Of a DNA stretch of 52,244 nt, positions 1 to 52,244 are shown one piece after another (within the stretch, counting starts at the first letter, position 1; each line of letters opens with the position of its first letter). Made by a program: the position numbers and the translations under genes. The notes under the pieces are model-generated. The model saw only the letters and a program-made list of their open reading frames with translations. It had not been told where the DNA came from and made no database searches. The stretch comes from an uncultured Bacilli bacterium (GTDB lineage Bacteria; Bacillota_I; Bacilli_A; RF39; UBA660), in NCBI GenBank assembly GCA_944332005.1, contig CALVJD010000027.1:1-52244 (forward strand), given 5' to 3'.

Positions 1-1362
1 TTAAATCATTGGATGGAAGATTGTCATGATTGGTGTATTTCTCGTCAATTATGGTGGGGACATCGTATTCCTGCTTGGTATCGTGGTGATGAGATTTATG
101 TTGGTGTAGAGGCACCTAAGGGAGATGGTTGGGTACAAGATCAGGATGTACTAGATACTTGGTTCAGTAGTGCATTATGGCCTTTTAGTACGCTTGGTTG
201 GCCAAAAGATACGGATTTACTGAAGCGATATTTTCCTAATGATATTTTAGTAACCGGATACGATATTATCTTTTTCTGGGTATGTCGTATGGTTTTTCAA
301 TCATTGGAATTTACTGGTAAGAGACCTTTTAAAGAATGTTTAATTCATGGACTTATCCGTGATAAAGAAGGACGTAAGATGAGTAAATCACTTGGTAATG
401 GAGTTGATCCAATGGATGTGATTGAAACTTATGGATGTGACGCTCTTCGTTATTTCTTAGCGACAAGCAGTGCACCAGGTCAAGACTTGCGTTACGATGA
501 AGAAAAAGTAAAAGCAACATGGAATTTTATCAATAAATTGTGGAATGCAAGTCGTTTTGTACTTATGAATGTCGAAAATTCCGCTTGCGATCGATTTGAT
601 CATCTTTCAATATCTGATCAATGGATTTTGACCAAATTGAATAAGACAATTGAAAAAGTTCGTAATCATATGGATAAATATGAATTCAATGTCGTAGGTA
701 GTGAATTATATAGCTTTATTTGGGATGATTTTTGTGATTGGTATATTGAACTTGCAAAGATCAATATGAATGAGACAACAAAAACGGTACTTGTTTATGT
801 ATTAGAATCTATTTTGAAGATGTTACATCCGTTCATGCCATATGTAACCGAAGAAATCTATATGATGTTGCCACATCATGGTGAATCGATTATGATAAGT
901 TCTTATCCAGTTTATCAAAAAAAGCAAGTGTTTATGGATAAAACACAAGAATTAGAAGAATTAATTGCTTTTATTGTAAAAGTACGTGCATGTAAATTAG
1001 AAAATAGTATTCCAAAGGATGCGAAAGTATATTTGCATGGAAATCATGAAGATATTTTACTAAAATTATTGAAAATAGCTCCTGAAAATCGTCTTTTTGA
1101 AAAAATGGGAAATGGTATTGAAGTAATGAGTAACGGATACGAAATAGCTTTCTATTTTGAGATCAAAGTTGATCAAGAAGAAGAGCAAAGGAAGTTATTA
1201 GAGGAACAAAGTCGTCTTATAAGTTCTATAGAACGCAGGCGTAAATTACTTTCCAATCCTGGATATTTAGCAAAAGCTCCAGCATCGATCATCGAGCAGG
1301 AACGAGCTAATTTGGCAAAAGAAGAGGAATCATTACAAAATATAAAAGAGAAACTTGTATAA
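1..1362 (+). CDS. valS: valine--tRNA ligase, C-terminal ~450 aa (5' end lies outside the window)
   Basis: The frame is open from base 1. It has the class I KMSKS motif ([10 protein letters not shown]), [14 protein letters not shown], and a C-terminal coiled coil typical of ValRS. Confidence 0.95.
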
Positions 1363-1445
1363 AACATTTCTTTTTGTTTACAATAATAATAGCGAGCCAT
1401 AATTTACCACATTTTACGTAAAATCGTAAAAAATGTCGAATACTG

Positions 1446-1475
1446 TTGACTGGAAACTCTAAAATGTGGTATATT
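1446..1475 (+). promoter_or_regulatory. sigma-A type promoter for the prepilin gene
   Basis: TTGACT (1446-1451), an 18-nt spacer, then an extended -10 TGgTATATT (1467-1475). Confidence 0.5.
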
Positions 1476-1509
1476 GTAATCGTAGAAAAAAATAGAGGAG
1501 GGAAATGAA

Positions 1510-1878
1510 ATGAAAGCAAATAAGGGATTTACCTTAATTGAGTTATTAGCTGTTATCGTTATTTTAGCTGTAATCGCATTAATTGCTACACCATTAATTA
1601 TGAATGTAATTAATGACGCTAAAAGAGGTGCTGCTATGGATGGTGCTTATTATTACCTTGATGCTGTAGAAAACAAAATCATGGTAGATATGATTAGCAA
1701 TCCTTCTGGAAGTGTTGTTACATCAGCTGACCATACTTTTGCAAGTGTAAAAGGTACTGCTCCAACAAGTGCTTCATTAACAATTTCAAGTGGTGTTGTA
1801 ACTGGTGGAACTATTACAGTTGATGGTTATACATTCACTGTTGGTGCTAATGGAACTTTAACAGAATCACGTGCATAG
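1510..1878 (+). CDS. prepilin-type N-terminal cleavage/methylation domain protein (type IV pilin / pseudopilin-like), 122 aa
   Basis: It has a class III signal, MKANKG/FTLIELLAVIVILAVIALIA, with Glu at +5. The C-terminal region is Ser/Thr/Gly-rich. A GGAGG RBS lies upstream. Confidence 0.8.
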   Translation: MKANKGFTLIELLAVIVILAVIALIATPLIMNVINDAKRGAAMDGAYYYLDAVENKIMVDMISNPSGSVVTSADHTFASVKGTAPTSASLTISSGVVTGGTITVDGYTFTVGANGTLTESRA

Positions 1879-1893
1879 TTTCATTCAACAAAA

Positions 1894-1921
1894 AAGGTAG
1901 TGAAAGCTATCTTTTTTTTTT
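1894..1921 (+). terminator. intrinsic terminator after the prepilin gene
   Basis: AAGGTAG / CTATCTT stem (one G-U pair), 6-nt loop, followed by about 10 T. Confidence 0.7.
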
Positions 1922-1965
1922 GATTTCCTGTATAATGTATGACAGATGATGAATGAGGTAGATTT

Positions 1966-2898
1966 ATGAAGATGATTTCAATTGTAGTTCCTTGTTATAA
2001 TGAAGAGGAAGCGTTACCATATTTTTATGATGAGATTACTAAAGTTGTCAAAACAATGAAAAAGATAAATTTTGAGTTTTTGTTTATCAACGACGGTTCA
2101 AAGGATAAAACGTTAGAGGTGTTACGTACACTAGCTCAAAAAGATAAACGAGTACGTTATGTTTCTTTTTCACGTAATTTTGGAAAAGAAGCGGGGATGT
2201 ATGCTGGTTTAAAGGAAGCTCATGGTGATTATGTAGCAATTATGGATGCAGATTTACAAGACCCACCATCTTTATTGCCAGAGATGTATCATGCTGTTAC
2301 AGAAGAAGGATATGATAGTGCAGCTACCCGTCGTGTGACACGTGCTGGAGAACCGCCTATTCGTAGTTTTTTTGCCAGATGTTTTTATAAACTAATCAAT
2401 CGTATTTCGAAAGCGGATATTGTCGATGGGGCGCGTGATTTTCGTCTTATGTCTCGCCAAATGGTCGATGCGATTCTTTCTATGACAGAATATAATCGTT
2501 TTTCGAAAGGGATCTTTGGTTGGGTTGGATTTGAAACCAAATGGATTGAATTTGAAAATGTCGAACGTGTAGCTGGAGAGACAAAATGGTCTTTTTGGAA
2601 ACTATTCTTATATTCTCTAGATGGGATCGTTGCTTTTTCAACAGTACCTCTTTCCATTGCTTTTGTTATGGGAATTTTGTTTTGTTTTATTGCGATTGCT
2701 TTTATCGTTGTTCGTACCATCATGTTTGGAGATCCTACTAGTGGTTGGCCATCACTCGTTTGTATTATTTTTTTAGTAAGTGGTGTTCAGTTGTGTTGTT
2801 TAGGAATTATGGGACAATATTTATCTAAGACTTATTTAGAGACGAAGAAAAGACCTATTTATATTGTAAAAGAGACAGAACTTGATCATAAGGAGTAG
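1966..2898 (+). CDS. family 2 glycosyltransferase, polyprenyl-phosphate sugar synthase type (GtrB/CsbB-like)
   Basis: The N-terminus reads SIVVPCYNEE...INDGSKD...DADLQDPP. Two C-terminal TM helices match the GtrB/CsbB architecture. Confidence 0.85.
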   Translation: MKMISIVVPCYNEEEALPYFYDEITKVVKTMKKINFEFLFINDGSKDKTLEVLRTLAQKDKRVRYVSFSRNFGKEAGMYAGLKEAHGDYVAIMDADLQDPPSLLPEMYHAVTEEGYDSAATRRVTRAGEPPIRSFFARCFYKLINRISKADIVDGARDFRLMSRQMVDAILSMTEYNRFSKGIFGWVGFETKWIEFENVERVAGETKWSFWKLFLYSLDGIVAFSTVPLSIAFVMGILFCFIAIAFIVVRTIMFGDPTSGWPSLVCIIFLVSGVQLCCLGIMGQYLSKTYLETKKRPIYIVKETELDHKE

Positions 2899-2903
2899 TT
2901 TTT

Positions 2904-5882
2904 ATGAAAAAGGTAAATAATTTTTTAAATGAAAAAAAAGGATATTTTCTATCTTTTTTCATTCCTTTACTTGTATTAGTATTTCTTTTTACAACGATGA
3001 AGGTGTTCTTTTTTGACAAGTATAATTTGTTAATTTCGGATATGTTTGGGCAGTATCATCCATTCTTTCAATATTTAAAAGATGCTTTATTAGGTGATCA
3101 GTCTTTTGCATATTCGTCCTCTCTAGGATTAGGAAGTGGTATGATTGGTACCATTGCCTATTATTTAATTAGTCCATTTAATTTGTTGATTCTTTTGTTT
3201 TCCGACGAGAAAATGGTTTTGGCAATGCAACTTATCATCGTATTGAAAATTAGTATGTGTGGATTGACGATGTTCACTTATTTAAAACATCATTATCCAA
3301 AGCAAAGCAATCTTAAATTATTGATTTTCTCTAGTTCCTATGCGTTAATGGGATATATAGCATGTTATTATTTTCATATTATGTGGTTAGATGGCATTTA
3401 TCTATTACCACTTGTATGTTTGGGAATCGATGTTATTTTGTCAAAGCGAAAACCGGTTTTGTATGGAGTAACATTATTTTTATCTATCCTATGTAATTAT
3501 TATATTGGATATATGATCTGTATTTTTGCCGTCATTTATTTTCTTTATCGTTTGTTTTTAAATTTCCGTTGGCATAAAGATAAAGCCAAAATGATAAAAG
3601 CGATCATTCAATTTGGAATCACTTCTTTGCTTTCCGGACTATCTACAGCTATTATTTTAGTTCCTACATTTTTTTCTATGTTAGAAACGAGTAAAATGAT
3701 GGGAATCGGTGATTTAGAACCTTTTACGTTTCACTTTCCATTTATAACTTATATTTCAAAACTTGTTTTAGGATCTCATAACCAAGCTGATATTTTAGTG
3801 AAAAATGGTTGTGTAATTTATTGTGGTACCATTGTCTTTATTTTGTCGCTTCTTTATTTTTTGAATCCAAAGTTTAAGAGAAAAGAAAAATGGTGTACTT
3901 TTTTTGTAATATTATTTTTTCTATGTAGTTTAAGTAATAATTATTTGAATTTGTTCTGGCATGTTGGAACAGAACCTGTTTTCTTTTTTGATCGTTTTAC
4001 TTTTTTGTATTGCTTTTTTCTCATTATCATTGCAGCTCGTTCCTTTTTCGAAATTCGTTCCTTAAAGCCAATTCATTTTTGGATTCTGACTCCCATTTTA
4101 CCAATCTTGTTTTTATTCCTTTTCTTTTTTTCTATTCCTTATTTAAAAACATATGCTATTTATATTACAGTTGCCTTTTATTTTATATATTTATTGTTAT
4201 TGTTATGTTATGTAAAATATCGAGATTCGAAAATTCATCGTTTGCTTGATTGGATGATTTTGGGACTTGTCATAGGGGAGCTGGTGCTTAACTTTCATTT
4301 AGGAGTACAAGATTTTAACCTTCAAACACAAAAGGAAAATTATGATAGTTTTGCGTTTATGGAACAAGTGAAAAACGAAATAAATGAAAAGGATAATGAT
4401 TTATTTTATCGAATGGAAACGCAAAATAGTTACTCTTCGAATGACGGTTTATTATTTGGATATCCAGGGGTTAGTGTATTTGCGTCGACGGTTCAAAAAG
4501 ATATGGCAAATGTCTATAAAAACTTTGGTTTTCAAGGTCAAGATTATACATTTCAATATCAAAGTGGAACGACACCTGTCGTCGATTCCTTATTGGGATT
4601 AAAATATTTGATAGGCGTTGATATTCCTTACTATGATGCAATGGCGTCTTTTCGTTTTTCGTCATACCGTGGTTTTTTTTACGGATTATCAGAAACGGAA
4701 TATGATCTTTATCAGAATTCTTATGCATTGCCATTAGGTTTTCTGACAAGGAACGACGTTAAAATGTTTGGGCAGAAGTTTTTAGATATTGATAATAAAA
4801 ATTATTTTACCTATCAGAATTTTCTATTACAAATTATGACGGGATTAGACGAAGAAGTTTTTAAACCAATTTCCATGATAAAAGAAGATGATAATAGATA
4901 TAAAATAAAAGTGGAAAATGATCAAGATTTTTATTTAACATTGTTTGCTGATTTTTATTTTTATCAAGATCTTCAGATAGAAATAAAAGTCAATGGTGAG
5001 GTTATTGCTAATATACAGTATCCAGATATTCCCAATTATATTTTTATTGAAAATTCTAGTCAAATAGGAGAAGAAATTGAATTAGAAATCAATAGTGAGT
5101 TACCATATCAAATGATTCTTTATTCTTTCGATTTAGATGCTTTTCAAAAACATATTGAAGAATTGAAGCAACAACCAATGGAACTATTTAGTTATCAAGA
5201 TGGATATGTGAAAGGAAAAGTGACGGTAACCTCAGAAAAGAATGTGTTATTTACTTCAATTCCTTATGAAGAAGGATGGCAAATTAAAGTAGATGGTAAG
5301 AAAGTAGAAGGCTTAAAACTGGCTGAAGGATTATTAGGAGTCGAACTAACCGAAGGGGAACACATTGTTGAGTTTACTTATCATGTGCCAGGATTATTAC
5401 AAGGGTTTGTGATTTCTTTTATCAGTATTTTACTAGGAATATGGTATTATAAGAAAAGAGATCTGATTGATACTCAGCTTGCCAATTTCTATTTGAAACA
5501 TGAAGAAATTTGGAACTATTTAATCGTTGGTGCTTTGACAACGGTTGTCAATGTAGTGGTATATGCGATTTTCACCAAACTATTATCTATTCATTATATG
5601 GTAAGCACGGTAATCGCTTGGATTTTATCGGTGTTATTCGCCTATGTGGCAAATAAAAAGGTAGTTTTTAAAAGTAAGGTAAAAGATCGCAAAGATTTAT
5701 GGAAAGAAATAGAAAATTTCTTTCAATTCCGTGTTCTTTCCTTATTCCTAGAAATGGGTTCGATGTATCTTTTGGTTAGCCTTTTATCTGTTCAAGATTT
5801 ATTATCTAAAATTTTGGTTAATATTATGGTGATTATAGCAAACTATTTTTTCAGTAAATTATTTGTGTTTAAAAAGGAGTGA
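2904..5882 (+). CDS. YfhO-family polytopic membrane glycosyltransferase fused to a C-terminal GtrA-like domain (992 aa)
   Basis: The N-terminal ~850 aa are YfhO-like, with many TM segments and a QYHPFFQYL...YYLISPFNLL start. The last ~130 aa (about 5481-5882) have four TM segments with GtrA-like character (YLIVGALTTVVNV...ANYFFSKLFVF). Confidence 0.75.
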   Translation: MKKVNNFLNEKKGYFLSFFIPLLVLVFLFTTMKVFFFDKYNLLISDMFGQYHPFFQYLKDALLGDQSFAYSSSLGLGSGMIGTIAYYLISPFNLLILLFSDEKMVLAMQLIIVLKISMCGLTMFTYLKHHYPKQSNLKLLIFSSSYALMGYIACYYFHIMWLDGIYLLPLVCLGIDVILSKRKPVLYGVTLFLSILCNYYIGYMICIFAVIYFLYRLFLNFRWHKDKAKMIKAIIQFGITSLLSGLSTAIILVPTFFSMLETSKMMGIGDLEPFTFHFPFITYISKLVLGSHNQADILVKNGCVIYCGTIVFILSLLYFLNPKFKRKEKWCTFFVILFFLCSLSNNYLNLFWHVGTEPVFFFDRFTFLYCFFLIIIAARSFFEIRSLKPIHFWILTPILPILFLFLFFFSIPYLKTYAIYITVAFYFIYLLLLLCYVKYRDSKIHRLLDWMILGLVIGELVLNFHLGVQDFNLQTQKENYDSFAFMEQVKNEINEKDNDLFYRMETQNSYSSNDGLLFGYPGVSVFASTVQKDMANVYKNFGFQGQDYTFQYQSGTTPVVDSLLGLKYLIGVDIPYYDAMASFRFSSYRGFFYGLSETEYDLYQNSYALPLGFLTRNDVKMFGQKFLDIDNKNYFTYQNFLLQIMTGLDEEVFKPISMIKEDDNRYKIKVENDQDFYLTLFADFYFYQDLQIEIKVNGEVIANIQYPDIPNYIFIENSSQIGEEIELEINSELPYQMILYSFDLDAFQKHIEELKQQPMELFSYQDGYVKGKVTVTSEKNVLFTSIPYEEGWQIKVDGKKVEGLKLAEGLLGVELTEGEHIVEFTYHVPGLLQGFVISFISILLGIWYYKKRDLIDTQLANFYLKHEEIWNYLIVGALTTVVNVVVYAIFTKLLSIHYMVSTVIAWILSVLFAYVANKKVVFKSKVKDRKDLWKEIENFFQFRVLSLFLEMGSMYLLVSLLSVQDLLSKILVNIMVIIANYFFSKLFVFKKE

Positions 5883-5887
5883 TCTGT

Positions 5888-6397
5888 ATGGATGAATACC
5901 GTTTAGCTTTAATTTGTGGGAATATAGAAGAAACGGATAAATTAAAAGATGGAATGACGATTAAGTTAGGAAAATTGGGAATTGAGGATTTACATGGTGC
6001 GATTTTATTAGATTTTGCAGAACAACATTATCCCAATATACCTTGGCTTGAACGTTATCGAAATAGTTATCATGCCGAAGTGATTGCCTATTTTTATACT
6101 TTGATGGGATATATTGTCTTTTTCAATACTACCAAAGAAAACAAAAAATATGGAAATAATGGCCTTTTTATGATGCCTAGAAAGATTACGCCAAAGCAAG
6201 AAGCTTCTTTGCAGAAGTTAGCTTCTGAATTAAATGGGTATGATGTTGATCTCGTATATCATCTTCATGTAGCGGATGGACTAGTAGATGGTGAAGTCAT
6301 TTCAAAAAGCAAAAATTTGAAAACACCTAGCCAACTTGTCTCTCATTATTTATCCAATTTTGTTCAAAAGGAGGAAGAAAATTGCAAGAAATTATAA
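5888..6397 (+). CDS. hypothetical protein (~169 aa)
   Basis: Long ORF. The ATG at 5888 lies 8 nt after AAGGAG, whereas the track's GTG at 5879 sits inside that RBS. I recognise no family. Confidence 0.55.
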   Translation: MDEYRLALICGNIEETDKLKDGMTIKLGKLGIEDLHGAILLDFAEQHYPNIPWLERYRNSYHAEVIAYFYTLMGYIVFFNTTKENKKYGNNGLFMMPRKITPKQEASLQKLASELNGYDVDLVYHLHVADGLVDGEVISKSKNLKTPSQLVSHYLSNFVQKEEENCKKL

Positions 6398-7299
6398 TTG
6401 GCTCACATGTTTCTTTTCAAAAAGATCGACAATTATTAGGTAGCGTGTTAGAAGCACTATCATATGATGCCAATACTTTTATGTTTTATACGGGAGCTCC
6501 TCAAAATACCAGTCGCATGCCAATTCGTGATGATCTTACCATGGAGGCTTATCAAGTGATGAGAGAACATGATATGAAATTAGAAAACGTTATAGTTCAT
6601 GCACCATATATCATTAATTTAGCGAACAATGAGAAAATGGATTCCTATCGCTTTGCCATTACTTTCTTAAAACAAGAAATCGAACGATGTGAAGCATTAG
6701 GCATGACGAAGCTTGTCCTACATCCCGGAAGTTTTGTCAAACTTAATCGTGAAATGGGAATTAAAAATATTATCGATGGTTTAAATCAAGTGATCGATAA
6801 GAATCAAAAAGTGGATATTTTATTAGAGACGATGGCTGGGAAAGGAACGGAATTAGGTGTTAATTTTTCAGAATTAAAAAAGATTATCGATGGAATTAAG
6901 TATTCGGAAAAAGTGAAGGTGTGTTTGGATACTTGCCATCTGCACGATGCTGGGTATGATCTTACTCATTTCGATCAAGTATTAGAGGAGTTTGATCATG
7001 TGATCGGAATTAATAAGATTGGTTGTATTCATATTAACGATAGTAAGAATGAAAGAGGATCCAAAAAAGATCGTCACGAAAATATTGGTTTAGGAACGAT
7101 TGGGTTCCATACCTTATTATCGATCATTTATCATCCCCTTTTAAAAAATATTCCTAAAATTTTAGAGACACCTTATATAACACCTAACGATGATGTAAAA
7201 GAAAAAACATTACCACCATATCGCTTTGAAATTGCGATGATTCGAGATCGAACTATGAATCAGAATTTATTAAAAGATATCAGAAACTACTATCGATAG
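6382..7299 (+). CDS. nfo: deoxyribonuclease IV (endonuclease IV)
   Basis: Full-length Nfo-like sequence (IGSHVS...HAPYIINL...LETMAGKG...DTCH...HINDSK). TTG start 7 nt after AAGGAGG. Confidence 0.9.
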   Translation: MQEIIIGSHVSFQKDRQLLGSVLEALSYDANTFMFYTGAPQNTSRMPIRDDLTMEAYQVMREHDMKLENVIVHAPYIINLANNEKMDSYRFAITFLKQEIERCEALGMTKLVLHPGSFVKLNREMGIKNIIDGLNQVIDKNQKVDILLETMAGKGTELGVNFSELKKIIDGIKYSEKVKVCLDTCHLHDAGYDLTHFDQVLEEFDHVIGINKIGCIHINDSKNERGSKKDRHENIGLGTIGFHTLLSIIYHPLLKNIPKILETPYITPNDDVKEKTLPPYRFEIAMIRDRTMNQNLLKDIRNYYR

Positions 7300-7562
7300 T
7301 TCTGATATTTTTCTTTGAAATAACGATATAATTCTATCATTTTTTGATAAGTAGCCGGCTCTAATTTACTTTCTACTTCATCAAATATTTTTCTCGGATT
7401 ACCATACACTAAAGTTCGCCAGTCACGTTTGATATAAGTGGAGAAAACATCAATTTCTTCTTTGGTTAATGTGATGCCATTTTGTTTGGCAAAACGGTCG
7501 ATATCGTCATCTGTCATTCTTTCGACAAATTGACCAATTAAATAGTCATACATAAAAGTCAC
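7290..7562 (-). CDS. small DUF2624/YqfT-like protein
   Basis: 90-aa ORF convergent with nfo, matching the yqfS(nfo)-yqfT neighbourhood of Bacillus. The similarity is judged from memory only. Confidence 0.55.
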   Translation of the reverse strand: MTFMYDYLIGQFVERMTDDDIDRFAKQNGITLTKEEIDVFSTYIKRDWRTLVYGNPRKIFDEVESKLEPATYQKMIELYRYFKEKYQNYR

Positions 7563-7635
7563 CTCATCCTATTCTATGATGCATTTTTCTGCATAATACG
7601 TACAAAATATGTAATAGAATAGAAAAAGGAGGAAG

Positions 7636-9711
7636 ATGATGAAAAAGAAACCGAAAATTTATTATTCACATCCGAATCAATATAAAAATCAAAAGACGAT
7701 TACGAAAGAACGATATCGTTTACTTTCCATTGCTATTGTAGCAATCATGGCGATCCTTTCCTGCAACTTGTTTTTGGTACAAATTTTAAAACATGATGAA
7801 TATACGAATCGAGTCCTAACGCTAAGTCAAAATGTGATTGAAGGTAGTAGTGCTCCTAGAGGGAGAATTTATGATCGCAATCATCGCTTGGTCGTCGACA
7901 ATAAACCAGTAAAGTCGATTTATTATAAGAAACAGAGTGGAACTTCAAAGAAAGAAGAAGTGGAAATTGCTTATCAATTAGCTAGTATGATCGAAGTGGA
8001 TCATTCCAAATTATATGAAATTAACTTAAAAGAGTTTTGGTTACAAAATTATCCAGAGGAGGGAAATGAGAAAATTACGGAGGAAGAATGGCGAGCATTA
8101 GAGACGAGGAAACTTTCCAGTAGCGATATTGAAAATTTGAAGTTGGAACGAATTACCGAGGAAGAGTTGAGTGAATATCAAGAAATCGACTTAGAGGCTG
8201 CTTATATTTATTATTTGATGAATAAAGGATATTCATATTCTGAAAAAACGATTAAAAATAAAGATGTAACGGATGAAGAATATGCTTTGGTAAGTGAGAA
8301 TGTAGGAGTACTACGAGGTGTCAATACGAGATTAGATTGGGAACGATATTATCCTTATGGAGATGTTTTTAGAACTATTTTAGGGAATGTTTCTACTAGT
8401 GAAAGTGGGATTCCTAAAGAGTTGAAGGATTATTATATAGCGAGAGGATATACATTAGATGATCGAGTGGGAACGAGTTATCTGGAATATCAATATGAAG
8501 ATTATTTGCGAGGAGTAAAAGATCAATTCTTGGTAAATAAAAATGGCGAAAATATCTTGATAAAAGAGGGAAGTAGAGGAAATGATATTGTTCTTACCAT
8601 CGATATTGAGTTGCAAAAGGAAGTAGAACGAATCTTAGTAGAGGAAATTACCAAGGCTAAGAGTGAACCAAATACAGAATATTATAATCATTCGTTTGTG
8701 ATTATTACCGATCCCAAAACAGGTGAGGTTTTGGCTATGGCTGGTAAACAAGTAGTAAAGACTTCCGATGGATATGAAGTATATGATTATACCCCAGGAA
8801 TTACCACTTCGCCAGTTACCGTAGGATCGGTAGTAAAAGGGGCTTCTCATATTGTTGGATATAATACGGGAGCTCTTACGATCGGTGAAATTAGAGATGA
8901 TGCTTGTATTAAGATTGCTTCTACTCCAGAGAAATGTTCTTATAAATATTGGGGTGTTATCAATGATATTCAAGCTTTAAAGTATTCTTCCAATACCTAT
9001 CAATTTCGTACCGCCATTAAGGTAGGGAAAGGAAACTATGTTTATGATGCACCTCTTAAAATTGATGAATCAGCTTTTGATATTTATCGTAATACATTTG
9101 CTGAATTTGGATTAGGGGTTAAAACAGGAATTGACTTGCCAGTTGAGAGTTTAGGCTATAAAGGAAGCAGTACGTTAGCAGGACATTTGCTTGATTTTTC
9201 GATTGGTCAATATGATACTTATACGCCTATTCAATTATCACAGTATATTAGTACGATTGCCAATAATGGAGATCGTATGCAACCATACTTGTTAAAAGCG
9301 GTTTATGAGCCAACCAAAGAACCACTCACGAATTTAATTTATGAAACTAAACCCGTTTTGCTCAATCATGTCAATACCGAAGATCGATATTTAGAACGAG
9401 TGAAACAAGGTTTTATCGAAGTGTTAAAGACAGGAGGTACAGGATCGGGTTCAATCGATTTAAGCTATCAGCCGGCAGGAAAGACAGGAACAAGTCAAAG
9501 TTTTTTAGATACCGATAATGATGGTAAGATCGATACGGAAACAATTACGACAACCTTTGTTGCTTTTGCCCCAGTCGATGATCCTATTGTCACCTTTACG
9601 GTAATTTCTCCAGATGTTTCCCATTATGGTAATAAAAGTAGTTATCAAACATATGTTAATAAAAGAATAAGTAAGGAAGTTTCAAAAAAATTCTTTGAAA
9701 TTTACCAATAA
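7636..9711 (+). CDS. class B penicillin-binding protein (transpeptidase, PBP2/PBP2B-like)
   Basis: N-terminal TM anchor and dimerisation domain. Motifs SVVK (SxxK), SSN and KTGTS are present. Confidence 0.9.
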   Translation: MMKKKPKIYYSHPNQYKNQKTITKERYRLLSIAIVAIMAILSCNLFLVQILKHDEYTNRVLTLSQNVIEGSSAPRGRIYDRNHRLVVDNKPVKSIYYKKQSGTSKKEEVEIAYQLASMIEVDHSKLYEINLKEFWLQNYPEEGNEKITEEEWRALETRKLSSSDIENLKLERITEEELSEYQEIDLEAAYIYYLMNKGYSYSEKTIKNKDVTDEEYALVSENVGVLRGVNTRLDWERYYPYGDVFRTILGNVSTSESGIPKELKDYYIARGYTLDDRVGTSYLEYQYEDYLRGVKDQFLVNKNGENILIKEGSRGNDIVLTIDIELQKEVERILVEEITKAKSEPNTEYYNHSFVIITDPKTGEVLAMAGKQVVKTSDGYEVYDYTPGITTSPVTVGSVVKGASHIVGYNTGALTIGEIRDDACIKIASTPEKCSYKYWGVINDIQALKYSSNTYQFRTAIKVGKGNYVYDAPLKIDESAFDIYRNTFAEFGLGVKTGIDLPVESLGYKGSSTLAGHLLDFSIGQYDTYTPIQLSQYISTIANNGDRMQPYLLKAVYEPTKEPLTNLIYETKPVLLNHVNTEDRYLERVKQGFIEVLKTGGTGSGSIDLSYQPAGKTGTSQSFLDTDNDGKIDTETITTTFVAFAPVDDPIVTFTVISPDVSHYGNKSSYQTYVNKRISKEVSKKFFEIYQ

Positions 9712-9754
9712 TTTGCTATAATAGTAACGAACGAAGCAAAAGGAGGGAAAGATC

Positions 9755-9922
9755 ATGGCTAAAAAAGGAGAAAATCGCGAAAGAATTGATCTACAATGCA
9801 CGGAATGTAAAGAAATCAATTATCGTACTGAAAAGAATAAAAAGAATACACCTGAACGTATAGAATTAAATAAATTCTGTAAGAGATGTGGAAAAACAAC
9901 AACACATAAAGAAAAAAAATAA
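9755..9922 (+). CDS. rpmG: 50S ribosomal protein L33 (55 aa; below the ORF-track length cut-off)
   Basis: Hand translation gives [55 protein letters not shown], a CxxC...CxxC zinc-ribbon form. A GGAGGG RBS lies upstream. Confidence 0.9.
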
Positions 9923-9923
9923 G

Positions 9924-9945
9924 ATAAGGAAATTCCTTATTTTTT
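9924..9945 (+). terminator. intrinsic terminator after rpmG
   Basis: ATAAGGA / TCCTTAT stem, 3-nt loop, T5. Confidence 0.6.
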
Positions 9946-9962
9946 GATGAGAGGAGGATTGT

Positions 9963-10520
9963 ATGTTTAATATTAATGATATTAAGAATGGTATGACTTT
10001 TACGCTTGATGGACAAATTTATCAAGTATTGGAATTTTTACATGTAAAACCTGGTAAAGGGCCAGCTTTCATGAAAACAAAAATTAAAAATTTGCGAACG
10101 GGAGCTACCATTGAACGTACTTTTAATACGAATGTAAAACTCGAAAAGGCAATCATTGAAAAACGTGAAATGCAATACTTATATGCATCTGGTGATGTTT
10201 ATAATTTCATGAATATGGAAACTTATGAACAAATTGAACTTACGAAAGAACAATTAGGTGATGCCGTCGACTATTTAAAAGAAGGAACAAATGTTCAAGT
10301 TACGTTCTATCAAGGAGAATTATTAGGAGTAGAACTTCCAGACAAGATGGAACTTACGGTTACAAGTACAGAGCCAGCTGTAAAAGGTAATACGACGAAT
10401 AATGCAATGAAAGATGCGACCGTAGAAACGGGATTATTAGTAAAAGTACCACTTTTTATCGAACAAGGAGAAGTGATTCTCGTATCGACAAAAGATGGCA
10501 AATATGTATCAAGAGCATAA
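9963..10520 (+). CDS. efp: elongation factor P
   Basis: Full-length EF-P, including the KPGKGPAFMKTKIKN loop. Confidence 0.95.
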   Translation: MFNINDIKNGMTFTLDGQIYQVLEFLHVKPGKGPAFMKTKIKNLRTGATIERTFNTNVKLEKAIIEKREMQYLYASGDVYNFMNMETYEQIELTKEQLGDAVDYLKEGTNVQVTFYQGELLGVELPDKMELTVTSTEPAVKGNTTNNAMKDATVETGLLVKVPLFIEQGEVILVSTKDGKYVSRA

Positions 10521-10521
10521 A

Positions 10522-10545
10522 AGAGACGAAAGTTTCTTTTTTTTC
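10522..10545 (+). terminator. intrinsic terminator after efp
   Basis: AGAGAC / GTTTCT stem (one G-U pair), GAAA loop, T-run. Confidence 0.6.
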
Positions 10546-10582
10546 TTTATAGAATCGTGTATAATAAAGATAGGTGATGGAA

Positions 10583-11092
10583 ATGAGCAATAAAAAAGAA
10601 CTAATTGTTTTTGGTGTTTGCATGGTATTGGTTGGTCTTTTTATCTTTGTTTTACCAAGATTAAATGATGTGGTAAGAGATAAAAATAATTTAGAAGAAG
10701 AATTGAATAAACCGGAACCAATTCCCGTTTCTTATCATTGTAAGATGTCATGGGATAATGAAGACTATGGTTATATATTGAATCAAGATGCGACTTATAC
10801 GATCGATGAAAACGAAAAGGTGGTAAAAGCAGTATCGGAACAGTTTTATCAATTTGAAACCAAGGAAGGATATGAACGTTATCAAAAGGAACGTATCAGC
10901 AATGAAAAAATAGAGGGGATTGAACAAAAGGTTACTTATCTGGATGAAGATTTGATCATTCAAATTTATTTGACGAGGGTAATTGATCAAATACCAGAAG
11001 ATAAATTAGATTCTAATTTTCCAAAAACATATGATAATCTTCTCATTTATACAAAAGATCAAGATTGTGAAGTAACTTATAAAAGTGAGTAG
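10583..11092 (+). CDS. hypothetical membrane-anchored protein
   Basis: A single N-terminal TM segment (LIVFGVCMVLVGLFIFVL). The ATG at 10583 has better RBS spacing than the track's GTG at 10574. Confidence 0.5.
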   Translation: MSNKKELIVFGVCMVLVGLFIFVLPRLNDVVRDKNNLEEELNKPEPIPVSYHCKMSWDNEDYGYILNQDATYTIDENEKVVKAVSEQFYQFETKEGYERYQKERISNEKIEGIEQKVTYLDEDLIIQIYLTRVIDQIPEDKLDSNFPKTYDNLLIYTKDQDCEVTYKSE

Positions 11093-11101
11093 TTTACAAA
11101 A

Positions 11102-11128
11102 AAATAGCTAGATTAAAGCTATTTTTTT
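11102..11128 (+). terminator. intrinsic terminator
   Basis: AAATAGCT / AGCTATTT stem followed by a T-run. Confidence 0.65.
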
Positions 11129-11356
11129 AATTTATTTAAGTAAATATAAGGAAGCAGATAGTCGTTGTTTTAATCATACCTATAGTGAGTTAGAATAAAA
11201 ATTTAAAGTCTATAAAATAATAAGAAGGTTAATAAGCAAAAATTCAAAGATTATGAAGATAAGAAAATTAATTGATATTGATAGGCAATCAAGGACGTTA
11301 ATATATATTGATTGATAAGATTATATATAAAAAATGATAAATTATTTATGCAAATA

Positions 11357-11385
11357 TTGATATGAGAACAAATGTTTGCTATACT
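11357..11385 (+). promoter_or_regulatory. promoter with a LexA (Cheo-box)-like operator in the spacer
   Basis: TTGATA (11357-11362), a 17-nt spacer, TATACT (11380-11385). The spacer contains AGAACAAATGTTTG (11365-11378), which matches CGAAC-N4-GTTCG at 12 of 14 positions. Confidence 0.5.
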
Positions 11386-11410
11386 GTACAGTAAGGGGAG
11401 GTTAGTTAAT

Positions 11411-12238
11411 ATGAGTAATATAGAAGAATATACCGAAAAAACTTTTGAAGATATCAAACATATTGATGATAATGGGAATGAATTTTGGGAAGCGAGAGAA
11501 TTACAAGAAATATTAGGATATAAAGAATAGAGATACTTTTTTGCAGTCATTGAAAAAGCTCAAGTTGCCTGCTCACAAAGCAATAATAGTATTAATTCCA
11601 ATTTTGGTGTTAACACCAAAATAGTAAAAACCGGGGTTTCTACAAAAACAATTATCGATTATAAATTGAGTCGTTATGCTTGCTACTTAATAGTTCAAAA
11701 TGCAAATCCAAAATATGAAGCAGTGGCATTCGGACAAACATATTTTGCAGTACAAACCAGAAAAATGGAATTAACAGAAGAAGAATATAGTAAACTAAGC
11801 GAAGATGAAAAAAGATTATATAGAAGAAAACAAACGAAAGACGGAAATAAAATATTATATAAAATCGCCAAAGAAAAAGGTGTAAAAAACTTTGATAGGT
11901 TTACAAATGCAGGTTATAAAGGACTATATAACGGTGAAACTGCGAATGATATTGCAAAAAGAAAAGGTTTAAGGTATAGAGAAGATATACTTGATAAGAT
12001 GGGAAGTGTTGAATTAGGTGCTAATATATTTAGAATAACCCAAACAGAAGCTTTACTTGAAAAACAAGAAAAACCTAATGAAAAAATAGCAACCGATACA
12101 CATTATAAAGTTGGGAAAATAGTAAGAAAGGCAATAGAAGAGTTAGGAGGAACGATGCTAGAAGATTTGCCAACACCTAAAAAATCTATCAAGGAGTTAG
12201 AAAAGGAAGAATTGCAAAAAATTGGAAATAATCAATAA
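11411..12238 (+). pseudogene. dinD: DNA-damage-inducible protein D (DinD)-like gene interrupted by one in-frame TAG
   Basis: The ATG at 11411 and the track ORF 11666-12238 share one frame. The only stop between them is TAG at 11528-11530. The joined product carries SRYACYLIVQN, GQTYFAVQTR and LGANIFRITQTE, which resemble DinD. Confidence 0.75.
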
Positions 12239-12451
12239 ATATAAATGGTATTTATATAAAAAAATAATGAAAATAAAGAATATTTTCGATTTTTCTGGAA
12301 ACGCCAAAACTGAGACGACTAACAAATCGTTATATTTTGCCTAATGTGAGATATCGCAATTACATGATATTTATCATATGTGATTTTAATGAAAAACAAA
12401 TAATAGATAGAATTTATAAATTCACGTTTTATAAAAAAATCATAGAAATGC

Positions 12452-12480
12452 TTGACAAACATATGATTATAGAGTAGAAT
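12452..12480 (+). promoter_or_regulatory. sigma-A type promoter of the infC-rpmI-rplT operon
   Basis: TTGACA (12452-12457), a 17-nt spacer, TAGAAT (12475-12480). Confidence 0.6.
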
Positions 12481-12615
12481 GTAAGAGAACTGAAAAAGGA
12501 AAGCAGGTATCCACTACCTCACCCGATGATTATAGACATGGGTAAAGAGCCATTTATTACAAGAAAATTGTATAAATTATGCTTATTAGGTGGATACGAT
12601 TGTATTCACTTTTTT
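12481..12615 (+). ncRNA. infC operon leader with a terminator/attenuator hairpin (L20-leader-like)
   Basis: The untranslated leader is about 150 nt. GTGGATAC (12590-12597) pairs with GTATTCAC (12602-12609) across a GATT loop and is followed by T6, directly before the infC RBS. This position matches the L20-autoregulated leader of Firmicutes. Confidence 0.5.
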
Positions 12616-12631
12616 ATTGGAGGTGTCACAT

Positions 12632-13162
12632 ATCGCAAGTAAAGAAAGAGATTTGTATATCAACGAGCAAATACGTGCGAAAGAAGTAATGGTAATTGGG
12701 CCAAATGGGGAGCAACTTGGAATTAAACCTTTAAAAGATGCATTGACGCTTGCTAGTTATGCTGGATTTGATTTAGTTTTAATGAACCCAGGAGCTACTC
12801 CGCCGGTTTGTAAGATTATGGATTACAACAAGTTCAAATACGAGAACAAGAAAAAACAGAAAGAAAATATGAAACGTCAAAGAGAAAATAATTTAGAGAT
12901 GAAGGAATATCGTTTTTCTGTTACGATCGATGTTCACGATTTTGATACTCGTGTTCGCAACGCTAGAAAATATCTTGAAAAAGGACATCGCATCAAAGCT
13001 TCGGTTAAGTTTAAGGGAAGAGAACTCGCTTATCCTGAACATGGCCGTGACGTGTTGGTTCGATATGCAAACGCTTTAGAAGATGTTGCTACCATAGAAC
13101 AGGCTCCACAAATGGAAGGCCGTTTTATGAACATGATACTTATGCCAAAAAAAGAGAAATAG
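12632..13162 (+). CDS. infC: translation initiation factor IF-3, probable non-AUG (ATC) start
   Basis: Conserved IF-3 sequence (INEQIRAKEVMVIGPNGEQLG...). GGAGG (12619-12623) lies 8 nt before ATC at 12632. The track's start at 12590 falls inside the attenuator stem. Confidence 0.85.
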   Translation: MASKERDLYINEQIRAKEVMVIGPNGEQLGIKPLKDALTLASYAGFDLVLMNPGATPPVCKIMDYNKFKYENKKKQKENMKRQRENNLEMKEYRFSVTIDVHDFDTRVRNARKYLEKGHRIKASVKFKGRELAYPEHGRDVLVRYANALEDVATIEQAPQMEGRFMNMILMPKKEK

Positions 13163-13172
13163 GAGGAAAGTT

Positions 13173-13361
13173 ATGCCAAAAATAAAAACGCACAAAGGTA
13201 CTGCTAAAGTTGCAAAAGTACGCCCAGGTGGTACGATTAAAATTGGGCATCCTGGTACTAGACATAATACAGGAAAGAAAAATGCTGCTTCTAACAGAGT
13301 GGGAAGAAAAGCATCTGTTATGAGTAAATCTGATATGAAGAGATTAAAATCTGTTTTATAA
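13173..13361 (+). CDS. rpmI: 50S ribosomal protein L35
   Basis: MPKIKTHKGTAKV... is a typical L35, and the position between infC and rplT is conserved. Confidence 0.95.
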   Translation: MPKIKTHKGTAKVAKVRPGGTIKIGHPGTRHNTGKKNAASNRVGRKASVMSKSDMKRLKSVL

Positions 13362-13381
13362 TAATTTGAAGGAGGAATAGT

Positions 13382-13921
13382 ATGCCAAGAGTTAAAGGTG
13401 GAACGATTCATCGTGCTAGACGTAAAAAAGTGATGGATCAAGCAAAAGGATATTTTGGAAGTAAACATAGATTATATAAGACTGCAAAAGAACAAGTAAT
13501 GCATTCTTTACAATATGGTTACCGTGATAGAAAACAAAAGAAAAGAGATTTTAGAAAGTTATGGATTATGAGAATTAATGCTGCTTGTAGACAAAACAAC
13601 ATTAGTTATTCTAAATTCATCAATGGATTAAAAAAAGCAGGAGTTACGATTAATCGTAAGATGTTATCAGAAATTGCCATCACAAATCCGGCTGCATTTA
13701 CAAAATTAGTAGAAGTTGCGAATGCTGGTTTAAAGGGAGAAAAAGAGGAAGTTAAAGCTTCAAAAGCTACTGTTAAGAAAGAAGCTCCAAAAGCAAGCAA
13801 AAAAGAAGAAAAAGATCTTTCTAAAATGACGGTTGCCGAATTAAAAGCACTTGCCAAAGAAAAAAACATCGAAGGATATTCAACAATGAAAAAAGCTGAT
13901 TTATTAGCAGTATTGAAATAA
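13382..13921 (+). CDS. rplT: 50S ribosomal protein L20 with a ~60-aa C-terminal extension (179 aa)
   Basis: The first ~118 aa are canonical L20 (MPRVKGG...[11 protein letters not shown]...). A Lys/Glu-rich linker and [30 protein letters not shown] follow in frame. Confidence 0.95.
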
Positions 13922-13967
13922 TCACTTTGTGATTATTTTTTTGACCTATGAAGGAGGATATGATAAT

Positions 13968-14432
13968 ATGGAATTAAAAGAAAAAGAACAAATTATAATT
14001 CAATTGGAATATCAAAATAATTCATCTGTTTTTCCACAATATCATGTATATCATTATGATTCTGATCATAAATTAAAATATCAGTATCAAACTGATTTGA
14101 TACAAGAAGTATTTCCTAATCAATCATTATTGACATTTGGGTTTCATCGCCTATTAAATCATGGCTTTATTTTGTGTTTAGAAAAAAGAAGGAATCAATA
14201 TTACTTGAATAGTTATTTACAAGCGAAAGATGATTTTGTTTCTGTTTTTGATAAACCAGTAAAGGCTCCCTCTTTAGCACAATTAGATTATGAGGGTGGA
14301 ATGAAATATGCATGGTTGTTAGATCATTTTGGTAACCGATCTTGTCACGCTTCTTTTGAATCTTTTTTACAAGATATGAAAGAAGAGTTAAAGAGGGGAA
14401 AAGAAAAAACGTTAAAAATTTCTTTAAAATAA
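13968..14432 (+). CDS. hypothetical protein
   Basis: ORF with an ATG at 13968 downstream of GAAGGAGG. I recognise no family. Confidence 0.5.
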   Translation: MELKEKEQIIIQLEYQNNSSVFPQYHVYHYDSDHKLKYQYQTDLIQEVFPNQSLLTFGFHRLLNHGFILCLEKRRNQYYLNSYLQAKDDFVSVFDKPVKAPSLAQLDYEGGMKYAWLLDHFGNRSCHASFESFLQDMKEELKRGKEKTLKISLK

Positions 14433-14443
14433 GTAGGTGTAAG

Positions 14444-14977
14444 ATGAGGAATTTATATATTGATTTCGATGGTGTTATTATGGATACCATTACGACGATT
14501 AATCGCATTATGAAAGAACTTCACATCGACGAACGTAATCCTGAAGAAGTTCTACAGTTTTATGAAACTTTAAATTGGAAGAATATTTTAGCCATTACTC
14601 CCGAAATTAATGATGGGATTGCGTGTATTCAAAAGATCTTAGATGCGGATATATTTGATATCGCAATTTTAACTCATGTGAATTCTTTGGATGAAGTGAT
14701 CGAAAAAGTTTTCTTTTTACGTAAGTATTTTGGAAATATCACGATTATTCCTGTTCCTAAGAAAATATCGAAAACTAAGATGGTTCATGCGGAAGATGCT
14801 ATTTTAGTGGATGATTATAGTGGTAATTTAAGAGAGTGGGAAGAAGCTGGTGGCATTGGGGTTCGATTTAATCTAAGATTAAATGGAAAAGGGTTTCGTG
14901 TGATTGATCGTCTAGATCAATTGCTAGAACTAGATTTCACGCCAAATTTGACTTTTAAAAAAAACATGATACAATAG
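14444..14977 (+). CDS. HAD-superfamily hydrolase, 5'(3')-deoxyribonucleotidase-like
   Basis: N-terminal DxD motif (YIDFDGVIMDT) and a C-terminal LVDD motif. Confidence 0.6.
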   Translation: MRNLYIDFDGVIMDTITTINRIMKELHIDERNPEEVLQFYETLNWKNILAITPEINDGIACIQKILDADIFDIAILTHVNSLDEVIEKVFFLRKYFGNITIIPVPKKISKTKMVHAEDAILVDDYSGNLREWEEAGGIGVRFNLRLNGKGFRVIDRLDQLLELDFTPNLTFKKNMIQ

Positions 14978-14998
14978 CAGACATTGAGTGGTGATAAC

Positions 14999-15934
14999 AT
15001 GAAAAAAAAGAAATATGTCGATTTTGAAGAATTACTGCAAAGTATTGAACAATTAGATTTATCGAAATTAGATTGGATTATCGAAGATATCAGTCTTCAG
15101 TATCAAGCATATTTAAAGAATCTTCATGAGCTTCCTTTGGAAGAACGAAAACAATTTTTAAATATAGCTTGGTTTGATGAAATGATTGCGAATCAAGCAA
15201 TGGAAGGGGAAACGAAGAAAGGAACGTATCTCCAGTTTATGGAAAATGAACGTAAAGGTAAGAAAATGATGTCCAAATACACTAATATTACGCTTCATGC
15301 TGGCCGCCTACAAATCCGTGATTTTCAACGTCTTCATTCTATGCTTCTGAAAGGAACAAGTTTAGAAAAGAACAAAAATTATAGTCTTCGTTCGGATGAT
15401 CAAAAATGGGTTGGGTATATGGGTGAAAATGGATATCCCAAGATTCAATATATTCCTCCGCGTTCGAACAAAATTAAAGATTGTTTAGAAAAAATATTAG
15501 TTTATATGAACAATAAAGAAAACGTTGGTACGAAAGAAAATCCTAGTCGTTTATACCAAACGTTCGAACAAGAACCATCAAAATTTGCTTATCCTATTTT
15601 TATAAAACCAACGATTACCCATGTTTTATTATCGATTTTACAGCCTTTTGATGATGGAAATACGAGATTAGCACGATTGATGCAAGATGTTCAAATTTAT
15701 CAAGAAACCAATCGTTTATTTAACATAAAACCAATTACGAAGTTACCTTATATTTCGTTATCACAACAATATTATCAAAGAGGCGTTGCTTATCGTGATA
15801 ATATTGCTAAAATTGCTCAAAATCCTAGTAATGATACATGGAAGCAATTTATTTATATGAATTTAGGATGTATTGAAGATGAATTAAATTCTTTGCAAAA
15901 GTCGCTTTCTTATCGTAATAAAAGTAGTAATTAA
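14999..15934 (+). CDS. Fic/DOC-family-like protein with a degenerate active-site motif
   Basis: QPFDDGNTRLAR (15641-15676) aligns with the Fic motif HPFx[DE]GNGRxxR, but His is replaced by Gln and Gly by Thr. Confidence 0.55.
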   Translation: MKKKKYVDFEELLQSIEQLDLSKLDWIIEDISLQYQAYLKNLHELPLEERKQFLNIAWFDEMIANQAMEGETKKGTYLQFMENERKGKKMMSKYTNITLHAGRLQIRDFQRLHSMLLKGTSLEKNKNYSLRSDDQKWVGYMGENGYPKIQYIPPRSNKIKDCLEKILVYMNNKENVGTKENPSRLYQTFEQEPSKFAYPIFIKPTITHVLLSILQPFDDGNTRLARLMQDVQIYQETNRLFNIKPITKLPYISLSQQYYQRGVAYRDNIAKIAQNPSNDTWKQFIYMNLGCIEDELNSLQKSLSYRNKSSN

Positions 15935-15957
15935 TACTATTTTTATTTTTTACTTTA

Positions 15958-15984
15958 TTAGCACTCTTTATTGACGAGTGCTAA
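15958..15984 (+). promoter_or_regulatory. CIRCE operator (HrcA binding site) overlapping the clpB promoter
   Basis: A perfect TTAGCACTC-N9-GAGTGCTAA. TTGACG (15971-15976) lies inside it, followed by a 17-nt spacer and TATAAT (15994-15999). Confidence 0.85.
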
Positions 15985-16053
15985 TAAATGTGATATAATG
16001 AATACGTTGGTATAAATGTAAGAATAATTTATACCATAGAAAGGGTGATTGGT

Positions 16054-18162
16054 ATGAATATAAATCAAGAACAAGAAGAAAATGTTTTAGAAAAATATGG
16101 TCGTGATATTGTCGAAGCTGTTAAAGCAGGGAAAATGGATCCGGTCATTGGTCGTGATGATGAGATTCGTAGTATCACACGTATTTTGTCACGTAAAACG
16201 AAGAATAACCCTGTCTTAATTGGTGAACCTGGTGTTGGTAAAACCGCAATTGTAGAAGGGCTAGCGGAGCGTATTGTCAAAGGAGATGTACCAGATAGTC
16301 TAAAAAACAAACATATTTGGGAATTAGATCTTGGTGCTTTGATAGCAGGTGCTAAATATCGTGGCGAATTTGAGGAACGTTTGAAAGCTGTTTTGAAAAA
16401 AGTGAAAGAATCAGATGGCGAGATCATTATGTTTATCGATGAAATTCATATGATTGTTGGAGCAGGCGGACTAGAAGGTGCGATGGATGCTGGCAACATG
16501 TTAAAACCAATGCTAGCTCGTGGAGAAATTCACTGTATTGGGGCTACCACTTTAAATGAATATCGTAAATATATCGAAAAAGATGGAGCCTTAGAGCGTC
16601 GTTTCCAAAAGGTAATGGTAAAAGAACCAACGGTAATGGATACGATTACGATTTTACGTGGATTAAAACAACGTTTTGAAGTTTACCATGGAGTTAATAT
16701 TAAAGATCGTGCTTTAGTTGCAGCCGCAACGCTTTCAGATCGATATATTACCGATCGCTTTTTACCGGATAAGGCGATTGATTTGATCGATGAAGCATGT
16801 GCGACAATCAAAGTACAAATGGATTCGGTACCAGAGGAATTAGATACATTAACAAGACAAATTATGCAACTTGAAATTGAAAGACAAGCTTTGAAAAAAG
16901 AAAAAGATGAAATATCGAAAAATCGTATTATCGAGATTGATACAGAAATGAATTCATTAAAAGAAAAAGAAGCAAAATTACGTAATGATTGGCAACAAGA
17001 AAAGACCATTAATGAACAGATCAATAAGAAAAAAGAAGAAATTGAAAAAAATCGCTTTTTATTAGATCAAGCTGAAAATCGTTATGATTTAGAGACAGCT
17101 GCTAAATTACGCCATGGAACGATTCCTAAACTAGAAAAAGAATTGCAAGAGTTACAACAGAAAGATAGTTCTAAGATTTTAAGTGATACAGTCGATGAAG
17201 AAAGTATTGCGGAAATTATTTCTAAGTGGACGAATATTCCGGTTGCGAAATTAGTGGGAGGAGAGCGTGAAAAATTAATTCATCTAGAGGAAAACATGAA
17301 AAAGCGTGTTAAGGGACAAGATGAGGCCTTAAAATTAGTGAGTGAAGCCATTATTCGTGCTCGTGCCGGTATCAAAGATCCTAAACGACCAATTGGTTCC
17401 TTTATCTTCCTGGGGCCTACAGGAGTTGGAAAAACGGAAGTGGCACGTACTCTTGCTTATGAACTATTTGATGATGAACGTCATATGGTTCGTATTGATA
17501 TGAGTGAATATATGGAAAGCTTTTCTGTATCGCGATTATTAGGAGCACCTCCAGGATATGTAGGTTATGATGAAGGAGGACAATTGACAGAAGCTGTTCG
17601 TCGTAATCCATATAGTATCGTCTTATTTGATGAAATTGAAAAAGCTCATCCTGATGTTTTCAATATTTTATTACAAATCTTAGATGATGGACGTATTACC
17701 GATTCACAAGGACGTACTGTCGATTTTAAAAATACGATTATCATTATGACTTCTAATCTTGGAAGCGAATATATTTTGGAAGGAAAGGAAAATGCTAACG
17801 AGTTAGTAATGAACGAGTTAAAACATCATTTTCGCCCAGAATTTATCAATCGTATCGATGAAATTATTATCTTTAAGTCCTTAGATAAAAAAGTCGTTTA
17901 TGATATCTTAGATAAGATTATAAAAGAGATCGAAGATCGTTTAAGTGATAAGAAAATTAAGATTGAATTAACCGAAGAAGCTAAGAAATTTATTATCGAT
18001 CAATCTTACGATGAAAAATTTGGAGCTCGTCCAATCAAACGTTATGTGAGTCGTAATTTGGAGACTTTGATCGCGAATGAAATCATCATGGATCATATTC
18101 CATTTGATTCGACGATCGTCGTTGCACTCGACCATAATCAACTTATTTTGAAACAGAAATAA
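16054..18162 (+). CDS. clpB: ATP-dependent chaperone ClpB, short form lacking the N-terminal domain
   Basis: Two AAA+ modules (GEPGVGKTA and GPTGVGKTE) flank a long coiled-coil middle domain. The protein starts at the LEKYGRD...[11 protein letters not shown] region. Confidence 0.9.
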
Positions 18163-18165
18163 AGA

Positions 18166-18199
18166 AATACGTTCTTTGTGTATCAAAGAACGTATTTTT
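18166..18199 (+). terminator. intrinsic terminator after clpB
   Basis: 12-bp stem AATACGTTCTTT / AAAGAACGTATT followed by T's. Confidence 0.75.
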
Positions 18200-18291
18200 C
18201 ATAAATCGAAAAGAATTGCAAAAAAAGTGTAAATAAATTGCGAAAGAAGTCTAGGTATGTTACAATGATATATAAGATTGGAGTTGTAATT

Positions 18292-18813
18292 ATGGAAAAA
18301 TATATACCAGATATTTATCAAAAAAGTATATATGCAATTGATTATCAGAAACTAGCGAGTCGTGGCATCAAATGTTTATTAGTTGATCTAGATAATACAT
18401 TGGTTGCGACGACAATCAAAAAACCGAATCAAAAAATTAAAAATCTTTTTCATGATTTGAAAGAACAAGGATTTCGCATCATTTTGTTTTCGAATAGTTC
18501 TAAACATCGCTTAAAACCATTTGGAGATGAATTAGAAGTAGAATATTGTTATCGTGCTTTTAAACCACGTAGTAAGAAATATCGTAATATTATGCAAAAT
18601 TATCATTTAGAAGAAAGTCAAGTGGCGATGATTGGGGATCAACTACTTACCGATATCGTAGGAGGAAATCGAGTGGGAATTACAACCATATTAGTGAATC
18701 CTGTAAGTAATCATGATGGCTTTTTTACACGTTTTAACCGTATGTATGAACGCCATATTTTGAAAAAATTACGTGAACGTACTTTGTTTACAAAAGGAAA
18801 ATATTATGATTAA
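18292..18813 (+). CDS. yqeG: YqeG-family HAD phosphatase
   Basis: LVDLDNTLV motif and the conserved yqeG-yqeH pairing. The track's start at 18238 coincides with the -35 TTGCGA of a TTGCGA-17-TGtTACAAT promoter. Confidence 0.8.
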   Translation: MEKYIPDIYQKSIYAIDYQKLASRGIKCLLVDLDNTLVATTIKKPNQKIKNLFHDLKEQGFRIILFSNSSKHRLKPFGDELEVEYCYRAFKPRSKKYRNIMQNYHLEESQVAMIGDQLLTDIVGGNRVGITTILVNPVSNHDGFFTRFNRMYERHILKKLRERTLFTKGKYYD

Positions 18814-19798
18814 ATGTGAGGGATGTGGAATACCACTACAACAAGAAAAAAAGGACGAACTTGGCTATACTAAAAATATGGGGAGTAAGTTATGTGAGAG
18901 ATGTTTTCGCATTCGTCATTATGGAGATTATCGTAAAGTTACGAAGAATAATGAAGAGTATGTGAAAATTTTAAAATATATCAATCATACGAAAGACCTC
19001 GTTTTGTTGGTAGTAGATTTATTTCATATGAATGAAAACTTTCATTTGATTCAAAAAGAATTAAAAAATAATCCTATTTTACTAGTTTTAACGAAACGAG
19101 ATTTGCTTCCTAAGAACATTTACGAAGAAAAATTAATTGGTTATATGAAGCAATTCCATCTACAAGCAGTTGATTGTGTAATCATTAGTAGTACCAAAAA
19201 CTATCAATTCGATCTCTTGATGAAAAAGATTCGTCAATATCAAAGTTCAAAAGATGTCTATGTGGTAGGATATACCAATGCTGGGAAATCGACCATGATG
19301 AATCAGATTATCTATCATTATTCAGATTTAAATAGAACTCTTACTACTAGTATGTTACCTTCTACGACGCTAACTGAAATTAAAGTACCAATTGATGATG
19401 AGTTAACATTAATTGATACCCCTGGTATTCTAGAAGAAGGAAGCATTCTCAATCAAATTGATACTTCTTTATGGAAGAGGGTTTTACCAAAAAAAGAAAT
19501 TCGACCTATTACTTATCAAGTGAAAAAAACACAAACCTTTTTGATTACAGGACTTTTACAATTAGAGTGTCAAGATGACAATAATTTAACATTTTATGTT
19601 TCGAATCAATTATTGATAGAACGAAAATATCAAGCTAGTTCAGAAGTGATAGGATGGGAAAGACACCTTTTAAAAGTAAAAGGAAATCAAGATATTGTAA
19701 TTACAGGACTAGGGTTTATCAAAGTCATGAAGATGGGAACGATTATCGTTGACACATTACCGGGAGTAAATGTGTATTTAAGAGACGCTTTTATTTGA
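18806..19798 (+). CDS. yqeH: ribosome biogenesis GTPase YqeH
   Basis: N-terminal CxxC...CxxC zinc finger and circularly permuted GTPase motifs (LTKRD, GYTNAGKST, DTPG). Confidence 0.85.
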   Translation: MIKCEGCGIPLQQEKKDELGYTKNMGSKLCERCFRIRHYGDYRKVTKNNEEYVKILKYINHTKDLVLLVVDLFHMNENFHLIQKELKNNPILLVLTKRDLLPKNIYEEKLIGYMKQFHLQAVDCVIISSTKNYQFDLLMKKIRQYQSSKDVYVVGYTNAGKSTMMNQIIYHYSDLNRTLTTSMLPSTTLTEIKVPIDDELTLIDTPGILEEGSILNQIDTSLWKRVLPKKEIRPITYQVKKTQTFLITGLLQLECQDDNNLTFYVSNQLLIERKYQASSEVIGWERHLLKVKGNQDIVITGLGFIKVMKMGTIIVDTLPGVNVYLRDAFI

Positions 19799-19811
19799 TA
19801 AAGAGGATTTT

Positions 19812-20189
19812 ATGAGAAGTGGAACAAAACATTTACGCATTGTTAGTAGCTTAGGAATCATATTAGGAGTCGCATCCATTTTACTTGCTTATTTTCTAAT
19901 TGGCGATGCTGATATTGCAGAAACAGAGCTTTCGGCATAGGAAGCTTTTTATCAATTACTTGCTTTTTATGGCGTTTCGCTTTTCCAAGTATTGTCAGAA
20001 GTGATTGGCTTATGTTTATCTAATAAAAAATCAATCTTTACCATTATACTTGGAATTTGCCTATTCTTACCACCATTGTTACATTTTATGCATTTAGAAC
20101 ATAATATTGGTCTTATTTTAGTCAATATTTTAACTTTATTAATACCATATTATTACTTACATAATGCATATAAAAATTATAAAGATTAA
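19812..20189 (+). pseudogene. small four-TM membrane protein gene interrupted by one in-frame TAG
   Basis: The ATG at 19812 has an AGAGGA RBS. An in-frame TAG lies at 19938-19940, and the frame then stays open to 20189. The downstream track ORF (TTG at 19992) has no RBS of its own. Confidence 0.45.
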
Positions 20190-20213
20190 CATCTGGAAAT
20201 CAGATGTTTTTTT
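20188..20213 (+). terminator. intrinsic terminator
   Basis: AACATCTG / CAGATGTT stem followed by T7. Confidence 0.7.
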
Positions 20214-20214
20214 A

Positions 20215-20243
20215 TTTACAAAAGATTGAAAAGTCAGTATAAT
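20215..20243 (+). promoter_or_regulatory. sigma-A type promoter of the HerA-like gene
   Basis: TTTACA (20215-20220), a 17-nt spacer, TATAAT (20238-20243). Confidence 0.5.
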
Positions 20244-20267
20244 GATTATAGAATAGGAGATGTAAAT

Positions 20268-22040
20268 ATGTTAGGAACCATTATTGGAATTGAAGAAAAT
20301 GTGATCTTAATACGTTTAAATATCGAACTTGATAAATATCAAAGTTTAATCAATCTTCATGTCTTGATGGAAGATAGTACACATAAAATCGTAGGGGAAA
20401 TTACTGACATCAAAGAAGGAGTTGCATATGTCAATATGTTAGGAGAACTTCAAAATAATCAGTTTGTATTTGGAGTTATTCGTAAACCATCGTTTGGAGC
20501 TACCGTTAAATTAATTTCCAAAGAAAGAATTCCTCTTATTATTGGTGTTGATAATTACCGAGAGAATAAAGATCTTTATTTAGGCACAAGTCCTATATAC
20601 GATGGTGTGAAAATTGGTATCAATATCAATCAATTTTTCAGCAATCACTTTGCTATTTTCGGATCTACCGGTAGTGGTAAATCTTGGAGTATCGCACGTA
20701 TTATTCAAAATTTATTTGAAAAACAAAGATCGGTTGCCTATCGTGCAAGCATTTTAATCTTTGATGCTTATGGCGAATATCACAATGCCTTTAATAAATT
20801 ACACGATCTGATTCCTGAAATTAATTTTAAAACTTATACTACGAACACCCATTTCAGTGAAACCGAAGTTTTAAAAATTCCATTATGGTTACTAAGTTTA
20901 GATGACATTGCCTTACTCTTGGGAGCTGAAAAAGCATCCCAGCTACCAATTATTGAAAAAGCTATGAAATTAGTGACTATTTTTGCACGTGAAGAAGAAC
21001 TTGTCATCAAACATAAAAATGATATTATTGCTCGAGCTTTATTGGATATTTTAAGTAGTGGACGACCACCAGCTCAAATTCGCGATCAAATCTTCTCTGT
21101 TTTATCGTATTATAATACGAAAGAATTAAATTTAGAGACGCCAATTTTCCAACCTGGATATACGAGACCATTAAAACAATGCTTACAAATCGATCAAACT
21201 GGTAAAATTCGCGAAATGGAATTAATTACCACCTTTATCGAATCATTTTTAGCAGAAGATTTAGAGCTTACCATGCCAGATGGAACCTTTGCCTATACTT
21301 TAAAAGACTTATCTGATGCCTTCGATTTTGCACTTATCTCAGAAGGTGTTTTAAAAAGTGATAAAGTATATGATGAAGCGAACATTTTAAAAGTTCGACT
21401 TCACTCCTTGCTGAATAGTGAAACGAGTGTTTATTTTAGTTATCCAGAATATGTAACAAGAGAACAATATATTCGCGGATTATTAACCGCTCATGATGGA
21501 AAAAAAGCTCAAATTATCAATTTTAATATCAACTTTGTCGATGATCGTTTGGCAAAAACAATTACGAAAATTTATTCGAAACTTCTATTTGATTATGCTA
21601 AAGATCTTGATAAGCGTGCTTCTTTACCATTTCATATTATTTTGGAAGAAGCCCATCGTTATGTCCAAAACGATAATGATATTAACTTATTAGGATATAA
21701 CATATTTGAACGTATAACAAAAGAAGGACGTAAATATGGCGTTATCCTTGGACTTATTTCACAAAGACCAAGTGAATTATCAGAGACATCACTCTCACAA
21801 TGTACCAACTTTTTAATTTTTAAAATGTTACATCCACGAGATGTTTCTTACATTAAAGAAATGGTTCCAAATATCACAAATGAAATTGTCAAACGTCTTC
21901 GTATCTTACAACCAGGAACTTGTATTGCCTTTGGATCGGCTTTTAAAGTTCCAGTTGTTGTTAAATTGGATGTTCCTAATCCAGCACCAGAAAGTAGCAG
22001 TTGTGATATCAGTGGTACATTGTTTGTCGAAAGAAAATAG
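20268..22040 (+). CDS. HerA/FtsK-superfamily ATPase (DUF87-like) with an N-terminal HAS-barrel-like region
   Basis: Walker A FGSTGSGKSW and Walker B-like FHIILEEAHRY, with ISQRPSELS downstream. The ATG at 20268 follows AGGAGA. Confidence 0.75.
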   Translation: MLGTIIGIEENVILIRLNIELDKYQSLINLHVLMEDSTHKIVGEITDIKEGVAYVNMLGELQNNQFVFGVIRKPSFGATVKLISKERIPLIIGVDNYRENKDLYLGTSPIYDGVKIGININQFFSNHFAIFGSTGSGKSWSIARIIQNLFEKQRSVAYRASILIFDAYGEYHNAFNKLHDLIPEINFKTYTTNTHFSETEVLKIPLWLLSLDDIALLLGAEKASQLPIIEKAMKLVTIFAREEELVIKHKNDIIARALLDILSSGRPPAQIRDQIFSVLSYYNTKELNLETPIFQPGYTRPLKQCLQIDQTGKIREMELITTFIESFLAEDLELTMPDGTFAYTLKDLSDAFDFALISEGVLKSDKVYDEANILKVRLHSLLNSETSVYFSYPEYVTREQYIRGLLTAHDGKKAQIINFNINFVDDRLAKTITKIYSKLLFDYAKDLDKRASLPFHIILEEAHRYVQNDNDINLLGYNIFERITKEGRKYGVILGLISQRPSELSETSLSQCTNFLIFKMLHPRDVSYIKEMVPNITNEIVKRLRILQPGTCIAFGSAFKVPVVVKLDVPNPAPESSSCDISGTLFVERK

Positions 22041-22191
22041 CTGGATGAAAACTACTAGTTCTAAAACCAGTAATTGACAAAATAATCGCCTTTTGATAAA
22101 GTAAAAACAGAAAACAAAATAGTAATATAGTGTGCAAAGTGAATACAGATCAATGAAAAAGCAATCGTTTTTTTGTTAACTATATGCACAC

Positions 22192-22202
22192 GGGGGGGGG
22201 GG
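22192..22202 (+). repeat. G11 homopolymer in the 5' leader
   Basis: Read directly from the sequence: c + 11 g + tatttata + cccctc + ttttt. Confidence 0.95.
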
Positions 22203-22240
22203 TATTTATACCCCTCTTTTTGTGCTGAAAGGATGATAGG

Positions 22241-23641
22241 ATGAAAAGTAACGTAAAGCAACTAACGTCGTTTGTATTGGGCGGATTACTCATGGCTTCT
22301 GTTAGTGTTTATGAGGTCACAACACTATATGAAGCAAAGGAAGTAGGATATGATAATAGTAGTAGTGGGACGAGTCATATCGATGTTCAAGGAGCATTAG
22401 ATGAACTCTACGAATTATCGGAAAGTGCAGGAAGCATTACCGGTAATTGTAACAATGTAGCAAAGCCCAATCTAGGTACTGATTTGATTCCTGTCACAAT
22501 ATCCGATGATGGAACCGTAACCTATGCAGATACTACTCAGGCATGGTATAACTATTGTGAAAAAGAGTGGGCGAATGCGGTTCATTTAATCGATCATCCA
22601 AGTAAAGAATACAAGGTAGGAGATATCATTTTAGAAAGTGACATTCGTTCCTACTTTGTCTGGATACCGAAATATAAATATCGACTCTGGAATGTAAATG
22701 GAACAGATACTGTAATGCTCGCTCATTCGATTGATATTATTTTTGATACGAATAATACGACAGATATCGAAGGAGAAAGTTGTGTTACTCCAATGTTAAG
22801 TGGAGAAACAGGAAACTGCAATAATGGCGAATACATGACGCATCCTGCATTCATTAGTATGAACGTTGATGGATTCTGGGTAGGGAAGTTTGAGTCAACA
22901 GGAAGTATTTCTAATATCACTGTAAAACCGAATCAATCATCGATTCGAAGTCAAACGGTTTATAATATGTTTGTGAATGCTTATAACTATTCAAGAGAGA
23001 ATGATTCGCATATGATGAAGAATACGGAGTGGGGAGCGGTTGCTTATTTAAGTCATTCTATTTATGGAATCAATGGGGAAATCAATATCAATAACAACAA
23101 CTCTTTTATAACCGGAAGTAGTAGCTTACTTACCATTCAGCAAGGAAGGCATCCTGGTACTTATGGAAACGGAAGTGCTTATAATCAAGCATATAATACG
23201 GAGATAGGGTATTTAGCTAGTACGACGGGGAATATCACAGGAGTATATGATATGTCAGGAGGGACGCATGAATATATGGCATCTTATGTATCTGGAAATT
23301 ATGGAAGTAGTGGGTTTAATGGAACGAATATCCAAACTTATGATTCAAAATATTTTGATGTTTATTTAAGCAATAGTACTCAAACGACTTACCAAAATCG
23401 TATTTTGGGAGATGCGACAGGAGAGATGGGACCATTTGTGACCTTTGCCGATAGTGACGGTGGATCAAGACCGCATAATCAGTGGTATTCCGACCATTCT
23501 CGGTTTGTGGACTCGTCCGCTCCCTGGTTCAATCGAGGCGGCGGTCACTACGATGGTGTTCTCGCAGGTCAGTTCCACTTCGGTCGCTACACTGGGACGT
23601 CTTACAGCGACGCTTCGTTCCGCCTCGTGCTTGCGGCTTAA
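22241..23641 (+). CDS. secreted or membrane-anchored protein with a lectin/FGE-sulfatase-fold-like region and a compositionally aberrant C-terminus
   Basis: N-terminal hydrophobic signal or anchor. A tail-fibre-like motif (YDNSSSGTSHIDVQGALDELY) is present. FWVGKFE, NTEWGAVAY and the C-terminal RGGG...SFRLVLAA resemble FGE/C-type-lectin-fold proteins. Confidence 0.6.
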   Translation: MKSNVKQLTSFVLGGLLMASVSVYEVTTLYEAKEVGYDNSSSGTSHIDVQGALDELYELSESAGSITGNCNNVAKPNLGTDLIPVTISDDGTVTYADTTQAWYNYCEKEWANAVHLIDHPSKEYKVGDIILESDIRSYFVWIPKYKYRLWNVNGTDTVMLAHSIDIIFDTNNTTDIEGESCVTPMLSGETGNCNNGEYMTHPAFISMNVDGFWVGKFESTGSISNITVKPNQSSIRSQTVYNMFVNAYNYSRENDSHMMKNTEWGAVAYLSHSIYGINGEININNNNSFITGSSSLLTIQQGRHPGTYGNGSAYNQAYNTEIGYLASTTGNITGVYDMSGGTHEYMASYVSGNYGSSGFNGTNIQTYDSKYFDVYLSNSTQTTYQNRILGDATGEMGPFVTFADSDGGSRPHNQWYSDHSRFVDSSAPWFNRGGGHYDGVLAGQFHFGRYTGTSYSDASFRLVLAA

Positions 23642-23657
23642 CGATTAATTACAACTA

Positions 23658-23688
23658 AAAATGGATTCTTATTTTTAGAATCCATTTT
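23658..23688. terminator. bidirectional terminator hairpin between convergent genes
   Basis: Perfect 12-bp stem AAAATGGATTCT / AGAATCCATTTT with a 7-nt loop, flanked by A/T runs. Confidence 0.75.
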
Positions 23689-23700
23689 ATTGTTTTATTT

Positions 23701-24042
23701 TTACATTACATGGTAATTTGCATCTGCATATTGATTGTTGGCAAAACTGGTTGTTTTATTGTTGACCATATTTTCAAGGCGACTAACTCTGCGGTCTAAG
23801 TTTTGAATTTGTTGCTCCATTCTATTTATTTTTTCTTGTGTATTATCATTTCCATTACCTCCACAACCATATCCATTTGTTTGCCCTATCGGCATTGGTG
23901 CTGGCATTGGTTGTGGATAAGGTGCCATATAACCGTTTTGCATTGGCATAGCCCCACTTGTCATAACAGGACCAGGTCCCATTCCCGGATAAGTTGGATA
24001 AACAGGGTATGGCGTTGTGCCACAATTGCGATCTTTTTTCAT
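23701..24042 (-). CDS. Pro/Met/Gly/Tyr-rich small protein with a C-terminal coiled coil (possibly spore-coat-like)
   Basis: The N-terminal half is low-complexity (PYPVYPTYPGMGPGP...PYPQPMPAPMP). A heptad-like region (EKINRMEQQIQNLDRRVSRLENM) follows. Confidence 0.55.
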   Translation of the reverse strand: MKKDRNCGTTPYPVYPTYPGMGPGPVMTSGAMPMQNGYMAPYPQPMPAPMPIGQTNGYGCGGNGNDNTQEKINRMEQQIQNLDRRVSRLENMVNNKTTSFANNQYADANYHVM

Positions 24043-24165
24043 ACTTACACACTCCTTACATTTCTAATTCATTATATGCGTTCGTTTAGTTTGCGTGACA
24101 TTTTATAAAGGTTTTTTTAGTTGTGATAAAAGAATGGGTATGGTATAATCTATAAAGGTGGTAAT

Positions 24166-24804
24166 ATGAGGTTGAAGAATGTTAAGGGTGCAAAAGAAAA
24201 AATTGAATCATCATCTTATCTACTTTTAAACCCAGAAGAATATAAAGGACATTTTCATGATGTTTTTCAAAATGAGCATCCTCTTCATATCGAAATTGGA
24301 ATGGGAAAAGGAAATTTCATCATTGAAAATGCCAAAAGATATCCAGAAATTAATTTTATTGGAATTGAAAAATTTGATAGTGTCATTGTGAGAGCGATTG
24401 ATAAATTGCAAGATATCGATCTTCCTAATCTTCGTTTAATTCGTATGGATGCTTCCTATATCGAGAATGTCTTCGATCATGAGGTTGATACGATTTATCT
24501 TAATTTTTCTGATCCTTGGCCTAAGAATCGTCATGAAGAAAGAAGACTTACAAGTACCCCTTTTTTAACAAGATACGATTCTCTTTTTCGAGGAGATTAT
24601 CAAATTAAGATGAAGACAGATAATCGTAAATTATTTGAATATTCTTTAATTTCATTTACCAATTATGGTTATGAACTAAGTAAGTTATCTTTGAATTTAT
24701 ACGAAGACGAACTGATAAAAGATAATATTGCGACGGAATATGAAAGTAAATTTGTGTCGCTTGGGAACCCCATTTACTTTGTCGAAGTAACCAAGAAAAA
24801 GTAG
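24166..24804 (+). CDS. trmB: tRNA (guanine46-N7)-methyltransferase
   Basis: Full-length TrmB-like sequence (EIGMGKG...FSDPWPK...). Confidence 0.9.
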   Translation: MRLKNVKGAKEKIESSSYLLLNPEEYKGHFHDVFQNEHPLHIEIGMGKGNFIIENAKRYPEINFIGIEKFDSVIVRAIDKLQDIDLPNLRLIRMDASYIENVFDHEVDTIYLNFSDPWPKNRHEERRLTSTPFLTRYDSLFRGDYQIKMKTDNRKLFEYSLISFTNYGYELSKLSLNLYEDELIKDNIATEYESKFVSLGNPIYFVEVTKKK

Positions 24805-24884
24805 ACATTTGATGTACAAAAGATCGGAAAAAATCTATCCAAGAATGGAAAAATCTGTTATACTTATAGTAAGAGTGGTGAAAT

Positions 24885-25511
24885 ATGAAAAAGATCATAA
24901 TTCTTTTCTTAGTAACGCTTCTTTTAACCGGATGTACAATGGTGCGAATCGACACGAACAGTATCGATAATACGGTGAATGTTGTTTTATCAAAGGATAA
25001 TGAATTATATAATCGTGTTGGGAAGGGATATAAGTACTATGTTCCACGTGGCGTAACTTATATCGATACCAACGATTTGAATGAAAAACTTTATTCGGAT
25101 GGTAATTACTATTATCTATATATTGATGCGGTTAGTTATTATCATCAAAGAGAAGTTGAATATGAGGTGAATCCGGATGCTTATTATTCAAGAGCCATCA
25201 GCATTCACGATAAAGATGGTTATTTGGAAATTAATATCGATGAAGATACAGGATACTATTTTATAGAATTTATGTATAATTATGCGAAAATTGAAGCATT
25301 AGTAAATAAAGATGATATTGAATTAGTCGTTTTAAATGCTTCCTATATTTTATCGACAGTCAAATTTAATAATAATGTGATTAAATTGATGTTGAATGAT
25401 GATTATTTTGTCAATCAGGAAGAAAAATATGACATCTTTGCTTCTAAGAAAGATACAAGTAATAATTTCTTAAAAGTAGTGGATGATAGTACTCCAACTG
25501 GAGAAGAATAA
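24885..25511 (+). CDS. lipoprotein, function unknown
   Basis: Signal peptide with lipobox LLTGC. Confidence 0.7.
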   Translation: MKKIIILFLVTLLLTGCTMVRIDTNSIDNTVNVVLSKDNELYNRVGKGYKYYVPRGVTYIDTNDLNEKLYSDGNYYYLYIDAVSYYHQREVEYEVNPDAYYSRAISIHDKDGYLEINIDEDTGYYFIEFMYNYAKIEALVNKDDIELVVLNASYILSTVKFNNNVIKLMLNDDYFVNQEEKYDIFASKKDTSNNFLKVVDDSTPTGEE

Positions 25512-25528
25512 AATTAGAGGTGGTAAAT

Positions 25529-26419
25529 ATGGGTTTTATGGATAAAATCAAGAATTTATTTACAGAAGAAGTGGAAGTCGAAGAGACTCCTATTAAAAAG
25601 GAAGTGATGCAAGTAGAAATACCGGCACCATCTCCAAGAGAAGAGGTAAAAACGAGGGATATTACGGAGAATGAAACGCTTAGAAGAGAGGAAAAACTTC
25701 GAACTCCTGTCTTCTTTGATGATAAAGATTTTGTCAATTTAGAACAACCGAAACCTGTGGAAAAACCAAAACCAAAGGTTGCTCCTGCACCGGTTCCTAA
25801 GAAAGAAACTTATATGGGTGGAAAAAAAGAAGAGAAAAAGAAATTCGCACCAAGCCCGATTATTTCACCAGTGTATGGAGTTCTCGATAAAAATTATCAT
25901 AAAGAAGATATTTCTAGTAAGGGAACAAGTGTTACAAGAACTCCAACATCACGAGTACTTACTGTTGATGATGTCCGTAAAAAAGCGTATGGGACGTTAG
26001 AGGATGATTTGGAAAATACGATGTTTAATAATTCGATCTTGTTTAATGATGAGACAGAAGTAGAAGAAATAGAAGCATTGGAAGAAGAACCAATTATGAA
26101 AGAAAAAGATATCTTTGACGAATTAGATATGGTCGATCATGAAACAATCGAGGTAAAGACAGAAGAACCAAAGACACGAGTTGAAAAAAATGCCAAAATC
26201 GATGAATTATCTGGTTTAGAATTGGATGTAACGGATGAAGGAGATCTACTTGATGAGGACTTTTCAGTAGAACCATCTGAACCTCAAAAAGAAGAAGAGG
26301 AAAATATGGTTGCTGAAGAATTAAATAAATTGGAGGATTCCAAAGAAGAGTTAGATTTAAAAGAAAGTGATCTTTTTCAGTTAATTGATTCCATGTATGA
26401 AAAGAGGGATGATGAATAA
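25529..26419 (+). CDS. acidic, low-complexity (probably disordered) protein with an N-terminal amphipathic segment
   Basis: It starts MGFMDKIKNLF and continues with long Glu/Lys/Pro-rich sequence. No family recognised. Confidence 0.5.
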   Translation: MGFMDKIKNLFTEEVEVEETPIKKEVMQVEIPAPSPREEVKTRDITENETLRREEKLRTPVFFDDKDFVNLEQPKPVEKPKPKVAPAPVPKKETYMGGKKEEKKKFAPSPIISPVYGVLDKNYHKEDISSKGTSVTRTPTSRVLTVDDVRKKAYGTLEDDLENTMFNNSILFNDETEVEEIEALEEEPIMKEKDIFDELDMVDHETIEVKTEEPKTRVEKNAKIDELSGLELDVTDEGDLLDEDFSVEPSEPQKEEEENMVAEELNKLEDSKEELDLKESDLFQLIDSMYEKRDDE

Positions 26420-26709
26420 TGGTCGATATGACAGCGTTTGCTATTATTGTCGTATGTATTTTAGGCTGTATTCTCTTAGTAGTACTGACGATTTTTGTAT
26501 TACGACTTATGAAAACTTTAAAGAAAGTCGATTACTTAATCGATGATGTTAGCAATAAGTCAGCTAAATTAGATGGTGTTTTTAACATCGTCGATCGTTC
26601 AGCTGATGCCCTTACCCTTATGACTGATCGAGCAGTTGCTTTTATCAGTAATACTGTTTTAGGCTTTTTCAATAAAAAAGAAAGAAAAGAGGAAGATGAA
26701 AATGAGTAA
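26419..26709 (+). CDS. DUF948-like membrane protein
   Basis: N-terminal TM segment followed by a helical domain. It is paired with a YtxH-like gene, as in many Firmicutes. Confidence 0.6.
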   Translation: MVDMTAFAIIVVCILGCILLVVLTIFVLRLMKTLKKVDYLIDDVSNKSAKLDGVFNIVDRSADALTLMTDRAVAFISNTVLGFFNKKERKEEDENE

Positions 26710-27148
26710 AAATGGAAAGAAAAGTAGTGGATTTGGAAAATTTTTGGCAGGAGCTGCAATCGGAGCTGGATTAGGAGTTCTATTTGCTCCTAAATCAGGA
26801 AAAGATACAAGAAGAGAATTAAAGGAAAAAATCGATGAAATGATTGCTAAAATTAAAGATATCGATGCTGAAGAAGTAAAAGAAGAATTTGAAATTAAAC
26901 TTTATCAATTGAAATCTGAAATCGAAGAATTAGATAAAGAAAAAGTTGTAAAAATTGCTAAGAAAAAAGCACAACAAATTCAAGATATGGCGGAAGAACT
27001 TGTCGATTATGCAGTTGAAAAAGGAACGCCAGTATTAGAAAAAGCAGCTAATTCTATTCGTGAGAAAGCTATCGTAGCTACAAAAGAAGTGTTAGCTAAA
27101 TTAGAAGCTTCTGATCAGAACGCAAAAAGTGGGAAAGAAGAGAAATAA
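26702..27148 (+). CDS. YtxH-domain protein
   Basis: GKFLAGAAIGAGLGVLFAPKSGKDTRRELKEK is the YtxH signature. The ATG at 26702 has better SD spacing than the one at 26696. Confidence 0.7.
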   Translation: MSKNGKKSSGFGKFLAGAAIGAGLGVLFAPKSGKDTRRELKEKIDEMIAKIKDIDAEEVKEEFEIKLYQLKSEIEELDKEKVVKIAKKKAQQIQDMAEELVDYAVEKGTPVLEKAANSIREKAIVATKEVLAKLEASDQNAKSGKEEK

Positions 27149-27162
27149 TCTTTTCTTGTATG

Positions 27163-27190
27163 GAGGGTATGATAAGACCCTCTTTTTTTG
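27163..27190 (+). terminator. intrinsic terminator
   Basis: GAGGGT / ACCCTC stem followed by T7. Confidence 0.75.
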
Positions 27191-27394
27191 TTGAAAAGAG
27201 ATTCCATTAAGAATAAGCACTTTGGTATCAGTATTATGTGGAATGATAAATTTTTAATGTTTGATCATATTATCGTTATTAAAATGGGATAATTTCTCAT
27301 TTTTTTTTGCTTCTTTTAACGAAAAGAAATGAAGATATGCTATAATATTAATGTTTAGGTTTATCCTAATATTTTGTTTTAGGAAGGTGAAACA

Positions 27395-27691
27395 ATGGAA
27401 AAACTAAGTGAAAAACAAGTGGATCATGTTGCCAATTTAGCAAGATTAGCAATTAGTCCTGAAGAAAAAGAAAAGTATGGTGTACAACTTGCTTCCATTT
27501 TAACGGAAATTGATAAAATCAATAAAGTGAATATCGATGAGAATGGAGAAATTTTAATTGCACCAACGAATAATCAAAATAAGTTTTGTGAAGATGAAGT
27601 TGGAGATATGCTTACGAAAGATGAAATATTTAAAAATGCCAAACACGTAGTTGATGGATACGTGGTGGTTCCAAAGGTGTTAAATGACTAA
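27395..27691 (+). CDS. gatC: Asp/Glu-tRNA amidotransferase subunit C
   Basis: Conserved GatC sequence and gatCAB gene order. Confidence 0.9.
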   Translation: MEKLSEKQVDHVANLARLAISPEEKEKYGVQLASILTEIDKINKVNIDENGEILIAPTNNQNKFCEDEVGDMLTKDEIFKNAKHVVDGYVVVPKVLND

Positions 27692-29138
27692 TTATTTAAG
27701 TAAAAGTATCAAAGAGCTTCATGAACTACTAAAAAGTAAGTCCATCAAACCAATCGATTTAGTAGAAGAAGCATTTGCCAAGATAGAAGAACATGATTAT
27801 CATGCTTTTATTACGTTAAATAAAGAAGAAGCATTGAAAGAGGCTAAAGAGTTAGAAAATCTGGAAGTAGATAATTTATTATTTGGAATTCCGATTGCCA
27901 TTAAGGATAATATTGTGACCAAAAATTTACGTACAACTTGTGCTTCTCATATGTTAGATGATTTTGATCCCATTTATGATGCAACCGTCATAAAGAAAAT
28001 CAAAGAGAGACATATGATTATTATAGGAAAGACTAATATGGATGAATTTGCCATGGGTTCGACAGGGGAGACTAGTTATTTTCCTTATGCAGTTAATCCT
28101 TGGAATGAAACGAAAGTTCCAGGGGGAAGTAGTAGTGGAAGTGCAGCTGCCGTAAGTGGACGTTTAGTTTCTTTAGCACTTGGTAGTGATACAGGTGGTA
28201 GTATTCGTCAGCCTTCTAGTTTTTGTGGATTAGTGGGATTGAAACCAACTTATGGTCGTGTTTCTCGTTATGGTTTAATTGCGTTTGCATCTAGTCTAGA
28301 TCAAATTGGCCCAATGACGCAAAATGTCGAAGATAATGCGATTTTACTAGAAGCAATCAGTGGATCAGATGAGAATGATTTGACAAGTTCTGATACACCT
28401 GTTGGACATTATATTGACGCATTAGGGAAAGACGTTTGTGGCCTTAAAATTGCCGTACCAAATTACTATATGAGTGATACGGTTGATAGAGAAGTCAAAC
28501 ATAAAGTAGAAGAGGTAATTGCTTTACTAGAAAAAGCTGGTTGTGTGATTGACTATATCGATATTCCTTATCTAGAATATGCAATTCCCCTTTATCAAAT
28601 TATTGCATTAGGAGAAGCAAGCTCTAATTTGGCACGTTTTGATGGTATTAAGTTTGGTCATGTGACGGATGAGTTTTCTGATTTAGAAGAATTGTATAAG
28701 AAGAGTCGTGCGGAAGGATTTGGTCGTGAAGTAAAACGTCGTATTATGATTGGGTCTTATGTTTTAAGCGGTGAGAATGCTAATATTTATTATCATAAGG
28801 CTTTGGTACTTCGTAATGAGATGACAAAGGCATTTCGCGAGGTGTTTACAAAATACGATTTAATCATTGGTCCGACGAATACCAATGTCGCTTATGATTT
28901 TGGAGTCAAAAGTGACGACGCTTTGAAGAGTTTCTATGATGATTTACTTACGATACCAGTCAATATGGCTGGTCTTCCAGGAATGAGTTTACCAATTGGT
29001 TTTAATCATGAACATTTACCAATTGGTATGCATATTATCAGCTCTTACTTCATGGAAGAAAAGATTTATACGTTAGCTTCTTATATTGAAAAAGAATTGA
29101 AATTAGATTTAGATCCGAAAGGAGGTAGAACATGTTAG
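27684..29138 (+). CDS. gatA: Asp/Glu-tRNA amidotransferase subunit A
   Basis: Amidase signature (GGSSSGSAAAV...GSDTGGSIRQP). Confidence 0.95.
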   Translation: MTNYLSKSIKELHELLKSKSIKPIDLVEEAFAKIEEHDYHAFITLNKEEALKEAKELENLEVDNLLFGIPIAIKDNIVTKNLRTTCASHMLDDFDPIYDATVIKKIKERHMIIIGKTNMDEFAMGSTGETSYFPYAVNPWNETKVPGGSSSGSAAAVSGRLVSLALGSDTGGSIRQPSSFCGLVGLKPTYGRVSRYGLIAFASSLDQIGPMTQNVEDNAILLEAISGSDENDLTSSDTPVGHYIDALGKDVCGLKIAVPNYYMSDTVDREVKHKVEEVIALLEKAGCVIDYIDIPYLEYAIPLYQIIALGEASSNLARFDGIKFGHVTDEFSDLEELYKKSRAEGFGREVKRRIMIGSYVLSGENANIYYHKALVLRNEMTKAFREVFTKYDLIIGPTNTNVAYDFGVKSDDALKSFYDDLLTIPVNMAGLPGMSLPIGFNHEHLPIGMHIISSYFMEEKIYTLASYIEKELKLDLDPKGGRTC

Positions 29139-30550
29139 TTCCTACAATCGGAGTAGAAGTTCATGTTGAACTAAAAAGTAAGGCAAAAGTTTATTCGCAT
29201 GCCAAAAATGCGTTTAGCAATGAACCTAATACGAATGTGGAAGTCATTGATTTAGGTTATCCTGGAACGCTTCCTAAATTAAATAAAGAAGTGATCAACA
29301 TGGCCTTGAAGGCAGCACTTGCTTGTCATTGCAAGATTAATCAAGTAATGCATTTTGATCGAAAAAATTATTTTTATCCAGATTTGCCAAAAGGTTATCA
29401 GATTACACAACAAGAGACGCCAATTGGTTATGATGGTTATTTAGAGATCGAAGTCGATGGTTATACGAAAAAAATTGGAATTGAACGTATTCATATCGAA
29501 GAAGATACTTGTAAAAGCATTCATAGTTTGAACGGGACTCTTCTTAATTTTAATCGTGCTGGAGTACCGCTTATCGAAATTGTCAGTAAACCAGAAATTG
29601 CAAATGATAAAGAAGCAGTTGCCTATTTGGAAACACTTCGTGAGATTATGCTTTATCTAGGTATTAGTGATGTAAAGATCGAAGAAGGAAGTATGCGATG
29701 TGATGCGAACGTTTCTTTGAAAGAGGAAGAAAGTAATCAATTTGGCACCAAAGTGGAAATTAAAAATATTGGTTCTATCAGTTATGTTGGAACGAGTATC
29801 CGTTATGAGATAAACCGACAAGCAGAAATGTTAAAACGTGGTGAGAAAGTTCATGAAGAAACAAGAAGATTTGACGATAAAACAAATACGACGATATTGA
29901 TGCGCATGAAAGAGACGGGAAACGATTATCGTTATTTTCCAGAACCGGATCTTCCTTATGTGACGATTAGTGATGAATGGATTCAAGAAACGCTTGATTC
30001 TTTACCTGTTTTACCAGCAGCACTAAGAAAATCTTATCGTGAAGCAGGCATCAATGAAAATAATATTAAAACGTTGATTGCTAATATTGATTTATCGATG
30101 TTTTTAGAAAGAATTAAAGAACGTTGTAATCCAGTAGTAGCAGCTAATATTCTTACAGGAGATTTACTCAGTTATTTAAATAAAAATAGTATGACACTTG
30201 ATGACTTGAATTTAAATCCTGATTATTTTACCAGTTTTATCGATTTACTTGCGAGTGGAGAATTATCTAGTAAGCAGGGGAAAGAATTATTACCTGTTTT
30301 CCTAGAGAAAAAAGAGAGTCCAAAGAAATTAGCGAAACTTCTTGGAATGGAACAAATTCAAGATACGGATGCATTACTTCTTATGGTAAAGAAAGTAATC
30401 GAAGCAAATCCTAGTTCGATTGAGGATTATAAAAAAGGACTTGATCGTGCAACGAAATATTTAATGGGTCAGATCATGAAAGAGTCTCGTGGTCAAGCAA
30501 ATCCTCAGATAGTTAGTAAATTATTGGTGGAAGAACTCGAGAAATATTAG
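29132..30550 (+). CDS. gatB: Asp/Glu-tRNA amidotransferase subunit B
   Basis: Full-length GatB (IGVEVHVEL...DRKNYFYPDLPKGYQITQ...). Confidence 0.95.
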   Translation: MLVPTIGVEVHVELKSKAKVYSHAKNAFSNEPNTNVEVIDLGYPGTLPKLNKEVINMALKAALACHCKINQVMHFDRKNYFYPDLPKGYQITQQETPIGYDGYLEIEVDGYTKKIGIERIHIEEDTCKSIHSLNGTLLNFNRAGVPLIEIVSKPEIANDKEAVAYLETLREIMLYLGISDVKIEEGSMRCDANVSLKEEESNQFGTKVEIKNIGSISYVGTSIRYEINRQAEMLKRGEKVHEETRRFDDKTNTTILMRMKETGNDYRYFPEPDLPYVTISDEWIQETLDSLPVLPAALRKSYREAGINENNIKTLIANIDLSMFLERIKERCNPVVAANILTGDLLSYLNKNSMTLDDLNLNPDYFTSFIDLLASGELSSKQGKELLPVFLEKKESPKKLAKLLGMEQIQDTDALLLMVKKVIEANPSSIEDYKKGLDRATKYLMGQIMKESRGQANPQIVSKLLVEELEKY

Positions 30551-30603
30551 TTTGAAAAAAGGCGTAGAATATAGTATAATGAAAATACGATTGGAGTGAC
30601 GTT

Positions 30604-31065
30604 ATGGAATTTGTGAAGAAACATAAATTTTATATCATCGGTGGACTTATCTTCTTAGTGATAATGGGACTAGCTATTTTTGCAATATGTGAATTAGTAC
30701 TTCCTAATGCAGGAGAAAGTGTCTATGGGAATCGTTTAGACGGTATCGATGATGTGAAAGTAAGTGATGATACAATCAAACGGATCGAACAAGAATTAAA
30801 GCAAAATGAGAATGTGAATACAGTTAGCTATCATATGAGTGGACGCATTATGAATTTTATTATTGATGTCAAAAAAGATACGGATTTAATCACAGCAGTC
30901 TCTTATGCCGATAAAACATTAGAATTTTTATCAGATGAAGAGAAAGAATATTATGATATTCAAGTATTTTTAACATGTGATGAAGATGAAGAAAGTGAAT
31001 TTTATCCATATATTGGTTATAAGCATAAAACGAGTGTTGGATTTCAATGGAATTATCATGAATAG
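30604..31065 (+). CDS. hypothetical membrane-anchored protein
   Basis: One N-terminal TM segment. It abuts the downstream sensor gene. Confidence 0.5.
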   Translation: MEFVKKHKFYIIGGLIFLVIMGLAIFAICELVLPNAGESVYGNRLDGIDDVKVSDDTIKRIEQELKQNENVNTVSYHMSGRIMNFIIDVKKDTDLITAVSYADKTLEFLSDEEKEYYDIQVFLTCDEDEESEFYPYIGYKHKTSVGFQWNYHE

Positions 31066-31074
31066 GTGGTAAAA

Positions 31075-33144
31075 ATGAAAAATAAAAAAATATGGATTAC
31101 TCTTTTCGCTATTTTGATTGTTGCGATTGTTTCTTTTGGAGTATATCGTTATTTTACAGGTGAAGATAAAAATACAACTTTGACCATTTTAGAAAAACAA
31201 TGGATCGAAAGTAATAAAAATAAAGTAATCGATTTAGCGATTACCAATAATATTCCTGTATTCAATTATAATGGAGAAGGTGTATTTTTTGATTTCTTAA
31301 CAGCATTAGAAAAAGATACTGGATTAGAATTCAATAAAATATCGTTGAATTATCAGAATGAACCAGCAAGTGAATATGCTTTTCAAATTAAAGAAACAGT
31401 AGAAGAAAACGATATTTTAGTTTATCAAGATACCTTGTCACTCATTACGGCGGAAAAAGTGAAATACAATCGTTTAGATGAAATTCAAAATCTTACGATT
31501 GGTGTTACGAATGCTGATTTAGAAAAAGTGAGTGCTTATTTCAGTGGTTTAGATGTCACGTTTAAAGCTTATGAGACGAGAGCCGAACTTATTTCAGCAT
31601 TGATTGGTACTGAATCGGAGGAAGAAGATTCGATAGAGCGTGAAATCGATGCGATTGTTGTACCACAACTCGTATATTTAAAAGAAGTGGTTGAGAATGC
31701 TGATTTTCATATTGCTTATCAATTAGAAGGATTGAACGAAAATTATGTACTGACGTTAGGAAGTACAGATCGCCTAAATACGATTATTCGAAAATATTAT
31801 CAGAAATGGGCGAGCGATCATTTTGAAAATTCTTTTAATAAGTATTTCTCTAGTCATTATTTTACATATAAACAAGTTGGGGAGAAAGAAAAGGCTGATT
31901 TTAGAAGCAAACGATACGTTTATGGTTTTATCGACAATCGTCCTTACGATACTATTTATAAAAATAAATTAGCTGGTATCAATAGTAATATTCTGAGAGC
32001 TTTCTCAAAATTGGCTGATATTGAAATTAGTTATAATGAGTATAGTAGTATGGAGGCTTTGTTAACAGCTTTTAATGAAAATAAAATTGATTTCTTCTAC
32101 GGAACCAATGCCAATACTACTTATGATATGGATGTTTATGATACAGTATCGACTGATGATGAAGCAGTTGTTATTTTATCGGATGTCGATTATGATTTAG
32201 TAATGAATTCACTTTACTCTTTAAAAGGGAAAGAAGTATTAGCGGTAAAAGGGACAAAAATCGCCGATTATCTACAAGCACAAGATGTTAAAATAACAGA
32301 AGTTGATAGTATCAATAAATTATTAGAAATGAAAACATCTTCTAGTATTATTGCGATTGACGAAGCAACTTATGAATATTACGTTCATGATGAATTAGAA
32401 CGTTTTACGAAAGATTATACGTTTTATTTACCTTCTTCTTATCAATTTATAGTAAGAGATATTAATGCAAATAGCGTGTTTGCTGAATTTTTCGATCTTT
32501 ATTTATCATTTATCAACGAAAGAACATTTACAAGTCCTGCTTATGGAACATTATTAGATTTTCATAATGGAAATAATATTTTTCTTACGATTATTACCAT
32601 TATTCTAGGAGGAACTGTTGGTTTATTTGCCATTTTTGGATTATATAAATATATTCATATGGAGAAGAAGCAAGCTTCTTTAAGTAAAGGTGATAAGATT
32701 AAATATATCGATCAGTTAACTTCTCTTAAAAACCGAAATTATCTCAATGATAATATTGAGGCTTGGGATGAGAGCGAAGTTTATCCACAGTCGATTGTTA
32801 TTGTCGATTTGAATAACGTTGCTTATATTAATGATAATTATGGTCATCAAGAAGGAGACAATGTTATTAAAGAGGCTGCTAATATTTTAATTAAAACCCA
32901 AATTCCAAATAGCGATATTTTGCGTACTAGTGGAAATGAGTTCTTAATTTATTTAGTTGGATATGATGAGAAACAAATTGTTGCTTATATTCGTAAATTA
33001 AATAAAGAAATGAAAGAATTAGCGCATGGATTTGGAGCTGCAGTTGGATATAGCATGATTACAGATGCAATCAAGACAATCGATGATGCTGTTAATGAAG
33101 CAACTCTCGATATGCGTACAGCCAAAGAAGAAAATAATAATTAA
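31075..33144 (+). CDS. membrane sensor with two extracytoplasmic solute-binding-like regions and a C-terminal GGDEF-type domain carrying SGNEF
   Basis: Order of elements: TM, ~480 aa extracytoplasmic region, TM, then LTSLKNRNYL...DLNNVAYINDNYGHQEGD...RTSGNEFLIYL. Confidence 0.75.
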   Translation: MKNKKIWITLFAILIVAIVSFGVYRYFTGEDKNTTLTILEKQWIESNKNKVIDLAITNNIPVFNYNGEGVFFDFLTALEKDTGLEFNKISLNYQNEPASEYAFQIKETVEENDILVYQDTLSLITAEKVKYNRLDEIQNLTIGVTNADLEKVSAYFSGLDVTFKAYETRAELISALIGTESEEEDSIEREIDAIVVPQLVYLKEVVENADFHIAYQLEGLNENYVLTLGSTDRLNTIIRKYYQKWASDHFENSFNKYFSSHYFTYKQVGEKEKADFRSKRYVYGFIDNRPYDTIYKNKLAGINSNILRAFSKLADIEISYNEYSSMEALLTAFNENKIDFFYGTNANTTYDMDVYDTVSTDDEAVVILSDVDYDLVMNSLYSLKGKEVLAVKGTKIADYLQAQDVKITEVDSINKLLEMKTSSSIIAIDEATYEYYVHDELERFTKDYTFYLPSSYQFIVRDINANSVFAEFFDLYLSFINERTFTSPAYGTLLDFHNGNNIFLTIITIILGGTVGLFAIFGLYKYIHMEKKQASLSKGDKIKYIDQLTSLKNRNYLNDNIEAWDESEVYPQSIVIVDLNNVAYINDNYGHQEGDNVIKEAANILIKTQIPNSDILRTSGNEFLIYLVGYDEKQIVAYIRKLNKEMKELAHGFGAAVGYSMITDAIKTIDDAVNEATLDMRTAKEENNN

Positions 33145-33167
33145 GCAAAGATTTTCTTTGCTTTTTT
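33144..33167 (+). terminator. intrinsic terminator
   Basis: AGCAAAG / CTTTGCT stem followed by T5. Confidence 0.7.
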
Positions 33168-33182
33168 GAAAGGAAGAATGCC

Positions 33183-34052
33183 ATGGAAAGAATGAAACAA
33201 ATCATCAAACGTCTATTAGATATTATCGGTAAACCAGTTATGCGTATTTTGCCTGGCCAACTTGCTTTCTTTTTAGTTCTTTCTATTATCCCAATTATTA
33301 CGTTAATTGGTTATATTGCGTCTTTATTTTCCATTTCTATCGAATCATTGATCAGTTTTATGAACCAAGCATTACCTGCCGAAGTTACGGAAATTTTACT
33401 TCCTTTTATCAGTGGACAAGGATTAGATGCAAATGTTCTCATATTTATGATAACGGGTTTTATTTTAGCTTCAAATGGACCACATTCTATCATTATTGCA
33501 TCAAACACGCTTTATGATATTCCTAATGATTCTTATTTAAAAAGTCGTATAAAAGCCTTTTTTATGGCAATGCTATTAATATCTTTATTCTTTACTTCGT
33601 TAATTGTATTAGGTTTTGGTAATACGATCTTAGCGTGGTTATTAAAGTGGGATGTTCTTAGTTTTCTAACAAAAGAAGTTTATTTAGTTTTTGTTTTATT
33701 GAAATGGCCGATTGCTTTTATCGTTATTTTCTATGTGATTAAAGTAATTTATACAATAGCTCCTGATACACGAATTCCAAGTCGTTATATGAATCGTGGC
33801 GCTTTTTTAACGACGCTTGGTTTTGTTTTAGTAACTGCTATTTATTCTTATTATGTATCTAATTTTGCAAACTATGACTTATTTTATGGTAGTATGTCCA
33901 ATATTATTATCATGATGATGTGGATTTATATTCTATCGTATATATTAGTTTTGGGAATTGCTGTAAATGCAACTTATTATCAAAAAGTAAAAGGGGTAAA
34001 ACTTCCAGAAACTACCTCACATAACCAAAATAAAAAAACGAATAATAAGTAA
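33183..34052 (+). CDS. YihY/BrkB-family membrane protein
   Basis: Polytopic membrane protein of typical length, with LPGQLAFFLVLSIIP at the N-terminus. Confidence 0.7.
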   Translation: MERMKQIIKRLLDIIGKPVMRILPGQLAFFLVLSIIPIITLIGYIASLFSISIESLISFMNQALPAEVTEILLPFISGQGLDANVLIFMITGFILASNGPHSIIIASNTLYDIPNDSYLKSRIKAFFMAMLLISLFFTSLIVLGFGNTILAWLLKWDVLSFLTKEVYLVFVLLKWPIAFIVIFYVIKVIYTIAPDTRIPSRYMNRGAFLTTLGFVLVTAIYSYYVSNFANYDLFYGSMSNIIIMMMWIYILSYILVLGIAVNATYYQKVKGVKLPETTSHNQNKKTNNK

Positions 34053-34198
34053 TGAGTACATAAGATTACCAGTATGTACTTGTGCAGACTACACATTTTA
34101 GTACCAAATAGTTTAACTGTGAACGAATAAGTATTAGTAAAAAAATGGTAATGACAATATCTCCTTTGGAAATTTAGAAAAGCTATGATGAAAATAGT

Positions 34199-34222
34199 AA
34201 AACGGTGTGAAGCCGTTTTTTT
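34199..34222 (+). terminator. intrinsic terminator about 150 nt downstream of yihY
   Basis: AAAACGG / CCGTTTT stem followed by a T-run. Confidence 0.6.
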
Positions 34223-34413
34223 GTTTTCTATTCATTCATTGTTATTGCTATTGGATGAACTACTAAAATGAAAAAATAATGATAATGATGATCTAGTCAT
34301 GCAACTTATTGTATAGGAATGGTGATGAAATAAAGAATGGAACATAGGCTAAGTATTTCTTTTTTTAGTTTCTTTTGTTATAATGGAAAGGAATAGAACG
34401 GAATGGGATTATT

Positions 34414-35397
34414 ATGTTCACAAACAATATTTATAAAAAGATTTATCGAAAGATTAAGAAATATGATACAATTGTGATTGCTCGTCATGTTGGTCCGGAT
34501 CCTGATGCTTTGGCTAGTTCCATTGCCTTACGTGATATTATTTTAAATACATTTCCAAATAAAAAAGTATATGCGGTTGGGTTTCCTGTTTCTAAGTTTA
34601 AATATTTGGGAATGCTAGACAAGTTTGAAGAAGGAATGTATCAAGATGCTTTATTGATTGTTACCGATACGCCTGATAAAAAGAGGGTAGATGGGGTAGA
34701 TCCTGATAAGTTTAAAGAGGCCATTAAGATTGATCATCATCCGTTTATCGAAAATTTTTGTGATTTGGAATGGATTGATGAAGAAGCTAGTAGTGCTTCT
34801 CAAATGGTGATTGAACTGGTTTTTCGTACGAAGTTAGTAATGACTAAGGAAGCAGCTGAAAAGTTGTATATTGGAATTGTTGCTGATACGAATCGTTTTA
34901 TGTTTTATTATACGACTCCGAAAACATTTCGTTTAGTATCAAAGTTGATTCAAAGAACGAATATTAATTTTACAAATCTTTACGAATCGCTTTACATGCG
35001 TTCTATCAGAGATATTAAATTTCAGGGATACATTGCCAATCATTTTGAAATAACGGAGAATGGGCTTGCCTATTTACGTATTGATGCAAAAGTTTTAGAA
35101 GAATATGGTATCGATGCTTCTGCTGCTCGTAATATGGTAAGTGAATTTAACTATATTGAAGAAGTTCTCGTTTGGTGTATTTTTACGGTTGATAAAAATG
35201 GGGAGTTAATCCGTGGTTCCATTCGTTCTAGAGGACCTGTGATCAATGAAGTAGCGACACATTTTAATGGTGGTGGTCATATTTATGCGAGTGGTGCGAG
35301 AGTGGAAACGGAAGAAGCTTGGAATGCGTTGATTCAGGAATTAGATGAGGTATGTAAGGAATATAAAGAAAAATTAAAAAATAAAAAGGAATCTTAG
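34414..35397 (+). CDS. nrnA: DHH/DHHA1 phosphoesterase, NrnA-type oligoribonuclease / pAp phosphatase
   Basis: ARHVGPDPDALAS, DHH and GGGH motifs. Confidence 0.85.
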   Translation: MFTNNIYKKIYRKIKKYDTIVIARHVGPDPDALASSIALRDIILNTFPNKKVYAVGFPVSKFKYLGMLDKFEEGMYQDALLIVTDTPDKKRVDGVDPDKFKEAIKIDHHPFIENFCDLEWIDEEASSASQMVIELVFRTKLVMTKEAAEKLYIGIVADTNRFMFYYTTPKTFRLVSKLIQRTNINFTNLYESLYMRSIRDIKFQGYIANHFEITENGLAYLRIDAKVLEEYGIDASAARNMVSEFNYIEEVLVWCIFTVDKNGELIRGSIRSRGPVINEVATHFNGGGHIYASGARVETEEAWNALIQELDEVCKEYKEKLKNKKES

Positions 35398-35408
35398 GAT
35401 TCCTTTTT
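35383..35408. terminator. bidirectional hairpin spanning the stop codons of two convergent genes
   Basis: 11-bp stem AAAAAGGAATC / GATTCCTTTTT with a 4-nt loop. Confidence 0.7.
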
Positions 35409-36392
35409 AAGTGCTGAATTATTTTTCCATGCTTTTTGGTATTCTGGTTTGTAACCATATAAAATATGATCATTTTTTGTTTGAATGATTTCTACTATTT
35501 TATCGTATTCTTCTTGTTTGGCACGAATATTCATACTCGTTCCGTCGTTAAAGCATATAATCAAGAAACGATTTACTTCTCTTCCATATTGCTTGATAAT
35601 ACGGTTATAGATCCATACGATATTGTCGATTTGATTCGCTTTTAAAAGAAAAGTTGTCTTTTGAATCACATAGTGTTCGGTAAGCGTGAGCGAATTTTTT
35701 TGATATTCTTTTTCTTTATGTAAATATTCATCTTCCATTTTCTTGATTGTTTCTTCTCTTTGAGAATCTTTTTTACCATATATTTGTTTCATGTCTGGTT
35801 TGATAAAACGATAGAAATGGTAAATAGCAAAACAACAAACAACAATGAATGGAATAATAAAGAGAAGAATATTGAGGGTAATGTCACTTTTCTTTCCATT
35901 GTAAGCATTTAATTGATAAGGAAGAAACATTTCTAAGATTTCTTCTTCGGTCGCATCATCTTTAAATTCTTCTAAATATTGTTGTTGAATTTTTTGGTAA
36001 CCGTCGATCATTGCTTCATCTTGAAATACTTCTAGGGTACCATGAACCGTTGTTTTGTCACCACTGAATAGATCTTCTTCGTAGCTGATTGGTACGACAG
36101 CAATTAAGCTATATCCATCTAGATCGATATCGACGAATAGACCTGTTTCTTTTTCGTTGATCGTGTAAGCATAATTGGTTTGATAGATAGTATCGAAGTT
36201 CACTTCTACATATTTATTTTCCCCTTGACAACGAGCAACATCTTGGACACTATCAATTACACATTCTGGCTTGAAGTAATCAGAAACATCTTGACTCCAT
36301 AAAGCAATTCCAATTAGAACTGCAAGTCCTAAATAAAGCAAGCACTTTTTTAGGGCAATCATTTTTAAACTCTCTTTAAAACTTTTCATCAT
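35394..36392 (-). CDS. hypothetical two-TM membrane protein
   Basis: 332-aa ORF with an N-terminal TM segment and a central TM segment. No family recognised. Confidence 0.55.
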   Translation of the reverse strand: MMKSFKESLKMIALKKCLLYLGLAVLIGIALWSQDVSDYFKPECVIDSVQDVARCQGENKYVEVNFDTIYQTNYAYTINEKETGLFVDIDLDGYSLIAVVPISYEEDLFSGDKTTVHGTLEVFQDEAMIDGYQKIQQQYLEEFKDDATEEEILEMFLPYQLNAYNGKKSDITLNILLFIIPFIVVCCFAIYHFYRFIKPDMKQIYGKKDSQREETIKKMEDEYLHKEKEYQKNSLTLTEHYVIQKTTFLLKANQIDNIVWIYNRIIKQYGREVNRFLIICFNDGTSMNIRAKQEEYDKIVEIIQTKNDHILYGYKPEYQKAWKNNSALKKES

Positions 36393-36498
36393 TTCACCTA
36401 TTATTATTATATAACATTTGATTCATAAATGCTAATATTCTTGTCAAAAATAGGGAAATATGGTAAATTAATAATAAAGAAGATAGAGGTTCGATAAA

Positions 36499-37986
36499 AT
36501 GAAGAGAAAAGGATTTACATTGGTTGAAGTGTTAGCAGTGATCATCGTGTTAGGAATTTTAGCTCTTATTGCCTCACCGATTATTAGTGGTATTATTCGT
36601 CAATCACGTGAGAAAAGTTATGATCAACAGTTGAGTGAGATCTATGATGCAGCAGAGATTTATTTGATGGAACATGGAATGACAATTGATACTGATGAAA
36701 AAAGATATGTATCGATCTACGAATTAGCTAGTTTAGGATATTTGGATACGATTCCGAATGATGTTTTAAATGGTGGAAAAATGGATGGTATCGTAGAAGC
36801 AACGGGAACAGCCACCAATAATACGTATCGTTATTTAAAGTCAAGTGAAGTTAGTGGGGATAGTGGACAAATTATTGCTGTTGATTCTGATCGAACGATT
36901 TCTAGTATTGTCGTCGATGGAAAGAGTGTTTATGCAGATGATAATAATTTTGAAGCTTTAGCTAGTAAAGTAGTAGAAACAAGAGAAGAAGCAGAGTTTG
37001 TGACTTTGGAAAATAGCGAAGCTTTAGTAGTAGATTCGGCTTCTATTTATAGGACGAATCAGGAATGGTTTCGTTATGCTTTTAAAGAAAAAACAGCCTA
37101 TACTTTTTCGATTGATAGTCGAGCCATAGCGGCTACTTCGATGGATTCTCAATATTATCCTTTGATGCGTTTTGTCTATACTGATGGTACTTATTCGCAA
37201 TATAATCAAATTGGTAAGCATAGTGATACCAAGTTTACGACTTATCAGTATACAAGTGATGCTAATAAAACTTTGAAGCCACTTGAATTTTCTTACAATG
37301 GAGTATCTCCTTATAAGTATGCATTTAAGATTAGTTCGTTTTCTTTGACACCGAGAGAAGAACCAGTCCCTGATTTTCCAAAAACAATAAACAATATTGG
37401 GGATAATGCTATACTAAGATTAAAGATTGTAGCACAAGATGGAACGGTTGTTACTCGCATGATTAATTTAGCGGAGCCGCTTCGTAGTATCGAAGGGACT
37501 GATATTCGAGACCATATTCAAATTAGTAGTAATGGTACGGTAGAAGTAGTAAGAAATGTTGGCGTAGCAATTCTAGATGGTAGTCAAGCTGGATCGATTT
37601 ATGGTAATTCAACCAGTGCGAATGGTGAATTACATACCATTGTGTATCCTTTGTTTGGTGAAAATCGAATCGATGGCACTTATGATGTTATGACTTCCAT
37701 TTTGAAATATACCAAATCTACTTGGGATGCAGCCATAGAAACAGCAGGAATATCAGCTATGCCAACGGCTGGTAGTTCTCAATATGTTTATTTACGAGTA
37801 CCAACACAGTTATTTCCGAATGTAGATAGTCTCTCTTCATGGTTGAGTGAAAATCCAACTGAAGTTTATTATCAATTAAAAACGCCGGCAACAGAAACGT
37901 TAGCTAGTATTTCCGTTGATATGAGTAATGTGAAATATATTTACGTAGATAGTAATTTGTTACCAAATATTACGGTTCATTATTAA
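36499..37986 (+). CDS. large prepilin-type N-terminal cleavage/methylation domain protein (495 aa)
   Basis: MKRKG/FTLVEVLAVIIVLGILALIASP class III signal with Glu at +5, followed by ~460 aa with no recognisable family. Confidence 0.7.
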   Translation: MKRKGFTLVEVLAVIIVLGILALIASPIISGIIRQSREKSYDQQLSEIYDAAEIYLMEHGMTIDTDEKRYVSIYELASLGYLDTIPNDVLNGGKMDGIVEATGTATNNTYRYLKSSEVSGDSGQIIAVDSDRTISSIVVDGKSVYADDNNFEALASKVVETREEAEFVTLENSEALVVDSASIYRTNQEWFRYAFKEKTAYTFSIDSRAIAATSMDSQYYPLMRFVYTDGTYSQYNQIGKHSDTKFTTYQYTSDANKTLKPLEFSYNGVSPYKYAFKISSFSLTPREEPVPDFPKTINNIGDNAILRLKIVAQDGTVVTRMINLAEPLRSIEGTDIRDHIQISSNGTVEVVRNVGVAILDGSQAGSIYGNSTSANGELHTIVYPLFGENRIDGTYDVMTSILKYTKSTWDAAIETAGISAMPTAGSSQYVYLRVPTQLFPNVDSLSSWLSENPTEVYYQLKTPATETLASISVDMSNVKYIYVDSNLLPNITVHY

Positions 37987-37987
37987 G

Positions 37988-38011
37988 AAAACATGCTATG
38001 GCATGTTTTTT
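37988..38011. terminator. bidirectional terminator
   Basis: AAAACATGC / GCATGTTTT stem. Confidence 0.7.
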
Positions 38012-38357
38012 ATGTTTCTGGATTAAATGATTGAACGAGTTCGTTATCGCTATTATAAGTTACGTAAAGAGCTAGTAAATCGGGAATGATGGAAATCCAT
38101 GAATTGAAAAGTTGAATTTTTAAGTTTTGGTTATATGCGTCTAATTGTTTTGCTATTTGAACACCTTGATAAGTGTTCCACAAGAAACCTAAAGTGATCA
38201 ATACGGAGATGAGACGGATGATACGGAGAATTTCTTCTACTTCTTGGTCGCTGAAGAGTCCTTCTTTTTCATCGAATTTTAAATAGGCATCGTAGAGTAC
38301 TAATAAAGATATGATGGTGACAAAAATGAAGAGAATGGTCAAAACGATTTGGATCAA
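38010..38357 (-). CDS. hypothetical membrane protein
   Basis: 115-aa ORF with TM segments. It has a TTG start and no clear RBS. Confidence 0.4.
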   Translation of the reverse strand: MIQIVLTILFIFVTIISLLVLYDAYLKFDEKEGLFSDQEVEEILRIIRLISVLITLGFLWNTYQGVQIAKQLDAYNQNLKIQLFNSWISIIPDLLALYVTYNSDNELVQSFNPET

Positions 38358-38389
38358 GAAAAGAAAGTCGATTTCTTCATGATAGTCAT

Positions 38390-39694
38390 CTACTGTTGGT
38401 TTAATAATTTCACTTCTTCTAATTCGCTGATCGTTACCAATTGATATCCTTGTTCGATCAGAGCTGGAACGATTATTTTTACTGCTTCGACGGTTCTTTT
38501 CTTCGTATCATGCATCAGAATAATATCTCGGTCACTCACTTTTGTCAAAACATTATTGGCAATTGTTTTACTATCTTTTATTTTCCAGTCTTTGGGGTCA
38601 ATGTTCCATAGAACGATACTTAAATCGGTGTTAGATCGTATCTTCTGATTGATGGCTCCATAGGTAGGACGTAATAGACGTGGTGTATATCCTGTATATT
38701 GTTTTAGTATATTTTGTGTTTTATCAATTTGTTCTTTTAATTCGGATACAGATAATTTGGTTAATTGTTTATGATTATAAGAATGATTACCAATTTCATT
38801 TCCGTTTGCAATCGACTGACGAATGGTTTTTTGATAGAGTTCTACTTTATTACCTAGTACGAAGAAAGTAGCGTTAGCATCATATTCTTTTAAAATGTCG
38901 ATAATTTCTTTTGTGTATCTACTTGGACCATCATCGAAAGTAAGGGCTACGACAGGTTTGGTAGGATCGATTACTTTTTCAATTTGAACCGGTGTTTCAA
39001 AAGCAAGTGGTTGGAAGACATCTTTAGTAAGGGGAATTTCTAACGAGAGTTCAGATACGGGAATATCAACTTTTATGATTCCACAATTATGACTTGTAAT
39101 AACATCAGGATTAAAATAGATTGTGAGATTACGATCATCGATCGTAAATAAGTAATCCGTTGATGGTGTGATATATCCTTGCATTTCTTCTAATAAGAGA
39201 CAATCTTGATAGGTTGTTAATAGTTGTTGCTCTATTTTTGGTACTAATTTTTCTCGCTCTTTTTCCTTTAATAGATCGGATATGGTTAATAGCTTTTTAT
39301 CTTTTTTATCGTAGACGTAGGTTTTGAATTCCGTAATGGGATGCGCTAATTTAGAGCTTGATAAGAAGACTGTTAGCGTGATGTTATAGTACCTTTCGTT
39401 TACGATATCGTAGGTATAATCGATATTGAGTTCGGATTCTTCGCTAAGTGATTGAAATGACTCGTATTCTTCTTTAAATTGGTTATAAATGTGTTCGACA
39501 TCCTGGTCTAAGATCCTATCAAAGGCTTGTATATGGGTTATGGGGTAATTAATACTGATTAAAATATTACTATTTTGTTCTTCGATGATGGAATTGATAT
39601 TATCTTTTGTTTCTTTTTGGGGAGTATGAAAGCATCCTGATAATCCACATGATAAAATGAGAAGACTGCTAAGCACAATTACATGTTTTCGCAT
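38390..39694 (-). CDS. lipoprotein with a DUF3298/DUF4163-like N-terminal part and a NodB polysaccharide deacetylase domain (PdaC-like)
   Basis: Lipobox LSGC. NodB motifs are present: TFDDGPS, HSYNH, LRPTYG and LMHD. Confidence 0.8.
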   Translation of the reverse strand: MRKHVIVLSSLLILSCGLSGCFHTPQKETKDNINSIIEEQNSNILISINYPITHIQAFDRILDQDVEHIYNQFKEEYESFQSLSEESELNIDYTYDIVNERYYNITLTVFLSSSKLAHPITEFKTYVYDKKDKKLLTISDLLKEKEREKLVPKIEQQLLTTYQDCLLLEEMQGYITPSTDYLFTIDDRNLTIYFNPDVITSHNCGIIKVDIPVSELSLEIPLTKDVFQPLAFETPVQIEKVIDPTKPVVALTFDDGPSRYTKEIIDILKEYDANATFFVLGNKVELYQKTIRQSIANGNEIGNHSYNHKQLTKLSVSELKEQIDKTQNILKQYTGYTPRLLRPTYGAINQKIRSNTDLSIVLWNIDPKDWKIKDSKTIANNVLTKVSDRDIILMHDTKKRTVEAVKIIVPALIEQGYQLVTISELEEVKLLNQQ

Positions 39695-39787
39695 AAAACC
39701 ACCTATCTAACTATATGTAATTGTGGGTAATTCCATACACCAAAGAACGTTTCTGACATATAACATAATAGGAATGGAGTGATTGAT

Positions 39788-40120
39788 ATGATAGAATTTA
39801 TTTTACAATATTGGATTCAATTTGCATTTGGAATTGTCGTAATGATGTTAGGATATATTGGAAAAGAAGTTCACAAATATTTCAATGTTATGAATACGAC
39901 AAAAAATAGTGTTAGGGCTCTTTTGAGACTTCATTTGTTAGAAGATTATGATTATTATTTAAAAAAAGGAACGATGACGGTAGACGAAAAAGAGAGAGTG
40001 AATCTTTTGTACCTTGAATATCATAATCTTGGCGAAGACAATGTCATGGAAGAAATTATGGAAAAATTTAGTTCTTTTCCAATCGAACCATGTGACACAC
40101 AAGATGCGGGAGGTGAATAG
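39788..40120 (+). CDS. small protein with one N-terminal TM segment
   Basis: ORF with GGAG 9 nt upstream of its ATG. It abuts the next small membrane ORF. Confidence 0.45.
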   Translation: MIEFILQYWIQFAFGIVVMMLGYIGKEVHKYFNVMNTTKNSVRALLRLHLLEDYDYYLKKGTMTVDEKERVNLLYLEYHNLGEDNVMEEIMEKFSSFPIEPCDTQDAGGE

Positions 40121-40480
40121 ATGGAAGCTTTTTTTCCTACTCATTTGTTAGATGTATTGGTAATAGCAGTAACTTTTAGTTTTATTTTAATGGCACTTAT
40201 TCAGAAATTTAAAACGCTCGCTTGGATCAACAAAAGTTATCAAATCTGGATTTTGAATTTAATTTTTTCTTTTGCGATAGGTATTCCTTTTGCCATGTCT
40301 TTTTATGAATTAAATTTATGTGATAGTATTTGGGTGGGGGTATTTAGTTTTATTGGAGCACCATCTATCTATGCGGCACTTAAGAATCAAAAGATTATCA
40401 ATTATAAGCCAAGTTCCGTTTCAGATGTGGTGACACTTCCAAAGGAAAATGAAATTAAAAGAACTGATTTAGAAAAATAA
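40121..40480 (+). CDS. small three-TM membrane protein, holin-like in architecture
   Basis: GGAGGTG RBS. The protein has three predicted TM helices and a charged C-terminal tail. Confidence 0.4.
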   Translation: MEAFFPTHLLDVLVIAVTFSFILMALIQKFKTLAWINKSYQIWILNLIFSFAIGIPFAMSFYELNLCDSIWVGVFSFIGAPSIYAALKNQKIINYKPSSVSDVVTLPKENEIKRTDLEK

Positions 40481-40500
40481 AAATTTCTGAAAAAATGAAA

Positions 40501-40530
40501 AAAAGCAAAAAATGAATTTTTGCTTTTTTA
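40501..40530 (+). terminator. AT-rich intrinsic terminator
   Basis: AAAGCAAAAA / TTTTTGCTTT stem followed by T's. Confidence 0.5.
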
Positions 40531-40731
40531 ATCTTTTGTAATGATAACAACCAATTAATTTTTTGGATTGTGAAAGTAAAAATCGTTTAAATAAAAGGGA
40601 TTAACGGCAATAATTAACTATAAATTAATTTGAAAAAAATAAGTAAAAAATTGAAAAAGTACAAAATGTAAATTTTTGAAAAAAAGTTTTTTTAGAAAAA
40701 TATTGAAATATAAAGCCTAGCTCGATTTTGG

Positions 40732-40745
40732 CGAACAAAAGTTCG
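40732..40745. promoter_or_regulatory. perfect CGAAC-N4-GTTCG palindrome (LexA/Cheo-box-like) upstream of the nrdD promoter
   Basis: CGAACAAAAGTTCG, read directly. It lies 20 nt upstream of the -35 element. Confidence 0.45.
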
Positions 40746-40765
40746 AAAAAAATGTAAAAAAATGA

Positions 40766-40794
40766 TTGACTTATCCAATTTCTCGTCTTATAAT
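40766..40794 (+). promoter_or_regulatory. sigma-A type promoter of nrdD
   Basis: TTGACT (40766-40771), a 17-nt spacer, TATAAT (40789-40794). Confidence 0.65.
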
Positions 40795-40827
40795 GAAGGT
40801 GTTATTAGATGGTAGGAGGGTGTTACA

Positions 40828-43152
40828 GTGACAGAAGTGATGGATAAATTAGAAACGTTAGTCGTTGTGAAACGAAATGGCAAAAAAGTGGACTTTGATG
40901 GAACGAAAATTGCACTGGCAATCAAAAAGGGATTTGATAGCACGATTCGCAGCGATGACGATGAGGCAACAGAAATGGCAACGGCAAAAGCGAAATATAC
41001 AGAAAAAGATATTAATAAAGTGTATCAAAAAGTGATTGCCGATATCGAAAAGAATTATGAGGAAAACGATAAGATTAAAATTGAAGAGATTCAAGATATG
41101 ATCGAAGATCAACTTAAGAAACAAGGATATGATGATGTATATAAATCATTTTCCGAATATCGTGAAAGAAGAAATCAATCTCGTCAAGTCTTCAGTGATG
41201 AGAAGAAGTTACATAAATTTTTAAAGACCATTGAGGGATTGGGATTAAAATCAGCTCACGAAGAAGATAATAAAAGAGAAAATGCCAATGTCGATGGTGA
41301 TACGGCAATGGGAACGATGCTTCAATATGGAAGTACGGTTTCCAAAGAATTTGCCAAATCTTATTTGATGAAAGCAAAGTTTGCGGAGGCTCATGATAGT
41401 GGCGCAATTCATATTCACGATATGGATTTCTTGCCAATGGGCACAACGACTTGTTGTCAAATCGATTTAAATAAATTATTTAAAAATGGATTTTCTACTG
41501 GTCATGGTCATTTGCGTGAACCGAATGATATTATGTCTTATAGTGCGCTTGCAGCAATTGCAATTCAATCGAATCAGAATGATCAACATGGTGGTCAAGC
41601 AATCCCGGCATTCGACTATTTTATGGCTCCTGGAGTTGTTAAGACATTCCGCAAACAATTTAAACAACAAATTGCTGATTTGTTAGATTATAGTGGCTTT
41701 GGAACGTTTATCAATATGGATCGTGTGGCACGAGAGATTGATCGCTTGAATTCGATTGAATTTGATATTCGTATGTTTGATGCACTTGCAAAGGATTCGG
41801 ATGAAGTGAAACATATTTTTGAAGTTTCTTATGAGAAGGCATTGAAAAAAACGGATCGTATTACTTATCAAGCAATGGAAGCATTTATTCATAATTTAAA
41901 TACGATGCATTCGAGAGCAGGTGCACAAGTACCTTTCTCTTCTATTAATTTCGGAACCGATACATCTGCTGAAGGTAGGATGGTTATGAAAAACTATCTT
42001 CTTGCAACAGATGCTGGATTAGGACATAGCGAGACTCCTATTTTTCCCATTTCTATTTTTAAAGTAAAAGAAGGAGTTAACTATAATCCTGAAGATCCTA
42101 ACTATGATTTATTCAAGTTATCTTGTAAAGTATCTGCAAAGCGTTTGTTTCCTAACTTTTCCTTCATCGATGCGCCGTTTAATTTGGAAGGATATGTTCC
42201 AGGAGATTATCGTACAGAAGTTGGGTATATGGGATGTCGTACTAGGGTACTTGCGAACCATGTTGATCCAGATAAAGCGATTACACCTGGTCGTGGAAAT
42301 TTATCTTTTACCTCTATCAATTTACCTCGTCTAGGTATTAAACATGGTATACTTCATGGAGAGATGGCCAATATGCAAGCATTTTATGAGGAGTTAGATG
42401 AATTACTAGAACTAGTAAAAGATCAATTATTAGAACGTTTTGAAATTCAATGTAATCGTCATGTCTATAATTTTCCATTTTTGATGGGACAAGGAGTATG
42501 GATCGATGGAGAAAAATTAAAACCAACAGATCGTTTACGTAGGGTGTTAAAACATGGTACTTTGACGATTGGATTCATTGGTTTGGCAGAATGTTTGAAG
42601 GCATTGACAGGAAAACATCATGGGGAAAGTGCAGAAAGTCAAAAATTAGGACTTGAGATCATTAGTCATATGCGCCAGAAATGTGATGAATTCAGCGAGA
42701 AATATAATTTGAATTTCTCATTGATTGCAACCCCGGCGGAAGGATTAAGTGGAAGATTTGTCAATATCGATAAAGCGATTTATGGAAAGATTAAAGGTGT
42801 TACAGATCGAGCTTATTATACGAACTCTTTCCATATTCCGGTTTACTATCATATTTCGATCAATGATAAAATTAAATTAGAAGCTCCTTATCATGCTCTT
42901 ACCAATGGTGGTCATATCACTTATGTAGAATTAGATGGCGATACTGCTTTAAATGTAGAAGCGTTTGAAAAAGTGGTACGTCTTATGAAAGAAGCAGGAA
43001 TTGGTTATGGAGCAATTAATCATCCTGTCGATCGTGATCCTGTGTGTGGATATGTAGGTGTGATTGGTGATGTATGTCCTGGCTGTGGTAGACGTGCTTA
43101 CGAAGGAGTTCCAGTTGAAGTGATTAATAATTTAGAATATTGTCATAAATGA
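40828..43152 (+). CDS. nrdD: anaerobic ribonucleoside-triphosphate reductase (class III), large polypeptide ending before the glycyl-radical motif
   Basis: N-terminal ATP-cone (VVKRNGKKVDFDGTKI) and an NrdD core. The C-terminal zinc site is VCGY...CPGCG. No RxxGY motif occurs before the TGA at 43150. GTG start 8 nt after GGAGG. Confidence 0.9.
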   Translation: MTEVMDKLETLVVVKRNGKKVDFDGTKIALAIKKGFDSTIRSDDDEATEMATAKAKYTEKDINKVYQKVIADIEKNYEENDKIKIEEIQDMIEDQLKKQGYDDVYKSFSEYRERRNQSRQVFSDEKKLHKFLKTIEGLGLKSAHEEDNKRENANVDGDTAMGTMLQYGSTVSKEFAKSYLMKAKFAEAHDSGAIHIHDMDFLPMGTTTCCQIDLNKLFKNGFSTGHGHLREPNDIMSYSALAAIAIQSNQNDQHGGQAIPAFDYFMAPGVVKTFRKQFKQQIADLLDYSGFGTFINMDRVAREIDRLNSIEFDIRMFDALAKDSDEVKHIFEVSYEKALKKTDRITYQAMEAFIHNLNTMHSRAGAQVPFSSINFGTDTSAEGRMVMKNYLLATDAGLGHSETPIFPISIFKVKEGVNYNPEDPNYDLFKLSCKVSAKRLFPNFSFIDAPFNLEGYVPGDYRTEVGYMGCRTRVLANHVDPDKAITPGRGNLSFTSINLPRLGIKHGILHGEMANMQAFYEELDELLELVKDQLLERFEIQCNRHVYNFPFLMGQGVWIDGEKLKPTDRLRRVLKHGTLTIGFIGLAECLKALTGKHHGESAESQKLGLEIISHMRQKCDEFSEKYNLNFSLIATPAEGLSGRFVNIDKAIYGKIKGVTDRAYYTNSFHIPVYYHISINDKIKLEAPYHALTNGGHITYVELDGDTALNVEAFEKVVRLMKEAGIGYGAINHPVDRDPVCGYVGVIGDVCPGCGRRAYEGVPVEVINNLEYCHK

Positions 43153-43165
43153 AGGAGGAAAAATT

Positions 43166-43339
43166 ATGAAAAATGAAGAAAAAGTAAGAGAAGGAAAGAA
43201 AGTTGGAGAAGGTGTAGGATTCGAAAGAATTCGTCGTATCACTGGGTATTTGGTAGGAACAGTAGATCGCTTTAATAATGCGAAACGTGCAGAAGTAGAA
43301 GATCGTGTAAAACACGGATTTGCGAAAAATGCGAATTAA
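43166..43339 (+). CDS. 57-aa ORF encoding the class III RNR glycyl-radical motif (below the ORF-track cut-off)
   Basis: Hand translation gives MKNEEKVREGKKVGEGVGFERIRRITGYLVGTVDRFNNAKRAEVEDRVKHGFAKNAN. RRITGYL...FN.AK..E...RVKH matches the NrdD C-terminal radical region. AAGGAGG lies 6 nt upstream of the ATG, and the ORF is in a different frame from nrdD. Confidence 0.75.
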   Translation: MKNEEKVREGKKVGEGVGFERIRRITGYLVGTVDRFNNAKRAEVEDRVKHGFAKNAN

Positions 43340-43886
43340 ATTAGCAGCTCCTTTACAATCCGATAGTATCGTCGATGGGGAAGGAATTCGAGCTGTTCTT
43401 TGGACGCAAGGATGTGCCCATCATTGTCCTGGATGTCATAATGCTGAAACTTGGGATTTTGATGGTGGATACTGGGAAGATGTCGATACAATCAAAAAAG
43501 AATTACAATCCTTAGTTGGTCAAGATGGTATTACGTTTAGTGGTGGAGATCCTATGTATCAAATTAAGCCTTGTTTGGAAATTGCTAAGTATGCACATGA
43601 AATTGGTTTGAATGTATGGTGTTATACAGGATATACGTATGAAGAATTATTGACATTAGACGATCCTAATTTGATGGAGTTCTTAGAGAATATTGATGTT
43701 TTAGTCGATGGTCCGTTTATTTTAGAGGAACGTAGTTTGGATCTTTACTTTAAAGGCTCCAGAAATCAAAGAGTTTTGGATATGAAAAAGACATTGCAGG
43801 AGAAGAGACCAGTTATTGTTTCCAAATATCAGGATGCAAAGAAAATTACTCCATTATATAAGAAAGATAAAGATATTTATGTATAA
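43329..43886 (+). CDS. nrdG: anaerobic ribonucleotide reductase activating protein (radical SAM)
   Basis: CAHHCPGCHN cluster motif and position downstream of nrdD. The ATG at 43329 overlaps the end of the small ORF. Confidence 0.9.
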   Translation: MRIKLAAPLQSDSIVDGEGIRAVLWTQGCAHHCPGCHNAETWDFDGGYWEDVDTIKKELQSLVGQDGITFSGGDPMYQIKPCLEIAKYAHEIGLNVWCYTGYTYEELLTLDDPNLMEFLENIDVLVDGPFILEERSLDLYFKGSRNQRVLDMKKTLQEKRPVIVSKYQDAKKITPLYKKDKDIYV

Positions 43887-43887
43887 T

Positions 43888-43917
43888 AAAATAGCTACTA
43901 ATAATAGTAGCTATTTT
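43888..43917. terminator. bidirectional terminator
   Basis: 12-bp stem AAAATAGCTACT / AGTAGCTATTTT. Confidence 0.75.
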
Positions 43918-44546
43918 ATTAATGTTTTTACTTTTTCATTTTCATTCTTAGATGAATTTTGCTTTTGCAACAATTTTTTCTCTAGTTGCTTAAAAGATCT
44001 CATGTGATTAAAATAAGTTAATAATTCAGTTTGATAGTTACGTTCATATTTTTTATCGTTAGGATCATAATGAATTTTTCGAGGATAAAGGTTTTCAGTA
44101 TATCGATAAACCATTTTTCCATTTTGTAGAGTAAATACTATACGTTTTTTGTCAGTGGAAAGAGCAATATTATTATTGGAATCGATACGAATTGAACCAT
44201 CTCCAGTTTGGAGAGTATCTTCTAAGCAATAATAGATTTCACGAGTATTTAGATTTTGACTATAAAGATAATAGGAACTTCCATTATCAAATTCAAAGAC
44301 AAGTTTTTCCTGATTGCGAGTTAATGTTAAATAATCGATTTGTAACATATTTAAATAAAGGGGTTCGTCTATCAGTTCCATACATTTTATTTTTTTTATA
44401 ATTTTATTTGTAAGACGTTTAATTTTTAGTTGAGCTTGTCGATAAGTATTGAAAAGTTGTTCATTCTCTGGCATATCGTGTGTTTTTTTAGATAAGGATT
44501 GGATCGTTGTTTTTAAAGTTGTTAAGTTTGGAATGATATGTTTCAT
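43911..44546 (-). CDS. hypothetical protein
   Basis: 211-aa ORF. No family recognised. Confidence 0.5.
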   Translation of the reverse strand: MKHIIPNLTTLKTTIQSLSKKTHDMPENEQLFNTYRQAQLKIKRLTNKIIKKIKCMELIDEPLYLNMLQIDYLTLTRNQEKLVFEFDNGSSYYLYSQNLNTREIYYCLEDTLQTGDGSIRIDSNNNIALSTDKKRIVFTLQNGKMVYRYTENLYPRKIHYDPNDKKYERNYQTELLTYFNHMRSFKQLEKKLLQKQNSSKNENEKVKTLIK

Positions 44547-44599
44547 ATATGATTTTCCTTTCTGATAATTATTATAATTTTTTTCTTTTTCTTTGTCAA

Positions 44600-45058
44600 T
44601 TAGAGATAGAATTCATCAATTTCCGTATCAAAACGATCAATATTCCGATAGATTTCATTTATTTGTTTTAGATTTTTCATGATGATATCGGGATTGACAT
44701 TCGTATTGATTAAATCTGATATTGATAGAACACCAACCACTTTTTTACGATTGGTTACGATTAAACGTTTGATTTTGTTTTTTCCCATCAAGTTTATGGC
44801 ATCGGCGATGCTTTTATGAACATTGATGGAAATAATATTCTTTGTCATATAATGTTCAACACTTTGATCTATATCCAAATGATTCGCAAGCATTCCTACG
44901 ACGAGGTCACGATCGGTAATAACACCCATGATTTTTTTGTTTAAAACTAGTGGGATAAAACCAATATCGTATTTTTTCATTAAAGTTGCAACAGTCTCTA
45001 CGTGATCGTGAATTGATGCAACGATGATATCTTTGGACATAATAGTATCTATATTCAT
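44600..45058 (-). CDS. CBS-domain pair protein
   Basis: Two CBS-like repeats (IPLVLNKKIMGVITDRDL and LIVTNRKKVVGVLSISDL). Confidence 0.8.
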   Translation of the reverse strand: MNIDTIMSKDIIVASIHDHVETVATLMKKYDIGFIPLVLNKKIMGVITDRDLVVGMLANHLDIDQSVEHYMTKNIISINVHKSIADAINLMGKNKIKRLIVTNRKKVVGVLSISDLINTNVNPDIIMKNLKQINEIYRNIDRFDTEIDEFYL

Positions 45059-45128
45059 ATTCTCACCATTTTTATTGTGAGAAAATGATTAATTTTTATA
45101 CCATGCATATAATATTTTAGGTGAAATT

Positions 45129-45908
45129 ATGAGAAAACGAGTACATTTACATAAAAAATATACATTGCGGAGAGAAAAAGTCAAATTATCAAAATGTAAT
45201 GTTATTGCAATTACCTGTTTTCTCGTCATTTTATGCGTTTTTTTGGTTTTTCGTTGGGCAAGTAATGTACTTACACCTAAATTAGAGGTTTATGCGGAAA
45301 CTGAGTTACGACGTTTTAGTACTTTAATCATCAACAAAATGATCGTAAAAGAAATTAATGATACAATCAGCATTGAAGATTTGTTTATTGTTTCAAAAGA
45401 TAGTAATGATAGTATACATACCGTCGATTTTAATCCGATTGCCGTCAATCGTTTGTTAAGTATTATTACGAACAGTATTCAAACGGATTTTCAAGATTTA
45501 GAACAAGGAAATTATGAAAATTTAAATTTAGAAGATAATGTTTTATCGGATTTTGATATGGATTTACTGAAAAGAGGAATTGTATTTACGATTCCAAGTG
45601 GAATGGTATTTGATAATCCATTACTTTCTAATCTAGGGCCTAAAATTCCAGTTCGATTTAGTTTAACGGGTGATATTACTAGTACGATCAATACGAAAAT
45701 TACCAATTATGGCATTAATAATGCAATGGTGGAGGTGAATGCGGATGTAACCATTCACGAGAGAATGATTTTACCCTTTTTAACGAAAGATATTGACATT
45801 ACCGTTAGTGTACCTCTCGTGATGAAATTGATCCAAGGAACGGTTCCCAATTACTATTTTAATGGGATTGACAAAAATTCTAACATTGTAACGGTTCCAA
45901 TACAATAA
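45129..45908 (+). CDS. yunB: sporulation protein YunB-like
   Basis: N-terminal TM segment and YunB-like sequence pattern (FNPIAVNRL...IPSGMVFDNPLLSNLGPKIPVRF...GINNAMVEV). Similarity is judged from memory. Confidence 0.65.
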   Translation: MRKRVHLHKKYTLRREKVKLSKCNVIAITCFLVILCVFLVFRWASNVLTPKLEVYAETELRRFSTLIINKMIVKEINDTISIEDLFIVSKDSNDSIHTVDFNPIAVNRLLSIITNSIQTDFQDLEQGNYENLNLEDNVLSDFDMDLLKRGIVFTIPSGMVFDNPLLSNLGPKIPVRFSLTGDITSTINTKITNYGINNAMVEVNADVTIHERMILPFLTKDIDITVSVPLVMKLIQGTVPNYYFNGIDKNSNIVTVPIQ

Positions 45909-45947
45909 TTTTCGAAAAATGTGTTATACTAAAATTGGAGGTAACAT

Positions 45948-47660
45948 ATGAGTAGGAGAATAAGAAAAAGAAAGATTAATATTCGAAGATTACTTCTATT
46001 TTTAAGTGCTGTATTGATTGTATCGTTCATTATGGCAATCGGTCTTACAAAATTTGTTGGTCTATTTCGCAATCAAAATGGGAGTTATTATATAGCAGCA
46101 AATGTTAATGAAATACCTCTTTATGATGATAAATATGAAGAGATAGGGAAAATTCCACGAGGAACGGAAGTGAAGAGGAAAGGGAAAGAAGTAATTCGTG
46201 AAGAAACAGATGACATTTATGTAAAAATAGTGTATAATAAAAACCATTACTTTATCAATCGTGATTTTTTGACGACAAAGAAAGAAGAAATCGTTCAAGA
46301 GGAGAAAATGTATGTTCGTACCCCAGTTACTGTCTATGAGACAAGTGATGGAATCGAGATTGTAGGGATGATTAAGAAAGGGGAAGAGGTCGACATACTG
46401 GCATATCAAGATGTGAAAAGTGATGGTACGGTTTCACAATATAAAATTCAATATCAAGATGTAGTAGGATATGTATATGGAAAATATATGGAATTTACAT
46501 CTGAGGCAGCACAGATGAATTATGATCAAGAGGGGGCTTATCAGACACATCTTACACGAACGAATACACAAGGTGGAGGAAGTGCTGGGAATTTAGATTA
46601 TTTTCCTGTAGAAAAGCCAAAATTTGAAAATAATGTGATGCCAGAAGAGGTCAGAAGTTTGTATTTGAATAGCGGTGTACTAGGAAGTGTTGATTCTTAT
46701 ATTGAATTTGCAAAGGAAAACAACATTAATGCTTTCGTTGTGGATGTCAAAGAAAATACTTCTCCTGGTTATGCATCGAAAGTCATGGAAGAATTATCAC
46801 CAACTAGTTATAGTCATGCTAATAATAGTTTTGAAAAGTATCAAACAGCAATAAAAAAGTTAAAAGATGCTGGTTTTTATGTCATAGGACGAATCACTAC
46901 TTTTAAAGATAGTTATTATGTGCAGGATCATCCAGAAGATGCAATTTTGGATACTAGTACGAATGCACCATATAAACATGATGGCTCTTACTGGCCTAGT
47001 GCTTTTGATCGCGATGTATGGGAATACAATGTTAAGTTGGCAATTGAGGCAGTAGAAGAGATGGGATTTAATGAGATTCAATTCGACTATGTTCGTTTTC
47101 CTGATCGCACATTGAAAGCAGAGCAGAGTGGTCTTATCAATTATCAAAATAATTACGGTGAAGAGAAAGCCCAGGCTATTCAAAATTTCCTTATGTATGC
47201 ATGTGATGAAATTCATGATGCTGGAGCTTATGTATCGGCGGATGTATTTGGCGAATCAGCCCATAATTATGTCACTGGTTATGGACAATACTGGGGAGCA
47301 ATTTCCAATGTCGTCGATGTGATTAGTGGTATGCCTTACCCAGAGTTATTCAATAAATACGAATATGGTTTTAAGGAGCCAGTTTGGACAGTCCCATATG
47401 AATTACTTAATTTTTGGGCGACAAATTACGTTGTTAAACAACAAGCTCTCGTACCAACCCCAGCTATCGTTCGTAATTGGATTCAAGCTTATGACATTAC
47501 GTGGCGAAGTCCTAATCAAGTTTATGATGCATCGATGGTAAGTGAAGAAATTGCTGGTATGTATGATGCTGGTTTAACTGGTGGCTTTATCACATGGAAT
47601 GCGAGTTCTAGTCTCAATAAATATAAGACACTAGCAGAGGCATTTAAAAAGGAGTATTGA
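45948..47660 (+). CDS. membrane-anchored putative glycoside-hydrolase-like TIM-barrel protein (DUF4015/GHL-type) with SH3-like N-terminal repeats
   Basis: TM anchor plus RSLYLNS...NAFVVDVKE...GRITTFKD...IQFDYVRFPD. Confidence 0.6.
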   Translation: MSRRIRKRKINIRRLLLFLSAVLIVSFIMAIGLTKFVGLFRNQNGSYYIAANVNEIPLYDDKYEEIGKIPRGTEVKRKGKEVIREETDDIYVKIVYNKNHYFINRDFLTTKKEEIVQEEKMYVRTPVTVYETSDGIEIVGMIKKGEEVDILAYQDVKSDGTVSQYKIQYQDVVGYVYGKYMEFTSEAAQMNYDQEGAYQTHLTRTNTQGGGSAGNLDYFPVEKPKFENNVMPEEVRSLYLNSGVLGSVDSYIEFAKENNINAFVVDVKENTSPGYASKVMEELSPTSYSHANNSFEKYQTAIKKLKDAGFYVIGRITTFKDSYYVQDHPEDAILDTSTNAPYKHDGSYWPSAFDRDVWEYNVKLAIEAVEEMGFNEIQFDYVRFPDRTLKAEQSGLINYQNNYGEEKAQAIQNFLMYACDEIHDAGAYVSADVFGESAHNYVTGYGQYWGAISNVVDVISGMPYPELFNKYEYGFKEPVWTVPYELLNFWATNYVVKQQALVPTPAIVRNWIQAYDITWRSPNQVYDASMVSEEIAGMYDAGLTGGFITWNASSSLNKYKTLAEAFKKEY

Positions 47661-47661
47661 T

Positions 47662-47937
47662 ATGAAAAAGATTATTTTGAATGATTGCGAATATGAATTG
47701 ATAGAAGATCATAATGGATATGATCGTGAAATGGTAGAGCAAAAGTATACAGATTATTTTAAACCATATAATTATATCATTGGTGATTGGTCCTATGGGA
47801 AGTTGCGTTTGAAAGGGTTTTGCGATAAGGGGAATAAAATTTATAAGAAAGAGAATGATATTGCCAGAAAAGAGACATATATCAAAGAGAATTGTGCCTA
47901 TGGTTGTAAGTATTTTGTTTTGAAAAAAGTATTATAA
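47662..47937 (+). CDS. yutD: YutD (DUF1027) family protein
   Basis: YNYIIGDWSYGKLRLKGF...CAYGCKYFVLKK matches the YutD pattern. Confidence 0.75.
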   Translation: MKKIILNDCEYELIEDHNGYDREMVEQKYTDYFKPYNYIIGDWSYGKLRLKGFCDKGNKIYKKENDIARKETYIKENCAYGCKYFVLKKVL

Positions 47938-47956
47938 AGTAGTAAAGGAGTAAGTG

Positions 47957-48397
47957 ATGAATATGATGTATAATCAACAAAAAACAATAGAAAAAACAAA
48001 AAAAATGGAGATGATTGCTCAAGATCGTATTAATTTTTTGAATAAAGAAATTGAAAAACTAGCTATATTAGCGCGAAGAAGAATTCTAGATTATAATAAA
48101 AAAGAATTGGCGAATAGTTTGCTGTGGCTTGATTCAGATTCTGCTGTTCCAGTTGGGCAAACGTGGCTTGCTAAAAGAATGCAAGAGTTAGAGACAAAGG
48201 TTTCTGTAACAGAAGAGGAAAAGAACGATGTGATAGACGGCACATTATCAAAGTGTTTGGAAGGATTAGATGAATTGGAATTTAAAGATATGCGTTATTA
48301 TGAAAATTATGACATATTGAAAACATATGTGGAAAAAGATCGAAAAAAAATTAAATCTAGTCATCAAAATGTGAAAAAGTTGTCGTTAAAAAAGTAG
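47957..48397 (+). CDS. hypothetical coiled-coil protein
   Basis: ORF downstream of AAAGGAG. No family recognised. Confidence 0.45.
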   Translation: MNMMYNQQKTIEKTKKMEMIAQDRINFLNKEIEKLAILARRRILDYNKKELANSLLWLDSDSAVPVGQTWLAKRMQELETKVSVTEEEKNDVIDGTLSKCLEGLDELEFKDMRYYENYDILKTYVEKDRKKIKSSHQNVKKLSLKK

Positions 48398-48538
48398 AAA
48401 ATGAAATAGTAGAATGAAAGTATATGCTTTTTGAAATTATTTCAGAAACTACTTTTTTTGTTGGCTTAAATGAACTCATTTGAAAGGGATAGAAAAAAGC
48501 AAATACTTATGATATAATGAAAAGGTAGGAGGATATCA

Positions 48539-49643
48539 ATGGAAATATATGAATTAGTAAACCTGTATGAAAATTTTAAAGTAAGAAGTGAAGATTTATG
48601 GAGGTCTCTTTGACCCTGATCAGCTAAAAAAGAAAATTAAAGAATTAGAACAATTAACAAAAGAACCTGATTTTTGGAATGATCGTAATAAAAGTACTTC
48701 TATTATTAACGAACTTAATCATTTTAAGAAGAATTTAGAAGAGGTTCAATTGCTTTGCAACAAGATTACGGAAGATATCGAGACATTACAGTTATTGAAG
48801 GAAGAGGGAGATGTCGATATTCAAAAATTATTAGAGCAAGAGGCCAAAGAGATTCAAGTTCAATTAGAAGACTTGGAAGTAACATTATTACTTAATGGTC
48901 CTTATGATCACAATGGGGCTATTTTAGAGATTCATCCAGGTGCGGGAGGGACAGAAGCTTGTGATTGGGCTAATATGCTTTATCGCATGTATTTGCGTTA
49001 CTGTGATAAAAAGGGCTATAAAGTAGAAGTAATCGAGGAACAAGCTGGAGAAGAAGCAGGAATGAAGAGTGTTTCTATGATCATTCGGGGAACGAATGCG
49101 TATGGTTATTTAAAATGCGAAAAAGGAGTTCATCGTTTAGTACGTATTTCGCCATTTGATAGTGGGGCCAGACGTCATACTTCTTTTGCAAGTGTCGATG
49201 TGACCCCACTATTCGATCAAGAAAAAGTACAAGTAGAAATTAACGAAAATGATTTAAAAATCGATGTGTATCGTTCCAGTGGTGCGGGTGGACAACATGT
49301 TAATACAACTGATAGTGCGGTACGTATTACTCATTTACCAACGAAAATTGTCGTAACTTGTCAAAATGAACGTAGTCAAATTCAAAATCGTGAAAAAGCA
49401 ATGGAAATTTTGAAAAATAAACTTTATCAATTAGAATTAGAAAAAAGAGAACAAGAGTTAAAGAAAATGAAAGGGAATTTAATGGATATTAATTTTGGTT
49501 CTCAAATTAGAAGTTATGTGATGCACCCTTATTCTTTAGTAAAAGATCATAGAACCAATGTTGAAAATACCAATGTAGAAAAAGTATTAGATGGTAATTT
49601 GGATTTATTTATTAATGCAGCTTTAAAGAAAGGAGCGTTCTAA
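48539..49643 (+). CDS. prfB: peptide chain release factor 2, requiring a programmed +1 frameshift at 48611
   Basis: Frame 0 reads MEIYELVNLYENFKVRSEDLWRSL and stops at TGA (48611-48613). The +1 frame continues DPDQLKK... and carries the SPF and GGQ motifs. Confidence 0.9.
48600..48614 (+). promoter_or_regulatory. RF2 autoregulatory +1 frameshift site
   Basis: GGAGG TCT CTT TGA C: an internal SD-like element, 3 nt, then the slippery CTT and a TGA C stop context. Confidence 0.85.
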
Positions 49644-50545
49644 TGTTTTTTGAAAAGAAATTGGACAGTGTTGAAATTGTAAAGAAAATCAATACTCGTA
49701 ATATTTTGAAAAGATATCTTTATCTTATCTTTGGATGTTTTTTACTTTCGATTGCATTTAATGTTTTCTTTCTACCAGAAAATATCGTATATGGCGGCGT
49801 GGCTGGTATTTCTATTATTGCCAATAGTCTATTAGGGTGGGATCCATCGCTCGTCATTTTAATAGCAGATGCAATTCTCCTTGTTGTTAGTTTTCTTTTA
49901 CTAGGATGGGAAAAGACGAAAGGCTCTATCATCGGCTCTTTATTGTTTCCTATCATGGTCAAATTAACTGCTAATTTTGGAGCTTATTTGCAATTCGATA
50001 TTGTGGATACTTTATTACTTGTTATCTTTGGTGGCGTTGTTGCTGGAATAGGTGCTGGAATTATTTTTAAAACTGGCTTTACGACGGGGGGAACTGATAT
50101 TATTAATCAAATTGTTTCCAAGTATGGAAAAGTATCGATTGGCAAAGCAATGCTTATGTCAGATGGTCTAATTGTGTTAAGTGCTGGATTCTTTTTAGGT
50201 GGAGAAGGAATTATTTTTGCATGGGAAAAGGTAATGTATGCTATAATGGTGTTGTACCTATTAAGTAGTATGACAGATAAAGTGATTCTCGGTATTTCAC
50301 AATCGAAGTGTTTCTATATTGTAACGACTCATGAAACAGCTGTGAAGAAGTTTTTGATTCAATATTTAAATCATGGAGTTACGGTTTTAGATGGTCGAGG
50401 TGGATTTACTGGTGATCATAAGAAAGTTATCATGTGTATTGTTCCTACCAAAGAATATACGATTGTGAAAGAAGCAATTCATGATATCGATAGTGAGGCT
50501 TTCTTCCTTGTAACAGATGCTTATGAGGTCTATGGTGGTGAATGA
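49643..50545 (+). CDS. YitT-family membrane protein (DUF161 repeats plus DUF2179)
   Basis: Polytopic membrane protein with GGTDI and a C-terminal soluble domain (LDGRGGFTG). Confidence 0.8.
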   Translation: MFFEKKLDSVEIVKKINTRNILKRYLYLIFGCFLLSIAFNVFFLPENIVYGGVAGISIIANSLLGWDPSLVILIADAILLVVSFLLLGWEKTKGSIIGSLLFPIMVKLTANFGAYLQFDIVDTLLLVIFGGVVAGIGAGIIFKTGFTTGGTDIINQIVSKYGKVSIGKAMLMSDGLIVLSAGFFLGGEGIIFAWEKVMYAIMVLYLLSSMTDKVILGISQSKCFYIVTTHETAVKKFLIQYLNHGVTVLDGRGGFTGDHKKVIMCIVPTKEYTIVKEAIHDIDSEAFFLVTDAYEVYGGE

Positions 50546-50605
50546 CATAATTTGAAAATTCCCATTGATGTACTTAGTTGATATAATATATAAAGGTGGT
50601 TGTAT

Positions 50606-51301
50606 ATGAATCTAATACGTATGAAGGATGTTAAAAAAGTTTATAAGAATGGTGTAACAGCTATTTATGATTTGGATTTAAAAATTGAAAAGGGTGAATT
50701 TGTCTTTGTGATTGGTTCGACTGGTTGTGGAAAATCGACCTTGATCAAGATGCTCTATCGTGAAGAAAAACCAACGAGTGGGAAAATTATTGTCGGTGGG
50801 ATCGATGTAGCAAGATTGCGCAACAGTAAAGTCTATAAATTGCGTCGTAAATTAGGGGTCGTTTTCCAAGACTTTAAATTGTTAGCCAAATCGACGGTTT
50901 ATGAAAATGTTGCCTTTGCTTTAGAAGTGCTTGGATTACCAAAAGATGAAATCCATTCAAAGGTTTTGAAGGTTCTTGATTTGGTTGGACTTAAGAATAA
51001 AGCAAAGCATTATCCAAATCAGTTATCAGGTGGAGAACAACAACGTGTAGCGATTGCTCGTGCAATCGTCAATGGTCCAAAACTATTAATTTGTGATGAA
51101 CCAACGGGAAATCTCGACGAAATAACAAGTATGGAAATTATGAATGTTTTAGATGAAATCAACAAGTTAGGAACAACGATTATCATGGTAACACATGATA
51201 CAAAAATTGTGGAAAAAATGAAGAAAAGAGTTATTTTATTAGATGCTGGTCGTCTAGTAAAAGATTATGCGAAAGGAACGTATAAACATGAAGGCAATTA
51301 G
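50606..51301 (+). CDS. ftsE: cell division ATP-binding protein FtsE
   Basis: Walker A GSTGCGKST, signature LSGGEQQR and Walker B LLICDEPTG. It is paired with ftsX. Confidence 0.9.
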   Translation: MNLIRMKDVKKVYKNGVTAIYDLDLKIEKGEFVFVIGSTGCGKSTLIKMLYREEKPTSGKIIVGGIDVARLRNSKVYKLRRKLGVVFQDFKLLAKSTVYENVAFALEVLGLPKDEIHSKVLKVLDLVGLKNKAKHYPNQLSGGEQQRVAIARAIVNGPKLLICDEPTGNLDEITSMEIMNVLDEINKLGTTIIMVTHDTKIVEKMKKRVILLDAGRLVKDYAKGTYKHEGN

Positions 51302-52187
51302 AATTTTAGGTAGAAATATTCGAGACTCATTTAAAAGTGTCTTCCGTAACTTTTCTTTATCACTTGCATCGATTTCTTGTATTACGATTACACTAGTTGT
51401 TGTCGCTATTTCCATTATCTTATCCTATAATGTCAATAACTTTGCGACATTGGTGGAAAGAGATGTTACGATTGTTGCATTCTTAGATGTTGATATCAGC
51501 GAAGAACAAATCAAGGTAGTGGAACATGAAATTCATCAATTAAGTAATATTGAATCGGTCACTTTTCAATCAAAATTTGACATTACAGACGAAATGATGG
51601 AATCTTCTGAAACTTATAAAAATATTATGTCAAGTTGGACGGAAGAAGAGAATCCTCTTCAAGATACTTATCTTATTAAAGTAACGGATATCGAAACGAT
51701 CGGTGATGTTGCAGCATCTATCCAAGAGATCGAAGGAGTCGATATTGTTAAGTATGGGGAAGGTATGGTAGAACAGTTAGTTTCGGTATTTGATGTTGTT
51801 CGTCATATTACATACGGTGTTGTAATTGCTTTGATTTTAGTAACAGCATTCTTAATATCTAATACAATTAAAATAACAATTACATCTAGAAAAAGAGAAA
51901 TTGATATTATGCGTCTAGTAGGGGCATCTAATCTCAATATTAAAATTCCATTTGTGTTTGAAGGTTTATTCCTTGGTATTATCGGTTCTATTATTCCGAT
52001 CATTGCAACGACTTATGGATACACAGCCTTATATCAAAACTTTAATGGACAATTATTTTCACCATTTATCCAATTAGTAAAACCAGAACCATTTATCTAT
52101 ATTGTATCTATCATATTATTAGTAATTGGTATTTTGGTTGGTATGTTTGGATCATGGCATGCTGTAAAAAAACACTTGAAGATATAA
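51288..52187 (+). CDS. ftsX: cell division permease-like protein FtsX
   Basis: TM1, a large extracytoplasmic loop and three C-terminal TM segments (MRLVGAS motif). Its start overlaps the end of ftsE. Confidence 0.85.
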   Translation: MKAIRILGRNIRDSFKSVFRNFSLSLASISCITITLVVVAISIILSYNVNNFATLVERDVTIVAFLDVDISEEQIKVVEHEIHQLSNIESVTFQSKFDITDEMMESSETYKNIMSSWTEEENPLQDTYLIKVTDIETIGDVAASIQEIEGVDIVKYGEGMVEQLVSVFDVVRHITYGVVIALILVTAFLISNTIKITITSRKREIDIMRLVGASNLNIKIPFVFEGLFLGIIGSIIPIIATTYGYTALYQNFNGQLFSPFIQLVKPEPFIYIVSIILLVIGILVGMFGSWHAVKKHLKI

Positions 52188-52244
52188 AACTAATACGAGA
52201 TAATTAAAAAAATAAATCATAATATAGTGTGCAAGCTCAAGAAA

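Follow-up and report, generated by a model that had tools for sequence, protein, structure and literature searches.

The window analyzed here (a whole 52,244-nt stretch of contig CALVJD010000027.1 from an uncultured Bacilli bacterium) harbors a three-gene class III RNR operon in which, between a large nrdD ORF and the activase gene nrdG, a separate 57-aa ORF encodes the glycyl-radical loop. The features of the locus are as follows:

40766-40794, forward strand: promoter-like site upstream of nrdD (TTGACT, 17 nt, TATAAT), agreeing at 11 of 12 consensus positions and called by consensus match alone
40828-43152, forward strand: nrdD, large subunit of 774 aa (GTG start, TGA stop at 43150-43152), with ATP-cone, catalytic barrel and zinc ribbon, and without the glycyl-radical loop
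42226-42246, forward strand: finger-loop motif YMGCRTR (aa 467-473), with the predicted thiyl-radical cysteine (Cys470) and a methionine characteristic of NrdD of the formate type
43030-43089, forward strand: zinc-ribbon segment DRDPVCGYVGVIGDVCPGCG (aa 735-754), placed by alignments to 8P23 and T4 1H78, Asp replacing the first canonical Cys
43090-43149, forward strand: RRAYEGVPVEVINNLEYCHK, the C-terminal tail (aa 755-774), in which the glycyl-radical loop survives as a degenerate relic lacking the glycine
43152-43158, forward strand: Shine-Dalgarno (SD) sequence AAGGAGG of the small ORF, set 7 nt upstream of its ATG, with its first base being the last of the nrdD stop
43166-43339, forward strand: small radical subunit of 57 aa, opening with a variable leader rich in K/E (aa 1-12), followed by VGEGVGFERIRRITGYLVGTVDRFNNAKRAEVEDRVKH and ending in a short tail
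43244-43246, forward strand: GGG codon of Gly27, the predicted radical glycine within RRITGY, aligning with RITGY of Prevotella copri NrdD (Gly711)
43329-43886, forward strand: nrdG activase, 185 aa (ATG at 43329; TIGR02491, E 2.6e-43), sharing 11 nt with the small ORF
43413-43436, forward strand: CxxxCxxC motif of nrdG
43884-43921, forward strand: terminator-like hairpin closing the three-gene operon

The ATP-cone of the large ORF is recognized by its Pfam profile (E 6.6e-15), and the ORF as a whole covers positions 1-531 of the 562 in Pfam NRDD (E 1.1e-189) and positions 3-714 of the 746 in NCBIfam NF005497 (1030 bits, the cut-off being 764), while its alignment with P. copri NrdD (PDB 8P23) ends at residue 705, i.e., at CPKCGSH. 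What the large ORF leaves unmatched is found in the small one, which aligns to positions 711-744 of 746 in NF005497 (E 6.9e-12), to positions 533-562 of 562 in NRDD (E 8.5e-8) and to residues 707-738 of 8P23, comprising the Gly711 loop and the C-terminal tail. The large ORF has no RxxGY motif at its own C-terminus, RRITGY being carried by the 57-aa one, and, judging from these alignments, the boundary between zinc ribbon and Gly loop is exactly where the chain is broken. Both the ORFs and the profile matches bear out the first-pass annotation of this DNA, which had described an NrdD ORF stopping at the 43150 TGA without its radical motif and a separate loop-encoding ORF ahead of nrdG; two of its distances, however, needed adjusting, as the gap from the nrdD stop to the small ORF's ATG is 13 nt rather than 14, and AAGGAGG lies one nucleotide farther from the ATG than the 6 nt given. 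Of the four canonical zinc cysteines, the large ORF has three, the first position aligning to Asp (DRDPVCG), and an HPVDRDPVCG-type sequence is seen clade-wide, fused members included. Translation of nrdG might also begin from a TTG at 43320, and the start equivalent to 43329 is the one used by gene calls in relatives. No terminator was found between nrdD and the small ORF, and an Rfam search at gathering thresholds returned no match in the 52-kb window, hence no riboswitch or known frameshift element.

The two-piece arrangement is by no means confined to this contig. RxxGY is missing from 118 of the 120 NrdD homologues closest to the large ORF, and the MGCR finger-loop motif (described in PMC9669993) is kept by every one of the 120; the truncated ones are 76-98% identical and have both the MGCR loop and the ATP-cone intact. 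Homologues of the small ORF make up at least 120 protein clusters, the best 120 of which all start with Met and are 51-79 aa long, with an almost invariant RITGY core. An nrdD-small ORF-nrdG layout was seen in approximately 64 of the best 80 species-level genome loci, with spacers of -1 to 298 nt in the 64 split loci, the three possible relative frames all represented, and an SD of at least 4 nt preceding the small ORF in each of the 64 analyzed, so that the comparison with relatives proposed in the first-pass annotation came out in favor of a conserved layout, SD and start codon. Phage contigs and a conjugative element also carry stand-alone small genes, and “orphan” small genes without an adjacent nrdD exist; the split layout is common to many gut bacteria and phages, the complete genome CP091739.1 and the cultured isolate “Bacterium 1XD42-1” being among its carriers. 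Two fused forms (P0143, in which nrdD directly adjoins nrdG, and P0235) nest within the split clade, adjoining the lineage of the window, which suggests that the small protein and the radical domain in cis are interchangeable.

It seems highly probable, as far as sequence comparisons can tell, that the locus encodes a functional class III RNR made up of two chains, the 774-aa NrdD and the 57-aa radical protein, the latter, we infer, acting in trans. The small protein would be translated from its own ribosome-binding site within the same operon and would supply the Gly27 loop together with the C-terminal tail; NrdG, translationally coupled to the small ORF, would install the radical on Gly27, its target being perhaps the free small peptide or perhaps its complex with the large subunit, and the Gly27 loop would then insert into the large-subunit barrel beside Cys470, as the covalent domain does in one-piece enzymes. 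In P. copri NrdD, the radical domain is mobile, docking and undocking as a unit (PMC11226230). The zinc ribbon has been described as structurally stabilizing the glycyl radical (PMC9669993), and the cut parts the Gly loop from it, which is a point against a two-chain enzyme. Modeled with AlphaFold2 as one concatenated chain (90-row alignment), the large and small sequences had a mean pLDDT of 67, falling below 50 over residues 732-831, where docking is therefore unreadable, and in the one metatranscriptome with related nrdD sequence, from chicken gut, contigs approximately 95% identical to nrdD were present, none of them across the junction.

The first-pass annotation had itself listed a sequencing error, a pseudogene and programmed frameshifting as other ways of arriving at two ORFs, given that the small ORF's frame (+1 relative to nrdD) is, as it correctly stated, open from 43136 on, which is 14 nt ahead of the nrdD stop. 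Re-inspecting the junction, as it had advised, revealed not a single indel in contigs from four independent public runs spanning 43057-43332, the one variant among them changing the stop from TGA to TAA, i.e., retaining it; as the small protein and its layout are also identical in six independent assemblies, an error is excluded, and strongly purifying selection on the small ORF (pS 0.86 vs. pN 0.13), along with the finger loop being kept in all 120 of the closest large subunits, excludes a pseudogene, leaving a split made by a sequencing or assembly indel or by recent pseudogenization with practically no likelihood at all. A programmed +1 ribosomal frameshift within 43136-43149, by which the two ORFs would be a mere decoding device for a one-piece NrdD, could make use of that open frame in the window, but is scarcely credible given the relatives: their spacers are variable and up to 298 nt long (254 nt in Mogibacterium), every relative frame occurs, 41 of 63 loci have the small frame closed beyond the nrdD stop, and every small ORF has an SD and a start codon of its own, which together speak decisively against frameshifting.

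Somewhat different are the readings that accept both products, while denying that they form one enzyme. Were the large ORF an inactive remnant and the small protein a GrcA-like spare for an intact NrdD elsewhere in the genome, the existence of orphan small genes without a neighboring nrdD would be readily accommodated, and the genome was indeed seen for the 52-kb window only; within that window, however, neither a second nrdD nor any further radical-loop sequence was found, nearly all of the closest large subunits are truncated in the same way with their catalytic and ATP-cone motifs preserved, and the three-gene operon is conserved across approximately 64 species, making such a remnant highly improbable. 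That the small protein is no radical carrier at all, acting instead as a regulator or decoy (e.g., titrating NrdG or occupying the barrel), is very unlikely indeed: phage-borne orphans could in principle interfere with the host NrdD in this manner, yet nrdG is kept in the operon, whose only RxxGY resides on the small protein, the RITGY core hardly varies, and natural re-fusions restore a canonical NrdD.

Compared with one-piece class III RNRs (those of phage T4, E. coli and P. copri, PDB 8P23), the two-polypeptide enzyme proposed here shares the ATP-cone, barrel, MGCR loop and zinc ribbon, as well as the RITGY radical loop with its C-terminal tail and an adjacent NrdG activase, and differs in having that loop and tail on a separate polypeptide, in a large subunit ending in a glycine-less loop relic and in the Asp at the first zinc-cysteine position. 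GrcA/YfiD of E. coli and Y06I of phage T4 are autonomous glycyl-radical cofactors for pyruvate formate-lyase, and the likeness is apparent: a small stand-alone glycyl-radical-loop protein homologous to the C-terminus of its partner, phage versions of which exist, and which would presumably be activated by the partner's activase and dock in trans. The small protein is, however, of the NrdD type (NRDD was the only Pfam match of the small ORF and the orphan copies, none of which matched the Gly_radical family, PF01228, of the pyruvate formate-lyase type), is 57 rather than 127 aa long and serves a partner without a glycine of its own, whereas the partner of GrcA has its own radical domain, which is replaced after oxygen cleavage. 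Because the large subunit has no glycine, the small protein would be an obligate subunit and not only a spare; the GrcA/YfiD parallel drawn in the first-pass annotation is hence reasonable as an analogy but holds only in part, and the orphan copies elsewhere might fit a GrcA-like replacement role. The split class II RNR NrdJa/NrdJb of Pseudomonas aeruginosa, reportedly the subject of work by Crona et al. in 2015 (cited in PMC9669993), is similar in that an RNR catalytic chain comes from two adjacent genes and dissimilar in being B12-dependent, with no radical-bearing cofactor peptide split off. As oxygen cleaves the chain of a glycyl-radical enzyme at the radical glycine, the likely benefit of the split would lie in replacement: after oxygen damage, a 6.5-kDa protein would have to be made anew instead of an enzyme of approximately 830 aa.

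Class III RNR is a textbook glycyl-radical enzyme, described as a single chain with its own radical domain, and neither a split NrdD nor an NrdD-type spare part turned up in the full-text literature searched; the two-piece layout has apparently not been described yet. Spare-part proteins are on record only for pyruvate formate-lyase/formate lyases (PMC13450708, PMC8683613), and whether they exist for other glycyl-radical enzymes is a question raised in the field (PMC8683613), on which the two-polypeptide reading, if true, would bear. It would also mean that a radical loop is able to work in trans without an attached zinc ribbon, would offer a ready system for studying how an activase meets its glycine (the substrate being a free 6.5-kDa protein), and would account both for short “partial” or “hypothetical” nrdD annotations in gut metagenomes and for NrdDs therein that seemingly lack a radical glycine. 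A broader proposal, with the chances for and against it about even, is that NrdD-type loops constitute a widespread unrecognized family of autonomous glycyl-radical proteins, being the exchangeable “cartridge” of a two-piece RNR in many gut anaerobes, while the orphans carried by phages, prophages or conjugative elements would be provided in trans, so that a host damaged by oxygen could restore or boost its anaerobic dNTP synthesis; if so, pyruvate formate-lyase would no longer be the sole glycyl-radical enzyme with a spare-part system, this being the first beyond it. The phage-borne orphans point to a new class of auxiliary genes targeting host dNTP supply under fluctuating oxygen.

As to how the split arose, either the 3' end of nrdD might have been duplicated or a free radical-loop gene captured, after which the upstream copy would have degenerated into what is now the large subunit's tail. 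The duplication idea is supported by that tail being a degenerate copy of the radical loop, which the first-pass annotation had already suspected: a profile-profile comparison (hhalign) of large-ORF tails with small proteins gave a probability of 88% (P 3.2e-6), and MAFFT places the tails on the radical loops of both the small proteins and the fused forms. A split intein or protein ligation was considered and rejected, the tail (20 aa) and leader (~12 aa) being too short and too variable. The length of the relic tail and that of the small-protein leader are uncorrelated (Spearman -0.10). The large-subunit tails fall into three length classes, and the long-tailed relatives retain GY and an E-x-D-[KR]-V-x-H-like end.

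On the plus strand of the window, nrdD, a 57-aa ORF encoding the glycyl-radical loop (hereafter the small ORF) and nrdG make up a three-gene operon, whose elements are as follows:

40766-40794, plus strand: promoter-like site upstream of nrdD
40828-43152, plus strand: nrdD, 774 aa, with a GTG start preceded by AGGAGG
43152-43158, plus strand: AAGGAGG, the Shine-Dalgarno (SD) sequence of the small ORF, within the 13-nt gap between nrdD and the small ORF, at an SD spacing of 7 nt
43166-43339, plus strand: small ORF, 57 aa
43244-43246, plus strand: codon of Gly27 of the small protein, the predicted radical glycine
43329-43886, plus strand: nrdG, from its most likely ATG start, overlapping the small ORF by 11 nt
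43884-43921, plus strand: terminator-like hairpin 3' of nrdG

The window sequence contains no terminator between nrdD and the small ORF, and the coordinates of the first-pass annotation stand overall, save for off-by-one details in the gap length and the SD spacing.

The sole RxxGY motif of the operon is found on the small protein, and the large ORF, which retains the ATP-cone and the YMGCRTR finger loop, matches positions 3-714 of 746 in NCBIfam NF005497 and 1-531 of 562 in Pfam NRDD, the remaining positions being covered by the small ORF (711-744, E 6.9e-12, and 533-562, E 8.5e-8, respectively). When aligned to Prevotella copri NrdD (PDB 8P23), the large ORF reaches CPKCGSH at residue 705 and the small ORF covers 707-738; as the glycyl-radical domain of the P. 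copri enzyme is ordered as zinc site, buried loop with Gly711 and C-terminal tail (PMC11226230), these match ends place the cut inside that domain. The zinc ribbon is accordingly left on the large chain, and the radical loop (Gly27) together with the C-terminal tail is on the small one. Of the four canonical cysteines of the zinc ribbon, the first is replaced by Asp (HPVDRDPVCG; window 43030-43044) throughout the clade, one-piece members included.

Three alternative explanations of such a layout had been raised in the first-pass annotation, namely, an indel artefact, a pseudogene and programmed frameshifting, all of which are excluded by the data on its reality, conservation and selection. As regards the artefact, in four public runs, which sampled chicken gut and a synthetic community, contigs span the junction without gaps and without any indel, one chicken-gut run carrying a natural variant (43151 G>A) that changes TGA to TAA and keeps the nrdD stop. 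The identical small protein is present in the same layout in six independent metagenome assemblies, and both the genes and their neighbours recur in the sister MAG GCA_944358455.1. The split is, moreover, conserved in relatives, the comparison with which had been proposed as a check: a locus scan with one genome per species yielded 492 confirmed loci, and among the best 80, which were classified, ~64 show a truncated nrdD followed by the small ORF and nrdG (no nrdG being detectable within the fetched stretch for a few of them), 8 have a one-piece nrdD (785-824 aa) and 11 an orphan small gene, i.e., one without an adjacent nrdD. In the 64 split loci, the small ORF keeps its own start (ATG in 62, GTG in 2) and, without exception, an SD no shorter than 4 nt.

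Programmed frameshifting, which would make one product of the two ORFs, is ruled out by the variability of the spacers (-1 to 298 nt), the use of all three relative frames (18, 26 and 20 loci) and the small ORF frame being closed after the nrdD stop in 41/63 loci, where a single frameshift is therefore unable to fuse the ORFs; in Mogibacterium, the gaps amount to 254 and 445 nt. Decay into a pseudogene is likewise rejected, since the 38 codons of the small ORF core show a mean pS of 0.86 (synonymous sites saturated) against a pN of 0.13, and MGCR is kept in all of the best 120 large-subunit clusters (76-98% identity), 118 of which lack RxxGY. Searched against 5.8 billion protein clusters, the small protein gave at least 8000 matches, the best 120 of which, upon inspection, were all 51-79 aa long with Met at the start, and comprised a variable K/E-rich leader and a nearly invariant core, VGEGVGFERIRRITGYLVGTxDRFNNAKRAExxDRVKH. 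In a close relative, nrdD is called in two pieces of 183 and 388 aa on one metagenome contig (L174:1-1715), possibly due to a frameshift or assembly error.

How the split might have arisen is hinted at by the end of the large ORF. One-piece relatives have CGRKEGETGVGFERIRRITGY straight after the zinc ribbon, and split large subunits carry a conserved tail in place of the loop, falling into length classes of ~20, 29-30 and 42-52 aa. The first-pass suggestion that this tail is a decayed radical-loop copy was borne out by profile-profile alignment with the small-protein profile (probability 88%, P 3.2e-6), by long tails that retain GEGV...L.GY and an EE.D[KR]V.H-like end (e.g., GEGVDVEVLKKLNGYKKD...EEADKVAHP at locus L056), and by MAFFT repeatedly pairing the tails with the radical loops of small proteins and fused relatives; the last 20 aa of the window's large ORF (43090-43149) are thus a glycine-less relic. 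A cysteine pair closes most of the relic tails (NCCK, NCDCK or CDCNH, and CGYCGD in long tails) and is possibly a metal site or redox pair; the window's own ends in YCHK (43135-43149), with one Cys, and that of a 98%-identical relative in CCNK.

Either the 3' end of nrdD would have been duplicated or a free radical-loop copy inserted downstream, the cis copy then decaying into the relic tail. Neighbour-joining trees put Ruminococcus and Oscillospiraceae one-piece forms beside long-relic split forms, and short-relic Bacilli forms, the window included, are the most derived. Inside the Bacilli split clade, adjoining the window's lineage, are two one-piece NrdD clusters, P0143 (L176:249-2648) and P0235, of 799 and 800 aa, which have CGRSEADGVKFERIRRITGY and neither relic nor leader; the gene immediately after P0143 is nrdG, and the neighbour further downstream is similar too. 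Both clusters have the look of secondary re-fusions, brought about by a deletion between relic and small ORF, and they serve as a natural experiment, which suggests that the small protein and the cis domain can stand in for each other.

The split locus itself is confirmed, and its interpretation as a two-chain enzyme is supported. NrdG would abstract hydrogen from Gly27 of the small protein, whose loop would enter the large-chain barrel beside Cys470, with catalysis onward proceeding as in one-piece enzymes and, given the MGCR motif, probably being formate-dependent (PMC9669993). Docking in trans is plausible, since P. copri NrdD has a highly mobile radical domain, which undocks in the dATP-inhibited state (PMC11226230). 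The gain, which we infer from GrcA/YfiD biology (PMC8683613, PMC13450708), would be that, after oxygen cleavage at the glycine, a 6.5-kDa chain is replaced rather than the whole enzyme. The locus would work like a class III RNR, of whose defining features it has the NrdD-type core, the MGCR finger loop and the adjacent NrdG, as well as three of the four zinc-site cysteines, while the radical motif is on another polypeptide, which would make this a widespread and directly testable two-chain variant. The GrcA/YfiD parallel drawn earlier holds in concept, as does a likeness to T4 Y06I, but the small protein falls outside that family, since it matches Pfam NRDD and not PF01228, and in the window it appears obligate rather than spare. 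There is no dedicated model for it in Pfam, NCBIfam or PHROGs, its labels in source annotations are "partial", "hypothetical" or plain NrdD, and a full-text literature search of limited coverage turned up no account of a split NrdD; a 2021 paper states that spare-part-type proteins may exist for further enzymes (PMC8683613).

On mobile DNA, NrdD-type radical-loop genes that stand alone are common. A protein of this type is encoded on 459 IMG/VR viral contigs, the best 80 of which (L093-L172; e.g., L099, L113, L121, L142) comprise 65 orphans, with no nrdD or nrdG in the flanks fetched (at most 4 kb), 12 uncertain cases and 3 split-type loci, the orphans having phage-like neighbours (tail-fibre-like, Bro-N, RtcB-like and ligase genes). 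In the Anaerovoracaceae ruminal_MAG_303, a split locus (L019) coexists with an additional small gene, an orphan (L075), which lies inside a conjugative element with T4SS coupling protein, DUF5688, ArdC-like and TrbL-like genes; L071 was grouped with this observation. A Bilophila wadsworthia orphan adjoins a C5 methylase and HicB, the same sequence recurring among the viral contigs (L055, L104), and that of Ca. Crickella equi (L014:3998-4159) is flanked by genes for a Crp/Fnr-like regulator and a rubrerythrin, a setting of oxidative stress. The orphans indicate that the radical-loop module moves and persists alone, which fits action in trans. Forms of ~100 aa, in which an extra ~55-aa N-terminal domain without a Pfam match is joined to the same FERIRRITGY core, are found on viral contigs and in MAGs of Ruminococcus and Oscillospiraceae, groups with one-piece nrdD in other MAGs; one type is seen at L076, L084, L086, L089, L092 and L159 and a second at L118, L160, L167 and L170, and these proteins may be genuine spares of the GrcA kind. 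In Eggerthella phage EL753P1 (L091, OP172808.1; locus 626-4087), nrdD (960 aa) carries an intein inserted at MGC|R of the finger loop and has a relic-type tail at its end, and the small ORF ~365 nt downstream is broken at RRI|TGY in the record, by an apparent 5-nt insertion near a repeated ATTTGACC.
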